Assembly (NCBI GenBank): GCA_963796275.1
Contig: CAWCKY010000001.1
Coordinates: forward strand, 160,001 to 224,000
Reading direction: 5' to 3'
DNA from: an uncultured Acidobacteriota bacterium
GTDB taxonomy: Bacteria; Acidobacteriota; Blastocatellia; RBC074
DNA length: 64,000 nucleotides
In this document: positions 1-64,000 of the stretch, piece after piece
How positions within the stretch are numbered: the first letter of the stretch is position 1
How the letters are laid out: the number at the start of each line of letters is the position of its first letter
Notes under the pieces: generated by a model
Seen by the model: the letters and a program-made list of their open reading frames with translations, nothing else
Databases searched by the model: none
Told to the model about the DNA's origin: nothing
Program-made: the position numbers and the translations under genes

Positions 1-797
1 TTTGCCGCCGTTGCCGACGCGATTCATGCCGTCGTTCCAATCCCCTGCCCCCATCAACGGCAGGCCGTGTTCACCAGTCGCCAAACTGCGATCGATCGCG
101 CGCAGGCAGTGTTCATAAAGAGTGGCCTGCTCAGATGAAACCTGCGGATGCAAGTACGAGTCGTCCTCGCTCTTCGGCCAAAAGCGGGGCTTCGAGAAAC
201 GGAATCACTTCATCAAAGATTGCGATCGTCTCCGGTCACGCGGATGTAGAAGCTCGTGACATAAGGCAGCCATAACAAATCGTCGGAGATACGCGTGCGG
301 ACGCCGCGATCAGTCGGCGGATGCCACCAGTGTTGGACGTCGCCTTCTTTGAATTGATGCGCGGCGGCAAGCAGAATCTGCGCGCGCGTCAACTCCGGAC
401 TGGCATAGACGAGCGCCATCACGTCTTGCAGTTGGTCGCGAAAACCGTACGCGCCGCCCGATTGATAGAACGCCGAGCGCGCCCAGATGCGGCACGCGAG
501 CGTTTGATATAACAACCAGCGATTGAGCATCAGGTCCATCGCCGCATCGGGCGTGCGGACTTCGACGGTCGACAACGTCTCGTCCCAGTAACTCGCGACG
601 CTCTCGATGGCTTCGTTGACCGCTGACGTTTTGAGATAGCGCACGACGAGTTCGCGGGCATTTTCCGCGCTCTCGCTCTCGCCCAGCAAAATGATGATTT
701 CGCGCGATTCGTCAGGCGCGAGTTCAACGACGCTCTGTAAAGCCGCGCACGGGTCGAGTCCCGCGCCAAACCGATCATCGAGCCGCGCGCGACGCAA
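1..797 (-). CDS. ndvB: Cyclic beta-1,2-glucan synthase NdvB/Cgs, C-terminal GH94 phosphorylase catalytic part (frameshifted fragment; runs off the window edge)
   Basis: ORF 213..797 has GH94 motifs (FYQSGGAYGFRDQLQD, GDVQHWWHPP, RISDDLLWLP). After +1 shifts near 225 and 170 it continues ...LYEHCLRAIDRSLATGEHGLPLMGAGDWNDGMNRVG to base 1. Confidence 0.85.
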
Positions 798-1377
798 TGC
801 CGCCGGGTGCGCCGGACGCGCCGTTACGTCCCAGGAAAGATTTGCGGTCGCAGGTCGCGCTGGCGGGAGCCGGATTCATCGCGGTGAAAACCACGCGATT
901 CGCAAACTCGTTGTTGTAGGCATTGCGCGCAAATACTGCGCCAGTCTCCTTGTCGCGTTCGGTGACGATGAACGGCGCGGACTTTTCGCGAGTGATGCCA
1001 AGCACCAACTCGTTGTATGTCGTGACTGACACTCGCCGGCGCCGGCCGGTGCGATTATGCAGGCGCAATGTCGAAATCTTCACCGGAGCGTCCAGCGGCA
1101 CTAAGACCATCAACTCCTGTGCGATGCCATGACTGGTATGTTCAAAAATCGTGTAGCCCTGTCCGTGCCGGATGACATAAGGCTGCGCCTCGCGCACCGG
1201 CAGCGGCGTCGGCGTCCAGACAGTTCCGGTATCTTCGTCGCGCAGATATATCGTTTCGCCGGGCGGATCGCTCACGGCATCATTTGACCAGGGTGTTAAT
1301 CGATTCTCACGGCTGTTGACAGACCAGGTGTAACCCGCACCCGTCTCAGTTACTAGAAACCCGAAATCTCTGCCCAT
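775..1377 (-). CDS. ndvB: NdvB/Cgs fragment, second GH94 beta-supersandwich domain
   Basis: FGFLVTETGAGYTWSVNSRENRLTPWSNDAVSDPPGE and IRHGQGYTIFEH motifs; joined to its neighbours by single-base insertions near 1375 and 805. Confidence 0.85.
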   Translation of the reverse strand: MGRDFGFLVTETGAGYTWSVNSRENRLTPWSNDAVSDPPGETIYLRDEDTGTVWTPTPLPVREAQPYVIRHGQGYTIFEHTSHGIAQELMVLVPLDAPVKISTLRLHNRTGRRRRVSVTTYNELVLGITREKSAPFIVTERDKETGAVFARNAYNNEFANRVVFTAMNPAPASATCDRKSFLGRNGASGAPGGIASRAAR

Positions 1378-4300
1378 TAGCGATCACGTTTGTCCACGGC
1401 GCGGGCGTCCACTGCCCTTCATTCAAGACCGTGACATACTCGCGCCCTTCCCGTGCAAAGCCGCCAAGACCATTGAAGAATTGCAAATCGGAAACGCTGA
1501 TTGCCTGCTCCTCCGGATAAGTTTGCGCAGGAGAGCGCGGCATGAACGGCGCGGGCGGATCGTTATCTTCAACCGGACGCCGGGCGAGTTGTTCTTCGAG
1601 CGTCCCGCGTTCGGGGACCAGGACGACACGCGCGACGGTATGCAACAGAATCTTGTCCTCATCCGGCATGATGTCTGTGCGGCGCACATAAACACCGCCC
1701 GGTTCGTCCTGTAACGTTTGCAGGCCCGTCGAACGAATCAGCGTCTGTATCTCCTCTTGTAACAACTGCAAATAACTGGGCGGATGGTCATTGAGAATGA
1801 CCAGGTCAATGCGCAGACCCTTGAGACGAAGGTATTCATGACCGCGTAGTACCTGCCGGACCATGTCCAAATCATCAGTCACGCTGATTCGCACCAGCAC
1901 GATCGGAAGGTCGCCGCTGATGCCATATTTCCACAAATTGGATTGCGTCTTTTGATTCAGAGTCAGGACCTTTGAGCGTGGGCGCAATGAATTATCGGAA
2001 TACAATACGCGTCCGGCGAGGCGCTGGAATAAGTGCGCCTCGCGCGCTTCAATGTTCAAGTGGCGCATCTGGATCTGCGCATTCGTCCACGCGAGGCGTT
2101 CTACGCGTTTGAAGATATTGACGTCGTGATACTTGTCCGCAAGCATCAGAATATGTTCACGCGAGTAAGCGACAGCAGTCGAAAAAGTGATGCGCGCCGT
2201 CTCGTTGGGCTTCAAGCGCACGCGCTGGCGGAGGCTGAAAATGGGATCGAGAACCGCGCCGACGGTGTTTGACAGCGGGTGGTCTGCAATCACAGCGAGC
2301 GGCGCCCGGGTGTCGTGACCTCGACCGAGAAACCGATTGCGACTCGTTTCATATTGCACCGCGCCAACAGCGTCGCCCTCGATAACAACCGTGTGAACGG
2401 CGAATATGAGTGTGTCGTTCAGCGAACGCGGGCGGCGACTCGCAATGAGCGAAGTCTCTTCACGAATGAACTCCGTCTCGATGAAAAGATTGCTGAATGC
2501 CGGATGCGCGATGTCTGCAGCGGGCGAAGCCAGCACGACTTCGGCATAGCTCGTCAATTCGATTTCACGCACGCGCGATGAGCGATTCGTTACTGTCACG
2601 CATCGCACCTCGGCGTTGTCTTCAGGAGAGACGACGATGTCCGTCTGCGTCAGGATGCCCGCGTCGAGACGCTTGAAGACCGCACGTTCTTCCATAAACG
2701 TCACTTCATAATTCTGCGAAGCGCGCGCCGATGGTTGATGGCCGGTTGACCAGATTGCGCCGGTGCGCACGTCGCGCATGTAACAAAAGCTGCCCCAGTC
2801 GTCGCAGGTCGAATCTTCGCGCCAGCGCGTGACGGCCTGGTTTCCGCACATCGAATAACCCGCGCCTGCCGATGTCACCATCACCGAATAAGTGCCGTTT
2901 GAAAGCAACTGCGTGCGCGGCGTCGGCAGATTTGGCGACTCGTAACTGACGGCGAGCGGCGCGGTCAGGGTGTTGACGATGCGGCCCATCAACACTTCTT
3001 CGGTGCGGAACTGCGCGATGGGGGCGCCTTGTGGAATGCGCTCTTGTAATAATAACTCCGTGGCCTGAATCAGCGGATCGGCGTGAAACCGCTTTTGCAT
3101 CACATCATCCTGCAGAAGGTTGTCGAGCGCGACGAGGCTCATGCCCTGATGGTGCGCCATGAACGAATGGATGACAACCTCCTGTTGGTTCTGCGGTATC
3201 CGCTCCGGCGTGTAATCAATAGCTTCGTAAAAACCGTAACGGGCGAGCGCGCCGACCTGCGCCAGCTGTTGCATGTTTTGCAGCGCGGCAGCAGGCGCGA
3301 TCATAGCTGCCAGAAACGTCGCATATGGCGCGATCACCAGGTCTTCGCTCAAACCACGTTTCAAACCAAGGCCCGGCACGCCGAACGGACCGTATTGATA
3401 ATTGAAATGCAGGTCGCGCGCGTTGTACGCCGACTCGGAAATGCCCCACGGCACGCCGTGTTTGCGCCCATAAGCGATCTGTTGGGCGACGACGGCTTTG
3501 TAGGTCTGGTCAAGCAATGTGTCCGGATAGTCGCGCGTGACCAGGAGGGGCATCAGATATTCAAACATCGTCGCCGTCCATGACACGAGCGCGCGCCCCG
3601 TGCCGTCAACCTGAGTCAATTGCCGGCCGAGCCGAAACCAATGCTCCTGCGGCACGTCACCCTTCGCAATGGCGACGAGACTGGTGAGACGCGATTCCGA
3701 TGCGAGCAAATCATAAAAAGATTGATCGCGGCGGCCATCGGAGACGTTGTAGCCGATGATGAACATTTTGCGCTCATGATCAAACAGGAACTGAAAGTCC
3801 ATCGATTCGATCATCTCATCGCATGAGTGCGCGAGCGCGCCTGTTCGCCCCAAGAGTTCGGTTGACGCACGCAAAGTGCTTTCGATCGATGTGGTGAGCG
3901 TGTCGAGTCCTCTGAAAAGCGCATCGCGTTCGGATCTTTCAGGAGATTCGGCCAGTTCGAGAGGGCCAAATTCGGCCGACAGCGATTTGATTTCACGAAC
4001 AGCCTGCGCGCAATGCTCGTTAATTTCGCCGACGATTGGCACGCGACTGAATGTTTCAGCAATCTTCTGCCAGCGCCCGACAAACTGCGGCGCGGCGCGT
4101 TCGATGAGCGGCGTGAGATGCTCGGCCAGCGGTGCATTCCAGGAGATCAGCGTATTGAAATCGCGCCGCGCCTCCCGCGTTTGATTGAGCAGCGAGGCGG
4201 TCCAGAAATGAAACTCGCCGAAACCCTCCGCCGTGTCCGCTCCCTGTCCTTGTTCAAGCGCGTGCGCGATATCTTTGACTTCGCCTATCCGCGCCGCCAG

Positions 4301-6952
4301 TTCATCGAAGAACCTCGCCCACTCGCCCAAGTCATCCGGCCCGCCCTTCATCGTCTCGATCAGCGTGACACACACCTCAATCTCTCGCTTCAATTGTTTA
4401 ATGGTGACAACCTGCGTCCGCTCTTTGATCGTGCCGAGCCTTTTCGTCTCTTCGCGTAATAGCGTGAGCGTGTCCGTCAGCCCCTGCAGCAACCGCGCGT
4501 CGAATAATTTTTGTTCTGGTAGTTCAATCGCCGCTTGTTTGACGGCAATTAAATGAGCGGCGAGATTTCCACTATCAACCGTCGAAATATACTGCGGTAT
4601 GAGCGGCTTAAGCGTTGTTGTGTCATACCAGTTGAAGAAATGCCCTTGAAATTTCTCCAGCTTACCGAGCGTCACAAAAGTCAGTTCAAGGCGTTCGACG
4701 GTTTCAAGCAGCCCGACATAACCTAGATCGCGCGCCGCGATAGTCGAAAGCAGATGCAGGCCGATGTTCGTCGGTGACGTGCGGTTGGCGATGATCGGGT
4801 GGGGGTCTTCCTGGAAATTATCAGGCGGCAACCAGTGGTTGTGATCGCCGACGAATGTTTCAAAGAAACGCCACGTGCGCCGCGCGATCAGTCTCATCGT
4901 CTGTCGCCCTTCACTGCTCAGTTCACGACTCGATTCCGTACTCGAACGTCTGGCACGGCTGACGAAAGAGGCGAGAAATGGCGACGCCGCCCAGGCCATC
5001 AAAAACGGGACGGCGAGCCATACCGCCTGCGGTCGAAGAATCATGACGAGAGTTGCCGCGACGATTACGAACAGTGGTCCGGAATAGATCAGATGCCAGA
5101 ACGCCGCGCGGTTCTGTCGGCTCCCGCTCTCCGCTTGCGCCGCCGTCATCCATTCGAGCATGTGCTTTCCTGAAATCAGTTTGCGATAAATGACGCGCGT
5201 CACGGCATCTACCATCAAATAGGCTTGATGCGGTAGAAATACGAGCATCAAAGCGACGCGTTTGGTGTTCGTGCCAAAATCGCCCCAAACTTGCCGGAAA
5301 TAACTGGCCAACGACACACTGCGAGGGGATAAAAATATATCGGTCGTGACATGCGCGTATACCGGAAAGCTACCGACCAGGAGAGCAAACAGCGTCCACC
5401 ATATGGGCAAACCCGGTAGAAATGTCCATGCTCCGACTAGCCACAACAACAGAGAAGGCGCAAGGAGGCTGCGACGCAAGTTATCTAAAATCTTCCAACG
5501 CGAGATTATCGGCAAAATGTTGCGGACCAGCTTCCGCTCGGCGTTCGGAACGCGCGGAAACAGCCAGCGAGCAATCTGCCAATCACCGCGCGTCCAGCGA
5601 TGTTGACGTTTGGCGTAGGTGTCATAACGCGCAGGGTAATCATCAAGTAACTCGATGTCCGACACGAGCGCAGTGCGCGCGTATAAGCCTTCAAACAGAT
5701 CATGGCTGAGCAGCGAATTATCCGGTACCCTGGACTCAAGCACCGCCTGGAAGGCATCTACGTCATATAGACCTTTCCCGATAAAACTCCCCTCAGCGAA
5801 GAGGTCTTGATAGACATCGGAGGCGGCAGTGCTGTAGGGATCAACTCCAGTATTGCCGGAGAAGATGCGCGCGAAACGCGAGCGCGCGCCGCTCTCAAGC
5901 GTGACGCTGACGCGGGGCTGCAGGACACCATAACCGCGCACGACGCGCCGTGTGGTTGAGTCAACCTGTGCGCGGTTGAGCGGGTGCCTGATCGTCGCCA
6001 CCAGCTTGCGCGCCGCATCGCGGGGCAACCGAGTGTCAGTGTCGAGCGTGATCACATAGCGAATACAGGTAAGCAGCGCGACATCTGCGATGGCAACGAC
6101 GAAACTGGTGTCACTTGCGCCGCGTAAAAGGCGATTGAACTCCTCCAATTTTCCCCGCTTGCGCTCCCAACCGATCCATTTGTCTTCAGATTCGTTCCAC
6201 TGGCGGCGACGATGAAACAAGTAGAAACGTTTTGTCGCAGAAGCGTCTCGCTCGTATCGCGCGTTCAGTTTTTCAATGCCGTCGAGAGCGACCCCGAGCA
6301 ACGCGCCGTCGTTCGGCATTTCCTCTGTTGGCGCGTCGGTGAAGTCAGTGAGCAGCGCGAAATAGAACTGCGGGTCCTGATTGGCGAGATAATGGACTTC
6401 GAGTTTTTCGATCAACTCATGCACGGTGGCTTCGGTCGTCAGCATCGTCGGCACAACTATCATCGTGCTCGCCTCGGCTGGAACCTCCGCCTCCTCATTC
6501 ATCTTCGGCAAGACGCGCGGCTCAAAGATGTGCGTCGCGCACCAGTTAAGCAGGCTGACGGCGAGATCGGTCGCTGGAATCAGAGCGAGCAGCGCGATCA
6601 AGCCGAGTTCGGGTGTCGTCGCCCCTGTACGGCCAGCGGCATGAATAAGCAGCGTCAGAATAAACCCGGTGAGCAATCCGAAGACGCCGAGGTAGAAAAG
6701 CACCGGATGCTTAAGTACAGTGCGCCGCGCGCGTTCAATACTCCGGGGGCGATACTTAAACGCGTTTTCCAAATCGGTGAGCCCCTCGTCAATCAGATAA
6801 TAGCCGACGTGCGCGCGTGCCACGTCTTGCGGATCACACTTGTGAGATTGCCTGGCGAGTTCGACAGTGCGGCGAGCGATATCAAGTTCGCCGGCGCGCG
6901 TGCGCTTGGCGATCCGTTCGATCTTCATGGCGGTAACGGTTGCGGGTTGCAA
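1346..6952 (-). CDS. ndvB: Cyclic beta-1,2-glucan synthase NdvB/Cgs core (GT84 synthase, TM segments, glucoamylase-like domain, GH94 N-terminal domain)
   Basis: 1868-aa ORF with GWERKRGKLEEFNRLL, YVITLDTDT, LSHDLFEG, RQHRWTRGDWQ, PPDNFQE, TSPTNIG, YISTVDSGNL, YDLLASESRL, MFEYLMP and FMAHHQGM, all typical of Cgs/NdvB. Confidence 0.93.
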   Translation of the reverse strand: MQPATVTAMKIERIAKRTRAGELDIARRTVELARQSHKCDPQDVARAHVGYYLIDEGLTDLENAFKYRPRSIERARRTVLKHPVLFYLGVFGLLTGFILTLLIHAAGRTGATTPELGLIALLALIPATDLAVSLLNWCATHIFEPRVLPKMNEEAEVPAEASTMIVVPTMLTTEATVHELIEKLEVHYLANQDPQFYFALLTDFTDAPTEEMPNDGALLGVALDGIEKLNARYERDASATKRFYLFHRRRQWNESEDKWIGWERKRGKLEEFNRLLRGASDTSFVVAIADVALLTCIRYVITLDTDTRLPRDAARKLVATIRHPLNRAQVDSTTRRVVRGYGVLQPRVSVTLESGARSRFARIFSGNTGVDPYSTAASDVYQDLFAEGSFIGKGLYDVDAFQAVLESRVPDNSLLSHDLFEGLYARTALVSDIELLDDYPARYDTYAKRQHRWTRGDWQIARWLFPRVPNAERKLVRNILPIISRWKILDNLRRSLLAPSLLLWLVGAWTFLPGLPIWWTLFALLVGSFPVYAHVTTDIFLSPRSVSLASYFRQVWGDFGTNTKRVALMLVFLPHQAYLMVDAVTRVIYRKLISGKHMLEWMTAAQAESGSRQNRAAFWHLIYSGPLFVIVAATLVMILRPQAVWLAVPFLMAWAASPFLASFVSRARRSSTESSRELSSEGRQTMRLIARRTWRFFETFVGDHNHWLPPDNFQEDPHPIIANRTSPTNIGLHLLSTIAARDLGYVGLLETVERLELTFVTLGKLEKFQGHFFNWYDTTTLKPLIPQYISTVDSGNLAAHLIAVKQAAIELPEQKLFDARLLQGLTDTLTLLREETKRLGTIKERTQVVTIKQLKREIEVCVTLIETMKGGPDDLGEWARFFDELAARIGEVKDIAHALEQGQGADTAEGFGEFHFWTASLLNQTREARRDFNTLISWNAPLAEHLTPLIERAAPQFVGRWQKIAETFSRVPIVGEINEHCAQAVREIKSLSAEFGPLELAESPERSERDALFRGLDTLTTSIESTLRASTELLGRTGALAHSCDEMIESMDFQFLFDHERKMFIIGYNVSDGRRDQSFYDLLASESRLTSLVAIAKGDVPQEHWFRLGRQLTQVDGTGRALVSWTATMFEYLMPLLVTRDYPDTLLDQTYKAVVAQQIAYGRKHGVPWGISESAYNARDLHFNYQYGPFGVPGLGLKRGLSEDLVIAPYATFLAAMIAPAAALQNMQQLAQVGALARYGFYEAIDYTPERIPQNQQEVVIHSFMAHHQGMSLVALDNLLQDDVMQKRFHADPLIQATELLLQERIPQGAPIAQFRTEEVLMGRIVNTLTAPLAVSYESPNLPTPRTQLLSNGTYSVMVTSAGAGYSMCGNQAVTRWREDSTCDDWGSFCYMRDVRTGAIWSTGHQPSARASQNYEVTFMEERAVFKRLDAGILTQTDIVVSPEDNAEVRCVTVTNRSSRVREIELTSYAEVVLASPAADIAHPAFSNLFIETEFIREETSLIASRRPRSLNDTLIFAVHTVVIEGDAVGAVQYETSRNRFLGRGHDTRAPLAVIADHPLSNTVGAVLDPIFSLRQRVRLKPNETARITFSTAVAYSREHILMLADKYHDVNIFKRVERLAWTNAQIQMRHLNIEAREAHLFQRLAGRVLYSDNSLRPRSKVLTLNQKTQSNLWKYGISGDLPIVLVRISVTDDLDMVRQVLRGHEYLRLKGLRIDLVILNDHPPSYLQLLQEEIQTLIRSTGLQTLQDEPGGVYVRRTDIMPDEDKILLHTVARVVLVPERGTLEEQLARRPVEDNDPPAPFMPRSPAQTYPEEQAISVSDLQFFNGLGGFAREGREYVTVLNEGQWTPAPWTNVIANGQRFRVSSN

Positions 6953-7914
6953 AATCCATCTGCGCGTATATGCCCGCCGGGTCAGCGCCGAGGATTGGTT
7001 CGGTAAGACTGACGCATTCGAAAAAACTATGCCAGTCGAGCATCGAAAGCAGCTTCATGCTTGTGATGATATTGCCGACCGTCACTTGCGATGCGGCTTG
7101 CCGATGGTGCTCAAACTGAACGACCTGTTCAATGCTCTGATCATGGTGCCGCGCCTCGCGCTCGACCCATTCGACGAGCGGCATGAAATCCGGATCCTGA
7201 TCGCGCAGACGTTGCATCAGCTGCACGACGAACGCGCGTCTAATCTCTTTTCGTTTTTCGAGTCGCTGAATGATGCCGGCGACGACGGATCTCTGCTGAT
7301 CGTTCGTCGCCGCGAGCAGGCTGTCGGCAATTCTGTCGGCTTGGTCGCGCTCGTCACGCGCTGCGACTACCCGCGCCGTCAGTCGCCGGAGATTTTCAAT
7401 CAGCGCGAGCCGCAGCACGATCGCCACCGCCCACAGTTCTCCAATAGTCAGTTGTGTGGTCGCTTGATAGGCGCTGATAAAACGCCGGAGTGATTCGATG
7501 TCGAGACGGCTGTCAGTGTGTGCGATGAAGGTGAGCGCGATTAAGTAAATACGGGGATAGCCGCGCATCTCGCCGGTGATGAGTTTGGGCAGTTCGTAAT
7601 GATAGCTCTTCGGCAAGTCCTCCCGAATCTGGCGTAGCTGTTCTTCGACTGTGTGAAAATTATCAACCAACCATTCGGCGGCGGGCGAAATCCCTTGTCC
7701 GCGACGGAGCCCTTCAACGAGCGTGCGATATGCCTCCATGACGATGGCGCCCGTTTTCTTCAAATCGTGGCAGCAATAACCTGCCGTGCTGTGGCTTCTC
7801 ACTTGCCTGATGTTCAGCGGCCAAGATAGTTGCATATTGTTCCAATCGCTCAACGCTGTATAACTCTTCACGGATCGGCTCTTCATCTATCCACTTGCTC
7901 GACACTGCAAACAT
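6882..7914 (-). CDS. ndvB: NdvB/Cgs N-terminal region (frameshifted fragments 7714..7950 and 6882..7886)
   Basis: EEPIREELYSVERLEQYA, SPAAEWLVDNFH, LTIGELWAVAIVLRLALIENLRR and MDFATRNRYRH motifs; +1 shifts near 7747 and 6925. Start could be 7914 or 7944. Confidence 0.85.
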
Positions 7915-8449
7915 GCCGTTGTCGCTGGTTCTACTCCTTCTCATTCGCAAATGATACTACACTGCGGCTTCGCCTGATCTGATATTCGGCAATAAAGGCG
8001 ATTAGATTCCCCTTCCTCCACCTTGTGCCAACGTCTCAAGCACGGCTCCGAGCTTCGTGAAGAGTCGCTGCGCGCTTCGAGGAAGCTGCAGCGGATTTAG
8101 TCTCTCCCCTCTATGACAATTAGCTTGCGGTAGACTGGCGGCTGGCAAGGTAAGGAGGGCATCAATCGGTGGATGACGCCGTTGTCGCATGTGATGTCAA
8201 TCTAGATTACTTACGCGACGAATAAACCCTATGCCGCTATACCGTATTTTCCCCGCCATCGGAATATGCGTTTAATGTTTGAGATGAGCCTATCGCTATA
8301 ATCAGCTCACTTCCGCACACTGCTGGGTTGCGTTCAGATGGATTGTGCACGAAGGCTATCGCTCGAGTTCATCCGACGATCGTGTAGCGTTGAATCGATC
8401 GTGTTTATCTCTATGGACAAGTCCTCTGTCAGCGGCCTGCACTAAGTCG

Positions 8450-8989
8450 TTACTGCCTGATTGGTGCGATTCGGGTTGAGCTGCCGGCAACGAGTTGCCA
8501 GCGCCCCTGCTGACGCCCCCACACATGCATGAATCGAGTGGGAACCTCGATGACTCTTCCATCTATGTTCCGGCTTTTATATGCCGAGCGCACAATGACC
8601 ACACCCGTATCTCCGTAGACGTGGACTTGAGAGTCTTCGATACCGGGGGGATGCTTGGGCTCATCACGCTCACCGGATTCCATGATCGCCAGCAAATCGG
8701 ACTTACTCTGACCAGATTTCATCCTTACCAGCAGAGACGCCTTCAGGTTTTCATGGACCACCCCATCGCGGGTAATAAAGAAATAGTCGTCAGCCATGAG
8801 GCGGTCGATCGTTTCTGCGTCACCCCGCAATCCAGCTTTTACTAATTCATTTTCCAGGTTCATTATCACCTGCTCGACATTGCTATTTGAGCCTATTTTG
8901 TTCCGGTCCTCCTGCTTGTCTTTCGTTTGACCAAGCACAAGAGACGACACCGCAACTGCTATTGCCAAAATTATGAAGATTTGTTTCAT
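8450..8989 (-). CDS. Secreted NTF2-like / DUF4440 family protein
   Basis: Signal peptide MKQIFIILAIAVAVSSLVLG; GDAETIDRLMADDY, VHVYGDTGVV and RFMHVWGRQQGRWQLV motifs; GGAG RBS before the ATG at 8989. Confidence 0.85.
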   Translation of the reverse strand: MKQIFIILAIAVAVSSLVLGQTKDKQEDRNKIGSNSNVEQVIMNLENELVKAGLRGDAETIDRLMADDYFFITRDGVVHENLKASLLVRMKSGQSKSDLLAIMESGERDEPKHPPGIEDSQVHVYGDTGVVIVRSAYKSRNIDGRVIEVPTRFMHVWGRQQGRWQLVAGSSTRIAPIRQ

Positions 8990-9016
8990 TGGTGAGCTCC
9001 TATGTGAAGTCATTTC

Positions 9017-9059
9017 ACGGTAATGCATAACTACAAGAAGTGCTGTTCAATACTGGACA
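9017..9059 (-). promoter_or_regulatory. Class II Crp-family promoter: TGTCCAGTATTGAACA box, 21 nt spacer, -10 TACCGT
   Basis: Box at 9044..9059 and hexamer at 9017..9022, 27 nt upstream of the DUF4440 start; same geometry as four other copies in the window. Confidence 0.65.
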
Positions 9060-9456
9060 ATTAAATAAAGGATTTTGATTGGATAGGGAGGGCCGCAACA
9101 GGTTCAAGCAATCGCTGCCAGGATCGAGTGTAACGGTGCAGACTGGTTTCCTGTCAGGTTCATCGAGCGCCCCTAATAATCATTGATTCAAGGCTGATGT
9201 TTAGTTCAGACAGTAGTCAGTCTTCATTTTTGTTATGGGCGGCTTCGTCCACCTTATCGACGGATCGCGGTAGCTGAAATTCATCCGCGATCTCGTGGCT
9301 TGATAACTAGACCCGTCACCAGACCGACATGCAATCAAGCACCTGTCGTCGAGTGGCTATGGCGGTAGTGTAGTTGACGATAAAAAAGGAAGGTTAAAGT
9401 TGTAAGTCAACGTAGCAGCCACCGACGTGTGTGGGAGAGGCTCATAAATGAACAGG

Positions 9457-9499
9457 TGTGTGATGACGCACAGACCGCATGTCGCTCACCTGGTATAGT
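9457..9499 (+). promoter_or_regulatory. Crp-like box TGTGTGATGACGCACA, 21 nt spacer, extended -10 TGgTATAGT upstream of the Crp/Fnr gene
   Basis: TGTG-N8-CACA at 9457..9472 resembles CRP TGTGA-N6-TCACA; TATAGT at 9494..9499 puts the box centre at -41.5. Confidence 0.6.
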
Positions 9500-9619
9500 A
9501 ACCGTGCTAATTTTTGTTCAATAGTTCATCATTCGACATCGGGATCGGGCCTATCGCCTTCTCCTTATGCCGTCTGTTGGGTTCCCACACATGACAGCAA
9601 CTATACAACGAGACATTTC

Positions 9620-10342
9620 ATGCCGCGATCTATAACACCTCGCGAACAGGTATCCAACCGGTTGCTCGCCGCGTTATCGGGCAAAGAATATCAACGGCTG
9701 CAGCCACACCTGGAACAGATCACCTTATCTTTTGGCGAAATCCTTTACGAACCGCGTGAGATCATCCGATACGTATATTTCCCGAATCAGGGCATCATTT
9801 CTTTGCTCTCTAGGGTGGAAGAGCACTCGACCCTCGATGTGGGCATCGTCGGCAACGAAGGCATGGTCGGCATCCCGGTCTTCCTGGGGGCGGCGGCTTC
9901 ATCCAACCGGGCGATCGTGCAGGGCGCGGGGACGGCCCTCCAGATGAAGGCTTATGCCATGCGCAAACACGTCGGGCATGAGGGGCAGTTACCAGACCTG
10001 CTACGTCACTACATACACTCGTTACTGGCGCAGATATCACAGACAACTGCCTGTAACCATTTCCATACGGTGGAAGCGCGCCTCGCCCGCTGGCTGCTCT
10101 TGACGCATGACCGTCTCGTGTCAAACGAATTTCGGGTCACCCAACAATTCCTCTGCAATATGCTTGGGGTGCGCCTCGAAGGCGTCACCAATGCGGCCCA
10201 CTCACTCCAGCGGGAGAAACTGATCAGTTACGTCCGGGGTCAGATTACGATCCACAATCGATCAGGCTTGGAGGCAGCATCTTGCAAGTGCTATGAGATC
10301 GTCAAATTGGATGTCAGGTCCAAGGCTGCCAAGAGAAGGTAG
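9620..10342 (+). CDS. Crp/Fnr family transcriptional regulator
   Basis: NRLLAAL start, cNMP-like domain (YVYFPNQGIISLL, VGNEGMVG), HTVEARLARWLL, HTH TQQFLCNMLGVRLEGVTNAA, C-terminal LEAASCKCY. Confidence 0.92.
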   Translation: MPRSITPREQVSNRLLAALSGKEYQRLQPHLEQITLSFGEILYEPREIIRYVYFPNQGIISLLSRVEEHSTLDVGIVGNEGMVGIPVFLGAAASSNRAIVQGAGTALQMKAYAMRKHVGHEGQLPDLLRHYIHSLLAQISQTTACNHFHTVEARLARWLLLTHDRLVSNEFRVTQQFLCNMLGVRLEGVTNAAHSLQREKLISYVRGQITIHNRSGLEAASCKCYEIVKLDVRSKAAKRR

Positions 10343-10406
10343 GGATATTGCACTGACGATGCGAAGATGCAAGCAAAAGCGAATGATTGTTTAGTCAGAT
10401 TGCAAT

Positions 10407-11384
10407 TTATTTATGCGACTGGACCGCATCTCGCACGCGATAGCCCGTTGGATAATGTAAATGCAGATTGAAATCGGTCGTCGCTTCGATCCGGCGAAAA
10501 CCCGTTCCGCTATTTGCGCTCTGATACGTGATCAACCATTGACGATTGAGCAGATCATTCAACTCTCTGAAATACGGGTCGAAAGTCACAAAACTGGTGC
10601 CGGAGAAAAACGCTTCACCACCCGTTTCATCCGCCATACGATTGAGCGAACCTTGCCCATAATTGACTGCCAGCCGGCTGACGCTGGTCAATCCCACTGA
10701 CGGCGCATAAAAAGAGAAGATCGCGACTCCTCGCCTTTGTGCTTCGCTGATTGCCTGGTCTAGATATAATGAAACCATAGGGCTTGCATCGCGGAACCCT
10801 TGCGACACATCAAGCCCGTCAGATATTAACAAAACAATGCGCCTCCCTGCGGGTTGCTCATCAAACCGTTTCAACGCCTCGACCACCTGAATGTATGGAC
10901 TATAGGTGGCCGCGGATCCGCTGCCCGTCACGATCCGTAAAGATTCGGCCGCACGCGCACGATCCGTGGTGAAATCTTGTGTCACGCGCAAGCTACCGCC
11001 AGTAAGGTAGGCGGTCATCACGCGCGAGCCCTCAGGCAATTGGCGGATGAACCTTTTGATCCCTGCGATCTCGTTGCTGACACCCGAAATCAGATCATCC
11101 TGAATCAAGACGGCAATGACAGGCGGCGATTCAGATGCTCTTTTGACGGAAACAATGCGCTGTTTTTGTTTCTCTTCTAGAACCGTGAAGTCCTCAGGTT
11201 GGAGTTTGGATGCAATTTCCCGTGCCCGATCATTGTGGGGATCTATAGTTACAAGAATTGTTACCTCTCGCCCGTTAACAACTACTTCGCGTTTTCGGTT
11301 TTGCGCGACAACAATAGTGGCAGAGAGAAAGATAATTGCAACGGTGGTCACAGTCGCTGCAATTCGAAAAGACACTCTATTCAT
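10407..11384 (-). CDS. Secreted VWA (Acidobacterial VWFA-related) domain protein
   Basis: Signal peptide; LQPEDFTVLEE, QDFTTDR, RRIVLLISDGLD, LNRMADETGGEAFF and QWLITY motifs. Confidence 0.85.
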   Translation of the reverse strand: MNRVSFRIAATVTTVAIIFLSATIVVAQNRKREVVVNGREVTILVTIDPHNDRAREIASKLQPEDFTVLEEKQKQRIVSVKRASESPPVIAVLIQDDLISGVSNEIAGIKRFIRQLPEGSRVMTAYLTGGSLRVTQDFTTDRARAAESLRIVTGSGSAATYSPYIQVVEALKRFDEQPAGRRIVLLISDGLDVSQGFRDASPMVSLYLDQAISEAQRRGVAIFSFYAPSVGLTSVSRLAVNYGQGSLNRMADETGGEAFFSGTSFVTFDPYFRELNDLLNRQWLITYQSANSGTGFRRIEATTDFNLHLHYPTGYRVRDAVQSHK

Positions 11385-11429
11385 TTGATTACATCCCCAT
11401 TCTGTATGATTACTCGTTTCACATATTGG

Positions 11430-12140
11430 TTAAGGGCGAAACGGCGCCTTGTTCGCCCTCCTGGCCTTCTCTTGCCGGGCACGGGCCTCTTCATCCTTCT
11501 TCTTTTGACGTTCGGTTTCTCTTTGGGGAGCCTCTTGCTCATCCAGCCGGATGGATTCGACTATGGCAGCTCGGGCCAATGCATCCAGCCGTTTCGAATA
11601 GATAATCATCCCAAAAGTAGACTGGTAGGTGGCCTGGAAGAGGTTGTACGAGTACTGCGAGTCTTCCCAACGCGCAATCACCTTTTCGCTCCGGTCTGAA
11701 ATGACCTTTTCGCCGTCGCTATAAAATTGGGTCGAAGAGAGGATGATCTCGGCCACAGGCCTGGTGGCAGGTCCATACTTCGCCGAAACAGCTTCGACGA
11801 TGTCCTCAGCTGTCATTCCTGCGATCCTATCCGGATCATAAGTGACGACCATGCGGAAAAGCTCTCCGTTGTAAAAACTGAAAAGGATATCCTTAACCGA
11901 ATCGGATTGAGGCGAAGAGGGGTTAAAGTTGTAAGTTTCCCTGGCCAGTTCCTGAATCACCGCCGGGTGCTGGTGGATCGTGATCGCATCCGACGGCTTC
12001 AAATGTGCTTGTTTTGCTACTACGGGCAGCCTCGCTCCAAATTGAAATTCCCGGTACCTGGAAAGATCTTGTGAATAGATCGAAAGTGTTGAAAACATGG
12101 TCCCCAAAATCGCAATGACGATGATGCGCGCGTTAATCAT
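11430..12140 (-). CDS. Secreted hypothetical protein with a charged C-terminal helix
   Basis: 236-aa ORF with RBS AGGAG, signal peptide, DLSRYREFQFG start and C-terminus QEKARRANKAPFRP. Confidence 0.8.
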   Translation of the reverse strand: MINARIIVIAILGTMFSTLSIYSQDLSRYREFQFGARLPVVAKQAHLKPSDAITIHQHPAVIQELARETYNFNPSSPQSDSVKDILFSFYNGELFRMVVTYDPDRIAGMTAEDIVEAVSAKYGPATRPVAEIILSSTQFYSDGEKVISDRSEKVIARWEDSQYSYNLFQATYQSTFGMIIYSKRLDALARAAIVESIRLDEQEAPQRETERQKKKDEEARARQEKARRANKAPFRP

Positions 12141-12261
12141 TTGGTTTCTCCTGAAGGGCTTTTGTTACACGACGATTTAAAGAAGGCCCGCTCACCTCGA
12201 TCCGAGTAAGCACTCCTGTCCCCGGTCAATTGGCGAAACATCGCTTGAGACGACCTGGTTT

Positions 12262-12335
12262 CCAGTGCGAAAAGAAGCCTTGTTTACTGGCCTGGCCTTC
12301 TCTTGCTTGAGCCGGCTCGCTTCATCCTTCTTCTA
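12262..12335 (-). pseudogene. 3'-end remnant of a paralog of the 11430..12140 gene
   Basis: Translates KKDEASRLKQEKARPVNKASFR versus KKDEEARARQEKARRANKAPFR; shares nucleotide blocks cctggccttctcttgc and cttcatccttcttct with 11436..11503. Confidence 0.7.
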
Positions 12336-12416
12336 TAGCGCTTCTTCTAGCGATTGAAGGCGCGCATCGGGGGCTCAACCGAATGTTGGTCAATAATGGA
12401 GTGTTGGCGTGCTCGC

Positions 12417-12566
12417 TCAACTCACCGCCCGGCGACCGCTAAGCAGGTTGTAGAGCAACACTACCACCGCAATCGCTAGCAGCACGTGAATCAAAGGTCC
12501 GCCGACGCCGCCGACCAGGCCCAGCAACCACAGAAAAACAAGAACAACGAAGATTATCCAAAGCAT
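12417..12566 (-). CDS. lmo0937 family (DUF5670) small membrane protein
   Basis: 49 aa MLWIIFVVLVFLWLLGLVGGVGGPLIHVLLAIAVVVLLYNLLSGRRAVS with GGAG RBS; matches the family pattern. Confidence 0.88.
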   Translation of the reverse strand: MLWIIFVVLVFLWLLGLVGGVGGPLIHVLLAIAVVVLLYNLLSGRRAVS

Positions 12567-12638
12567 AGTCGTCTCCGAATTTTTTTGATTACATCCTCCG
12601 GGTCGGGTGCACTGTAGCCTTCGCCTGAGTTCAAATTG

Positions 12639-12688
12639 CATTTGAATGATAGGCTGATTCGGAAGAGGTTTCTGTCCAATACAGGACA
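12639..12688 (-). promoter_or_regulatory. Class II Crp-family promoter: TGTCCTGTATTGGACA, 21 nt spacer, TATCAT-TCAAATG
   Basis: Box at 12673..12688 and conserved block ATCAGCCTATCATTCAAATG at 12639..12658, upstream of the lmo0937 gene. Confidence 0.75.
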
Positions 12689-12732
12689 ATGTGACAAGAA
12701 TTATCGCGAGGTTCACAGACAGGAGGCGCGCG

Positions 12733-13304
12733 CTAGGCTATCCGAGCCTGGTAAGCAGAAAGCTTCTTTTCTTTGATAATGCGACTCCTCAGTTAGAGGC
12801 GGTTGATCTGCGGTCCTTCTTGCCGAGGTTGAGGGCCAGTTGCATCAGCGTCTTGCCCATTCGTTGATTGCTATCCACCATCATCAAGTTGGCGATGACA
12901 TGCTGTTGATCGGCAATCCGCAATGCCAGGTGCTGCACGAAGCTCTCAAACAACGTGTCCTGGCTTAACCATAGAAAGAACTTGGAACAAGGGATTTGTT
13001 TTAAGCTCGTTTCTTCCATGGCGGTCGCTGTTTCCAGCCGTGAGCCTAACCCGGACAGGCACGGCTCGCCGAAAATATCTCCCTCTGTGTGAATGGCCAG
13101 CAGGCACTCTCTGCCTTCAGGCGAGAGTATCTGCAGTTTGATCTGTCCGCTTTCAATGAAGTAGACCATCTCGTCTTGATCGCCATAGGTGTAAACGTGA
13201 TCGTGTATAGCGATCGTAAAGGCGCGCGAATAGAGGGTCTCGTTCACCAACGAATCGCGCAATCGTTGTTTGAACTGTTTAGCTCGAGGAATCTCTTGGA
13301 TCAT
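12733..13304 (-). pseudogene. Crp/Fnr family regulator with the HTH region deleted (ORF 12789..13304 plus a detached C-terminal tail)
   Basis: cNMP-binding domain (VYFIESGQIKL, GDIFGE, RLETATAME) and C-helix are present, but the ORF stops at LGKKDRRSTASN before any HTH. An out-of-frame tail IIKEKKLSAYQARIA* lies at 12780..12733. Confidence 0.75.
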
Positions 13305-13629
13305 GGTCGTGTCTCCGCGCTACTGCTTCTTTACTTGTCCACTGTCATCGGCCAACTCGGCCGATTCCCTTGCTCGACGCGCGCCAACCCGCGCTTGTTG
13401 TGAGTATTCACATCGTCATCAATCTAGGCTTGACCTATTGATGAGAAGCCTGCCTGCGCTCTTTGTCTAACAGCACACTGTTTGTTGCGGCACCCCCGCT
13501 GATGGTCTAGCTCTCCTTCTCTGGTTGATCTTCGCTCAGGCATGACGATCAACGCTACCACCGCAATAAATTGGGTTTTGATCACATCATCCGGGTCGAG
13601 CGTGTTGTTGTCTTAACCCGGCTCCCATT

Positions 13630-13679
13630 CATTTGAATGATAGGCTGATACGGGAGGAGGTGCCGTCCATTATTGGACA
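13630..13679 (-). promoter_or_regulatory. Class II Crp-family promoter: TGTCCAATAATGGACG, 21 nt spacer, TATCAT-TCAAATG
   Basis: Box at 13664..13679; identical 20-mer ATCAGCCTATCATTCAAATG at 13630..13649; points towards the Crp gene starting at 13304. Confidence 0.75.
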
Positions 13680-13800
13680 AGGTGGAAAGAATTATCGCGG
13701 AGCCTGCAGAACTCGGAGAACTGAGCGAGGTAAGCAGTGAGCTTCATTGTTGAGTCCTACCTCTTGCTCGCTGTAACGTAGAAGGTTCTTTTCTTTCAAA

Positions 13801-14139
13801 TCACGGGGTGAAGCTGGAAACTGCCGCCGGCTCGGAGTCGAACGTCTCAAATATAGCGGACAGCTTCGTGATGGCTAACAGAGTTTGCAAACGATCACTG
13901 AGATTGAGCAGCTTGAGATGCCCGCTCACCCCCTGCAAAGTTCTATAACAGGAGATGAGCTCACCCAGCCCACTGCTGTCCATGTATGGGACTCTCGCAA
14001 AGTTGACGATTAACTTACGGGCCCCCGCATCGATAGTGGCACTGACCTGTTTTCTAAACTGTGCATTCCCTTCCAGAGCGAGGTTGCCGTCGAGATCCAG
14101 AACTGTGATATCGTTTAATGTACGCTCGATGATTTTCAT
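13801..14139 (-). CDS. STAS domain anti-sigma factor antagonist
   Basis: 112 aa; VTVLDLDG-like start, VPYMDSSGLGELI phospho-Ser motif, LAITKLSAIFETF; AAGGA RBS. Confidence 0.93.
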   Translation of the reverse strand: MKIIERTLNDITVLDLDGNLALEGNAQFRKQVSATIDAGARKLIVNFARVPYMDSSGLGELISCYRTLQGVSGHLKLLNLSDRLQTLLAITKLSAIFETFDSEPAAVSSFTP

Positions 14140-14154
14140 CTCTATTCCTTAGGT

Positions 14155-14904
14155 TTACTCTATAGCTTTGCGCGAAGAATAGCGCCAAAGGGTAATCGGG
14201 AAAGCCCACGCTGCGACTGGCGCAGTGACTTTGTTCTTCGTCAACACCTCTTTGGCCGTCACGCCTTCGCCATACACGTCTCGCATATAATCTTTCTCCA
14301 GCTTAATAACCACGCCCCCGAGTTCAAGCCCTGCAACTAGTTCCTCGCTGCGCGAGTAAGCTAGGACCTGCGCATTGAGCTTCAGATCAGTTGAAGCCCC
14401 GGCATGCTGGGCGATTGGTCCGGCAGCCACTGAAACGTCTCCACCTACTGTGAACTGGCCTGACAGGAGATTGTTCAACCCATCTTCATTCATGAACAGC
14501 ATCACGAAATCCGTTGACCGGGCGCCGACCTGTAGACCGGAGGTGCCGCCACCCAAATTGAAAAAGGCCGGGGCGCTCCAAGCCTGTGCTGTGCGACAAC
14601 TAACCACACCGCGACCTCCTCGTCCGCCAAAAACAAACTCTGCGTTGAAGACAGAAGGGAAGACCGCGACACACACAGCGCTATCCAACAAATCTAGGGG
14701 AATCGATTTGTCTGGCATGCTCATAATCTCGCGAAAAACGTGTGCCGCCTTTCCTGATTGCTTGGTCCCATCCTGGAGATTATTCCCGACCTGCCCCTGC
14801 GCTACCGTGCTCACAGCCAGCGCCAAGCAAAATACCCCTACCATGTGCCTGAGGCCAGTCGCTGACTGGCGATCAAAACCTGAGTTTTCGGAGAATCTCA
14901 TCAT
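14155..14904 (-). CDS. Secreted lipid-binding SYLF/Ysc84 domain protein
   Basis: IPLDLLDSAVCVAVFP, GGRGGRGVVSCR, WSAPAF, GLQVGARSTDFVMLFMN, SVAAGP and LAYSRS motifs; GAGGAG RBS before the ATG at 14904. Confidence 0.88.
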   Translation of the reverse strand: MMRFSENSGFDRQSATGLRHMVGVFCLALAVSTVAQGQVGNNLQDGTKQSGKAAHVFREIMSMPDKSIPLDLLDSAVCVAVFPSVFNAEFVFGGRGGRGVVSCRTAQAWSAPAFFNLGGGTSGLQVGARSTDFVMLFMNEDGLNNLLSGQFTVGGDVSVAAGPIAQHAGASTDLKLNAQVLAYSRSEELVAGLELGGVVIKLEKDYMRDVYGEGVTAKEVLTKNKVTAPVAAWAFPITLWRYSSRKAIE

Positions 14905-15489
14905 TATTGCTTCTCTCCTCGTCTGTTGCCCGAAGCTGTTCCCGGTACACCTGATTAGGTGTGGCCGACTCTCGCTTGAGGTTTTCCAAATGACCTTGGA
15001 GCTGGTCGTCAAGAGGGTAGATGATTTGAATATGGTTATCTTTCACAACTGGCGATTGTAATGACTGTGTCTGCTTGTCGTGTTTTTTCCATACCCGATC
15101 GAAGGTCTCGATCCAGAGCCCACTAGGACTGCTAGAGAGATGCTGTTTTCAGATGGGAGCTCAGGTACCGTATCACAGAGGTCATCCGCTACTTTCAGCA
15201 TCTCAGGCTGAGCCTCGAACCGATCCAATTCCTGTTTGAAATTAAGCTTGAATCGATCCCAATCCAGCTTCTCAGCAGCACCAAAACCGAAGAACTCACC
15301 TAGCTTACAAATAATAGCGGAGGAACGGAGATTCCTTTGCACCAACTCGGCAAGATCGAACTTCTAGACTGCAACATCCTCTTTGGTTCTTCGCCCCTGC
15401 GGTGGAGCCAGAGCGGGTTGTGTTCAATCTTATCGTTCTTATCGTTGGGTACGTATCACGCTCCTTTTAAACTCTTAAATTCCACATTG

Positions 15490-15532
15490 AAGATCGGCCA
15501 GCCCGGAATAAATTGCTGTCCAATAATGGACA
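15490..15532 (-). promoter_or_regulatory. Crp-family box TGTCCATTATTGGACA, 21 nt spacer, GATCTT (leftward promoter)
   Basis: Palindrome at 15517..15532; same spacing to a weaker -10 that keeps A(-11) and T(-7); faces the SYLF-STAS genes. Confidence 0.6.
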
Positions 15533-15624
15533 AACCTAAAAGAAACTCCGCGGCTTCGCCTTTAAGCGATGTCCGGCAAGCAGACGATCTCCTTCCGACA
15601 CCTGATGCCAATTCTTTTAAACAT

Positions 15625-15674
15625 CGTCCAATATTGGACGGAAACTTCTACTGAATCGGCCCATCATTCAAATG
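15625..15674 (+). promoter_or_regulatory. Class II Crp-family promoter: CGTCCAATATTGGACG, 21 nt spacer, CATCAT-TCAAATG
   Basis: Perfect 16-bp palindrome at 15625..15640 followed by ATCGGCCCATCATTCAAATG (18/20 identical to the other copies), upstream of the UPF0182 gene. Confidence 0.75.
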
Positions 15675-15762
15675 GCCCATGATCGCCTGAGCGATAGCTC
15701 AAGTGTGGTTGCGAAGCGTACGGGTAAGGATAACCGAGGCGGATATGGGCCAAGGAGGGCGT

Positions 15763-18652
15763 ATGCCAAAAAAAGAACTATTTGACGAGCCTCTCATTAC
15801 CGAAAAAGAACTTTTTGACGAACCTCACACAACCAGATCGGAAATCCGGCGAGAGCGCACATCGCCAAGATTCCCCCGATGGTTGCTGGTCGTTGCCGCC
15901 GTGGTGTTAATTACCATCATAGCCTGGCCTGTCTGGGCCAATTTCTATACCGACTGGCTCTGGTTCCAGGACCTTGGTTACCAGACGGTCTTCTCGACAA
16001 TGTTGGTGACAAAAGTGACGCTAGGTCTCATTACCAGCCTGATTGCGGCTTCACTCATTTGGCTCAACTTCAGATGGGCGTTGCGCCCGAGACCTGAGTC
16101 GCTGCACATCGACGAAACAGGCGGGCGCTCCTTCAACAACGAATGGCATCAGGCGCTTGCTTCGGACTTTGCCCGATTAGGCGAGCGGTTAATAAGGCGG
16201 CTAGCGCTCACTGCCGCGCTGGCGACCGGTGCATTCGCGGGATTGCTCGCCTGGGGCGCATGGGATATCTGGCTGCGCTACCGCTACCAGGCGCCGTTCG
16301 GCGAGGTCGATCCGATCTTCGGGCGTGACATCGCCTTCTACTTCTTTACCCTTCCGGCGCTCGAGGCCCTCGCCAGTCTGTTACTCATGCTGGTGATGGT
16401 CGCACTGCTGGGAGCAGCGTTGATCTATGGGGTGGTCGGGGTCGTGCGCGGAGCCATACTCGGACCGGATACTTTTAGCAAACTGCGTCAGTTAGCCCTT
16501 GGGCGCGGGCCGCGCGCTCACTTGCTGTGCCTGGTGGCAGCCTTGTTTCTAGTGCTTGCCTGGCGCGCTTATTTGGGGATTCCGAACCTGCTCTTCTCAA
16601 CGGACGGGCTGGTGGCCGGCGCCGGCTACACCGACATCAATGCCACTTTGCCACTGCTCTATCTGTTGGTCGGCGCTTCGGTGCTGGTCGCCGGCATGGC
16701 AGCTGCGAGTATGTTTCGTACCAAGAACGGCCTACTCTTGGCGGGAGTGAGTCTCTACCTGCTCGTGCTCGTTGCCGGTTGGCTGTGTCCAGCCATCGTG
16801 CAGCGTTTCTCAGTCGGGCCAAACGAGCTGGCGAAGGAGACGCCCTACATCATCCATAACATCGCCGCGACGCGCAAAGGATTCGGGATTGACCAAGTGG
16901 AGGAACGCGAGTTGCCGGGTGAAACCGCGCTCACCGCCCAGGACATTCAGGAGAACCAGCGAACGATCAATAACATCCGTCTCTGGGATCACCGACCGTT
17001 GCTCGAAACCTTCTCCCAGATTCAGGAGATTCGCACCTACTACGATTTTGAGTCAGTGGACAATGACCGTTACCGCATCAACGGCGAGTTGCAGCAGATC
17101 ATGCTCTCACCGCGCGAGCTGTCATCGGCGAGCCTGCCCAACCGCAACTGGATCAATGAACACCTGACCTTCACCCACGGCTTCGGCTTGACACTCGGTC
17201 CGGTCAATCAAGTGCTGCCGGAAGGCTTGCCAGTGCTCTTCGTCAAAAACATTCCGCCAGCCTCATCGATCCCTTCGCTCAAGGTTGATCGTCCGGAAAT
17301 CTACTTCGGTGAATTGTCGAATGATCGAGTTTACGTCAAGACCAAGGCCAGGGAATTCAATTATCCGGCGGGCGAAGATAATGTCTTCGCCAACTACGAG
17401 GGGGAGAGAGGCGTCTCCATCGGCTCGATGTGGCGGCAGGTGCTGTTTGCCACCAGGTTTAGCGATCTGAAGCTGCTGCTCTCAAATGATCTGACACCGG
17501 AGAGCCGTGTACTTTACCATCGCAACATCAAAGAGCGTCTCGCTCAGGTGGCTCCGTTCCTGCGCTTCGACAGCGATCCCTACATGGTCATTTCCGAAGG
17601 GCGGCTCTTCTGGATCGCCGACGCTTACACGGTGAGCGGTCGCTACCCTTATTCGCAACCGGTCAGCGGCATCAATTACATCCGCAATTCAGTCAAGGCA
17701 GTCGTGGACGCTTACCACGGCCACATCTGGCTCTACATCGCTGACGAGCGTGATCCGCTGATTCAAACCTGGGCGCGCATCTTCCCCGACATTCTGAAGC
17801 CGCTCAGTGAAATGCCCGCCGACCTGCGCGCTCATCTTCGCTATCCGGAGGATATTTTCAAGATTCAAACGGCGGCCTACTCGACCTATCACATGGATCA
17901 GCCGCAGGTCTTCTACAACAAAGAAGACCAGTGGTCTGTCGTTTCAATGTCCGAGAAGCAGGGTGAGACCGGATCGCAGGTGATGGAGCCTTACTACACG
18001 ATTATGAAACTGCCCAGCGGGCAAGCTGAGGAATTTATGTTACTGCTGCCGTTCACACCAAAGGGGAAAGACAACCTCGCGGGCATGGATGGTGGCACGC
18101 GCGGACGGCGAGCATTATGGCCGTCTGCTGGTTTACCGATTCCCCAAACAGAAACTGATCTATGGACCCAAGCAGATCGAGGCGCGCATCAACCAGGACC
18201 CGGAGATCTCGCGTCAGCTATCGCTCTGGAACCAACGCGGCTCAAAGGTCATCTTAGGAACCCTGCTGGTGATCCCGATCAAGGAATCGCTCATCTATGT
18301 GCAGCCGCTCTATCTACGGGCGGAGTTCGGCAAGATTCCTGAGCTCAAGCGCGTGATTGTGGCCACTGAGAATCGCATTGCGATGGAATCAACGCTCGAA
18401 GCCGGCCTGGCACGGATATTCGGGAATGCGCCGTCCGCGGCCGCAGAACTTGGGCAAACACCTGGGCTAACATCGCGCGTGGGCGAAACACCTGCTGCCC
18501 AACCAGAGGCGGACGCTCAGAACCTGGCGGCACAGGCCAGGCAGCACTACGACCGCGCACTAAAGGCGCAGCGCGAAAGCGACTGGACACTCTATGGCGA
18601 GGAGATCAAGCGGCTCGGCGCAGTGCTTGAGCAAATGTCGAAGCAGAAGTAA
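15763..18652 (+). CDS. UPF0182 family membrane protein (one +1 frameshift near 18082)
   Basis: [47 protein letters not shown]...[14 protein letters not shown] and HLRYPED motifs. Removing one G in gcgggcatgg restores [12 protein letters not shown] and joins 15763..18342 to 18089..18652. AAGGAGG RBS. Confidence 0.92.
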
Positions 18653-18782
18653 ACGCGGTCAACGCATCAGAGACCGCCAGTGCGGATATCCCGCTGCATG
18701 GGAGGCCAGCCGATCCAGTCGAGCTTGTTTATCGGGAGCCGCATGAGACACAGATTCGGACACCGACACAAAAGGAGCAACC

Positions 18783-19049
18783 ATGCATACAGAGAAAGTG
18801 ATGACCGACATCGAGCGCGAACAGCTCGCGCAGATCGCAGGCAGGAAAGCGGCAAAGAGTCGCGGCCAGTCGGCGGTGACTATAACGCTGCTGACTAAGA
18901 AGCTGGCGTCCACACGCGAAGCGCTTGAGGACGCAAACGCGGCCCAGATACAGCTCTCGAAAGAGCTGGATAGGGTGCGGGAGCAGATCGCGGAGCTTGA
19001 ATGCGTCATGGAACTTGCCACCGAATGGGCTGCAAGGCGCCCGGTATGA
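18783..19049 (+). CDS. Hypothetical small coiled-coil protein
   Basis: 88-aa ORF with strong AAAGGAG RBS and heptad-like helix (LASTREALEDANAAQIQLSKELDRVREQIAELE). Confidence 0.55.
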   Translation: MHTEKVMTDIEREQLAQIAGRKAAKSRGQSAVTITLLTKKLASTREALEDANAAQIQLSKELDRVREQIAELECVMELATEWAARRPV

Positions 19050-19331
19050 TCTGTTATGGCTGTCAGCTGAACCGGATGGGGAAAGAAACTTTGCCGATGA
19101 GCGAGGGAAACTGACGCTCAAGATGTAAAGAAGCCGGCCGGAAGGGGCTATCTGCCCGGCTTGCTATTTGGTGGCGAAACTTCCGCCTGTATAGCGGGTG
19201 TTCTGTCCATCTCCCATTCAACCTTGCTAGGCGCGACAGCCTCTTCTTCGACCAATCCCGCCAACTCTCTCAAGCGGGCATAGATAGCGAATATCGCAAA
19301 GCGCGTTACCTCACAATTTGAGCGCGCACCT

Positions 19332-19505
19332 TTAAGTCAACGACGATCCATCCCATTTATGATCGGGGTCGGGATAAAAAGTGATGCTCACTGCCTGGCC
19401 GCCTAAAAATATCCCCACCAGCCAACCTCCAGGCACTTTCGCGCGATAGAAACTTGCTTTACTGCCATCGCTGAACCTTGCTTTTATTTCACCCCAATTA
19501 AGCAT
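19332..19505 (-). CDS. Small hypothetical protein, 57 aa (below the ORF-track cutoff)
   Basis: AGGAGG RBS, then MLNWGEIKARFSDGSKASFYRAKVPGGWLVGIFLGGQAVSITFYPDPDHKWDGSSLT*, read directly from the sequence. Confidence 0.7.
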   Translation of the reverse strand: MLNWGEIKARFSDGSKASFYRAKVPGGWLVGIFLGGQAVSITFYPDPDHKWDGSSLT

Positions 19506-20124
19506 ACGCCTCCTGATTACGGTTAATGAGCTTGTTGTGCGGAATGCGCCGCAACTGCTAAAGCAAAGCTGGTTGAAATCAAGATGAAATCAACTGGCCC
19601 GTTTAGCATATCAGCTTTGCTGCACCGCGAGCTAATAATCCTCTTGCCGAATAGAGTCCAGGATAATCACATTTAGTGACTATCCTGGACCTTGTAACAT
19701 ACTATTGGCCGAGAACCCTCAGCGCTGAGTGATGCCGTATCTCAACAACGTGAGTAGACTCGCTAGTCTCAACGATAAGCAACGTGGGATACCGTTTGAC
19801 GCTCCATCGCGCTTTTAGACAGGTTACTCCTTGCGCGAATAAGCCCCGTTTCAGCGCGGGACTTGAATGTCTCGCGCCCGGTACTGTTTCCAGTCGTCCA
19901 TATTTTAGATAGGAAATATTCGTCCCCATACCGGTGAAAGACTAGCGATGATTCATCTGGTGTCTTGCCGACTCTAGCGCCGAACAGCGGTTATTTCTAG
20001 ACCACCCTTGACAGTATGACCGCGGCTGCATATTTTCGGTGCGAGTGAAATCTTTACAATCCCGGTCTGAGCTTGCTTTGCAGACTTTCTCGATCCACTG
20101 AAACAGTTGGAACAAAGGAAGACT

Positions 20125-22128
20125 ATGCCATTTACCCGTAGGAAGTTTCTCGCCCTGAGCGGGGCAAGTGCCGGCCTGAGCCTTTTGCCCTTTCCCGCAA
20201 TTTCTCAATCGTTGGACGATCTTCGACATGGCGCGCTCGTCTGGCCTCTTCACCAGGCGCTGCCGACATTTCCGCGGCCGTATGATCTGGAGGCGGCGGA
20301 TCTGTCCGCGCTTTCAGGCGATCAGCAGAGTCTGCTCGTCACGATGCAGGGTATTGTGAACCGCCGGCGTCCGAGGCTCTATTTTTATGGGGGAGCGGAT
20401 ACTACGAACCAGGGCTGGTTGCCGAACCTGCACGTTCCATACCGAAATAATTCTGATCCGTGGTCCTTGATCGAACGATATCGCCCGGAGATCAGGGGAG
20501 CGGTCGTTTACGATCCCAATCTGCCGGATACCGTGAATCTGGCTACGAATCTCGCTGGCCTGAAGGACGGCGTGATTGCGACGGCGGAGTTGGCGAGTAG
20601 TCTGAACCTGCGCGTGCTGGAGGATTTGCGCGGGCGCTTCAGCAATAAGCTCGATGCATACAACTGGGCGCTGGGCAACCTGTGGCCGAAGATGACGAAC
20701 CGGATGCTGACGGCGATCAGTCCGACAAACAGAGTTTCTCTGCCGAATGTGCAGTGGACGACATTGCTGAGAGCGGCGAGCCGGGTGAGAGATGCTTCAA
20801 ACAGGGCTGTTTACACGGCTGATCTATCCGCGTTTCTCGGCGGCGATGCCGTCTATGTAAGGTATCAGGATGCGTTTACGAATGATGGATGGGGGCCGTC
20901 GGTCTCGCAGGTTACGGTGATAGCAGACGGCAATGTGATTGCGTCATTTCAGCCGGCGAGCGCCGGAGAGAGTCCATATCTCTTCGACGCGGACAGCTCG
21001 CAGACCACATCGGGCTGGCGGTTCGCTGACGGGAATAACTATTTCATCTACAAGTTTGTGCCTCCGGCGGGGACGAATCAACTGTTGCTGCAGACAGAGA
21101 TGTGGAACGAGTTTTTTTTGACTGCGACGAATACGGCTCCCAGCGTGCAGGAGGCAAACCCGCTCTTCCGCGATTATATCGTCGCGGTGAATGCGCCGGT
21201 TTTCTGGCTGGACCCCGAGAATGCCGATGAGGCTGCGCTGTTCGCAGAGATTCTGAAGACAGTGCAACCGGATTCGCCTTATCTCGGTTGGTTTCCGCAA
21301 GGGCATGAGATGACGGGCGTGACCCTCTGCGCGGAGAATAGTGCGCCGGTGGTGGCGGCGGATTTTTTCTATAACGGGAGTGTCTTCAGTGGGGCGAGAG
21401 GCAGGGTGAAGGCGAGCCAGCCGCGTGTGCGCGCGCCGAAGCTGGAGAACAAGATTTACCTGACGATGACGATGGTGGAGGGTGACAATATCCAGTACAA
21501 CCAGCATCGCATGCGGTCGATATGGGATGATGCTGAACGAGGGCAGGTTCCCATAAACTGGAGCATCAGTGTGCTGCTCCTCGATATTGCGCCGACGATG
21601 CTGGAATATTTCCAGCAAACACAGACAGCCAACGACCTGCTGGTTGCCGGCCCTTCGGGCGCAGGTTATACCTATCCGGCAAAATGGCCGCAGGACGATT
21701 TGATAGGATTTATACGGCGCAGCGGGCGATATATGCTGCGGACGGGAATGGATGTGCTCTTTGCCTACAACCGCGATGGAAGCAGCGATCTTCCGCTCAG
21801 CGAGGGCATTGCCGATCTGTATAAACGCCATGTCCACGATCTGCTCGGCATCTTTCTCAACTATCAATCGCAGAGCCAGATTTCGATGATCGATGGGCTG
21901 CCGGTGGCGACGCTGATGGGTGTCAACGACCTGGCGAGCGGACAGAGCCAGCTTGCCAACGTGAGCCAGGAGTGGGATGGCCAGAGCCCGTTGTTTGTGG
22001 CGGCGGGGCTTTTAGCGTGGAATTTAACGCCGGCGGATGCAAATACACTGGCGAACTCGCTGGGCTCGGAGTTCGAGATCGTGCGCGGCGATGTATTCTT
22101 CAAGCTATACCGTGAGTGGGCTGCTTGA
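20125..22128 (+). CDS. Tat-exported GxGYxYP family putative glycoside hydrolase
   Basis: Tat signal FTRRKFLA; TMQGIVNRRRPRLY, KIYLTMTMVEGDNIQY, RGQVPINWSIS and AGPSGAGYTYP (GxGYxYP motif). Confidence 0.88.
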   Translation: MPFTRRKFLALSGASAGLSLLPFPAISQSLDDLRHGALVWPLHQALPTFPRPYDLEAADLSALSGDQQSLLVTMQGIVNRRRPRLYFYGGADTTNQGWLPNLHVPYRNNSDPWSLIERYRPEIRGAVVYDPNLPDTVNLATNLAGLKDGVIATAELASSLNLRVLEDLRGRFSNKLDAYNWALGNLWPKMTNRMLTAISPTNRVSLPNVQWTTLLRAASRVRDASNRAVYTADLSAFLGGDAVYVRYQDAFTNDGWGPSVSQVTVIADGNVIASFQPASAGESPYLFDADSSQTTSGWRFADGNNYFIYKFVPPAGTNQLLLQTEMWNEFFLTATNTAPSVQEANPLFRDYIVAVNAPVFWLDPENADEAALFAEILKTVQPDSPYLGWFPQGHEMTGVTLCAENSAPVVAADFFYNGSVFSGARGRVKASQPRVRAPKLENKIYLTMTMVEGDNIQYNQHRMRSIWDDAERGQVPINWSISVLLLDIAPTMLEYFQQTQTANDLLVAGPSGAGYTYPAKWPQDDLIGFIRRSGRYMLRTGMDVLFAYNRDGSSDLPLSEGIADLYKRHVHDLLGIFLNYQSQSQISMIDGLPVATLMGVNDLASGQSQLANVSQEWDGQSPLFVAAGLLAWNLTPADANTLANSLGSEFEIVRGDVFFKLYREWAA

Positions 22129-22377
22129 ATTCCCGAGTTTTGGCCTTGTAAAACCGCTGACAAGCAGTACAATTTCGAGCGATTCAGAACCGACAAAGAG
22201 TTTCCCGATGAGAATATTAGCCAGAGTGCTGTCCAGGTTGCAGCATAGCGCCGAACTCTGGCGTTGAGTCGTGAATTCCAGGCAACCCCGACTCGCCATC
22301 GAGATGCGCGCGCATGGTTTCTAAACGGCAGGTACGTTGCAAGCTATCTACCTCTCTGACAATTTGGAGGCAATCGC

Positions 22378-23760
22378 ATGAAAACTTTCCCCACGATCAT
22401 GATTTCCCTTCTTCTTTTGGCAGCGAGTGCCATTGCTGCTAGGTACGAGAGCCCGATTGCAGATTCAACAGCAGTTGAGAGAACACAAGAACCTGGCAGC
22501 TACGGTGTTGGTCTTCAATTATCACAAACAAGTAAAACCACTACGTGGAGGTACACGATTACCAGAGCCACCAAGAATACGAAGGACCTCGGCCATTTTA
22601 TCGTTAATTTCGGTAATTGCGGGGATCAGAGTCCCACCATAACTAACATTGTATCCGCCACCGTCAATGGGGTTGAATGGTTAGGTAGAATCGCGTCTTC
22701 TGAAGGTAACACGGGTTGCGATGTCGGCTCTGGGAATTTCGTGAAATTCGATAACCTTCCCGCCGCTGATACCTATGTAATCGAGTTCACCCTGGATGAC
22801 ATTTTTCCTCAAGTTGAGACGATAGGCTGGCTAAAAAGCGGAAGATCTTGCTTTAGAAAAGCACTCCCGGGCCCCGGGTGCAAAGGCTATACGCGTACTT
22901 CAGCCATGGAAGCGGATGTATCACTGGTGGGCAAACTTCACAGCGATATCAACACCTATATGAGAAGCTTCGGCTTCGATTACACAGAGCATCCTAATTG
23001 CAATGGAGGTTTCGGGGGCGATATAGATGGTGTCCACGGCGCTGTTGATTTTGATTCCTTTATCAATAGATATGTTTTTCGTTTTGACATCCACATCGAT
23101 CCGGTAATAGACGGAGACCGTTGCAGCTCCGGCACCGTAGACCGCCAGCGCAATGAGATGAAATCGAGAACCGACAATTCAACGTGGGCTAAAGTCCAGG
23201 GAAATTGGGATGAATGGCAGATCTTAGAATGGAAATTCAAATTGCCGAAAGGTTTTCAACCCACGTCCAACTTTTGTCATATTCATCAGATAAAAGCTCA
23301 GGACGGCCCAAATAACGGCGCTCCGGTGATAACGATTACTCCACGAGCGAATAGCTCTGGATCGAACAAGAGAATTCAGATTATCCATTCGATCGATGGA
23401 GCGGATACAGGTAAAGGAACGATCGTGGACAATATCCCATTGTCTGATTTTGAGGACGAATGGGTGCAGGTTCGTGAGGAAGTCCATTATACGCATGATG
23501 GTTTTTACTCGGCCAAAGTCACTCGCATCCGTGATGGAAAAGTCCTGATAGATTTTAAAGACGAGCACATTGATATGTGGCCCAGCGGGAGCTCATATCT
23601 ACGAAGCAAATTCGGTATATACCGCAGTCTTTCTGGTGGAAGGCTAAATCAGGATCCAGTTGGTCAGAATCCGTTGTTAAAAAACGAATCACTCTGGATA
23701 ACGGATTTCAGAGTATTTGAGAAGAATTCAAATCCGAATCCAGGTCTGCCGCACGACTGA
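22378..23760 (+). CDS. Secreted polysaccharide lyase-like protein (jelly-roll, heparin lyase I / PL7-like) with an extra N-terminal domain
   Basis: Signal peptide; DRQRNEMKS, WKFKLPKGFQP, FCHIHQIKA and LRSKFGIYRS match R-x-E / H-Q-I-K / K-x-G-x-Y lyase motifs. Confidence 0.72.
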   Translation: MKTFPTIMISLLLLAASAIAARYESPIADSTAVERTQEPGSYGVGLQLSQTSKTTTWRYTITRATKNTKDLGHFIVNFGNCGDQSPTITNIVSATVNGVEWLGRIASSEGNTGCDVGSGNFVKFDNLPAADTYVIEFTLDDIFPQVETIGWLKSGRSCFRKALPGPGCKGYTRTSAMEADVSLVGKLHSDINTYMRSFGFDYTEHPNCNGGFGGDIDGVHGAVDFDSFINRYVFRFDIHIDPVIDGDRCSSGTVDRQRNEMKSRTDNSTWAKVQGNWDEWQILEWKFKLPKGFQPTSNFCHIHQIKAQDGPNNGAPVITITPRANSSGSNKRIQIIHSIDGADTGKGTIVDNIPLSDFEDEWVQVREEVHYTHDGFYSAKVTRIRDGKVLIDFKDEHIDMWPSGSSYLRSKFGIYRSLSGGRLNQDPVGQNPLLKNESLWITDFRVFEKNSNPNPGLPHD

Positions 23761-24048
23761 GAAAATGTCATTTCGTCGGTTTTTAGAAAACCTTGTCATC
23801 CGTTGAGGCAATTTCTTGAACGACAACGAGCAGTAACCCATCATCGTTTTTCTCGACGGCTATCGATATCTAAGTTTAATTGAGAAGCGCCGATTTCTGA
23901 GGCTTCTCCCGGCCAGCATGGTACAATCCCTGCCCGCCACATCCTTTTGCTTCAAGTTGTATGCATCTGCGTATGAGAGAGCCTGAGTGAACAGATGTAC
24001 CGTTTAACTCGTCCTAAACCGGGTAGTCATTTTATCTTCAAGATAAAT

Positions 24049-24298
24049 GAAGACTATGCAAATAAAAGTTAATTGGAATCAGCATTTTCGGACCTGAGCG
24101 CCAGAGGCGCGGAATGTTTATAGTATTCGATCACCAAAGTTCTCACGAGCTCCGGAGGAGAGACAGGTAGGCATTCATATGTCGCTCCTCCGGAGCTCAG
24201 GTTATGTTTAGGATCGTGAGCTGTAGACATTACGCGCCTCCGGCGCTGAGATGCGAGACTACTATTGATTCTGTTGGATTTTAATTTGCACACGCTTC
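24049..24298. mobile_element. MITE/REPIN-like non-autonomous element, copy A
   Basis: Imperfect terminal inverted repeats (GAAGACTATGCAAAATAAAA / TTTTAATTTGCACACGCTTC), nested internal inverted repeats (GAGCTCCGGAGGAG / CTCCTCCGGAGCTC), AGATAAAT on both flanks; homologous to 62076..62318. Confidence 0.7.
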
Positions 24299-24370
24299 AG
24301 ATAAATCGTTCAAGACATTGAAGCCAGCCTGATATTCCGGCTTCATCCAACCGCCAGTCGGAGAAAACAT

Positions 24371-26224
24371 ATGAAGACCAGAAAATCTTTTGAGATTGTC
24401 ATTATCCCGATTCTATTAGCATCTATTGCCAGCCCCTTTTGGCAATTCCATAAGAAGGTAGATGTTAAGGTTTGGGTAACAACTGACAATCAAGACCGGA
24501 AGCTTGAACCGCAGCCAGATCTTTATTTTTCAGAAGGCCATCGTACTAATGCCAACACAATCTTGGTAGACGAATCTCAACGATATCAACTGATTGAGGG
24601 GTTTGGCGCATCTATCACGGATTCCGCCGCTTATCTCTTAAATCAAAAAGTCCCGAGCTCCCAATTAATTTCCGTAATGACCAGCTTATTCGATCGCACT
24701 AATGGGATCGGGATCAGCTTCGTCCGCAATCCGATGGGGGCTTCAGATCTGGCGCGATTCATTTATTCCTATCATGACTCGAATCCCGGCCAGCCAGACT
24801 CTCCGGTACTGACCGACTTTTCGATTACACATGATCTGGTCGATATTGTCCCGCTGGTTAGATTGGCTAAACAGATAAATCCACAGCTCAAAATCATGGC
24901 AAGTCCCTGGAGTCCGCCGGGTTGGATGAAGACATCCGGTTCGATGATTGGCGGATCGTTGCGACCGCCAGCTTACAGCGCGTTCGCCGATTACTTCGTG
25001 CAATTCATAAAAGCTTACGCTGCTGAAGGAATACCTATCGACTATATCTCATTGCAGAACGAGCCACTATTCGTTCCGGGTGATTATCCCGGGATGTCCA
25101 TGGACCCGGGGACCCAGATTATTGTGCTGAGAGATTATGTGTTGCCTGCGTTATCGGCGAACAATCTCGATACCAAGGTTCTGGTATATGATCATAACTG
25201 GGATCGGTCGGATTATCCTGACGCCGTTCTCTCCGATCCAATTCTAAAAAACACTGCTCAAATTGCCGGTATCGCCTGGCACGGTTATGGTGGTACGCCA
25301 GGAGTAATGACTACATTGCGCAATAAGTACCCTGACAAAGGGAACTATCAGACCGAGCATTCAGGCGGAACCTGGATTTCCAATCAGACAAATGCGGATT
25401 TTGAAGAGATAACTCAAGTCATGCGCAATTGGGGAAAGGCATACGTAAAGTGGGGCCTGGCCCTGGATGAAAACCGCGGCCCTCACAGCGGAGGTTGCGG
25501 AATCTGTAGCCCCTTAGTGACGGTGAACTCATCCACGGGTGCAGTTCGGTACGAAATTGACTACTATACTCTTGGCCACTTCAGCAAATTCATTTTACCC
25601 GGGGCCCACCGAATATATTCGAGCAATGCCGAAGGTTTTGTAAGCGCAGCTTTTAAGAATCCTGATGGCACTAACGTACTCGTCGTCTATAACGATTCCA
25701 CAAGCTCAAGGGCTATTCAGGTAGCCTGGGGCAGCCGGTTCTTTACTTACTATTTCCAGGGCCTATCAGGCGCAACTTTCACCTGGGATGGCATTCAAGA
25801 CCGTGGGTATTCAGTAGAAGCCACATCTCGACCGATCCAGGCGTCCAACTTTAGCGATACATCTGGTTTGCAGACTGAAGTTACCGCAGATCTGAATGGC
25901 GGGTATAACTTGGGGTATATAGATGATGGCGACTGGGCTATGTACAGAAATATTGATTTCGGCTCCGGCGTCAGATATGTACAAGTTCGAGTGGCCAGTG
26001 CCGGGAACGGTGGCACATTGGAGTTTCATTTAAACGGACCAGATGGGCCGCTAATCGGCTCAGTGACTATCCCAGTTACCGGTGGATGGCAGAACTGGAC
26101 CACTCTCTCGACCACCATTTCGAAGGCGCAGGGAATAAACGACCTTTACCTTGTCTTTAAGGGGTCGAGTGACATCGGAAATATCAACTGGTTTCATTTT
26201 ACGAACGGCGGGCGACTTCCGTGA
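24371..26224 (+). CDS. GH30 glycoside hydrolase (glucosylceramidase / beta-1,6-glucanase-like) with C-terminal CBM6
   Basis: GFGASITDS, MASPWSPPGWMKT, SLQNEP (acid/base), YDHNWD, AWHGY, YQTE (nucleophile) and LGHFSKF; CBM6 GYIDDGDW...TGGWQNW...HDLYLVF-like. Confidence 0.9.
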   Translation: MKTRKSFEIVIIPILLASIASPFWQFHKKVDVKVWVTTDNQDRKLEPQPDLYFSEGHRTNANTILVDESQRYQLIEGFGASITDSAAYLLNQKVPSSQLISVMTSLFDRTNGIGISFVRNPMGASDLARFIYSYHDSNPGQPDSPVLTDFSITHDLVDIVPLVRLAKQINPQLKIMASPWSPPGWMKTSGSMIGGSLRPPAYSAFADYFVQFIKAYAAEGIPIDYISLQNEPLFVPGDYPGMSMDPGTQIIVLRDYVLPALSANNLDTKVLVYDHNWDRSDYPDAVLSDPILKNTAQIAGIAWHGYGGTPGVMTTLRNKYPDKGNYQTEHSGGTWISNQTNADFEEITQVMRNWGKAYVKWGLALDENRGPHSGGCGICSPLVTVNSSTGAVRYEIDYYTLGHFSKFILPGAHRIYSSNAEGFVSAAFKNPDGTNVLVVYNDSTSSRAIQVAWGSRFFTYYFQGLSGATFTWDGIQDRGYSVEATSRPIQASNFSDTSGLQTEVTADLNGGYNLGYIDDGDWAMYRNIDFGSGVRYVQVRVASAGNGGTLEFHLNGPDGPLIGSVTIPVTGGWQNWTTLSTTISKAQGINDLYLVFKGSSDIGNINWFHFTNGGRLP

Positions 26225-26379
26225 ACGAGTTATTAAACGGCGCATCATAGTGGAAGTTGTGAATGTCAGAGTATCGTAGCACAGCTCTTTTCGATTGGAT
26301 CAACAAGTTGCCTGTTGGCGGTGCCCCTCTAGAGCAAGTTTCACATGAATCAGCATATGCTGGGATTGCGAAACCTCTC

Positions 26380-26410
26380 AAAAAAATTGGGCGAGCGCCG
26401 CCGCTCGCCC
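26380..26410 (-). terminator. Rho-independent terminator of the chitinase gene
   Basis: 9-bp GC stem GGGCGAGCG/CGCTCGCCC (26389..26410) followed on the minus strand by AATTTTTTT. Confidence 0.7.
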
Positions 26411-26441
26411 GAGGAGGATTTAAACTGCCGATAAATCCACC

Positions 26442-27611
26442 TCAGCAGCCGTCTGGGCCCACTGAAGTGGCGCCAATGAACGCTTTGAAGAGATTGTAGA
26501 TGCTGATGCGGCTCTGTACTTGTGCGGGATTGCCGCCGTTGCATTCCAACGCACCGTTGATAGAGCGGATCGTGCACCCGAAGCCGTTATTGCCGATAAT
26601 GCAATTATGCGCGGACACAGTTCCCGGACCGCTCTGTGTCATCCAGTACCACAAGGCCGTTCTCCAGGCGATTGTCGGATTCTGCTCCACCTGGTTCGGG
26701 TTCGCCCACAGGTCAAGCCCGAGCGCTTGGCCTGCACTGCAGTAGTTGAAGTTCCAGCTCAACTGGATTGGGCCGCGGCCATAATAACTCTGACCCGGGG
26801 CACAAACGCCGCACGGCGTTGCGCTGTTGGAACAATAAGGGCCGCGCGCGATTTCTGTGATGTGAACCAGGCCTCCCGTTTCGTGCGCGAAGTTAGCAAG
26901 CGCCGCGGCGGCTTCGCGCCTCCGCATAGCCAGATCTCCCGTTCCCGAAAACGCGGGAAAGGTCGCAGCCGCCGACACCAGGCCCTGGTAGGTATAGAAC
27001 GGATTGCGATTTGGGAACATCTGGTTGAACTGCGTCTCACTGACAACTGCTGTGAATCCGTTGCCCGGATTCGGATTGGGCCCCGGCGAATTACACGGAC
27101 CGATCGGCTTCCATGGGCCATCTGCGGGTGAACTGGTCGCCGGATCCACATTCTGATTCCACCACTTGGCTTCGTAAATAACGCCATTACGGCTCGCTTG
27201 CATTCCACCCGTATATATTGAGCCTGGACTCCAAGCCGAGATTCCGCTGCATCCTCCCGGATTCGGGTTGGGTGTAGGTGTGGGGGTGGGGGTGGGATTG
27301 GGGGTTGGTGTTGGCCCGGGTGTGGGCGTGGGCGTTGGCCCTCCAGAACAGGTGCCACCTGGACTCCACAAGCTTGGAGCCGCGACCGGATTCCAGCCGG
27401 CGCCGACATGCGCGGTGTGAGTGACGAGGGCGGTGTAGACATTACCATTATATGTAACGCTTTGCCCCGCATTATATGTATTCCCTTCCGCCCAAGCACC
27501 GCGACATGAGCCCTGGGCTGTGGCGCTATCTATAGCCTGGAATACCAGTACGCCGATGATGAGCAAAGATGCGCAAAGCACTATTAGCCATCTTGCATTT
27601 TGACGCTGCAT
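26442..27611 (-). CDS. Secreted GH19 chitinase with two chitin-binding modules (CBM5/12) and a Pro/Thr linker
   Basis: Signal peptide; AWAEGNTY...PSLW and YEAKWWNQ modules; PTPTPTP linker; GH19 motifs AALANFAHETGGL, YYGRGPIQLSWNFNY, TALWYW and TIRSINGALEC; AGGAGG RBS. Confidence 0.93.
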   Translation of the reverse strand: MQRQNARWLIVLCASLLIIGVLVFQAIDSATAQGSCRGAWAEGNTYNAGQSVTYNGNVYTALVTHTAHVGAGWNPVAAPSLWSPGGTCSGGPTPTPTPGPTPTPNPTPTPTPTPNPNPGGCSGISAWSPGSIYTGGMQASRNGVIYEAKWWNQNVDPATSSPADGPWKPIGPCNSPGPNPNPGNGFTAVVSETQFNQMFPNRNPFYTYQGLVSAAATFPAFSGTGDLAMRRREAAAALANFAHETGGLVHITEIARGPYCSNSATPCGVCAPGQSYYGRGPIQLSWNFNYCSAGQALGLDLWANPNQVEQNPTIAWRTALWYWMTQSGPGTVSAHNCIIGNNGFGCTIRSINGALECNGGNPAQVQSRISIYNLFKAFIGATSVGPDGC

Positions 27612-28154
27612 CTTAGGTCCCTCCTGATAGTTAAACAGAGTTTGCTGTAATACTAAAGAATCAGAATCAGATATCACTAAGCCGGATAACAATTTGAGTA
27701 GTTATTATTAGCATTGCTCGGTTCTAACGCCCCTCGGATCTTGCAGATAGCAGTATTCTCCCCACTTATGACAAAACACCTGCTGACATGTATGCCCAAT
27801 CGAGGAAATGAAGTTCGCGAGGAATACTAATTTTAATTTTTGACAATAAAAAATGTATTAGATCAAAGGTTGGTGAAAAGTATCGAGGGTAATCTGAATT
27901 GTCAACGATATAACGGTTAGTGAGCGGTTAGTTAACTGCATTAACTTTGTTAGTATGATTCGTTAACCGTGCGATCACTAGCAGTTGGTTTATGATAGCT
28001 ATGGGGCAACTGCTGCCGTGGATTGAGGCGAGCGATAAGTTTCTGGCCTATGTCGATCTTGCCGCGGATCGAGACGATGGGGTCAATGTTCGACGAGCAG
28101 CCTTTGGGATTGGGATTCAAGATTGAAGGGGCCGGTGATAGAGGCGTTCATCGC

Positions 28155-30089
28155 TCATATTTGAGGAATTCTTCTACCTTCGACCAGCAATGTCAGAGAG
28201 GACCCCTGCTTACCCGAACGGTAAATCCGCTGAATTGCCTTTTGAAAATCTTCCGGCTTTGCCTTAGGAATATCAATAAACTTCTGCGGGTTGCGATCAA
28301 CCAGCGGGAACCATGAGCTTTGCAGTTGGACCATTACTCTATGTCCCTTCCGAAAGGTGTGATAGACATCGGGCATCTCGTACCCGATCGATGTCGGTTG
28401 GTTCGGGACCATGGGTTCGGGCTGTTCGAAGCTTCTTCGGAACTTGGCCCTGAACGGCTCGCCGCGAACCAGTTGCTGATAGCCACCCATTCTCACGTAA
28501 TTCGATGGCAAGGACTGACCCGCTGCCAGGGTTGGAGTCCGGTCTTCAGGGTAATCGCCCGGATAGACATCAATCAGTTTTACGACAAAGTCTGAATCGG
28601 TTCCACTGGTCGATACATTCAAGCTGACCTTGATAGGGCCGGCAATTGTTAAATCTTCTTCCAGCGGATCGGTTCGATAAACGAGTACGTCGGTGCGCTG
28701 CGATGCAAAGCGCTGGTCTTCAGTCATATAGTCTGAAGTCATCCCGCGGACAATGTAACTCAGGTAAGGGACCGGGCGATTTGGATCGCTGACATATTCA
28801 TCAAATGCATCCCGTCCATTCTGCGGAGACACTTCTGCACCCATCCTTCCATCAGCCTGAAAGTATAATGTCAGAGGCTTCGCATCTTTCGGCGGCCATG
28901 CAGTGTGGGGACGCCATTCATTGATGCCTGTCAGGTACATTGAAGCTTCCGGCAGGTTGGCAGGCTTATCCTTGAGATACTGCATAAAAAATGGAAATTG
29001 TATCTGTTCACGAAAGTGTACGCCGGTCTTGACGCCGAAACCGATGTTGCCCAGCCTATCGCCGTCTCCCCTCGCCCACCCGCCGTGAGCCCAGGGGCCC
29101 ATCACCAGCATATTAGTTATCCCCTGGTTCTCTTTCTCGACTGCGCGGTAAATATGAAACGGTCCCACCGGATCTTCCGCATCGTACCATCCGCCGACAT
29201 TGAGCACCGCGCAGTTTATATTTTTCATGAATTTCCAAAGCGAACGGGCTTTCCAGAAATTGTCATAATTCGGGTGATCGACGATCTCCTGCCAGTACCG
29301 CGCCTCGCCGTTGAACAGTTTTTGATTCACCTCTGCGAGCGGGCCGAGGTTGAGGAAGAATTCATAGCCGTCTGGTGTGCGGGGATCGAAAGGCACGCTG
29401 GGTTGCGGGGGGTGCGGGGCGGCGCCGCGTGGGCGGAATCCGGAGTAGAACCAGAAGTTCGCGGCTAGCATGAACGCGCCGTTATGATAGACGTCATCGC
29501 CCATATAGTAATCGGCCGTCGGAGCTTGAGGCGAGGCGCATTTTAAGGCCGGATGAGAATCAATGATGCTCGCCGCTACGTGAAACCCTGGTTGTGAGAT
29601 GCCGATCATTCCTACGCGGCCGTTATGATTCGGGATGTTCTTGAGCAGCCATTCAACGGTGTCGTATGTGTCGGTGCTCTCATCGATATCCTGTGGACTG
29701 CGTTTTTGCGGCACATAGGGGCGCACCTGCTGAAACCCTCCCTCCGACATATACCTCCCGCGCGCATCTTGATTGACGAAAATGAAACCTTCCTTCTCAA
29801 ACAGGTCGGTAAGCTCTCGACGCTCAGGGTACTGGTCAACGCCATAAGGCCCGACACCGTAGGGCGTACGTCTGAGCAGAAAAGGGAATTTTTGTGACGT
29901 ATCTTTAGGGACGTAAATAATCGTGAACAACCTGACGCCATCGCGCATTGGAATCAGGTATTCATACTTTGTGTAGCGCTCTCTAAAAGGATTAAGGTTT
30001 TGAGACTCTGTTACGGACTGAAACGTCAGTAACGGCGAGATGAATACAAAGAGATAGGTGAACCGTTTTATCCAATTAGCTCTTGTCAC
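28155..30089 (-). CDS. CocE/NonD family hydrolase (alpha-amino acid ester hydrolase / glutaryl-7-ACA acylase-like)
   Basis: IPMRDGVRL, RTPYG, QDARGRYMSEG, DTYDTVEWL, GISQPG nucleophile elbow, GPWAHGGW, SSWFPLVDRNPQ; signal peptide; GTG start with AAGGAGG RBS. Confidence 0.92.
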   Translation of the reverse strand: MTRANWIKRFTYLFVFISPLLTFQSVTESQNLNPFRERYTKYEYLIPMRDGVRLFTIIYVPKDTSQKFPFLLRRTPYGVGPYGVDQYPERRELTDLFEKEGFIFVNQDARGRYMSEGGFQQVRPYVPQKRSPQDIDESTDTYDTVEWLLKNIPNHNGRVGMIGISQPGFHVAASIIDSHPALKCASPQAPTADYYMGDDVYHNGAFMLAANFWFYSGFRPRGAAPHPPQPSVPFDPRTPDGYEFFLNLGPLAEVNQKLFNGEARYWQEIVDHPNYDNFWKARSLWKFMKNINCAVLNVGGWYDAEDPVGPFHIYRAVEKENQGITNMLVMGPWAHGGWARGDGDRLGNIGFGVKTGVHFREQIQFPFFMQYLKDKPANLPEASMYLTGINEWRPHTAWPPKDAKPLTLYFQADGRMGAEVSPQNGRDAFDEYVSDPNRPVPYLSYIVRGMTSDYMTEDQRFASQRTDVLVYRTDPLEEDLTIAGPIKVSLNVSTSGTDSDFVVKLIDVYPGDYPEDRTPTLAAGQSLPSNYVRMGGYQQLVRGEPFRAKFRRSFEQPEPMVPNQPTSIGYEMPDVYHTFRKGHRVMVQLQSSWFPLVDRNPQKFIDIPKAKPEDFQKAIQRIYRSGKQGSSLTLLVEGRRIPQI

Positions 30090-30220
30090 ACGGCCTCCTT
30101 CAACGGCGATTCAAAATTGGGTAATTATTGACCTTCAGGCAATCGGTGTTACAAAGATTGCCTGCTTTGCTTCCGCCGCGTAGCGGCGCTAAGAATGTAG
30201 CCCTACGTTTATGGTCTTTG

Positions 30221-30355
30221 AAAAATAGATGCAACCACGTCAACCAGCGTAAGGGCAGACCTGTGTGTCTGCCCGGGTTCACGGATATGCCGCCCAGGGG
30301 GCAGACACATAGGTAACACATAGGTCTGCCCCTACGTGGTTGCTATATTTTTTTC
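30221..30355. repeat. Inverted pair of GTAG-type REP sequences (REPIN/BIME-like)
   Basis: CGTAAGGGCAGACCTGTGTGTCTGCCC (30248..) and GGGCAGACACATAGGT-aacacataggt-CTGCCCCTACG (..30336), flanked by the inverted repeat GCAACCACGT / ACGTGGTTGC. Confidence 0.7.
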
Positions 30356-30822
30356 AAAAGAACATCAACGCCGGGTAGGTATTAGCATGTAGGCGTTAAG
30401 CATTTAACCTAAATGTCAATAACTGAAACGTGTGCGAATTAAAGCTGATTGTTCTCAGTGATGTCTAGAACACTTTGTTATCAAGTTGTTATAAAGGTCT
30501 ACTCATCTGAGGCGCAGTGGAGCGTATCGGACTAACTACTGCCTCGGTTAACCTCCGCCCGGTGGAACATGACGTGAGACAGTCTGATTGAAGGTCGATC
30601 TGCTGTCAATCATCACTGTCTCAGTCCGGTTTGTATTCGTATTGGGTGATGTGCCATACGTTGAGGCGATCACATTCGCGCCGCTGATCTAAGCGTTCCT
30701 TCGGAAATCCGCCATCAATATCTATCTAAATCCGCTTGCCATTGCGCCATTTGCGCCTCTAGGGTAAATTGCCCCTGATATTCCACAAAAAATCCATAAG
30801 AGAATGAGTGCTCGGAGTCTGT

Positions 30823-32841
30823 ATGCAGCGTTCCGTACGTTTAACAATACTGCTGTTGATGCTCGGATCTGGCGCGATTCCCTGGTTGCATGCAGCCAAC
30901 CCCAATGATGCCGGCTCGATACCGACATTCAGCCAGAAACCAAAGCAATTCACAGTTAAGGACGAACCCAACGATGCCGATCTGGCTCGCAGATTCACGA
31001 ACACGATCCGTCCATTCCTGACCGCGTATTGCACGGGTTGCCATAGCGGCCCCACGCCCCAAGCCAGCTTCGATCTGCAACGCTATCAGACGGTGGAATC
31101 GGTGGTTGATGACTTCGCTCATTGGGCGCTCGTGCTGGGCAAGCTCACGGCGCAGGAGATGCCGCCACAGGGAATGAAGCAGCCGCCGGAAGACCTGCGC
31201 CAACAGGTGATCGATTGGATTAAGGCCGTGCGGAAGAACGAGGCGCGCAAAAATCCCGGCGATCCGGGGCCCGTGCTGGCCCGGCGGCTCAGCAATGCCG
31301 AATACAACTACACTATCCGCGATCTGACGGGAGTGGACCTGCGTCCGGCGCGTGAGTTCCCCGTAGATCCGGCGAATCAGGCCGGTTTCGACAACTCGGG
31401 CGAGTCGCTCACGATATCGCCTTCGTTGATGTCGAAGTATCTGGACGCGGCACGAAAGGTTGCGGATCACCTCGTCCTCAAACCTGATGGATTTTCGTTT
31501 GCCCCCTTTCCTATGCTGGTTGAAACCGACCGCGATAAATACCCGATCAACCGGATTGTCGAATTTTATGACCGCCAGCCAACCGATTTCGCGCAGTATT
31601 TTGAAGCCGCGTGGCTCTACAAGCATCGAACCGCGTTAAGGCGCCGCTCGACGACTCTCGCGAGCATTGCGGCGCAGGCAAAGGTGTCACCCAGATATCT
31701 GGCCCTGATCTGGAAGATGCTGGAACAGTCCAGGGAGGAGGTCGGCCCACTCGTCAAGCTTCAGGCAATGTGGCGCGATCTGCCGGCCCCGCGTGACAAT
31801 CAGCCCGATATCGCCCATCAGGGCTGCCTGCAGATGCGGGACTTCGTCGTTAAAATCCGCCGGCACACGGAGAGGCTCTTCACCAAACTGGAGGCGCCGG
31901 GTTTCAACGTAAATTTTCAGCCGATCACAATGTTCAGGAACCGGCAACTAGCGGCTCACCGACGGGATTTCGACCCTTCAGCGTTGCGCGTCGAAGGCGA
32001 ACCACCGAAAGGAGACTTCGCCGTAACCCGCGGCCCCACGTTTGGGAGGGGGGAGGAAAAGGAACTGAAGATAGCTGTCGCCGCATATATCAAGGAGCGG
32101 CAGGAGGATCCCGATCTGCTGGTTCCGGCCGGAGAGCGGGCCCGCTATGAGGCCGCCTTCGCGGGCTTCAGCTCCGTGTTTCCCACCGCTTTCTGTCTGC
32201 GGGAGCGCGGCCGGTTCTATCCGATTACTTCGATGGATAAGGGCCGCCTTCTCGGGGCCGGTTTCCACAACGTGATGGGATTCTTCCGCGACGATACGCC
32301 GCTCATCGAACTCGTCCTGGACGAAAGCGGAAAGAGAGAGCTCGAGGCGCTTTGGCAGGAGTTTGAATTCATCGCCAATTATTCTGTTCGGACCTACTAT
32401 CAGTTCATCTTCAATGCGGGAGAGGGCGGAGGAGTTCGACGCAATACCGTGGACCGACCCTCCATAAACGAATTCGCCACGCAATCCGCTATCTTTAAGA
32501 TGCGGGACCAGTATCTGGCCAGGGCGTCTGAGGGAACCGACCCATTGATCCTCGAAGCCGTCAAGGATTACTTCGACCGCAAGAACGACCAAATTCGCTG
32601 GGTGGAACGCGCGCGTCCGGAAGCGGAACCGCGCCACCTGGACGCCTTATTGAATTTCGCGGCCCGCGCGTATCGCCGGCCTCTTGAGCAGGAGGAACGC
32701 GACGATGTCCTCGCTTATTACCGCGACCTTCGCCAGCAGAAAGGGTTGGCGCACGATGAGGCAATTCGCGGATCGATCGCCAGCATTCTGGTCTCGCCCG
32801 ATTTTCTTTATCGAGTCGATCTGGTAGACGCTATTAGATAG
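30823..32841 (+). CDS. Planctomycete-type cytochrome c / DUF1587 / DUF1595 protein, N-terminal part (continues in 32858..33958)
   Basis: Signal peptide, YCTGCHS heme motif, EMPP, RRLSNAEYNYTIRDLTG, GFDNSGESL, FAARAYRRPL and ILVSPDFLYR; +1 frameshift near 32835. Confidence 0.88.
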   Translation: MQRSVRLTILLLMLGSGAIPWLHAANPNDAGSIPTFSQKPKQFTVKDEPNDADLARRFTNTIRPFLTAYCTGCHSGPTPQASFDLQRYQTVESVVDDFAHWALVLGKLTAQEMPPQGMKQPPEDLRQQVIDWIKAVRKNEARKNPGDPGPVLARRLSNAEYNYTIRDLTGVDLRPAREFPVDPANQAGFDNSGESLTISPSLMSKYLDAARKVADHLVLKPDGFSFAPFPMLVETDRDKYPINRIVEFYDRQPTDFAQYFEAAWLYKHRTALRRRSTTLASIAAQAKVSPRYLALIWKMLEQSREEVGPLVKLQAMWRDLPAPRDNQPDIAHQGCLQMRDFVVKIRRHTERLFTKLEAPGFNVNFQPITMFRNRQLAAHRRDFDPSALRVEGEPPKGDFAVTRGPTFGRGEEKELKIAVAAYIKERQEDPDLLVPAGERARYEAAFAGFSSVFPTAFCLRERGRFYPITSMDKGRLLGAGFHNVMGFFRDDTPLIELVLDESGKRELEALWQEFEFIANYSVRTYYQFIFNAGEGGGVRRNTVDRPSINEFATQSAIFKMRDQYLARASEGTDPLILEAVKDYFDRKNDQIRWVERARPEAEPRHLDALLNFAARAYRRPLEQEERDDVLAYYRDLRQQKGLAHDEAIRGSIASILVSPDFLYRVDLVDAIR

Positions 32842-32857
32842 AAATTCCGCTAAATCG

Positions 32858-33958
32858 GTGGCCGCGCAGTACCGCCTTCTTTCCGGTTACGCTCTGGCGA
32901 GCCGGTTGAGTTACTTCCTCTGGTCAAGCATGCCCGATGAAGAGTTGCTCTTCCACGCAAAGACCGGCGACCTTAGCAAACCGGCGGTGCTGGCCGTACA
33001 GGTCCGCCGTATGTTGAAAGACAACCGGGTGCGCGCTCTGGCAACGGAATTCGGAGGCAACTGGCTGGACTTTCGCCGCTTTGAGAGCCACAACGCGGTA
33101 GATCGCGAGCGCTTCCCCGTTTTTACGAGCGAACTTCGCGAGGCGATGTTCGAGGAGCCGATCCGTTTTCTCACCGACCTGATTCAGAATGACCGCGCCG
33201 TCCCGGAATTGTTATATGGCAACTACACGTTTGTGAATCGCGTTCTGGCCGAACACTACGGCGTTCCAGCAAAAACTTCCGCGGGACCTGACGAGTGGTT
33301 CCGAATTAAGGACGCCCGCACTTACGGCCGAGGTGGCCTGCTGCCGATGGCGGTCTTCCTGACCCAAAACGCGCCCGGTCTGCGAACTAGTCCGGTGAAG
33401 CGTGGATACTGGGTCGCTCGCCGGGTGCTGGGCGAGGCGATTCCGCCGCCGCCACCCACAGTTCCGGAACTGCCGCGCGACGAATCGAAGTCGGATCTGC
33501 CGGTTCGCGATCTGTTGGCCAAACACCGGGAAAATGCCGCATGCGCGTCCTGCCATAGCCGCTTCGATTCTTTAGGCCTGGCATTCGAAGGTTATGGCCC
33601 CGTTGGCGAGAGGCGAACCGAGGATCTCGCCGGGCGGTCCGTAGATGCGCGCGCCGCATTTCCGGGCGGCCGTCAAGGCGATGGCCTCGACGGCCTGCAA
33701 AGCTATATTCGCGCCCGTCGCGAGAAGGATTTTCTCAATAATTTATGTGAAAAGATGCTGGTGTATGCGCTTGGCCGATCGCCAATGATTTCTGATGAAC
33801 CACTTCTCGATGCGATGCGGGCGAAGCTGGCGGCAAGCGGGCACAAGATGTCCGCGCTACTCGAAACCATTGTTACCAGTCCGCAGTTCCTGAACAGACG
33901 AAGTCCGGAGTACACTCAAATGAGGACCACAGAGACCTCCCAAAAGAAAGGTAATTAA
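32858..33958 (+). CDS. DUF1592 / DUF1588 / DUF1585 protein, C-terminal part of the same gene
   Basis: LASRLSYFLWSSMPDEEL, RGGLL, RTSPVKRGYWV, PPPPP, ACASCH and LVYALGR motifs. Confidence 0.88.
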   Translation: MAAQYRLLSGYALASRLSYFLWSSMPDEELLFHAKTGDLSKPAVLAVQVRRMLKDNRVRALATEFGGNWLDFRRFESHNAVDRERFPVFTSELREAMFEEPIRFLTDLIQNDRAVPELLYGNYTFVNRVLAEHYGVPAKTSAGPDEWFRIKDARTYGRGGLLPMAVFLTQNAPGLRTSPVKRGYWVARRVLGEAIPPPPPTVPELPRDESKSDLPVRDLLAKHRENAACASCHSRFDSLGLAFEGYGPVGERRTEDLAGRSVDARAAFPGGRQGDGLDGLQSYIRARREKDFLNNLCEKMLVYALGRSPMISDEPLLDAMRAKLAASGHKMSALLETIVTSPQFLNRRSPEYTQMRTTETSQKKGN

Positions 33959-33959
33959 G

Positions 33960-35291
33960 ATGCCTGATCGAATGAATCCATCTGCCAATCGGATCACCCG
34001 CCGCGCGATTCTTCGCGGCGCCGGAGTCGCCATCGCGCTGCCGTGGCTTGAATCTTTCGCCGCCATAGCAGGAACGGCAGGAGGCGATTCGTTTCCTCAA
34101 CGATTTGGAGTGGTCTTTCTCGGTTGTGGCGTCAATGAGGATCACTGGGGATCGCAGGGATCCGGCGCGGAGATGAAGCTGAGCAAGTCGCTCTCGCCTC
34201 TCGAGCCGTGGAAGAGCAAGATCAACGTGATCCATGGGCTTTTCAACAAGGGGGCCACGGGCCTCGGCATTCATCCCCCGCAGACCGGCAGCCTGCTGAC
34301 GGGCGCAACGCTTAGCAAAGGCGCCGTGCTTCGTTCGGGTATCTCGGTTGACCAGATGATCGCCAGCCGAATCGGCCAGGAGACCCTGCAACCGAGCATG
34401 GTTCTCGCTTGCGAACAGCCGATGACCGGATTCCACGAAAGCAACTACTCGATGGCTTACAGTTCGCACATCTCGTGGCAAAGTCCTGAATCCCCGGTGC
34501 CGAACGAAATCTATCCATCGCTGGCGTTCGACATGCTGTTTGAGAACCGCGGTAGCCTGCTTAACCTCAGCATCCTGGACCGCGTGAAAGAGCGCACCGA
34601 ACGTGTTCGCCGTAAGATCAGTTCGAGCGACAACGTCAGGCTGGATGAGTTCATGACGAGCGTTCGCGAAGTGGAGAAGCGCGTCGAAGGCATGCGGAAG
34701 GCCAAGGAGAAAGCGGATGACCTGGCCAAGCAGAAGAATCGTCCGGTATGGAGCCTGGAACGTCCGGCCAACGGTTTGCCAGAAGACCTCCGTGAACACT
34801 CCAAGCTGATGTTGGACCTCATCGCGATCGCTTTTCAAACCGACAAGACGCGTATCGCCACGCTGATGATCACGCGCGACCTTTCGGCCATGTACTATCC
34901 CTTCCTGGAGGTCACACAGGCGCACCACGGCGCTTCCCACTACAACAATAACGATGAGTACGAACGGATCACGCGCTGGCACGTGAGTCAGTTCGCATAT
35001 CTGGCATCGAAGCTTGATGCCATGCCGGAAGGCGACAACACGGTGTTGGATAACTCCTGTCTGATGTTCCTGTCCAACTTGTGGGTGGGAAGAACGCACA
35101 ACAACTCGCGGTTACCTTTGTTGCTCGCCGGAGGGCTCGGCGGCACGCTCCAGACGGGCCGGACGCTGGATTATGTAAATGCCGGCGACGAGAATCGAAA
35201 GGTGTGCAGCCTTTACCTGTCGCTCATGGACCGCATGGGTATCAAATTGGATCGCTTCGGCGACGCGGATGCTCGGCTCGCAAATCTATAA
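33960..35291 (+). CDS. DUF1552 domain protein (Tat signal)
   Basis: ITRRAILRGAGVAIALPWLES, SVDQMIA, YSSHISW, AFQTDKTRIAT, HHGASH, EGDNTVLDNS and HNNSRLPLLLAG. Confidence 0.92.
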   Translation: MPDRMNPSANRITRRAILRGAGVAIALPWLESFAAIAGTAGGDSFPQRFGVVFLGCGVNEDHWGSQGSGAEMKLSKSLSPLEPWKSKINVIHGLFNKGATGLGIHPPQTGSLLTGATLSKGAVLRSGISVDQMIASRIGQETLQPSMVLACEQPMTGFHESNYSMAYSSHISWQSPESPVPNEIYPSLAFDMLFENRGSLLNLSILDRVKERTERVRRKISSSDNVRLDEFMTSVREVEKRVEGMRKAKEKADDLAKQKNRPVWSLERPANGLPEDLREHSKLMLDLIAIAFQTDKTRIATLMITRDLSAMYYPFLEVTQAHHGASHYNNNDEYERITRWHVSQFAYLASKLDAMPEGDNTVLDNSCLMFLSNLWVGRTHNNSRLPLLLAGGLGGTLQTGRTLDYVNAGDENRKVCSLYLSLMDRMGIKLDRFGDADARLANL

Positions 35292-35440
35292 CTAATCAAT
35301 CTGCTCCCTGTGATTAGGGCGAATATGCAGCTCGCTGGAGGGTAGGCAGTTCTCTACGAGCATAAGTCTATCGAGTCAACCTCACTTGGGCTGATCAGTA
35401 AAAACAGCGGAATCAGTTCTGTAGACCTACTTTCCGAGGA

Positions 35441-37531
35441 ATGATGAAAAAAAACGTTACCCAACGTCATCTTGTTCGCACGCCCGTCTGGCACGCTCAA
35501 CTGGCGCTCCTCTTGATTCTCTCGGTGGGAAGCGCCGAAACCCGAGGCGACGCCAAAGATGAGGTGAAGAACAATCCGCCGCAGATCAGCTCGGTTTTTC
35601 CGCAAGGCGCACGCTCCGGCTCTCAATTGGAAGTCACCATAAATGGTCAGAATCTCTCCGGGGCAACGAAGATCATTTTTAGCGAACCGGGCGTGTCAGC
35701 TCGTTTGCTCAAGGCCGCAAACACTAAGGTCGCGGTCAAGTTTGAGGTTGCTCCTCAGGCCACTATCGGCCCTCACTATTTTCGGTTGGTCACATCGCGC
35801 GGTACTTCCAACCTCTTGATCTTCAGGGTTGGCGATCTGTCCGAAACCGAAGAGGCCGAGCCAAACGATACGTTCGAGAAGGCCAACCGTATTCATGCGC
35901 CGGCGACTATCGATGCCAGAATGGCAATGGACGATGACATTGATATGTATCGTCTCAGAGCCGAGGCCGGCGAGCGCTTGATTTTCGACCTGCTGGCTGC
36001 CCGGAACGGATCTGGGGGAGACCTGGCCCTGACGCTGCTAGACGCGCGCGGGCATATCGTCAAACACAGTGAGGATCACTTTCTCTGGGACCCCTTCCTA
36101 AGTTTCGCCTTCAGAGAATCCGGAGAATACTTTCTGGCGATCAGACCTCTTGACGGTCGGGGGAACCCAAATTTCGCATACCAATTGACGATCAGGCCGG
36201 GACCTTATCTGGCTTCTATTTTTCCGCTCGGCGCACAACGGGGGACTTCACCAGAACTGTCGTTGCGTGGGGAGATGTTGGCTGGGGCGACGCGAACCGA
36301 GGTCGAACGCGGCCCGGGGCAAGGGCTGCAGATTGCAGCGCTCAACTCTGCGGTTGATACGGCGACTATTCATGCGCATATCGCAGAGGATGCCACACTC
36401 GGCATATATAATTTGCGCCTGTCGACCGGGGCCGGATGGTCCAACCAGGTCAAATTCTTCGTCGGCGATCTGCTCGAATTTAGCGAAACGGAGTCGAACG
36501 AATCTCAAGCGCAACGCGTGGGCATTCCGGCAACGATAAACGGCCGGATCGAGAAAAAGAGCGATATAGATCGCTTTACCTTCACGGCCTCTGCGGGCGA
36601 ACAGCTGGTCCTCGAGGTGAAAGCGGAAGAGCTGGGCTCGCCCCTGGATACGCACTTGACTCTCTACAATGATAAAGGAGGCGAATTGGCGAGCAATGAT
36701 GATGCGGAGCCAAGTAACCGCCTGAATCGCGACGCGAGGCTGGAATTTTCTGTCAAAGAGGCGGGCGATTATTCTCTTGCGATTCGCGATCTTTCACGGC
36801 TCGGCGGCCCGGACTATGGCTACCGGTTGACCATCAGGAAGTCTGCTCCGACTTTTTCCCTGAGTTTCGATACGGATCGGCCGATTGTCGAGCTAGGCGG
36901 CTCGGGGACGTTGAAGATCACCGCCAAACGCCAGGAAGGATTCGATGGTGAGATATCGCTGGAAGTCCTGGGTTTGCCGAAGACGATCAGTGCTGCTCCA
37001 GCGGCAATAAAAAAAGGGGAGACGCAAGCTTCGATCGCCTTTAAATGCGATAGCGGATCCGCCTCTGAAGTATTTCCTATCAAAGTCGCCGGCGAGGCGA
37101 AGATCAACGATAAGGATGTCAAGCAATTGGCCAGAATGCAGGCTAGAGTCTCCGGCATCGGACCGGGGTACACTACCGCCCAGCTTGTTGAAGTGCCTTT
37201 GGCGATTACGGAACCGGTTCAATTCAATCTCGAAGTCGACGCCACTCAAGTGCCGCTGGTACGAGGCGGCAGCACGGAGTTCACGGTGACGGCGAAGCGG
37301 CGGGCGGGCTTCAACACGGCGATCGCGCTCGTTGTCGAAAATCTCCCCGCAGGCGTCACGGCTGAGGAGGTTCAGATCCGCGAAGACGGGAATCATGCAG
37401 TAGTTAAGCTCAAGGCAGATGAGACGGCCGTCATTGGCCGGTACCTGGATGTGGTGATTGTGGGTAAGGCCAAATACGGCGAGCGCGAGGAGGTCCAGCA
37501 GGCTCCCAGGATTACACTGAAAATTGATTGA
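35441..37531 (+). CDS. Secreted PPC (pre-peptidase C-terminal) domain protein, planctomycete-type
   Basis: SVFPQGARSG / IFPLGAQRG repeats, EAEPNDT, DIDMYR / DIDRFTF, GSPLDTHLTL, LASNDD and NLPAGVTA. Confidence 0.85.
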   Translation: MMKKNVTQRHLVRTPVWHAQLALLLILSVGSAETRGDAKDEVKNNPPQISSVFPQGARSGSQLEVTINGQNLSGATKIIFSEPGVSARLLKAANTKVAVKFEVAPQATIGPHYFRLVTSRGTSNLLIFRVGDLSETEEAEPNDTFEKANRIHAPATIDARMAMDDDIDMYRLRAEAGERLIFDLLAARNGSGGDLALTLLDARGHIVKHSEDHFLWDPFLSFAFRESGEYFLAIRPLDGRGNPNFAYQLTIRPGPYLASIFPLGAQRGTSPELSLRGEMLAGATRTEVERGPGQGLQIAALNSAVDTATIHAHIAEDATLGIYNLRLSTGAGWSNQVKFFVGDLLEFSETESNESQAQRVGIPATINGRIEKKSDIDRFTFTASAGEQLVLEVKAEELGSPLDTHLTLYNDKGGELASNDDAEPSNRLNRDARLEFSVKEAGDYSLAIRDLSRLGGPDYGYRLTIRKSAPTFSLSFDTDRPIVELGGSGTLKITAKRQEGFDGEISLEVLGLPKTISAAPAAIKKGETQASIAFKCDSGSASEVFPIKVAGEAKINDKDVKQLARMQARVSGIGPGYTTAQLVEVPLAITEPVQFNLEVDATQVPLVRGGSTEFTVTAKRRAGFNTAIALVVENLPAGVTAEEVQIREDGNHAVVKLKADETAVIGRYLDVVIVGKAKYGEREEVQQAPRITLKID

Positions 37532-37625
37532 AAATCCATTTGAGGGGCGGTAAGCTGCATCCGCTATACCTGCTGTATTCCCGACCAATCTGGTAAAAAG
37601 GCGTTTCAAAAGGCAATTCAAAAAG

Positions 37626-40161
37626 GTGATTCAAGATGCTGCAACATTATGTAAGCAAACTGAACATGTAAGCAAACTGAACGGGAAAGGCGTCTCTCAC
37701 CTGGTAAAGATGGTGATCCTACTGACAGCCTCGATTGGGGCTTTTAGTCTGATCATTCCCGTCACGGGGGCCAAAGGGCAAAGATCATCGAGCGGAAGTG
37801 GCGCGACTCTCGTGCGCCTCTCGCTCGAGCCGGAACAAGCGCTCATCTTTGGCGCCCAACTCACTCAGACGCTGATCGTCACTGGAAAGTATGCTGATGG
37901 AAGTTTGCGGGACTTAACCCGCGAGGCCTCTTTCACATCGAGCGACCCGGCGGTTGCGACTGTTGACGCGAGCGGAACGGTCAAGGCGATCAAAAACGGT
38001 CTGGTCTGGATCATTGCGAAAGTGGGTCGCTTGAGCGCGCGTCAATCCATCCGTGTGAAGCTCGCCGATCAAAAGCACACCATCAGTTTCGTCAATGACA
38101 TTGCGCCGATCTTCGCTCGGCTGGGATGCAGCAATAGCAATTGCCACGGCGCTCTCAACGGCCAGAGCGGGTTCAAGCTCTCGCTCTTCGGCTATGAGCC
38201 GGAAACCGATTACAAGGCGGTGGTTGAGGCGTCGGATGGTCGGAGAATCAATCGTGCAGATCCAGTCAAGAGCCTCATCCTGCTCAAAGCTACGATGAGC
38301 GTCCGGCATGGCGGTGGGAAAAGGTTTGATCTTGGCTCGCCCGAATATCAGGCCCTCAAAGAGTGGATCGAAGCCGGGGCGCCGGCGGGTGGCAGCAACG
38401 AGCGAAAGATTGTCAGCCTGGAAGTGATGCCCCGTGAGCGAGTCCTCGTTCGCGCAGACGCGATGCAACAATTGGTCGTCCTGGCTCATTATGCCGATGG
38501 TACGAAGGCCGATGTGACCCGCAAGGTGCGCTACCAGTCGAACGATGACTCGATCGCCACGGTCTCGACAGACGGGCTGGTCGCAGCCAAGCGCAGCGGA
38601 GAGGCAGCCATCCTCATCCGTTCCCTGGACCAGGTGGCGGCCGCCCGTATTGGCGTAGTGCTAAGTCCCCCGGTGCGCAACTACCCGAAAGTGCCGCGAC
38701 ATAATTTCATCGACGAGCTCGTTTTCAGCAAACTCAAGAGGCTTAACATCGTTCCGTCAGAGTTGTGCTCGGACGAAGAGTTCCTGCGCCGCGCCCACCT
38801 CGACCTGATCGGCGTGTTGCCGACGGCGGAAGAAGCGCGGAAATTTTTAGCCAGCCGGGCATCGAATAAACGAGAAAAACTTGTCGATGAGCTGCTCGAG
38901 CGTCCGGAATACGCCGATTTCTGGGGCCTTTACTGGAGTGACCGGTTATCGAATTCGCGACAGTTTCTCTACGAGAAAGGGACTTTTTTCTTCCAACAGT
39001 GGCTGCGAGAGGCGATGGCGCAGAACTTGCCATACGATCAGTTTGCCAGAGAGCTCGTCACAGCCACTGGCGGCCTCTACGAGGTCGCGCCTACCAGCTA
39101 CTATCCGCTCATGAAGAAGGCCGAGGATATGGCGACGACGACGAGCCAGGTGTTTCTCGGCGTCAGTCTGGAATGCGCCCGCTGCCACGACCACCCATTC
39201 GAAAAGTGGAAGCAGGACGACTTCCTGGGGCTCGCCGCGTTCTTCTCTCAAGTGCGCCACAAAAATCGCATTCGGCAGAATGAACGCGTCCTCTACCTCG
39301 ACCCCAAGCGGGAGTTGTCACATCCTAAGAACAAGCAACCGGTCGTGCCGAAATTTCTCGGCGGTCAAACGGTTAAGGTGGAGCCAGGCCGAGATCGCAG
39401 AGATGCCCTGGCGGACTGGATGACTGAGCCATCGAATCCCTTTTTCGCCAAGGCCATCGTCAACCGCCTTTGGAAACATTTCCTCGGGCGCGGTCTGGTC
39501 GATCCCGTGGATGATTTTCGCGTATCTAATCCGCCGACTAACGAGCCGCTGCTCAACTCGCTGGCCGAGGATTTCATCCGGCATAAGTACGACCTGAAGC
39601 ATCTTTTCCGGACGATCGTGGGGTCGCGGGTCTATCAACTCTCCGCGCAACCGAACCAAACGAACAAAGAGGACAAGCAGTTCTACTCGCGCTTTTATCT
39701 CAAACGGCTCAATGCCGAAGAAATGCTTGACGGGATATGTCGAGTGACAGAGGTCCCTGAAAAGTTTCCGGGCTTTCACCTTGGAACACGGGCCACTCAA
39801 TTGCCCGACCCGAAAGTTCCCTCCTATTTCCTAGATGTCTTTGACAGGGCCACTCGCGAGACTGTCTGTGAGCGCAAGCAGACGACCAATGTAATGCAGA
39901 TCATGCATCTCGTGAGCGGCGATACCATCAATCAAAAGATCCCGGGCCGAAAACAGCTTGATTGAAAGACTCATCAAATCGAACAAGAGCAACCGAGAGA
40001 TTGTCGAAGAGCTGTATCTGAGGACGTTGTCGCGTTTTCCCAAAGAAGAGGAGGCGCATCTGGCGCAGCAGGGCATAAGCCAGGCCCCCGCATCGCGCGA
40101 GGGCTATGAAGATTTGCTCTGGGCTCTGCTCAATAGCAAAGAGTTTTTGTTCAATCACTAA
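37626..40161 (+). CDS. DUF1549/DUF1553 protein with Ig-like (Big_2) domains (one +1 frameshift near 39942)
   Basis: SFVNDIAPIF, GCSNSNCHG, GFKLSLFG, FLRRAHLDLIG, NLPYDQFA, LECARCHDHPF, VNRLWKHFLGRGLVDPVDD; the tail YEDLLWALLNSKEFLFNH is in 39958..40161. Start uncertain (37626 or 37710). Confidence 0.9.
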
Positions 40162-40188
40162 ATTAGTTATTAGTTGTGACTGCCCGGA

Positions 40189-40298
40189 TCTTCGCCGCGT
40201 TAGCGGCGAAGAGGCTGAGCAGTTAATTTCAGTTTTTAGTTTTTAGCTGAGCTGTCTCGATCAGCAACTGAAAACCGAAAACTGAAAACTAAAAACTA
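40189..40298. repeat. Palindrome plus inverted arrays of heptamer repeats (CTGAAAA/CTAAAAA)
   Basis: TCTTCGCCGC-gtta-GCGGCGAAGA at 40189..40212; tttcag-tttttag-tttttag faces actgaaa-accgaaa-actgaaa-actaaaa. Confidence 0.55.
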
Positions 40299-40316
40299 TC
40301 TTCTGCGGAGGATGAG

Positions 40317-41627
40317 ATGACAAAAAAGCAGCATGAATGTTCGCCATATTCGCTATTCGGGCGAAGAGATTTCATACAAGCAGGCGCTCTTGGTTACCTT
40401 GGGCTAGGCTTGAGCGATTACTTAAAGCTCAGATCTGTCCAGGCGGCGGAAAAAGGCGAGCCTGAGATATCGTGCATTCTCCTCTGGCAGAGCGGTGGAG
40501 CTTCGCAGCTCGATACGTTTGACATGAAGCCCGATGCTCCGGCGGAAATACGAGGGCCGTTCAAACCCATCGCCACCAACGTGCCCGGCATTCAAATTTG
40601 CGAGCATTTGCCGCAGACCGCTAGACAGACGGACAAGTATGCCATCATCCGTTCCGTCACCTCGCGCGAAGCCGACCACGAGCGGGCGATCAATTATCTG
40701 CTCACCGGCTATGCTCCCCTCCAGACGATCGAGTTCCCGAGTATGGGCTCGGTTGTCTCCAAAGAACTGGGACCGCGCGATGACATGCCGCCCTACGTGG
40801 CTATTCCGAATACATTTCCCTCCTATGGCGCCGGCTTCCTGGGCGGAGTGTATAACCCGTTCATCTCCGGCGACCCAAATGTGAAGGGTTATCAGGTGCG
40901 GGATCTCAAGCTTCCGCTAGACGTGGATTGGCAGCGGGTGGACCGCCGGCGCTGGCTCTTGAAAATGGTGGATCAGCGCTTCCGACAGATCGATGCCGCT
41001 AACGAGGCTGCAACCATCGATGATTACTATACCCGCGCCTACGACCTGATGAATTCACCGCGGGCGAAGAAAGCTTTCGACATCGAAGAGGAGCCGGAAG
41101 CTATTCGCAATCGATACGGCCGCACTCCCGTTGGGCAAGGTTGTTTGCTCGCGCGCCGGCTGGTCGAGGCCGGGGTGCGTTTTGTGACGGTGGCCAAGGG
41201 GTGGCTCAATTGGGACACGCACGGCAATAACTTCAACACACTTCAGAAAGCGCTCCTCCCCGAAATCGATCCCGCATACGCCACCTTGCTTGAGGACCTG
41301 GATCAGCGAGGATTGCTTGACCGGACTCTGGTGGTGCTCATGGGCGAATTCGGACGCACGCCCAAAGTAAACAATGACGCCGGGCGCGACCACTGGTCGA
41401 AGGTATACACCGTCTGCTTAGCGGGGGCCGGAGTGCGCGGCGGACAGGTGATCGGCGCCTCGGATGCCACTGCATCAGAGGTGAAGGAAAAGCCGATCCA
41501 TGTCGAGGATTTGCTGAGTACCATTTACGATCGGCTCGGCATAGATACGACCAAGGAATATCACACTCCTATCGGCCGGCCTGTAAAAATCGTCAACGGT
41601 GGCAATGTGATTTCGGAGTTGTTTTAA
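40317..41627 (+). CDS. DUF1501 domain protein (Tat signal)
   Basis: GRRDFIQAG, GGASQLDTFDMKP, ICEHLP, CLLARRLVEAGVRFV, WDTHG, GEFGRTP and GRDHW; GGAGG RBS. Confidence 0.93.
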   Translation: MTKKQHECSPYSLFGRRDFIQAGALGYLGLGLSDYLKLRSVQAAEKGEPEISCILLWQSGGASQLDTFDMKPDAPAEIRGPFKPIATNVPGIQICEHLPQTARQTDKYAIIRSVTSREADHERAINYLLTGYAPLQTIEFPSMGSVVSKELGPRDDMPPYVAIPNTFPSYGAGFLGGVYNPFISGDPNVKGYQVRDLKLPLDVDWQRVDRRRWLLKMVDQRFRQIDAANEAATIDDYYTRAYDLMNSPRAKKAFDIEEEPEAIRNRYGRTPVGQGCLLARRLVEAGVRFVTVAKGWLNWDTHGNNFNTLQKALLPEIDPAYATLLEDLDQRGLLDRTLVVLMGEFGRTPKVNNDAGRDHWSKVYTVCLAGAGVRGGQVIGASDATASEVKEKPIHVEDLLSTIYDRLGIDTTKEYHTPIGRPVKIVNGGNVISELF

Positions 41628-41641
41628 GTGAAGCGCAATCT

Positions 41642-42388
41642 CTAATTGCCGGAGAGATTCTTTCCACTGTTTTGCCGCACTGCTGCCGAGAAGCCGGCGC
41701 ACCGGCGGCGTGAAATGGGAACGCGCGCGCCCGTGTTGAGCACGGCCGTCAACACGCCCGCACAGTCGCGCGTTAATTCACGCACGCTCTCCAAACGCAC
41801 CAATGCTTGCCGATGGGCGCGGAGGAAACCGTGATTGCGCAACCGTTCTTCCAGCAATTGCAGCGGCTCGCGATGTAGGTAGCTGCGAGCGCCGACCCAC
41901 AACTGGGCGTAATTTCCGGCGGCTTCAATCCAGTCAATTTCGCTGATGCTCAACACCGTTGCGCCGCGGGCGGTCGTGACGACTATCTGTTCATCACGCG
42001 GCAGACGAGTAGTTGCGCGCAGCCGCTTCAGCAGTCGCTTTATCGTGGCGGCGAAGCGGGCCTCGCTGACCGGTTTGACCAGATAGTCGAGCGCTTCGGC
42101 TTCAAAGGCGCGGAGCGCGAATTGATTGTAAGCGGTCAGAAAGATTACTTCCGGCATGCGCTCTGGCGTGCGGCGGCGGATCACCTCGAAGCCGTCGATG
42201 CCCGGCATTTGAATGTCGAGGAAGATCACGTCGGGCGTGCACGCATCCAATGCCGCCAGCACATCCGCGCCGTTGCGGCATTCTCCGGTCACGGTGAACT
42301 GCGGGAAAGCCGCCAGCAGTTGGCGCACGCCTCGGCGAGCGGCGGGTTCATCATCGGCGATCAAAACTTTCCATTCAGGTTGCTTCAC
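41642..42388 (-). CDS. LytTR family response regulator
   Basis: Receiver domain IADDEP, FLDIQMPG, FLTAY, DYLVKP; LytTR domain IDWIEAAGNY, FLRAHRQALV. Confidence 0.93.
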   Translation of the reverse strand: MKQPEWKVLIADDEPAARRGVRQLLAAFPQFTVTGECRNGADVLAALDACTPDVIFLDIQMPGIDGFEVIRRRTPERMPEVIFLTAYNQFALRAFEAEALDYLVKPVSEARFAATIKRLLKRLRATTRLPRDEQIVVTTARGATVLSISEIDWIEAAGNYAQLWVGARSYLHREPLQLLEERLRNHGFLRAHRQALVRLESVRELTRDCAGVLTAVLNTGARVPISRRRCAGFSAAVRQNSGKNLSGN

Positions 42389-43535
42389 GATTCAACTCCG
42401 TCGCGATCTCACGATAAGGCAGGCGCAGTGTAGCAATGGTTCCGCCTTCGGCGCGCCTGGTGAGTTCGAGCGAGGCGCGTTCGCCGTACAAGGCGCGCAA
42501 TCGCTCGCGAGTATTTGCCAGGCCGTGGCCTTCCGGCATGGTGAATTCCAGGTCGATCCCGATGCCGTCATCGATTACTGAAAGTTCGATCATATCATTC
42601 GTGCGCTGGGCGGCGATGAGCAAGCGGCCCGCGTCGGGATGTTTCGCTATGCCGTGGCGAATTGCATTCTCCACCAATTGCTGTAAAGCGAAGCTGGGAA
42701 TCAGTGCGGAGAGGAGTGTGTCGGCGATGTTGAACTCCGGCCGCAGCCGATCGGAGAAGCGCGCCTCTTCGATGGCGACGTACTGTCGAACGAGTTCGAG
42801 TTCTTCGCCGAAGGGGACTTCATTCGCGCGATGGCTGCTCAGCGTGGTTCTCAAGACGTCGCTCAACTGTTCGACGATGCGCACGGCGGATTGACGCTCG
42901 TTGTCGCGCACCAGCACGGCAATGGTGTTGAGCGTATTGAAGAGAAAGTGCGGATTCACCTGCGCCTGCAAAGCGGCGAAACGCGCGCTCGATAGTTGCT
43001 CGGAAAGACGCGCCAATTGCACATCGCGTTCGCGCGCCTCGGTGAAGTATCGGATCGCATGCTCCATGCCGACGACGCACAGATACACGGCCACGCCAAA
43101 GGGCAGCGTGGTAAATATCCAGCTCAGCCAATCCACGCCGACCGCACGAAAAATCTGCGCCGTCCCGGCCTGCAGCGCCGTGCGCACGGCATTCGGGTCG
43201 AACCACAGCCCCAGCCCCAGTTGTAGCAGTTTGCCGCTCGTCGCCCAGGCAATGCAGAACAGTAAAGAGAGAGCGAGATGCAGGAAGGCGTGCCGCACAA
43301 GGCGTGGTCTGGTTAACGGCAGGCGTTTTGAGATGGCAAAAACCGCGGGAGTGAGCAAACCGTAAAGCAGCCAATCGCCGCCTTCCCACAGCAAATCCCG
43401 TGTCGTCACGGGATCCCAGCCGTTAAGGTGCGTTTGGGCGATGCGATTGATAGTGGCGAATCCGGCGGGCAAAATCCAGGCCGCCGAGACGAGCATCCAG
43501 GGTTGCACAGTTTGGAGACTTTGAGCGATGCGCAC
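42375..43535 (-). CDS. LytS/YehU family sensor histidine kinase
   Basis: Several N-terminal TM helices; LQAQVNPHFLFNTLN, LVENAIRHG, DDGIG and GHGLANTRERL. Confidence 0.92.
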   Translation of the reverse strand: MRIAQSLQTVQPWMLVSAAWILPAGFATINRIAQTHLNGWDPVTTRDLLWEGGDWLLYGLLTPAVFAISKRLPLTRPRLVRHAFLHLALSLLFCIAWATSGKLLQLGLGLWFDPNAVRTALQAGTAQIFRAVGVDWLSWIFTTLPFGVAVYLCVVGMEHAIRYFTEARERDVQLARLSEQLSSARFAALQAQVNPHFLFNTLNTIAVLVRDNERQSAVRIVEQLSDVLRTTLSSHRANEVPFGEELELVRQYVAIEEARFSDRLRPEFNIADTLLSALIPSFALQQLVENAIRHGIAKHPDAGRLLIAAQRTNDMIELSVIDDGIGIDLEFTMPEGHGLANTRERLRALYGERASLELTRRAEGGTIATLRLPYREIATELNREAT

Positions 43536-43598
43536 GCCGCTACGCTAGCTCAGGAGTTGCCGGCGGACAAGAAAAATGGAGACATCGTCGCGCTTTTG

Positions 43599-43668
43599 AC
43601 CGTTCGCGTCAGCAGACGCGCCGTTCAAGTATTGCTTGTTGTAGCCCCGCTTTTCCGCTGCATAGAAT
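43599..43668 (+). promoter_or_regulatory. LytTR-type direct repeats (ACCGTTCG / GCCGTTCA, 21-bp period) upstream of a TAGAAT -10
   Basis: Repeats at 43599 and 43620 resemble the AlgR site ACCGTTCGTC; TAGAAT at 43663..43668 precedes the DUF4440 gene. Confidence 0.55.
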
Positions 43669-43745
43669 GCCCCATTATTTTTGAAGCTGGACAGCGGTCC
43701 CAACTTTCAGAACCGAACAAAAGAACCGAATCAAAGGAGACAAAA

Positions 43746-44697
43746 ATGTTGAAGCCGCTATGCTCGCTCTTCCCGATTGCGCTTGCCATGCTGGCTCTTA
43801 CTGCTTACGGTCAAACATCCGCTCTAACTGCGGCCGGGGACAACCGCAATGCCGATCGCGCCGCGATTCGCGCGCACATCGAAAGCATCTGTCAGGCCTT
43901 CATCGACTGGGACATCGATAAAATCCGAGCGACCCATACCGAGGACTGGCGCGGCTTCCTGGAAGCTTCGCGGACGCCGATCAAAGGAATAGATGAATAT
44001 ATGCGGGCGAACGGCATTCCCTGGCCGCAGACTGGCGATGCTCCAAAACGCGAGGCAAACCCGCACGCCGCGACGGCCGGCTTCAAGCTTTTTGATTTCG
44101 ATGTGCATTTTTACAGCCCGGAATTGGCGGTGGCGTGCTTCAATGTGGATTTCGGACAGAAATCCGGCGGCGACTTAATTACCCGCGTCAGGTTCCGGAT
44201 CATGGACGTGTACGCCAAACGAAATGGGCAGTGGAATCAAGCGGCTTCGCACACTGTGGTAGACCCGGCCTGGCGGGCGCATCAAATGTCCCAGCCCGCA
44301 ACCCTGCCGCCGCCCGAGAAACAAGAGCTGCTGCAAGCCCGCGAGGCCGTCTGGCGCGCTTTTTTCAGCAACGACCAGGCGCAATTGGACAAACTGGTTC
44401 CGGCCGATACTATCGTGCTGGCGGTCCTCCAAGAAAAACCGTTTCTGAAAAAAGCGGAAATCGTGGCAGCGTCCAAACAACAGGCGCAGAGCGGCCAAAA
44501 ACTGGTAAGGTTGGAGTTCCCTGAAACCGAAATGCAGGTGTATGGGGACACTGGCAATCCTCTATACGACCTATTTGTATGAACTGGAAGATCGGCAAGG
44601 CGTGCGCCACACGAACACAGGGCGTGCGACGGAGATATTCGTCAGGCGCCAGGGCGCGTGGCTCAATCCCGGCTGGCACATAACACCGGCCAAGTAG
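43746..44697 (+). CDS. Secreted tandem NTF2-like / DUF4440 protein (one +1 frameshift near 44554)
   Basis: AAGGAG RBS, signal peptide and two NTF2-like repeats. Removing one G gives ...VYGDTAILYTTYLYELE...GRATEIFVRRQGAWLNPGWHITPAK*. Confidence 0.82.
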
Positions 44698-44706
44698 CCG
44701 GGTGCT

Positions 44707-45150
44707 ATGCAGAATTGCCCGACTATGAAGGAATTGATTACTGGTACTGAGCAGAAGTTTTATGGCATTGCGCCATACTTGATCGTCGATGACCTGGCGC
44801 AATCGGCAGAGTTTTATTGCGACAAGCTGGGGTTTGCGTTTGATCGTTATTGGGGCGAGCCGCCATCGTTCGTCATCGTTCATCGAGATGGTGTCTTCAT
44901 CATGCTCAAAAGCATCGGTACAGCAGGCCACGTTCGCCCGAATTGCCGGATTGACCCGGATGCTTGTTGGGACGCCTACATTTGGGTCAAGGATGCAAAC
45001 GCGATTTACGATGAACTGCGAGCGAGGGGCGTGAAGATCACGCGGGAGATTTGCGACGCGGATTACGGCTGCCGAGATTTCGACGTGGAAGATAATTCGG
45101 GCTATATCCTCTGCTTCGGACAAGACATTGAAGGAGAGGGCAAAGCCTAA
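44707..45150 (+). CDS. VOC / glyoxalase / bleomycin-resistance family protein
   Basis: PYLIVDDLAQSAEFYCDKLGF, YIWVKDANAIYDELRARG and YGCRDFDVEDNSGYILCFGQ; start could be 44725. Confidence 0.88.
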   Translation: MQNCPTMKELITGTEQKFYGIAPYLIVDDLAQSAEFYCDKLGFAFDRYWGEPPSFVIVHRDGVFIMLKSIGTAGHVRPNCRIDPDACWDAYIWVKDANAIYDELRARGVKITREICDADYGCRDFDVEDNSGYILCFGQDIEGEGKA

Positions 45151-45265
45151 CCGTAGTTCCTTGCTACGATAGGAAGAGTGTTGCGGCCGGTTTCGATCAG
45201 TACAAAAACAGCGGAAGGACACGAAAATTATGACTGTACACTGCTTGCGTTATCCTGGCATCCAG

Positions 45266-46153
45266 CTACTTCGGCGTCCAGAACGGTTCTTTAGCCGGAA
45301 TGAATTCGACCGGGATTTCGGTTACGAATTCTTTCAGCCACCTTGCGCACTCTTCCATTCCGGCCTGCTCCGATGGAATATGGCCAAGAACTATGATCGC
45401 CTTTCTCTTCCCCTCCGCCACCGCATCGTCTCCATATTCGATCGTCTCCCATTCGCGCGCCTCTCCCGTCACCAATGCTTCCACATCATCGCGCTGTAGC
45501 ATCTGCCTTTGCCGCGGAAAACCCGGATAACCAGGCATCAGGGCTATTTTGGTCAGCTTCATATTAGGATCGCCGACCACGCGCATGGCGCGGATTGCAA
45601 GGCGCATTTTGATATCTGATGCGAGTTTGCCAAGAGTCGTCTCCGGAATAACAAACACACCGCCATTGTCGGTGTTCTGGAATTTTTCCCAGCCAAGCGC
45701 GCGGATCATCCCCGTCCTGATCCCGTCGGGTCTGCGCATATGCCAGTGATCGTGAAAACGCCAGATGACTAGGTTGTGCTTTTTGATCAACGCTAGTTTG
45801 GCCGCCAGCACCGCGTCATTCTCCTTTTCAAGCTCCTCGGTATTGTCGAGATGATCATAGAAGGTCGGCTCGTGTGTGATGATCAAGTTCTTCCCCGCTG
45901 CCGCCGCACGGCGGAGCACGTCAAATGTCGCCATCATAGTCGTTGCGACACCGGTTACACGAGTTTCGGGGTTCCCCGCTTTGAAGGTGTCAACCGTCTC
46001 CTCCCGCCATGGAACGCCTATGTTCTTCTTGATCCGATCGATCACTTGCTGTGCATTTAACCGATTTTCCTGTGTGTGAGCGGGAAGATTCAACAGGAGA
46101 ACGAATGCGAAGATAAAAGTAAGTCCACTCGCTATGGTCTTTTTCCTGGCCAT
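45266..46153 (-). CDS. Nif3-like dinuclear metal centre protein with a signal peptide
   Basis: DTFKAGNP, VTGVATT, LIITHEPTFY, WRFHDHWH and LGHIPSEQAGM motifs. Confidence 0.88.
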   Translation of the reverse strand: MARKKTIASGLTFIFAFVLLLNLPAHTQENRLNAQQVIDRIKKNIGVPWREETVDTFKAGNPETRVTGVATTMMATFDVLRRAAAAGKNLIITHEPTFYDHLDNTEELEKENDAVLAAKLALIKKHNLVIWRFHDHWHMRRPDGIRTGMIRALGWEKFQNTDNGGVFVIPETTLGKLASDIKMRLAIRAMRVVGDPNMKLTKIALMPGYPGFPRQRQMLQRDDVEALVTGEAREWETIEYGDDAVAEGKRKAIIVLGHIPSEQAGMEECARWLKEFVTEIPVEFIPAKEPFWTPK

Positions 46154-46282
46154 AATTGTAATCCTCAAATGCATCTTTGCGCGTAATGCCCTTGACCTTT
46201 CGCCTTGCGTTGGCGGATTGTTACAGCGTTTCGGTGGACTATATCACCGGCATCCTAAATCAATGAATAGCATGAGGATCTT

Positions 46283-47338
46283 ATGACAAAGAAATGGCGC
46301 GTCGCCATTCTTGGGCTGGGACATTGGTATTCAGCCTACAATCTGGCCAGGGCGCTGCGCGAATACCCGAAAGCAGAACTGGTCGCGGTCGCCTGGCATA
46401 ACAGCGCGCAATTGGGCGCTTTCACCAGCGATTTTCAGATTCCGGGTTACCAGGAATATGGCGAATTGCTGAAGCGGGAGGATATCGATATCGTTCATCT
46501 TTCGCCGCCCGTGTCCGAGATGGCGGATTGTGCGATCAGCGCCGCGCGGGCGGGCAAGCATATAGTACTTGGTAAGCCGATGGCGATGACGATGGAAGAG
46601 GCGGACCGGATGGTCGAAGCGGTGGAGACATCCGGCGTCAAATGCGTAGCCTTTCAAGGGACCAAGCGTCTGCGCTCGGGCGATCTGAAGGCGAGGATCG
46701 ATGCGGGAGAGATCGGGAAGATCATCGTGATGCATCAGACCGCGCGCTGGTCTATTGCGGAAGATTGGTATCACTCCGGATCACCCGGCTGGTTCGTCGA
46801 TCCGAAGCAGACGCCGGGCGGGGCTTTCATAGATGAAGGAATTTACTGGCTCGATCAACTCAGGTGGCTGGCGGGCAGCGAAGTGATACAAGTGGGAGCG
46901 AAGATGGCAAATCTGGTCCATCGTGACATTGAGGTGGAGGATTGGGGAATGGGAACCTTCACTTTTGCCAACGGGATCATCGCCACTCTGGAAGCGGCGT
47001 GGACTATCAACTCACCGCGTCCGACCGGACCGTCCCCCAAGCAGAACAGCGTTCTCCGTTTAGAGGTGATCGGCACGCGGGGCGAGATCATTGAGGATGG
47101 ATTGCGTGTACCGGGCAGGGCGGTGCTCGGGGCTGGGGTCTCAGACTGGGTATTTGAGCGCGACGCAGGGGAGCTTTTCGGACCGCCGGCGCCATTCCCG
47201 TTAGATCATTTGATCGATTGCATAGAAAGCGGCAGTCAATCCCCGGCCTCGATCCAGGAGGCGCGCAAATCCTTCAGCATAGCGTTGGCCGCTTATCAAT
47301 CGGCGCAGGCGGGGCGACCGATCTCCTTTGAGTGGTAA
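46283..47338 (+). CDS. Gfo/Idh/MocA family oxidoreductase
   Basis: VAILGLGH Rossmann motif, AGKHIVLGKPMA, GGAFIDEGIY and VEDWG. Confidence 0.9.
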   Translation: MTKKWRVAILGLGHWYSAYNLARALREYPKAELVAVAWHNSAQLGAFTSDFQIPGYQEYGELLKREDIDIVHLSPPVSEMADCAISAARAGKHIVLGKPMAMTMEEADRMVEAVETSGVKCVAFQGTKRLRSGDLKARIDAGEIGKIIVMHQTARWSIAEDWYHSGSPGWFVDPKQTPGGAFIDEGIYWLDQLRWLAGSEVIQVGAKMANLVHRDIEVEDWGMGTFTFANGIIATLEAAWTINSPRPTGPSPKQNSVLRLEVIGTRGEIIEDGLRVPGRAVLGAGVSDWVFERDAGELFGPPAPFPLDHLIDCIESGSQSPASIQEARKSFSIALAAYQSAQAGRPISFEW

Positions 47339-47404
47339 TCGGCGTCCTGATTCAGGCTTCAGCTGGCGACTATCCCGAGCCAGGAAGGTAATGAAAGAAT
47401 CTTT

Positions 47405-48112
47405 ATGAGCTTCGAGCCGGATATGGTGGTGATCCCCGCAGGCGAGTTTCTGATGGGCTGCGAGACGGGGGCGGCGAACGAACGTCCAACCCATCGAGTC
47501 TGGGTGGATCGCATCGCTCTCGGGCGTCTGGCAGTGACTAATCACCAATATCGCATCTTCCTGGAAGAGACCGGGCGAGAAGCCCCACCGGATTTTGGCC
47601 ACGCGCGATCCGATCCACTCTTCGATCAATGGGCCGATAAACCCGTCACGAGCGTGAGCTGGTTCGATGCCGCGGCTTATTGCGCGTGGTTGCGCGAGGG
47701 CACCGGCAAACACTATCGCCTGCCGACCGAGGCCGAGTGGGAACGCGCGGCGCGCGGCGGGTTGGAGGCGAAGCTTTATACATGGGGAGATGAACCGCCG
47801 CAAACGCAACCGCACTATCTGGAATTGTGGGGCAACGGGCCAGAGCGATGCGGCAAGCGGCCACCTAACGGCTTCGGGCTATACGACATCTCCGAAAACA
47901 TACATGAATGGCTCGCTGACTGGTACTATGCGGGCTACTACAGCGTCTCACCGCTGCGTAATCCGCAAGGGCCGCCAATGGGAATCAGGCGCTCCTCCCG
48001 CGGCGGCTCCTGGCGCCATCAGATCAAGATCGCACGCGTCGCAGCGCGCAGCAGTATCCCTCCAGGATATCAATACAGCGATTATGGGTTTCGCTGCGCG
48101 TTGAGTTTATGA
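47405..48112 (+). CDS. Formylglycine-generating enzyme (SUMF1/EgtB/PvdO) domain protein
   Basis: IPAGEFLMG, PVTSVSWFDAAAYC, RLPTEAEWERAARGG, PNGFGLYD, RGGSW and GFRCA. Confidence 0.9.
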   Translation: MSFEPDMVVIPAGEFLMGCETGAANERPTHRVWVDRIALGRLAVTNHQYRIFLEETGREAPPDFGHARSDPLFDQWADKPVTSVSWFDAAAYCAWLREGTGKHYRLPTEAEWERAARGGLEAKLYTWGDEPPQTQPHYLELWGNGPERCGKRPPNGFGLYDISENIHEWLADWYYAGYYSVSPLRNPQGPPMGIRRSSRGGSWRHQIKIARVAARSSIPPGYQYSDYGFRCALSL

Positions 48113-48260
48113 CCCGCGATTGTGCGGCTGGCGTCCTGGACCGTTTGCAATTGTATATATGGGGGCAACTATAGGTGCATGCAGCGAAATGGTGAGGATT
48201 TCAGAGCCGTATGGACTGAATTTCGGGGATGGTTTTAACCACGGTTCAAAACTTAGACCT

Positions 48261-48815
48261 ATGCTCAAACGCATTCCGACCAAAGAGGAATTGCTCGCCG
48301 CCGCCGGGAAAACACTACCGGATGTGATCGCGCACGGATTGCGCGTACTTTTTTGCGGGATCAATCCGGGACTCTATACGGCGGCGGTGGGGCACCACTT
48401 CGCCCGCCCGGGCAATCGGTTTTGGCCCGCTTTGTATCGGGCTGGGTTCACCGATAGTCTGCTTTCTCCATTCGAAGAGAACCAGTTACTCGAGCTAGGG
48501 TATGGGATTACGAATCTGGTCGCTCGCGCCACGGCCTCAGCGGCGGAATTGGCGAATGATGAGTATGTGCGCGGTGCACGAATTTTGGAGGAGAAGATTT
48601 TGCTATATCGGCCAGACTATGTGGCTTTCATCGGCATCGGCGCGTACCGCGCGGCGTTCGGACTGCCGAATGCAAGTATCGGCCGGCAGCCAATCAGCCT
48701 GGGCGGTGCGAGTGTATGGACGCTGCCGAGCACGAGCGGGCTGAACGCTAACTACCGGCCCGAAGATCTGGCCCGTTTGTTCGCGGAACTTCACCAGGCC
48801 ATCCGCGGCGATTGA
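48261..48815 (+). CDS. mug: G/U mismatch-specific DNA glycosylase
   Basis: VLFCGINPG, HHFARPGNRFW, GITNLVAR and LPSTSGLN motifs. Confidence 0.92.
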   Translation: MLKRIPTKEELLAAAGKTLPDVIAHGLRVLFCGINPGLYTAAVGHHFARPGNRFWPALYRAGFTDSLLSPFEENQLLELGYGITNLVARATASAAELANDEYVRGARILEEKILLYRPDYVAFIGIGAYRAAFGLPNASIGRQPISLGGASVWTLPSTSGLNANYRPEDLARLFAELHQAIRGD

Positions 48816-48843
48816 TTACTACGAGGAATTTGGTCGAGTGAAT

Positions 48844-49794
48844 ATGCAGGGTAATTCGATAAATGCTATACAAAAATTCGAGCCTCGTCGCGAGCTCGGC
48901 AGGACGGGCTTTATAGCTACAGCATTAGGCATAGGCGACCTCGCCGATCGGAACCTCCCGATCGGAACTTGCGTCGCTACAGCTCGCCGGGCGATAGAAG
49001 CTGGTTTGAATATTATTGATACAGCGCCCGGCTATGAAGACGGCTACTCCGAACAGATAGTCGGCGAGGCAGTCAAGGGCATCCGCGATCATATCTTTGT
49101 TATAGACAAAATTGATGATCTCGAAGCTCCCGTCGAACCACAGATCGATGCTTCCCTCCGAAGACTCAATCTGGCCCATACTGATGCCTTTGTGTTCCAT
49201 AACCTCTCATCAATAGATACTTTTCAGAAGTTGATCGCACGGGGCGGCGGCTTCGATCAGCTCAATGATTGTATCAGGGCCGGCAAAACGCGATATCGCG
49301 GAATTTCTTCGCATCATCCCGATGTTCTTCATGCCGCCATCTCTGCCGGCCTCTGCGATCTCGTAATGTTTCCACTTGGCCCATTTGTCGATATGCGCTA
49401 TCTCACGGAGATTCTGCCGCTGGCGAGGGCACGCGGTATCGGAACCGTCTGCTTCAAGACATTTGGCGCCGGTAAACTGTTGGGAGACACCAGTGGCTAC
49501 AACCAGCCGTTGCAACTGAGACCGCGCGGCAAGCTTTCTTCCGGAGGCTCGGATGAGACTGCCGCGGTTCTGCCTCGATTGAGCGTCAGCGAATGTCTGC
49601 ATTACACCTTGACGCTTGATCCGGATGTGGCGTTGTTGGGATTGAGCTTTCCAAACGAGCAAGATGCTGCCTTCGCTGCGGCCCAGAATTTCCGGCAGCT
49701 CTCACTAGATGAGATGGAGAAAATTCGCATCGATGCGCTTGAGGCACGAAAGGATAAAGGATCATGCTGGTGGAACCCAGATCCGGAAATCTGA
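48844..49794 (+). CDS. Aldo/keto reductase
   Basis: RRELGRTG, GLNIIDTAPGYEDGYSEQIVG, SLRRLNL and GKTRYRGISSH. Confidence 0.9.
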   Translation: MQGNSINAIQKFEPRRELGRTGFIATALGIGDLADRNLPIGTCVATARRAIEAGLNIIDTAPGYEDGYSEQIVGEAVKGIRDHIFVIDKIDDLEAPVEPQIDASLRRLNLAHTDAFVFHNLSSIDTFQKLIARGGGFDQLNDCIRAGKTRYRGISSHHPDVLHAAISAGLCDLVMFPLGPFVDMRYLTEILPLARARGIGTVCFKTFGAGKLLGDTSGYNQPLQLRPRGKLSSGGSDETAAVLPRLSVSECLHYTLTLDPDVALLGLSFPNEQDAAFAAAQNFRQLSLDEMEKIRIDALEARKDKGSCWWNPDPEI

Positions 49795-49893
49795 GATTAA
49801 TCACGTCGTATGGAGCATTCATAGACTGAGCGGCAACTATCTACACAATGAGATGCCTGAAAGCTGATCGAACCGCGCCCCTACTTGGTTTCA

Positions 49894-52191
49894 TCAAAGC
49901 AATTTGTCGAGAGTTATGGGCAAATCGCGCACTCGCTTGCCGGTTGCGTGAAAAACTGCATTGGCGATTGCCGCCGCCGCCCCGGTAATTCCGATTTCAC
50001 CGATTCCGCGTGCGCCCAGAGGCGTATGCTGGTCGGGGATGTCGTTATAGATAACTTCAATGTGTGGCACGTCCAGATGAACCGGGACGTGATATTCGGC
50101 GAGGGATGGGTTCATTATTCGCCCTTTGCGTTCATCAAAGAGAGTCTCCTCCGTCAGAGCCATCCCGATTCCCATAATAATCCCGCCGCGAAACTGACTG
50201 ACGGCGGTTTTAGGATTCAATATCCTGCCGCAATCGAACGAGCCGAGCCAGCGTGAAACGCGCACTTCGCCCGTCTCCTCATTCACCCGGACTTCGCAAA
50301 ACTGCGCGCCGTAAGAAGCAATCGAATATTTCATCAGCTCCATCGGCATCCCAGAAGACGCTTCTACTTCAACAAAATCCTGCCCCGCCCTTTGCAAAAT
50401 GGCCGCGTAAGTTTCACCTCTGTTGCCTTCGCCGGCGCGGAAAAGCCCGCTGTCGCGCGCTTCTATTTGTTGGTATTTCGCACCCGAAAGCGGAGAATCG
50501 AAATCGTCTCCCGCGAGCTTGAGCAGTTCGCGTTGCGCTTTTTCAATTGCCGCATGTGCCGACGCGGCGATGCTCACGGTTTGACACGAGCCCCCGGCCA
50601 TAGGCGAATCGGGCAAATCGGAATCGCCGTAGTGAAACGAGACTTTATCGATCGGCAAACCCAGACGATCGGCGGCGTGCTGAAGCTGCACGGTCGCCGT
50701 CCCCATTCCCATTTCATTGGCAGACGCCTGTACTATTGCAGTGCCATCGGCAGAGATGCGAAGGCGAGCCGTCGCGGGAAAACGATAGAATGGATAATAA
50801 GCCGTCGCCACGCCGTGACCGATGAGCCATTTGCCATCGCGTTGTGAACGGGGCGCTGCTTTGCGCCCTCCCCAGCCGAATTTTTGCGCGCCGCGTTTAT
50901 AGGCCTCGATTAAATTCCGGCTCGAAAATTCCGTATCTTTCGTCGGGTCTTTTTCAGGCTCATTGATTCGGCGGAGTTCGATCGGGTCGATCTTCAATTG
51001 GTAGGCGAGCTCGTCGATTGCCGACTCCAATGCAAAAGTGCCGATCGATTCGCCCGGCGCACGCATCCAGGTATTGGCAACCGTGTCGAGATTGACGACT
51101 TTTTGTCCGACGAAAAGATTCTTCGCGGCATAGAGGTGCCGCGGAGGAAACGTGCATTGTTCAGCGTAACGGGCGTGAGTCGTCGTCGCCGTCGTGCCGG
51201 TATGAATGAGCGCGGTAAATTTTCCATCCCTGGTCGCTCCCAGGGCGACGCGCTGTTCCGCAATGGTGCGGCCGCCCACGATTCGAAAAACGCCTTCGCG
51301 CGAGAGCACCAGTTTGACGGGGCGATTGGCGACTTTAGCCGCCGCCGCACAGAGCGCGGTATTGTTCCACATTCCGCCCTTGCCGCCGAAGCCGCCGCCG
51401 ACAAAAGGCGCGATGACCTGAACTTTTTCGGGTTTGAGGCCGAATACTTGAGCGATCGTATGCTTGTTCTCTTTTACAGCCTGCGTCGACTCGAGAACCG
51501 TCAAACTACCATCATCGTTCCAAGCGGCGATCGTCGCATGCAGTTCAATAGCGTTGTGATTGTAGCGCGGCGTTCGGTAAATATTATCGACAGTGACATC
51601 TGCCTCCTCGAACCCTTTTTCGATATCGCCTGTTTTAACTTCGGCCGGTTCGCCCAAGATATCCGATGGTGCGACCGCTTCCGTCTTTATAGCATCGAAA
51701 GAGACGGCAGGCGTTTCCACCGCGTAATCGACGCGGACAAGCGACGCGGCATACACAGCCTGTTCGAGTGTTTCTGCGACTACTACCGCCACCGGCTGTC
51801 CGTCCCAATGAACTTTATCGTCTTGTAGTATTGGTAGATTGCTGGAGGCAAATCCTTTACCGACATCGTTCACGTCTAATAGCGGCGGCGCCTTCATTCT
51901 CGGCGCATTTTCGTGCGTTATCACCGCTATGAATCCCGACGCTTTTTCCGCTTCGGAAGCATCGATTCCCGTCACTCTCCCTTTAGCAATCGAGCTGTAG
52001 ACGAGCGCGCCATATGCCAAATTGTCGAACTTGAATTCAGCCGTAAACCGCGCCTCGCCTTTGACCTTCAATTGCCCGTCAACCCGGCTGAATGGCTCGC
52101 CGATGTAGCCATGTTTGTGAATGAGCGGGTCGGGCTCTTTGTCGGGCATAAACTTCAGAACCGTTTCTATAATTTTGCGCGAAACGCTCAT
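49894..52191 (-). CDS. paoC: Xanthine dehydrogenase family molybdopterin-binding subunit (PaoC/YagR-like)
   Basis: RVDGQLKVKGEARF, FVGGGFGGKG, WMRAPGE, EMGMGT, GRILNP and GARGIGEIG...RVRDLPITLDKLL. Confidence 0.9.
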   Translation of the reverse strand: MSVSRKIIETVLKFMPDKEPDPLIHKHGYIGEPFSRVDGQLKVKGEARFTAEFKFDNLAYGALVYSSIAKGRVTGIDASEAEKASGFIAVITHENAPRMKAPPLLDVNDVGKGFASSNLPILQDDKVHWDGQPVAVVVAETLEQAVYAASLVRVDYAVETPAVSFDAIKTEAVAPSDILGEPAEVKTGDIEKGFEEADVTVDNIYRTPRYNHNAIELHATIAAWNDDGSLTVLESTQAVKENKHTIAQVFGLKPEKVQVIAPFVGGGFGGKGGMWNNTALCAAAAKVANRPVKLVLSREGVFRIVGGRTIAEQRVALGATRDGKFTALIHTGTTATTTHARYAEQCTFPPRHLYAAKNLFVGQKVVNLDTVANTWMRAPGESIGTFALESAIDELAYQLKIDPIELRRINEPEKDPTKDTEFSSRNLIEAYKRGAQKFGWGGRKAAPRSQRDGKWLIGHGVATAYYPFYRFPATARLRISADGTAIVQASANEMGMGTATVQLQHAADRLGLPIDKVSFHYGDSDLPDSPMAGGSCQTVSIAASAHAAIEKAQRELLKLAGDDFDSPLSGAKYQQIEARDSGLFRAGEGNRGETYAAILQRAGQDFVEVEASSGMPMELMKYSIASYGAQFCEVRVNEETGEVRVSRWLGSFDCGRILNPKTAVSQFRGGIIMGIGMALTEETLFDERKGRIMNPSLAEYHVPVHLDVPHIEVIYNDIPDQHTPLGARGIGEIGITGAAAAIANAVFHATGKRVRDLPITLDKLL

Positions 52192-53183
52192 CGATTGCCT
52201 CCTTTTTCCGTCAATTCGCCTAGCACGCTGACGATAATTCGTTTGGCCAATTCGATTTTGAACCTGTTGTGAGCATAACCTTTCGCATCGGCGAGCTCGG
52301 CTTCCGCCGCACTTCTGAAGGTTTCTGCAGTTGCTGCCGCACCGGCTAAAACTTTTTCCCCTTTAAAAGCCCGCCAAGGTTTGTGCGCCACGCCGCCCAA
52401 CGCAAGGCGAACATTTTTAATCACACCGTTTTCTGTTTCCAATGCTGCCGCGACGCTGACTAAAGCGAACGCGTAACTCGCTCTGTCACGCACTTTTCGA
52501 TAGAGCGAATTTTTAGCAAAAGTGGCGCCGGGAATCTGGATTGAAGTAATCAGTTCATCGACCTGTAAAGCTGTTTCGATATGCGGTGTGTTTCCGGGCA
52601 AACGATGGAAGTCGTTAAACGCGATCGTTCGTTTGCCGCGCTTTCCTTCGACCTGGACTGTCGCATCGAGCGCGACAAGCGCTACACACATATCCGACGG
52701 ATGCGTTGCGATACAACTTTCAGAGGCCCCCAAAATCGCATGTATCCGGTTGAAGCCATCGATGGCATCACAACCCGAATTTGGCTGGCGTTTGTTGCAG
52801 TTCGCCTCGTCGTCATAAAAATAATAACAACGTGTGCGCTGCATCAGGTTTCCACCGACGGTCGCCATATTGCGAATTTGCCCGGACGCACCGAATAAAA
52901 TCGCCTGCGACAAGACCGGATAACGTTCTCGGATCAATCGATTATTGGCGACCTCTGTATTCTTAACCGCCGCGCCAACTTTAATTCCGCCATCCGCGGT
53001 TTCTTCGATCAGGTTAAACGGCAAGCCGGTGACATCGATAAGTGCATCGGGTTGCTCGATGTTCTCGCGCATCAGATCAACCAGATTCGTGCCTCCGCCC
53101 AGAAATTTTGCGTTCGCCTTCTGCGAAATTTGATCTACTGCCGTTTGTGCGGTCTCGGCTCTCGAGTAAGCAAAGTTTTTCAT
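52188..53183 (-). CDS. paoB: Xanthine dehydrogenase family FAD-binding subunit (PaoB/YagS-like)
   Basis: GGGTNLVDLM, GASGQIRNMATVGGNL, the 4Fe-4S Cys set (RCYYF..CNKR..GC..CIATHPSD), KVRDRASYAFALVS and GGVAHKPWR. Confidence 0.92.
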   Translation of the reverse strand: MKNFAYSRAETAQTAVDQISQKANAKFLGGGTNLVDLMRENIEQPDALIDVTGLPFNLIEETADGGIKVGAAVKNTEVANNRLIRERYPVLSQAILFGASGQIRNMATVGGNLMQRTRCYYFYDDEANCNKRQPNSGCDAIDGFNRIHAILGASESCIATHPSDMCVALVALDATVQVEGKRGKRTIAFNDFHRLPGNTPHIETALQVDELITSIQIPGATFAKNSLYRKVRDRASYAFALVSVAAALETENGVIKNVRLALGGVAHKPWRAFKGEKVLAGAAATAETFRSAAEAELADAKGYAHNRFKIELAKRIIVSVLGELTEKGGNR

Positions 53184-53752
53184 CGCACCTCCGTTTCAAG
53201 AGCCTCGCGGACGGCTTCACAAATGCCGACATACGCACCGCACCTGCAAAGATTGCCGCTCATTCTTTCTTTGATCTCTTCATCTGAAAATTCGATGACC
53301 GTTGCTCCCATGTCCTTCGTTACAGCGCTCGGCAACCCATCCTGAAATTCATTGAACATTCCGATTGCCGAACAAATCTGTCCGGGAGTGCAGTAACCGC
53401 ACTGAAAACCGTCGCGTTCGATGAACGCCGCTTGCAAAGGATGTAGGCCGCCGGTTTCAGCCAGCCCTTCGATCGTCGTAATTTCTCTCCCTTCGTATTG
53501 AACAGCTAACGCCAGACACGAGATGACACGTTGGCTGTCAGCCAAGACTGTACAGGCGCCGCACGCGCCTTGATCGCAACCTTTCTTCGTTCCCGTGAGC
53601 CCGATGTATTCGCGCAGAGCGTCGAGCACCGAAACACGAGGCTCGATCTGCAAATGGTAAGTCACGCCATTAATTTTTAAATTGATTGAAACTTTGGCGG
53701 GAGTTGTCCGAGCAACGGATCCAACCGCTCTGCCATTAAGTTCATCAGCCAT
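53180..53752 (-). CDS. paoA: Xanthine dehydrogenase family 2Fe-2S subunit (PaoA/YagT-like, no Tat signal)
   Basis: GTKKGCDQGACGACT, FQCGYCTPGQ and SGNLCRCGAY; GGAGGA RBS before the ATG at 53752; ATGA overlaps link the three subunit genes. Confidence 0.92.
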   Translation of the reverse strand: MADELNGRAVGSVARTTPAKVSINLKINGVTYHLQIEPRVSVLDALREYIGLTGTKKGCDQGACGACTVLADSQRVISCLALAVQYEGREITTIEGLAETGGLHPLQAAFIERDGFQCGYCTPGQICSAIGMFNEFQDGLPSAVTKDMGATVIEFSDEEIKERMSGNLCRCGAYVGICEAVREALETEVR

Positions 53753-54080
53753 ACTTCCTCCCTTCGCCCGATGCAATTGCCTGAGGCGTTGTAGCTAAAC
53801 CTCCGTGTACTAGGACTTATCGCCTGGTACACGATCGGCGTTTGCTACGCGGTTCGGATGATCATGTGGAGTACGAACACCAAGCCACAGCTTTATATAA
53901 GCTGTATATAAGTAAGCTCTTGATGAGTCCGTTGGGCTAAATATGGAGGAAGTAATTTAAATTACTAATTGGGATATCTACCTGGGAGAAACTATTCAGC
54001 GCCGAAGTATGAAACCGTAAAATTATCATGTCAAGCTGGTCGACCCAGTAGCCTTCGGCGCGCAATGTCAAGCGGAAAAT

Positions 54081-54360
54081 GTTTGGAGTTCCGCCTTCAG
54101 GCGGTCAGAAAGCAGATGGGGAAAGAGAAGACCGCGTAAACGCGGAACTCCAAGCGAAATCCTGTTTGGAGTTCCGCCTTCAGGCGGTCAGAAAATCGCG
54201 TGCGGAAAGGGAGACCGCGTAAACGCGGAACTCCAAACGAAATCCTGTTTGGAGTACCGCCTTCAGGCGGTCAGAAAATCGCGTGCGGAAAGGGAAGACT
54301 GCGTAAACGCGGAACTCCAAGCGAAATCTTGTTTGGAGTTCCGCTTTCAAGCGGTCAGAA
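54081..54360. repeat. BIME-like cluster of seven alternating GGAG-type REP palindromes (83-84 bp period)
   Basis: GTTTGGAGTTCCGCCTTCAGGCGGTC starts at 54081, 54164, 54247 and 54331, alternating with the inverted GACCGCGTAAACGCGGAACTCCAA. Confidence 0.85.
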
Positions 54361-54377
54361 ATCTCATTGGGTACTAC

Positions 54378-54875
54378 TTAAGTAATTGATGGCTCATCCG
54401 CAGACGGTCCGTAAATAGAAGGCACCTTGCCTCCCATGGGCCGTAAATAGGCCGAGAGCTGTCCCCGATGGTGGATCGCATCGAAGAGGATGAACCAGAG
54501 AAAACCGCCAACCGGTTGCTCCCAAACGACCTTCCCCTCGTAATAAAACTGCGCCACCCGATCCCAGGATGATTCATCCAAATGGCTGACTCTATCGATC
54601 AATTCGCTCGACCATTGCTCGTACATCTTTATCATCTCGTCCAAAGGTGGCGGTTGGACATTCTTCCACTCGGCTTTGTTTTCAATGACGACATCCAAAC
54701 ATGACTTCAGTTCTGCTGTGAGAGTCCAGACGAGTTGTTCTGCTGATGGAGAACGTTCGTGTGGCTTATAACTGAGTTGGTCTTGGGGGAGCGCTTTAAG
54801 CACACGCAAAAAGACCGGGGCTTCTGCTTTTAGTCGTTCCAAATAGTAATCACGAAGTATCATTTCTATCTCCAT
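54378..54875 (-). CDS. DinB family protein
   Basis: LSYKPHERS and DAIHHRGQLSAYLRPMGGKVPSIYGPSAD motifs. Confidence 0.9.
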   Translation of the reverse strand: MEIEMILRDYYLERLKAEAPVFLRVLKALPQDQLSYKPHERSPSAEQLVWTLTAELKSCLDVVIENKAEWKNVQPPPLDEMIKMYEQWSSELIDRVSHLDESSWDRVAQFYYEGKVVWEQPVGGFLWFILFDAIHHRGQLSAYLRPMGGKVPSIYGPSADEPSIT

Positions 54876-54975
54876 TCGTTAGCTGATAGTTCTTTTAATT
54901 ACACGCAATGAAAGAATTTCGAAAACCATGTGCCATGGATGTCTACCAAGCAAATCAATATCCTGGTGATGATTC

Positions 54976-56298
54976 TCAGGCTTCCTTCAAGATTTGACTT
55001 AACGCCGAGACAGTTCGATCGATCTCTTCCATTGTGTTGTAGATATGCGGGCAGAAACGGACTCCGCCGGTGGCTGCCGCGGCTATTCGGTGTTTGGAAT
55101 ACAGCAGCTCATAAATCTTCCGGCTGTCTTTTCCATCAAATGTTAAGATGCAAACGCCAGCGCTCAATTCAGGCCTGGATGATGTCAGCAGCCTGGCGGT
55201 CGGAAGCTTGGAGCAACCATCTTTTAACGCCGCCGCCAACACACGGATACGCGCCTCGATTCGGGCCGGGCCAATCAGGTTATGAAAATCCACCGCAGTA
55301 CCCATTGCCGATACCGCGGCGTCGTCGCGCTGACCCAGCGTCTCGAATTTGCGCGCGCCTTTCAACGCTGTCTCGACTTTATCACCCCACCCGACTCCGA
55401 CCACGCTCGGCCATATCTCGCCTATACGTTCGCGCCGTACGTAGAGCAAACCCGCCTCCTTCGGCCCCATAAACCATTTGTGAGCGCTTCCTGAGTAGGA
55501 GTCGCACCCCAGTTCGTGAAGGTCGATCTTGAGCGAACCGAACGTTTGTGCGCCGTCAACGTGACTGTAGATGCCTCGTTCGCGGGCTATCCGGCACAAC
55601 TCTTTGCTCGGCAATTTCACTCCCGTTGTGTTCGAAACATCTGTGATAGACAAAACCTTGGTCTTAGGCGAGAGAGCCGTCTGAAAAATCTTGAGCATCT
55701 CATCAACGCTTTCCGGCGGATTCCTTAGACTTACCCGTTTGACAGTGAACCCGATACGAGCAGCTTGCACGTCCCATGCGATATTGTTGGTCGGATGATT
55801 CTGGTCGAAGATGACAACTTCATCGCCCGCTTTCAATTTGAGGCCGTTAACTATGATGTTGTTGGCTTCAGAGGTGTTTCTGACGATGGCGATCTCATCA
55901 TCGGATGCAGTCAGCAAAGCCGCCAGTTTATGGCGGGCTTCCTCCCTGAACGTCTCGAATTTGGCGCGACTCTGAAACGAGACATCGGCGTCGAGATCGT
56001 CGCCGAGGCGAAAAACACTCTCTCTGACCATATGCGGCGAGGGGCAGAGGTTTGCCGCGTTGAGCATGATGTAGTTCGGTTTGATCGGAAACTGCCCTTT
56101 AACGAGCCGCCAGTACGATTCGTTTGTGGAATCTCCGTCGGTCAGTTTTTCAGACACTCTTGAAAGAGCATCTCTTGACCCCTCTCGGCTTAACGAGGGA
56201 AGAATCGGAAATGCGGCCACGCTTCCGGCAAGACCTCTTATAAAAGTACGGCGATTTGAGGACGGTGAGAATCGATCGTATTTTTCTGTGTATTTCAT
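54976..56298 (-). CDS. Tat-exported class V PLP-dependent aminotransferase (isopenicillin-N epimerase / cysteine desulfurase-like)
   Basis: NRRTFIRG Tat motif; [25 protein letters not shown] (PLP lysine) and [10 protein letters not shown]; GGAGG RBS. Confidence 0.9.
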
Positions 56299-57471
56299 CC
56301 TTAACCTCCATGACGATCGGATTGATCCAGCTGACCATTCATTCGTACGCTCGGATAATACTAGCCCAATTTTAGGTCAAATCTTGTGAAAATAAATGTC
56401 GCTCTCGAATGAAGAGAGTCGGTGTGCAAATTAATAGCCAGAGGAACACGTTAATTTGCGCGTACAAAAATTATTATTCAAATTTCTTATTCTCTTGCCT
56501 TGTTCCGATTCAATGTTCAGAATATCCCCGCAACTCAGTGGCGTATGCAGGTGGGGGCCAGACGCATGACATCATCGAGGTCGCTAGGACCTCGTGGTAG
56601 AGCATTTCAAATACGTCCATTCAGGCGATGTGAGGCAATTGTCAGTCTTAGTCGGAGAAGTGGTTCAGCAGGTATCTAGGTACGCCATGGCTGAATCTTG
56701 AGCTTTTTATTACACCGATGAGTTCAGGGATAGGATTGTTCCTGGAGCCGGCCGGGTGACGCAGCAATAGTTTGGACCGATCGAATAGAGATCGGGGTGC
56801 TAATGATGTTGCGTTCAGCATTTTTCTACCATCGCCGTCAGTATTCATCAAATTTTGGTAAGCCCGCTGCAAGGCTGGTTGAAATTGAACCATGCATTGC
56901 AGCGGGAGTTTGCGCATCTCGCGCTGCTGAGGACGTCGTGTTAAATCTAACGCTGTTCTGAGCGGAAATTGAATTTTGAAGATTGCAATGATCAACCTGA
57001 TGGGGTAAGGACATGTTATAAAACCGACCTCCAGCTCAGGATCGTTAATTCATCTCTCCCAGTTCAATTTAGTATGTTCAGATTGTTCAGTACGATCATT
57101 GTGTTAATTAGGTTCAGTAAAAGGCCGAGCTGACTGTAGCAACAGGTGGCCGATTTTTTTCAATTGGAGACCGTCATATTGTTTATGTTTCGGTATCTCT
57201 CAATCTTTTATGTAATGAATCGTCAGATAATTTCGTATCTAATATAGAAATATTTTTATAGAAATATTTTGTAGCGATAGAGGCTGATTTTTAACATTTG
57301 TGACCCAGGACCGCTGATTTATATAATAGTTTGCGATCATTACTGGTTTGACCTGATGCTCGGCTTTAATCTCAACTCATGAATCTGGGGCGCGGCGACA
57401 CACTATCAACTCATCCGCGCAATGGTCAGTGTTGCTGAATCTTTTCATCATCCCCCGACCTTCCGGAGCGA

Positions 57472-58026
57472 ATGAAAGACTGGGATCTCTTCTATAAATG
57501 GCTGAACCCTGATCCAGACCTCGCAGCGTCTGAATACACGAGGCTTCGACGCCTGCTGATCTCCTTTTTCAAAGGCCGGTTTTGCGCCGACGCCGAAGGA
57601 TTGGCCGATCAGACGATCGAGCGGGTCGCACAACTGCTGCCCAAATACGGTAATGAACTGCCCAGCTACCCTCGCCGCTTTTGTTATGGTGTCGCCCGAT
57701 ACATTTATAAAGAATACTTGCGCAATGAAGTTTCCAGGAATACAGGGGAACTGCCTGACTTATCGCCTGCCACCTATGATTCCGAGTTGGCCGTAGAGAA
57801 AGAGGCGTTGGACAGGTGTCTTCATCATTGTTTGGGGGGGCTCGACAACCAGAAACGGGAAATGTTCATTCGCTATTACCTTGTCAGCTCGGAAGAGAAG
57901 AGCGTTCTTCACCAAAAGATGGCCGAGGAGATGGGTATCTCGATCACTGCGCTGCGCCTGCAAATACTTCGTATCAAAGAGAAACTGCGTGCCTGCATTA
58001 CTGAATGTCGGCAGCGGGAGGGTTGA
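57472..58026 (+). CDS. ECF-type RNA polymerase sigma-70 factor
   Basis: 184 aa; sigma2-like (DAEGLADQTIERV, FCYGVARYIYKEYLR) and sigma4-like (CLGGLDNQKREMFIRYY, MAEEMGISITALRLQILRIKEKLRAC) regions; GGAG RBS. Confidence 0.88.
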   Translation: MKDWDLFYKWLNPDPDLAASEYTRLRRLLISFFKGRFCADAEGLADQTIERVAQLLPKYGNELPSYPRRFCYGVARYIYKEYLRNEVSRNTGELPDLSPATYDSELAVEKEALDRCLHHCLGGLDNQKREMFIRYYLVSSEEKSVLHQKMAEEMGISITALRLQILRIKEKLRACITECRQREG

Positions 58027-58052
58027 GTTTAATGAAGAGTTTAAAATATAGA

Positions 58053-58082
58053 TGAAATTTTTACCCACCGCCTGTCATATAT
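58053..58082 (+). promoter_or_regulatory. Putative ECF sigma promoter TGAAATTTTT-N9-CTGTCATATAT
   Basis: Same motif and spacing recur at 61936..61965; lies between the sigma and CHAT genes. Confidence 0.6.
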
Positions 58083-58160
58083 TTCTGGATAGCAAATGCC
58101 CATGACGTACCTACCCCTCCCATTTATAAACTAGCTGTAACTTTGGCAAAAGAGCTAGCT

Positions 58161-61100
58161 ATGGATACACGATCGGAACAAGATAATCTATTCAGATGGT
58201 ATCTGCTTGGTGCTACTTCACCCGAAGAAGATGAACAGATAGAGCAGCGCCTGCGGAACCAAGAAATCAATGATGAGTTGCTGCTCGCCGAAGAAGAGCT
58301 GATCGACGATTACGCTCGCGGTTTGCTGCCTCTATATGAACGCGAATTGTTCGAAGAGAATTTTCTTACAACGCCCGAACGGCTGAAGAACTTGCTGATG
58401 GCGCAAGCAGCGGTTCGATATGCGGCAATCCAAAATGTACCGACACCGGAAGAACTTACAGATTTATCCACCAGTACGGTGGATGAACGCGGGGCGGAAC
58501 GGTTGCCTGATCCTTCCAGTCCGGTCGCGGCGACTCGAGAGACTCGACGGAGCGACTGGTGGCAAGTGTTATTTGAACACCGTTGGAAGATCGCTACCTA
58601 TGCAAGTCTGCTTCTGGTAATCGGGTTAGGGAGTCGGTGGGTGCCGGGGCTGCTTAGTGACTCGGAAGTAGCCAGGGGGCTGACCGCTTTGAACAATGCT
58701 TTTCGCGAACAACGGCCGACCGAGGCCCGAATGACAGGATTTGGTTATGCCCTTTCCAACGTAACCCGCGGCGGTCAAGCGGGGAATCAAAAAGAAGTGG
58801 CCGATTATCTCCAGTTGGAAGAAGCTGAATTGCTCTTGCGAAAGGCTGCGAGAGAAAAAGAGGGTGCTGAAACACTCCACGCATTGGGCAAGTTGTACCT
58901 GGCCAAGAGGGAATTCGATAAGGCTATAGAACAATTCGAAAAAGCGATCACCTATAACCCTAATAACGCGCAAACGCACAGCGATTTGGGAGCCGCACTG
59001 GTCGAGAAGCTAAAAAAATCCGGAGACCGGATGAGAGACAGGCCGGAAGCCGTTGATAAGGCGTTTTCTCACATCAACAGAGCACTGGAATTGGACGAAA
59101 ATTTGCTCGAAGCGCTCTTCAACCGTGCGCTGTTATATCAACTCCAGAATCTGTATGGACCAGCGCGAGAAGCGTGGAAGAAATATCTCGAGAAGGATAG
59201 TAGCTCCAGGTGGGCAGAGGAAGCTAATGCATACCTCAAAGAGTTACAACAGAAATCATCAAGCAGTGGCGAGGAAAAATACGAAGGCCTATACCGTGAT
59301 TTTCTGCAAGCTAGAGGGACTGGAGAAGATGATAAAGCCTGGCGGTTATACAATGATAGCTATCAGCGTCATGGAAACTACATCACCAATAAGTTAATCG
59401 ACGAGTTTCTTGAGTTCTCAAAAGAAGATAAACAGCAGGAAGCAGAAGATCGCATCCAGACAGTTGAATACATAGCGCGTTTATCCCAGCAGAAATCGGA
59501 AGATCTTTTTCTTTCCGACTTGGCTTCAGCTTATCGTCAAGCGAATAAAGGGCAACGTGAAATGCTCGCACAAGGCCGAAGCTTACGGCAGTCAGCATAT
59601 GATCTAAGTTTCAACAAGTCTCAACACCAAAAGGCTATCGATGCTTACCTCAAGGCTAAAATTCTTTTTACACAGGGGCAGGCGCCTCCGGAAGTGATCA
59701 CTGCAGAATATTGGATAGCCGAGGCCTTTCTGAGACAGTCTAATCACAATAAAAGTCTGATGGGTTTATTATCGGTTGCTGAAACCTGTGAGCGCCAACG
59801 CTATCGTTGGCTGCGAGCACTTAGCTTCAATCGCATTGCTGGCGTACTTGGCGATCAGTTCTCATACTCTGAAGCCTTGCGGTACTGTTTCGAATCGGCG
59901 AGTGAGTTCTCACTTATTGGCGATAAGAGTGGGCAGTTGAGAGCATTGATCAATCAGGCAAGCCTTTATAGATTTGTAGGTAAATACCATGACGCTCTGA
60001 ATCTTTGTAAAAGCTCCTGGCATCTGGCGAATGAAGTGGCAGCGGATGACCGTTGGACCATAATTCTATATGCGATCGCCGGTTGGAGCTACTATAGACT
60101 TGGGCTTTACTCCGCTGCACTTGAATTTCAAAAAGAGTCAGTGAGGATAGCGGAGAAGATAGACGTACCTCAAGCGATCTCGCGTTATAGCGTCTATGCA
60201 GGACTCATCTATAGCAGATTGAAAGATTATGACACGGCGATTTCATCTATTGAACGCGGGCTGAACATAGGTCAGCAACAGAAACACTCATCTGCCGACC
60301 AGGATATGATCAACTATGCACGACTGTATCTTGGTCAGGTCTACCGCGAAGCGGGAAGGCCTGCTGAAGCAATAAAAGTTCATGAGCAGGCAGCTGAGTT
60401 CTATAGGAAGAGCGGATGGGAGGCGAATTCCTATATAACTGCAAAGGAAATTTTGCTTGACCAAATTGCATTGGGTGATATCTCCTCCGCCCATCGACAA
60501 CTCGGTCTTGTATTAGAATTCCTCGAAGAACACCGAAAGAAGATCCTCCAACAGAGCTATCGCAACAGCTTCTTCGACATGGAACAAGGCGTGTATGACA
60601 TTGCGATCGGCTTTGCTTATGAAACTCTGGACCAACCTGAGCAGGCGTTTGATTACTCTGAATTGAGCCGAGCCAGATCCCTGCTCGACTCCGCGACATT
60701 GACCAGTCAAATAATTAACGATCTCGCAATTCCCGAAGAGGTACTCTCAGGTTCGACTCGCCCAATGACACTCGCTGAGATTCAGCCCCACATTCCAGTG
60801 GAGACTCAAATCCTGCAATATGCAGTGCTCAAAGATCGTGTGGTTGCCTGGGTTGTTACCAGAGAGCGGGTTGAGAGTCGCGCAATCGCGCTCGATGCAG
60901 AGGAACTGTCTACCAGGGTGAAGGCCTATTTGAGTCAGGTATCAAAGCCCGCCGCCGAAGTCGATCAGAGTCTGCGCAAAATGTCTTCTGCGCTCTATCA
61001 GAGTCTCATCGCTCCGGTCGAAAACTTACTGGATAAGAAACGAAAGCTTTGCATTGTAGCCGACAAGATTCTCAATTTTTTGCCCTATAGTTCCCTGATC

Positions 61101-61850
61101 TCACCGCGCACAGGGAGGTATCTGATCGAGGACTATTCTCTGCTTTTTGCACCCAGTTCTACGCTATTCGTCCGCACCACTGAGAACGCCGAACGAAAGG
61201 CGAGAACGGGAACAGAAAGGCTTCTGAGTGTTGGTAATCCGGTTTTCGATCAAAACGTATTTGACCTTCCGGATCTGTCATCAGCCGCCACCGAAGCCAA
61301 GGCAATAAATACTATTTACGGCGGTGGTATCTCCTTAGTCGGCAAATATGCGACAAAAAAATCGCTATTGAAGGAGATTGAGCGATCCGACGTCGTGCAT
61401 CTGGCTATGCATTACGACCCGGACGAAAGATCGCCGATGCTATCGAGATTGATTCTCGCGAGAGGTTCGAACTCAAAGGATGAGGCGGAAAGCACATTAG
61501 CCCTACACGAAGTTTATGGATTGAAGCTATCGAAGGCTAGACTGGTAGTCCTTTCGTCCTGTCAGACCAATGCCGAACAATATTTTGACGGGGAAGGATC
61601 GATCGGTTTGTCTCATGCATTCGAATCGGTTGGTGTGCCTCTCGTAGTCTCCAGCCTCTGGCAAGCCAACTCCGACACGACCGCAAAACTTATGATCAGA
61701 TTTCATTCCCTCCGCAAGATGTCTGGTGCATCGACAGTCGATGCCCTCAGAGAAGCCCAAATCGAGATGCTGCGCGCCTTGGATAAGCGACTGCAGCACC
61801 CTTACTACTGGGCCGCATTCATCGTAGGTGGTGGATACAGTCGATTTTAG
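58161..61850 (+). CDS. Membrane-anchored TPR-CHAT (caspase-like) protease with an N-terminal anti-sigma-like domain
   Basis: Acidic helical N-domain (YLLG..EEELIDDYARG..FEENFL), one TM helix (IATYASLLLVIGLG), many TPRs, ELSRARSLLD, and a CHAT domain with VVHLAMH, LVVLSSCQT, VVSSLW and HPYYWAAF. Confidence 0.9.
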   Translation: MDTRSEQDNLFRWYLLGATSPEEDEQIEQRLRNQEINDELLLAEEELIDDYARGLLPLYERELFEENFLTTPERLKNLLMAQAAVRYAAIQNVPTPEELTDLSTSTVDERGAERLPDPSSPVAATRETRRSDWWQVLFEHRWKIATYASLLLVIGLGSRWVPGLLSDSEVARGLTALNNAFREQRPTEARMTGFGYALSNVTRGGQAGNQKEVADYLQLEEAELLLRKAAREKEGAETLHALGKLYLAKREFDKAIEQFEKAITYNPNNAQTHSDLGAALVEKLKKSGDRMRDRPEAVDKAFSHINRALELDENLLEALFNRALLYQLQNLYGPAREAWKKYLEKDSSSRWAEEANAYLKELQQKSSSSGEEKYEGLYRDFLQARGTGEDDKAWRLYNDSYQRHGNYITNKLIDEFLEFSKEDKQQEAEDRIQTVEYIARLSQQKSEDLFLSDLASAYRQANKGQREMLAQGRSLRQSAYDLSFNKSQHQKAIDAYLKAKILFTQGQAPPEVITAEYWIAEAFLRQSNHNKSLMGLLSVAETCERQRYRWLRALSFNRIAGVLGDQFSYSEALRYCFESASEFSLIGDKSGQLRALINQASLYRFVGKYHDALNLCKSSWHLANEVAADDRWTIILYAIAGWSYYRLGLYSAALEFQKESVRIAEKIDVPQAISRYSVYAGLIYSRLKDYDTAISSIERGLNIGQQQKHSSADQDMINYARLYLGQVYREAGRPAEAIKVHEQAAEFYRKSGWEANSYITAKEILLDQIALGDISSAHRQLGLVLEFLEEHRKKILQQSYRNSFFDMEQGVYDIAIGFAYETLDQPEQAFDYSELSRARSLLDSATLTSQIINDLAIPEEVLSGSTRPMTLAEIQPHIPVETQILQYAVLKDRVVAWVVTRERVESRAIALDAEELSTRVKAYLSQVSKPAAEVDQSLRKMSSALYQSLIAPVENLLDKKRKLCIVADKILNFLPYSSLISPRTGRYLIEDYSLLFAPSSTLFVRTTENAERKARTGTERLLSVGNPVFDQNVFDLPDLSSAATEAKAINTIYGGGISLVGKYATKKSLLKEIERSDVVHLAMHYDPDERSPMLSRLILARGSNSKDEAESTLALHEVYGLKLSKARLVVLSSCQTNAEQYFDGEGSIGLSHAFESVGVPLVVSSLWQANSDTTAKLMIRFHSLRKMSGASTVDALREAQIEMLRALDKRLQHPYYWAAFIVGGGYSRF

Positions 61851-61935
61851 TCAGATAATGATTTCGGGAAAAAATTTGCAATTGGAGTATCGCCATTACA
61901 GCTGCCGACGACACGAGCCTGGGTGATAAATGTTG

Positions 61936-61965
61936 TGAAATTTTTTGCACATGTCTGACATATAT
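61936..61965 (+). promoter_or_regulatory. Putative ECF sigma promoter TGAAATTTTT-N9-CTGACATATAT
   Basis: Matches 58053..58082 (TGAAA, 18-nt spacer, CATATAT); points towards the gene at 62528. Confidence 0.6.
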
Positions 61966-62075
61966 ATACGGGAGCCAGACACCGGACATTGAATATGCTC
62001 TCAGCTTGAAACTAAAAGAGAATTTCCTCAGGTGCCACTCCTCGGCAGGATTTCGTAGTAGGGAGAGAAATAAAA

Positions 62076-62318
62076 TGAGAAATGTGCAAAATAAAGCTAA
62101 TGGAAGCAACGTTGGCGGATCTAAGCGCCAGCGGCGCGGAATGTTTATAGCACTCGATCATTTAAATCTCGCAAGCTCCGGAGGAGCTGCATATCGACAT
62201 TCAGCTGTCGTTCTTCCAGAGCTTGGATGAACATAATCATCAAAGCTATAAACATTGGGCTCCTCCAGAGCTGCTCAGGAGTTATGGGTAACGACCAACC
62301 TTAATTTGCACACTCTTC
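62076..62318. mobile_element. MITE/REPIN-like non-autonomous element, copy B
   Basis: Ends TGAGAAATGTGCAAAATAAAG / CCTTAATTTGCACACTCTTC; internal AGCGCCAGCGGCGCGGAATGTTTATAG and AGCTCCGGAGGAG shared with copy A; AAATAAAA on both flanks. Confidence 0.7.
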
Positions 62319-62527
62319 AAATAAAAAATCACTGCTGATCGTAAGTGGATGTTGCACCTTTTTCTAAATGAAATATGCGGGATTGGAACAGAAATAACCG
62401 CGGATATTCACAGATGCGACGGATCAACCGGATTATTCGTAACGATTCGTCGCAGCCGTGAATATCTGTGCGGAATTATCTTTCTCAATGTCGCTTGCTC
62501 CAATTTCAATAGCGAAGGAGAAGAACA

Positions 62528-63571
62528 ATGGTAGAAGTGCAAGGCAATATTGTGAGACTTTATCTGGAAGGCTTGATGTTCTTTGCGCACAATGAGGAAC
62601 AAAAACAACTTGAAGCCGGCATCCTCAATGTTGACGATGTGCATAATTTGAAAGTCAGAACATTTAGTCGAAAGTCGGCAAAACCAGGCGCATGTTTTGA
62701 TGAAGTCTGGAAAGAAGGAGAGCCTGAGTACATTCCCGATAGCGATCTTCGGCTCTATGAGCAAGGGGAACTCACCATTTTGTCCCATGGAGGTGAGTCC
62801 AAAAATATAGTCTCACCAATGGTGCCCCGAAACCGTGAAGTATGGATGCCTCTCAATTTGATCCCTGATTTTGAAGACATTGTTGGAAGTAGGGTGAAGT
62901 TGGATAGAAGCAAGGTGAAACCGGTCTTGAGCATTGCCGGTGGCAATTTCTTCTCGGTACTCAGGCCCGATCACGTGGAAGCTGCGAAGCCTCTTGAGAA
63001 AAGAGCCGACACGCGCGGATTTATCCCGACTTATCGTCTGGAAAAAGATCAACTTAGACACTTTAAAGCCAAGGCGAGTAGAGAAATTGTATCAGTAGAA
63101 GACCTGATAAATTTGGGGGTTGCAGCCAAGGATCTTGGCATTCGGTCGTACACCGCAGCAACTATGATCACATTAAATAAAGACGAGGAGTTGGTTTGCG
63201 TGCTGAAAAGCGAGCAAGGCGAGCAGAGGGAGCTCTTTAGAGTAAAGTATGCCCCCAACCGTGAAGCTAAAGTAGTACTGGTAAACGGCGTGACTAAGCA
63301 TGAAGACAGTTCACACCTACATTCTCACTCTGGAGGGGGGGATAGCGATCTCGTAAACTTTTTTCACTTTCTTCACTATTACGAAGCCATAAAAAAAATC
63401 AGTGAGAAGAAGCAATTTCTTCTGGCTAATGAAGAGATGTTAGTGGAATTCTCGAAGAATGATACTGAGAACGAGGTTGAGACCTTGCAAGGGGAAGAGG
63501 AAAATCCTACCGGAGGTAACGATCCTACTTGCCCGGCAGTGACTATGTCAAGGAGCTTGTTTACTGATTAG
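62528..63571 (+). CDS. Hypothetical 347-aa protein downstream of the CHAT protease
   Basis: AAGGAG RBS; long ORF in AT-rich DNA; no signal peptide; His-rich loop, FHFLHYY motif, acidic linker and a terminal DPTCP peptide. Confidence 0.85.
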   Translation: MVEVQGNIVRLYLEGLMFFAHNEEQKQLEAGILNVDDVHNLKVRTFSRKSAKPGACFDEVWKEGEPEYIPDSDLRLYEQGELTILSHGGESKNIVSPMVPRNREVWMPLNLIPDFEDIVGSRVKLDRSKVKPVLSIAGGNFFSVLRPDHVEAAKPLEKRADTRGFIPTYRLEKDQLRHFKAKASREIVSVEDLINLGVAAKDLGIRSYTAATMITLNKDEELVCVLKSEQGEQRELFRVKYAPNREAKVVLVNGVTKHEDSSHLHSHSGGGDSDLVNFFHFLHYYEAIKKISEKKQFLLANEEMLVEFSKNDTENEVETLQGEEENPTGGNDPTCPAVTMSRSLFTD

Positions 63572-64000
63572 AAGCAGGACAATAGGCTAGTAGCCCGCAT
63601 CTGTGAACGCGATTACACATGGACAGATCCTGAATTTCGCTAAGAGCTCTGGGGTTGCGTTTTCACTTGATGCGGGCACTTTGGCGACAATTGGACAGAG
63701 TGTTTTCACCTGGAGTCCGCAGTCCCGAACAATGTGGACGCGCTCTCACGCAACACTCTTACTTTAAGTCGTACGTGGATTTGTAGGAAAAATGTTAATT
63801 CGAATATTGTGTTGATCAACCTGTTAGGAATATGGAAATATCTATGGGCCCCGCTTCTTCTCAGAATCGTTGATTCTCTTCTTTCATATCATTCATTGGT
63901 TTCCTTAGCTGCCGACAAAAATGTGGCTGGCAATGGCTGATATCCTTCCCAGCTTCCAATAAATAACTTACAAATGGCTTCTGATCTCCTCGCTTCCGCT

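Follow-up and report, generated by a model that had tools for sequence, protein, structure and literature searches.

A sigma factor gene followed by the gene of a large TPR-CHAT protein raises the question of how the two products are functionally connected. We addressed this question for a locus from a soil bacterium of the Acidobacteriota, apparently a member of the Blastocatellia, within a 64,000-nucleotide stretch of DNA (the window). The locus is probably a DdvS/DdvA-type signalling operon, in which a sigma factor of the extracytoplasmic-function (ECF) type is held by the N-terminal domain of its anti-sigma factor and the TPR-CHAT portion of the latter is periplasmic. In silico, this reading is supported by architecture, topology, fold, conservation of the catalytic dyad, pairing of the sigma factor with the N-domain (synteny and a complex model) and conservation of both a promoter-like motif and the gene triad.

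An ORF scan places three co-oriented genes on the + strand, encoding the sigma factor, a 1229-aa TPR-CHAT anti-sigma-like protein and a 347-aa orphan (gene 3), with the following features.

57298..57327, + strand: sigma-70-like promoter candidate TTGTGA-18-TATAAT upstream of the sigma gene (consensus scan, 10/12 positions)
57472..58026, + strand: ECF-type sigma factor, 184 aa (TIGR02937)
58053..58082, + strand: promoter-like motif 1, TGAAATTT-N13-GNCATA, in the spacer from the sigma gene to the anti-sigma gene
58161..58430, + strand: N-terminal anti-sigma-like domain, residues 1-90 (complex model, synteny, zf-HC2 in short paralogues)
58587..58661, + strand: single transmembrane segment, residues ~143-167 (hydropathy and flank charges, 45 relatives)
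58674..60965, + strand: predicted extracytoplasmic scaffold and TPR superhelix, residues 172-935 (AlphaFold2 model, fold matches, invariant columns)
60978..61829, + strand: CHAT caspase-like protease domain (PF12770, E 4.7e-57)
61410-61412, + strand: His1084 codon, second His of HLAMH
61560-61562, + strand: Cys1134 codon, Cys of LSSCQ
61936..61965, + strand: second copy of the promoter-like motif (motif 2), ~560 nt before gene 3
62528..63571, + strand: gene 3, 347-aa orphan protein (ORF; conserved His/Cys motifs FHFLHYY and TGGxxPxCPAV)

The sigma factor passes the cut-off of NCBIfam TIGR02937 by a margin of only 0.5 bit (43.4 versus 42.9 bits) and falls under that of Pfam Sigma70_r4_2 (20.1 versus 25.7 bits). 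Its cysteines lie at residues 38, 71, 116, 120, 175 and 179; across 42 aligned sigma sequences, C120 is invariant and those at 38, 116, 175 and 179 are nearly so. A search at E <= 0.001 collects 3339 representatives of the family; of its 10 loci in this genome, 8 have a CHAT match no more than 5 kb away. The region contains 11 sigma-70-like sites where 10.6 are expected, so the candidate in front of the sigma gene carries little weight by itself.

The large gene ends at 61850 and starts at 58143 (TTG) or 58161 (ATG); the ATG form, of 1229 aa, agrees with the family N-terminus. Its product matches many TPR families alongside CHAT and has a single membrane segment, as an earlier, sequence-only reading of this DNA had noted. 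The best 19-residue hydropathy window scores 1.42, below most relatives; in 40 of 45 relatives, the top window has a matching position. Mean net charges of the flanks in these 45 proteins (+1.8 for the N-terminal flank, +0.07 for the C-terminal one) predict that the N-terminus is inside and TPR-CHAT outside the membrane, which argues against the cytoplasmic protease implied previously. The juxtamembrane stretch is conserved, with A180, R185 and R190 invariant.

AlphaFold2 modelled residues 172-1229 with a pLDDT of 91.5 and a pTM of 0.88. The top Foldseek match to this extracytoplasmic model is 8rot_A, 'transmembrane anti-sigma factor DdvA' (E 1.2e-20, TM 0.58/0.67, 16% identity), followed by 8rw5 (DdvA), separases and Csx29. 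VIA-align ranked Csx29 highest (Z 31.4, rmsd 5.0 over 459 residues), with separases at Z about 27 and DdvA absent among the 50 matches listed. The profile of the large-protein family reaches 8rot_B through the TPR part alone (E 1.6e-9), and a phmmer search with the CHAT domain alone retrieved no DdvA, its best match being a metacaspase at E 0.1. The link to DdvA is one of fold and architecture.

DdvS/DdvA of Myxococcus xanthus consists of an ECF sigma factor and a single-pass anti-sigma factor with a periplasmic TPR-CHAT portion (PMC11506125, PMC6061681). The layout, which had been taken to have no characterised counterpart, is therefore a known one (PMC11506125). In both systems, the sigma gene precedes the anti-sigma gene, a small cytoplasmic N-domain has predicted contacts with regions 2 and 4 of the sigma factor, one transmembrane helix leads into a periplasmic scaffold-TPR-CHAT portion with a His-Cys dyad, and a protein of unknown function comes next in the operon. 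Apart from the low identity and the lack of a sequence-level CHAT match, the two differ in length (991 aa for DdvA, 1229 aa here), in the CHCC zinc site that defines the DdvA N-domain and is absent here, and in promoter sequence (GTAA-n16-CGT for DdvS/DdvA). The sigma gene here has no motif upstream, and no CBASS or CRISPR genes lie among the 40 ORFs around the locus. The host is a member of the Acidobacteriota, whereas the available text of PMC11506125 reports DdvA-like proteins only from Myxococcota and one Comamonas.

Complex modelling of the sigma factor with the N-terminal domain, suggested in the sequence-only reading, predicts a clamp, by which residues 1-100 of the large protein likely hold the sigma factor. 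The complex scored 0.78 in three runs, compared with 0.00 for the best of three controls; the rate of reaching this mark is 116 of 157 among solved complexes and 2 of 215 among mismatched pairs, and a sigma/anti-sigma model may pass it merely by likeness to solved complexes. Partner pLDDT is at least 82 and contact agreement at least 86%, and the predicted interface on the sigma factor comprises residues 28-80 and 110-176. Synteny also supports the proposal that the downstream product holds the sigma factor. Among 401 genomes from the phylum, 41 encode the N-domain; a sigma factor of the same family is present at 28 of 29 N-domain loci in other genomes, and at 26 its gene is directly upstream (50-200 nt) on the same strand. 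In the genome studied here, six of eight N-domain matches come after a sigma paralogue. Residues 1-90 contain neither Cys nor His and the first 100 residues no Cys, and the domain has no zinc site; zf-HC2 matches weakly in three of five short paralogues (21.2, 22.4 and 22.8 bits, cut-off 22.2).

Gene 3 lacks a signal peptide, and nothing in Pfam, NCBIfam or PADLOC passes the cut-off; fold searches with its model (pLDDT only 66) gave no match, gasdermin and Csx30 included. Its family comprises 34 clusters, and hhalign shows homology (probability 95.6%) with the gene coming after the anti-sigma gene at other fused TPR-CHAT loci. Immediately beyond the window lies gene 4, a tandem paralogue of gene 3 with 66% identity; a twin-arginine signal (PF10518) is present in 5 of 25 aligned gene-4 relatives, and the genome encodes TatC. 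A neighbourhood survey bears out the three genes as a triad, which recurs at loci L009, L012 and L011, with a homologous third gene at four of five further fused loci. A subtilase follows the gene-3-like gene at two of the five (L050 and L051), and a weakly serine-protease-like gene does so at L053. The same genome also has split versions, Pfam-confirmed, with TPR-CHAT, sigma factor and short anti-sigma factor encoded by separate neighbouring genes. At 15 of the 29 N-domain loci in other genomes, a CHAT C-terminus falls inside the 1.5-kb flank.

A promoter-like motif had been described before genes 2 and 3. We found TGAAATTTTT-N7-G-N-CTG-N-CATATAT at both sites, 58053-58082 and 61936-61965, the only matches in the window at up to three mismatches, with none in 100 shuffles; the second site, however, is ~560 nt from gene 3 and not directly before it. 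When the central 13 bases are left free, as in TGAAATTT-N13-GNCATA, these two copies are the sole exact matches in the 9.46-Mb genome. L012 and L009 carry the motif at the position equivalent to motif 1, and motif 2 is the best-conserved stretch of its spacer in comparison with L011, making five sites at four loci, in register. No copy was found upstream of the sigma gene or gene 4, so classical autoregulation is lacking.

We infer a pathway that leads from a signal through self-cleavage and an intramembrane step to promoter function and a role for gene 3. The sigma factor would stay in the cytoplasm, bound by the first ~90 residues of the single-pass protein, until the His1084/Cys1134 dyad is activated by a periplasmic signal, probably a protein or peptide that binds to the TPR part. 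Acting as site-1 protease, the CHAT domain would clip the anti-sigma factor itself, whether in the other chain of a dimer or in the juxtamembrane linker of its own chain, and an RseP-type M50 protease would then cut inside the membrane and release the sigma factor. The genome encodes an M50 peptidase (full-length match, 188 bits), and CHAT self-cleavage followed by RseP cleavage was put forward for DdvA as a proposal, not a result (PMC11506125). Free sigma factor would read the two motifs as promoters; activation at motif 1 would yield more anti-sigma factor, a negative feedback, and the sigma factor would also induce the 347-aa orphan and probably its tandem paralogue, Tat-exported in relatives.

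The CHAT domain could instead be a non-catalytic sensor or scaffold, with signalling only through conformational change or a classical site-1 protease. The residue after the catalytic His is Tyr where Gly is usual, which had been flagged as a possible sign of inactivity, and the CHAT site of DdvA was seen in a resting state without a three-helix element, 'incomplete' in its authors' words (PMC11506125). However, HLAxHY is the consensus across the family rather than a change that arose recently, so the Tyr is not a lesion of this copy. Moreover, the dyad read earlier from HLAMH and LSSCQ is retained: all 45 aligned family members, at identities down to about 35%, have H1080, H1084 and C1134, as expected if catalysis is under selection. 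We consider an inactive domain very unlikely indeed. A catalytic CHAT might process other periplasmic proteins and not its own chain, leaving sigma release to a separate site-1 protease or a conformational change; a candidate substrate would be a Tat-exported gene-4-type paralogue, alone or with gene 3 as passenger. The twin-arginine signal would bring such proteins into the compartment of TPR-CHAT, the split modules show that CHAT can function as a secreted protein in its own right, and the extra protease-like genes at L050, L051 and L053 make proteolysis of other partners plausible. Yet the single-copy, ancestral-looking gene 3 of L009 and L012 and the whole second gene-3-like family lack a signal peptide, so most partners would not meet a periplasmic protease, and the CHAT gene of the split modules adjoins the sigma/anti-sigma pair, not a gene-3-like gene. 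We regard this alternative as unlikely.

An anti-phage or programmed-death module, in which an envelope infection signal would free the sigma factor to induce gene 3 as effector and, in some relatives, an activating protease, would resemble the DdvA regulon, gasdermin-protease pairs or craspase. According to the DdvA papers, a CBASS/CRISPR island is under DdvS/DdvA control, and the pair can confer resistance to phage; the similarity to Csx29 and the subtilase at two of five other fused loci fit such a role. However, PADLOC matched neither gene 3 nor gene 4 nor any of the 38 members of the second family. The 40 ORFs around the locus (37 in the window and 3 downstream, E <= 1e-5, scanned separately from the three focal genes) matched defence models only through a class-V aminotransferase, resembling SspA/DndA by general family likeness, and the neighbours are metabolic and cell-wall genes. 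No Cas or gasdermin match arose from the focal genes, these 40 ORFs or the second family; the reported absence of such genes from the window thus holds for the ORFs scanned, and the suggested gasdermin and type III-E links find no support. A defence role appears decidedly unlikely.

Bacterial gasdermin-protease pairs set a small beta-rich protein beside TPR-CHAT. A small beta-rich orphan likewise stands beside TPR-CHAT here, and beside subtilases in relatives, but PADLOC and fold searches gave no gasdermin match and CHAT is predicted on the opposite membrane side from gene 3. Type III-E craspase, as far as available accounts describe it, shares the TPR-CHAT fold and couples a protease to sigma release (Csx29 cleaves sigma-bound Csx30). 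Csx29 is cytoplasmic and RNA-activated via Cas7-11, whereas the protease here is anchored in the membrane with a predicted periplasmic location, the ORFs scanned include no Cas gene, and the type III-E sigma model gives the sigma factor 15.4 bits (cut-off 100). The available text of PMC11506125 describes self-cleaving anti-sigma factors, of the Pseudomonas ferrioxamine system and of a Firmicutes mechano-sensing type, that make their own first cut ahead of a site-2 protease; that cleavage is non-enzymatic and constitutive, whereas here a caspase-like domain would cut upon a signal. ECF54 is described as an actinobacterial group with carboxypeptidase, subtilase and CHAT proteins near the sigma factor and no anti-sigma factor (PMC8999054). 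The likeness is one of gene context, an ECF-type family repeatedly beside CHAT and sometimes subtilases, but a clear anti-sigma domain is present here.

The DdvS/DdvA-type reading keeps, with in silico support, the single polypeptide previously proposed (anti-sigma N-domain, membrane helix, TPR sensor and CHAT protease), together with sigma holding, the motif and the triad; the novelty of the layout, the cytoplasmic protease and the gasdermin and type III-E links are not retained. The layout is known from Myxococcus, and differences here include its Acidobacteriota host, the lack of a zinc site, the conserved orphan third gene and the existence of split versions.

Three co-oriented genes make up the locus under study, and a fourth lies past the end of the window.

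57472-58026, co-oriented with the next two genes: putative sigma factor, 184 aa (ORF call).
58143/58161-61850, co-oriented: large protein, the putative fused anti-sigma factor; the ATG form beginning at 58161 encodes 1229 aa and agrees with the N-termini of relatives.
62528-63571, co-oriented: gene 3, an orphan of 347 aa (ORF call).
G000:C1:224584-225594 (contig C1 of the organism's own genome), ~1 kb downstream: gene 4, 66% identical to gene 3; together with its signal ORF it spans G000:C1:224381-225594, or L008:7382-8598 in the stretch reaching past the window end.

The 184-aa product matches the NCBIfam model TIGR02937 over residues 20-175 at a marginal 43.4 bits (cut-off 42.9), by which it only just classifies as an ECF-type (group 4) sigma factor. 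In the Pfam scan, Sigma70_r4_2 reached 20.1 bits, under its cut-off of 25.7, and none of the region-2 models matched. The gene also has the neighbor expected of an ECF sigma factor, as the gene encoding the N-terminal domain (N-domain) of the large protein begins 135 nt past the sigma stop. Upstream of the sigma gene, a consensus scan detected only a weak sigma-70-like site. Cysteines at positions 38, 116, 120, 175 and 179 (CxxxC twice) are retained across the sigma family, with C120 invariant in the 42 sequences of the family alignment, and these residues may form a metal or redox site within the sigma factor itself.

The first 100 residues of the large protein contain 0 Cys and 0 His, and its relatives have 0-1 Cys there in 45 of 45 cases; a CHCC zinc anti-sigma domain (ZASD) is therefore ruled out. 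The Pfam scan likewise returned no zf-HC2 match in the large protein itself, and short paralogues of the N-domain match this model weakly in three of five cases (21.2, 22.4 and 22.8 bits; cut-off 22.2). Of 401 genomes sampled across the phylum, 41 encode the N-domain, which mostly opens a protein of 270-440 aa. Taking the single best N-domain match per genome in 29 other genomes, we found a same-family sigma gene at 28 of the 29 loci; in 26 it precedes the N-domain by 50-200 nt on that strand. Within the organism's own genome, a sigma paralogue directly precedes six of eight N-domain matches. Judged by its occurrence in the phylum, its synteny with sigma genes and the weak zf-HC2 matches of its short paralogues, the domain still appears to behave as an anti-sigma domain.

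Structure prediction is consistent with this assignment. When the sigma factor was modeled in complex with residues 1-100, three runs gave a score of 0.78, and the best of three controls gave 0.00; 116 of 157 solved complexes attain this mark, as do 2 of 215 mismatched pairs. Contact agreement was ≥86% and the pLDDT of the partners ≥82; the modeled interface involves sigma residues 28-80 and 110-176, which belong to both halves of the protein. The model supports a predicted binding of the N-domain to sigma regions 2 and 4; because many sigma/anti-sigma complexes have already been solved, its high score may in part come from resemblance to them.

Membrane topology was read from hydropathy and the positive-inside rule over 45 relatives. 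The large protein has one hydrophobic segment at approximately residues 143-167, where the top hydropathy window also lies in 40 of the 45. The mean net charge of the flanks is +1.8 on the N side and +0.07 on the C side; this asymmetry places the N-terminus inside and the TPR-CHAT part outside the membrane. The protein is thus predicted to have the DdvA-like topology of a single transmembrane helix with a large C-terminal part in the periplasm, and the compartment implied by the sequence-only reading does not hold.

Pfam matches in this extracytoplasmic part comprise a strong CHAT domain (E 4.7e-57) and numerous TPRs. The putative catalytic dyad comprises His1084, within HLAMH, and Cys1134, within LSSCQ; H1080, H1084 and C1134 are invariant in all 45 aligned relatives. 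Together with the ORF calls and hydropathy, these results confirm the arrangement first described from the sequence, namely three co-oriented genes and a protein with TPRs, one transmembrane segment and a CHAT His/Cys dyad. The Tyr that follows the catalytic His, which had been raised as a sign of inactivity, is the family consensus and no flaw peculiar to this protein. Residues 172-1229, modeled with AlphaFold2 from 45 sequences, reached a pLDDT of 91.5 and a pTM of 0.88. Searched against the PDB with Foldseek, this model matched 8rot_A best (DdvA, the transmembrane anti-sigma factor of the Myxococcus xanthus ECF sigma factor DdvS; E 1.2e-20), followed by 8rw5 (also DdvA), separases and Csx29. 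A second look with VIA-align ranked Csx29 first (Z 31.4, rmsd 5.0, 459 residues), with separases near Z 27; DdvA was not among the 50 matches listed, and 66 of 1000 chains went unaligned. Taken together, the Foldseek match to DdvA, the VIA-align comparison and the invariant dyad indicate a predicted fold of the kind expected for a DdvA-like anti-sigma factor. The link to DdvA at the sequence level appears thin: the family profile reaches 8rot_B through the TPRs only (E 1.6e-9), and the CHAT domain alone as query did not find DdvA.

DdvA, the partner of the ECF sigma factor DdvS, is described as a dimeric, single-pass anti-sigma factor whose N-domain binds zinc and whose periplasmic scaffold-TPR-CHAT region spans ~900 residues (PMC11506125, PMC6061681). 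Its authors term it the only characterized anti-sigma factor with a TPR-CHAT region and, in the text available, report proteins of the DdvA kind, combining a zinc N-domain with TPR-CHAT, from Myxococcota and one Comamonas only (PMC11506125). CHAT proteins near ECF54 sigma factors are mentioned in PMC8999054; the words 'CHAT', 'caspase' and 'TPR' are absent from the main text of Casas-Pastor 2021, and our literature searches found no description of such proteins in Acidobacteria. The earlier statement that no characterized system has this layout must consequently be withdrawn, as DdvS/DdvA has it (PMC11506125). The CHCC zinc N-domain of DdvA has a zinc-free counterpart here. DdvA controls a neighboring CBASS/CRISPR island; around this locus no defence island is apparent, and a PADLOC search of 40 ORFs, from the window and from beyond its downstream end, returned only SspA/DndA-like matches, for the class-V aminotransferase. 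Neighboring genes encode an aldehyde-oxidase-type molybdoenzyme, a DinB protein, this class-V aminotransferase, a monofunctional transglycosylase, an M23 peptidase, an ABC-F protein and a PQQ-like propeller. The aminotransferase (54976-56298, minus strand) has a twin-arginine-like start that closely resembles the signal of gene-4-type paralogues, and a 1868-aa ORF (1346-6952, minus strand) had no PADLOC match.

Two other relationships had been raised from the sequence. A link to type III-E CRISPR systems would call for Cas7-11/gRAMP and Csx30; no Cas gene occurs among the 40 ORFs, and the type III-E sigma model gave the 184-aa protein 15.4 bits against a cut-off of 100. For the suggested gasdermin link, PADLOC gave 0 matches for gene 3, gene 4 and 38 of 38 members of a second family of gene-3-like proteins, and fold searches gave no gasdermin, with a gene-3 model of only 66.1 pLDDT. 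Neither link is supported by these searches. We conclude that this is a DdvS/DdvA-type locus in a zinc-free, acidobacterial variant, one whose orphan partner is conserved and whose relatives include naturally split forms. That the pair acts as sigma and anti-sigma factor, with a periplasmic TPR-CHAT region, we regard as probable. We hold with far less confidence that CHAT self-cleavage would release the sigma factor here: for DdvA too, signal-induced self-cleavage in trans followed by an RseP cut is a proposal whose proof its authors themselves await (PMC11506125). A full-length match to an M50 peptidase is encoded elsewhere on the same contig.

The split relatives lie in the same genome. With residues 1-420 as query, at least 417 related proteins were found at E ≤ 0.001 among 7999 candidates; most of those listed are ~1200 aa long, and the named ones are labeled Blastocatellia, Pyrinomonadaceae or Acidobacteria. 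The organism's own genome has ten sigma-family loci, eight with a CHAT match <5 kb away, and in five split modules an 845-1179-aa TPR-CHAT protein adjoins the sigma gene. In four of these five, a 315-344-aa protein that opens with the same N-domain comes after sigma; in the fifth, the sigma ORF (C4:1029105-1029530) looks broken and no short N-domain gene was found.

L043-L048 (C3:642500, C4:983500, C7:968500, C1:1216500, C4:1025500, C4:624000): five split modules and one locus with sigma and short anti-sigma genes only.

One split-module CHAT protein of this genome also bears a SPOR domain. Among the 29 foreign N-domain loci, a CHAT C-terminus falls inside the 1.5-kb flank in 15, mostly directly upstream of sigma. 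In the locus under study, the parts of this module, which also occur as separate genes, are fused.

Gene 3 belongs to a small family. It comprises 34 clusters in 5.8 billion proteins and occurs in one of the 401 genomes of the phylum, the organism's own. Our neighborhood census covered four fetched loci, five more fused loci and the 29 N-domain loci, plus agreeing contig sizes. Distant copies of the triad also exist.

L009 (Blastocatellia MAG): sigma gene, 1239-aa TPR-CHAT protein and, 26 nt after it, a gene-3 homologue (29% identity).
L012 (metagenome contig): sigma gene, 1214-aa TPR-CHAT protein and, 30 nt after it, a gene-3 homologue (32% identity).
L011: end of a CHAT gene, spacer and a gene-3 homologue (53% identity).

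Equal sizes of their longest contigs suggest, circumstantially, that six more pairs of gene-3 and CHAT relatives are co-located. The further fused loci (L049-L053) are five N-domain matches lying in open frames of 1176-1222 aa whose surroundings were examined. All five have a sigma gene upstream, and in four a 276-286-aa protein follows the CHAT gene, in L053 with one intervening ORF; L052 has no such protein there. These 276-286-aa proteins form the second family, of 92 clusters, whose N-terminal half aligns with that of the gene-3 family by hhalign with 95.6% probability (E 1.2e-8, 131 columns); shallower profiles had given 23%, then 59%. Later motifs seem by eye to be common to both (HFHMYY vs FHFLHYY, and DPxxC near the C-terminus). 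Further genes follow the gene-3-like gene in three loci.

L050:6799-8289 and L051:6550-8061: subtilase in both.
L053:7612-8907: weakly S64/Nal1-like gene.

This placement recalls the C25-type peptidase of the ddvS-ddvA operon. The triad, on whose conservation the sequence-only reading had staked its proposal, thus recurs in L009, L012 and L011, with a gene-3-like gene in four of five further fused loci; this recurrence in distant loci and the homology to the second family make the third gene a conserved companion of the fused anti-sigma factor.

Searches for the identity of this companion returned little. Gene 3 had nothing over a cut-off in Pfam, NCBIfam or PADLOC, and 25 family members gave a Tat signal in five and otherwise chance-level Pfam rows. 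Its best hit was at E 0.16 in a PDB profile search, at a score of 0.86 in the ESM Atlas (under the level that counts), at TM ≤0.12 in Foldseek (model pLDDT 66) and at Z 3.4 in a wide VIA-align search. The second family yielded nothing in a PDB profile search and was matchless in PADLOC in 38 of 38 members. This conserved partner protein is the one component of the locus that no family, fold or defence model fits. In X2, a soil metatranscriptome run, two 151-nt contigs are identical to gene 3 at 62820-62970 and 63159-63307, for which DNA carry-over is possible.

Relatives of gene 4 open with RRSFLKGIAGSAA, a twin-arginine signal that shares the reading frame of the mature part. RRSFLKG is carried by the relatives P0013, P0016, P0019, P0022 and P0029, PF10518 is matched by 5 of 25 members, and TatC is encoded in the organism's own genome. 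In this assembly, the signal ORF of gene 4 is one frame off the mature part, with the switch at the ILP/TFARSG junction. A 90-95% similar contig from sequencing run X3 has one extra base at this junction. Two other downstream genes are broken: an ABC-F gene (L008:10892-12836) is split into two overlapping ORFs just after its LSGG motif, and a gene at L008:14269-15498 into three. These breaks suggest single-base indel errors in the assembly; given them and the extra base in X3, an assembly error is as likely as a real lesion in gene 4. The sequencing runs each held ≤6% of the sampled words and none contains this strain, so missing cover elsewhere is uninformative.

The motif noticed before the second and third genes is real. 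Copies of TGAAATTTTT-N7-G-N-CTG-N-CATATAT lie at 58053-58082 and 61936-61965; these are the sole ones in the window at ≤3 mismatches, and 100 shuffles gave 0. With the central 13 bases free, no further exact match exists in the 9.46-Mb genome. Across loci, TGAAATTT-N13-GNCATA is found in register at five sites in four loci. Three of these sites separate the sigma gene from the anti-sigma gene, in the locus under study, L012 and L009. The other two lie in the spacer that links the CHAT gene to gene 3, here and in L011, and the motif is the best-conserved stretch when these two spacers are compared. A genome-wide regulon search with a looser expression returned five matches, against one in a reversed control, and the full TGAAATTT box only at the two known sites. 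No copy precedes the sigma gene or gene 4, and the TGAAATTT motif is absent from the more distant L049-L053, as expected for sigma factors of other specificities. In L009 and L012, gene 3 begins only 26-30 nt after the CHAT gene, so one site would serve both genes. These sites are candidate promoters, and negative feedback on the anti-sigma factor with induction of gene 3 would fit the layout. To this extent the logic of the sequence-only reading, in which one protein would be sensor, protease and anti-sigma factor and the sigma factor would induce protease and partner genes, appears right. The 560-nt gene-3 leader contains an imperfect inverted repeat, GCTCCGGAGGAGC / GCTCCTCCAGAGC (62170-62275), and no Rfam family was found in 56300-64000. 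A 51-codon ORF in this leader (62075-62230), with a strong ribosome-binding site, is not conserved in L011 and was dropped as a candidate.

A broader interpretation, which we offer as a speculation with the odds against it, is that Acidobacteriota harbor a large unrecognized class of ECF modules in which CHAT would be the built-in first-cut protease, fused to the anti-sigma factor or secreted as a neighbor. The fused form would travel with a superfamily of 260-350-aa orphans with His/Cys motifs, sometimes with a second protease and sometimes Tat-exported, and this partner might act as the effector of the system or be a new kind of pro-protein that is activated by a protease. The DdvA-like architecture is now seen in another phylum, with a zinc-free anti-sigma domain, at least 417 related proteins and split versions in the same genome. 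When a protease occurs both fused to a signaling pair and as its separate neighbor, this is the sort of evidence that connects the two, and it provides a genetic handle on the question posed by DdvA, whether CHAT really makes the first cut.
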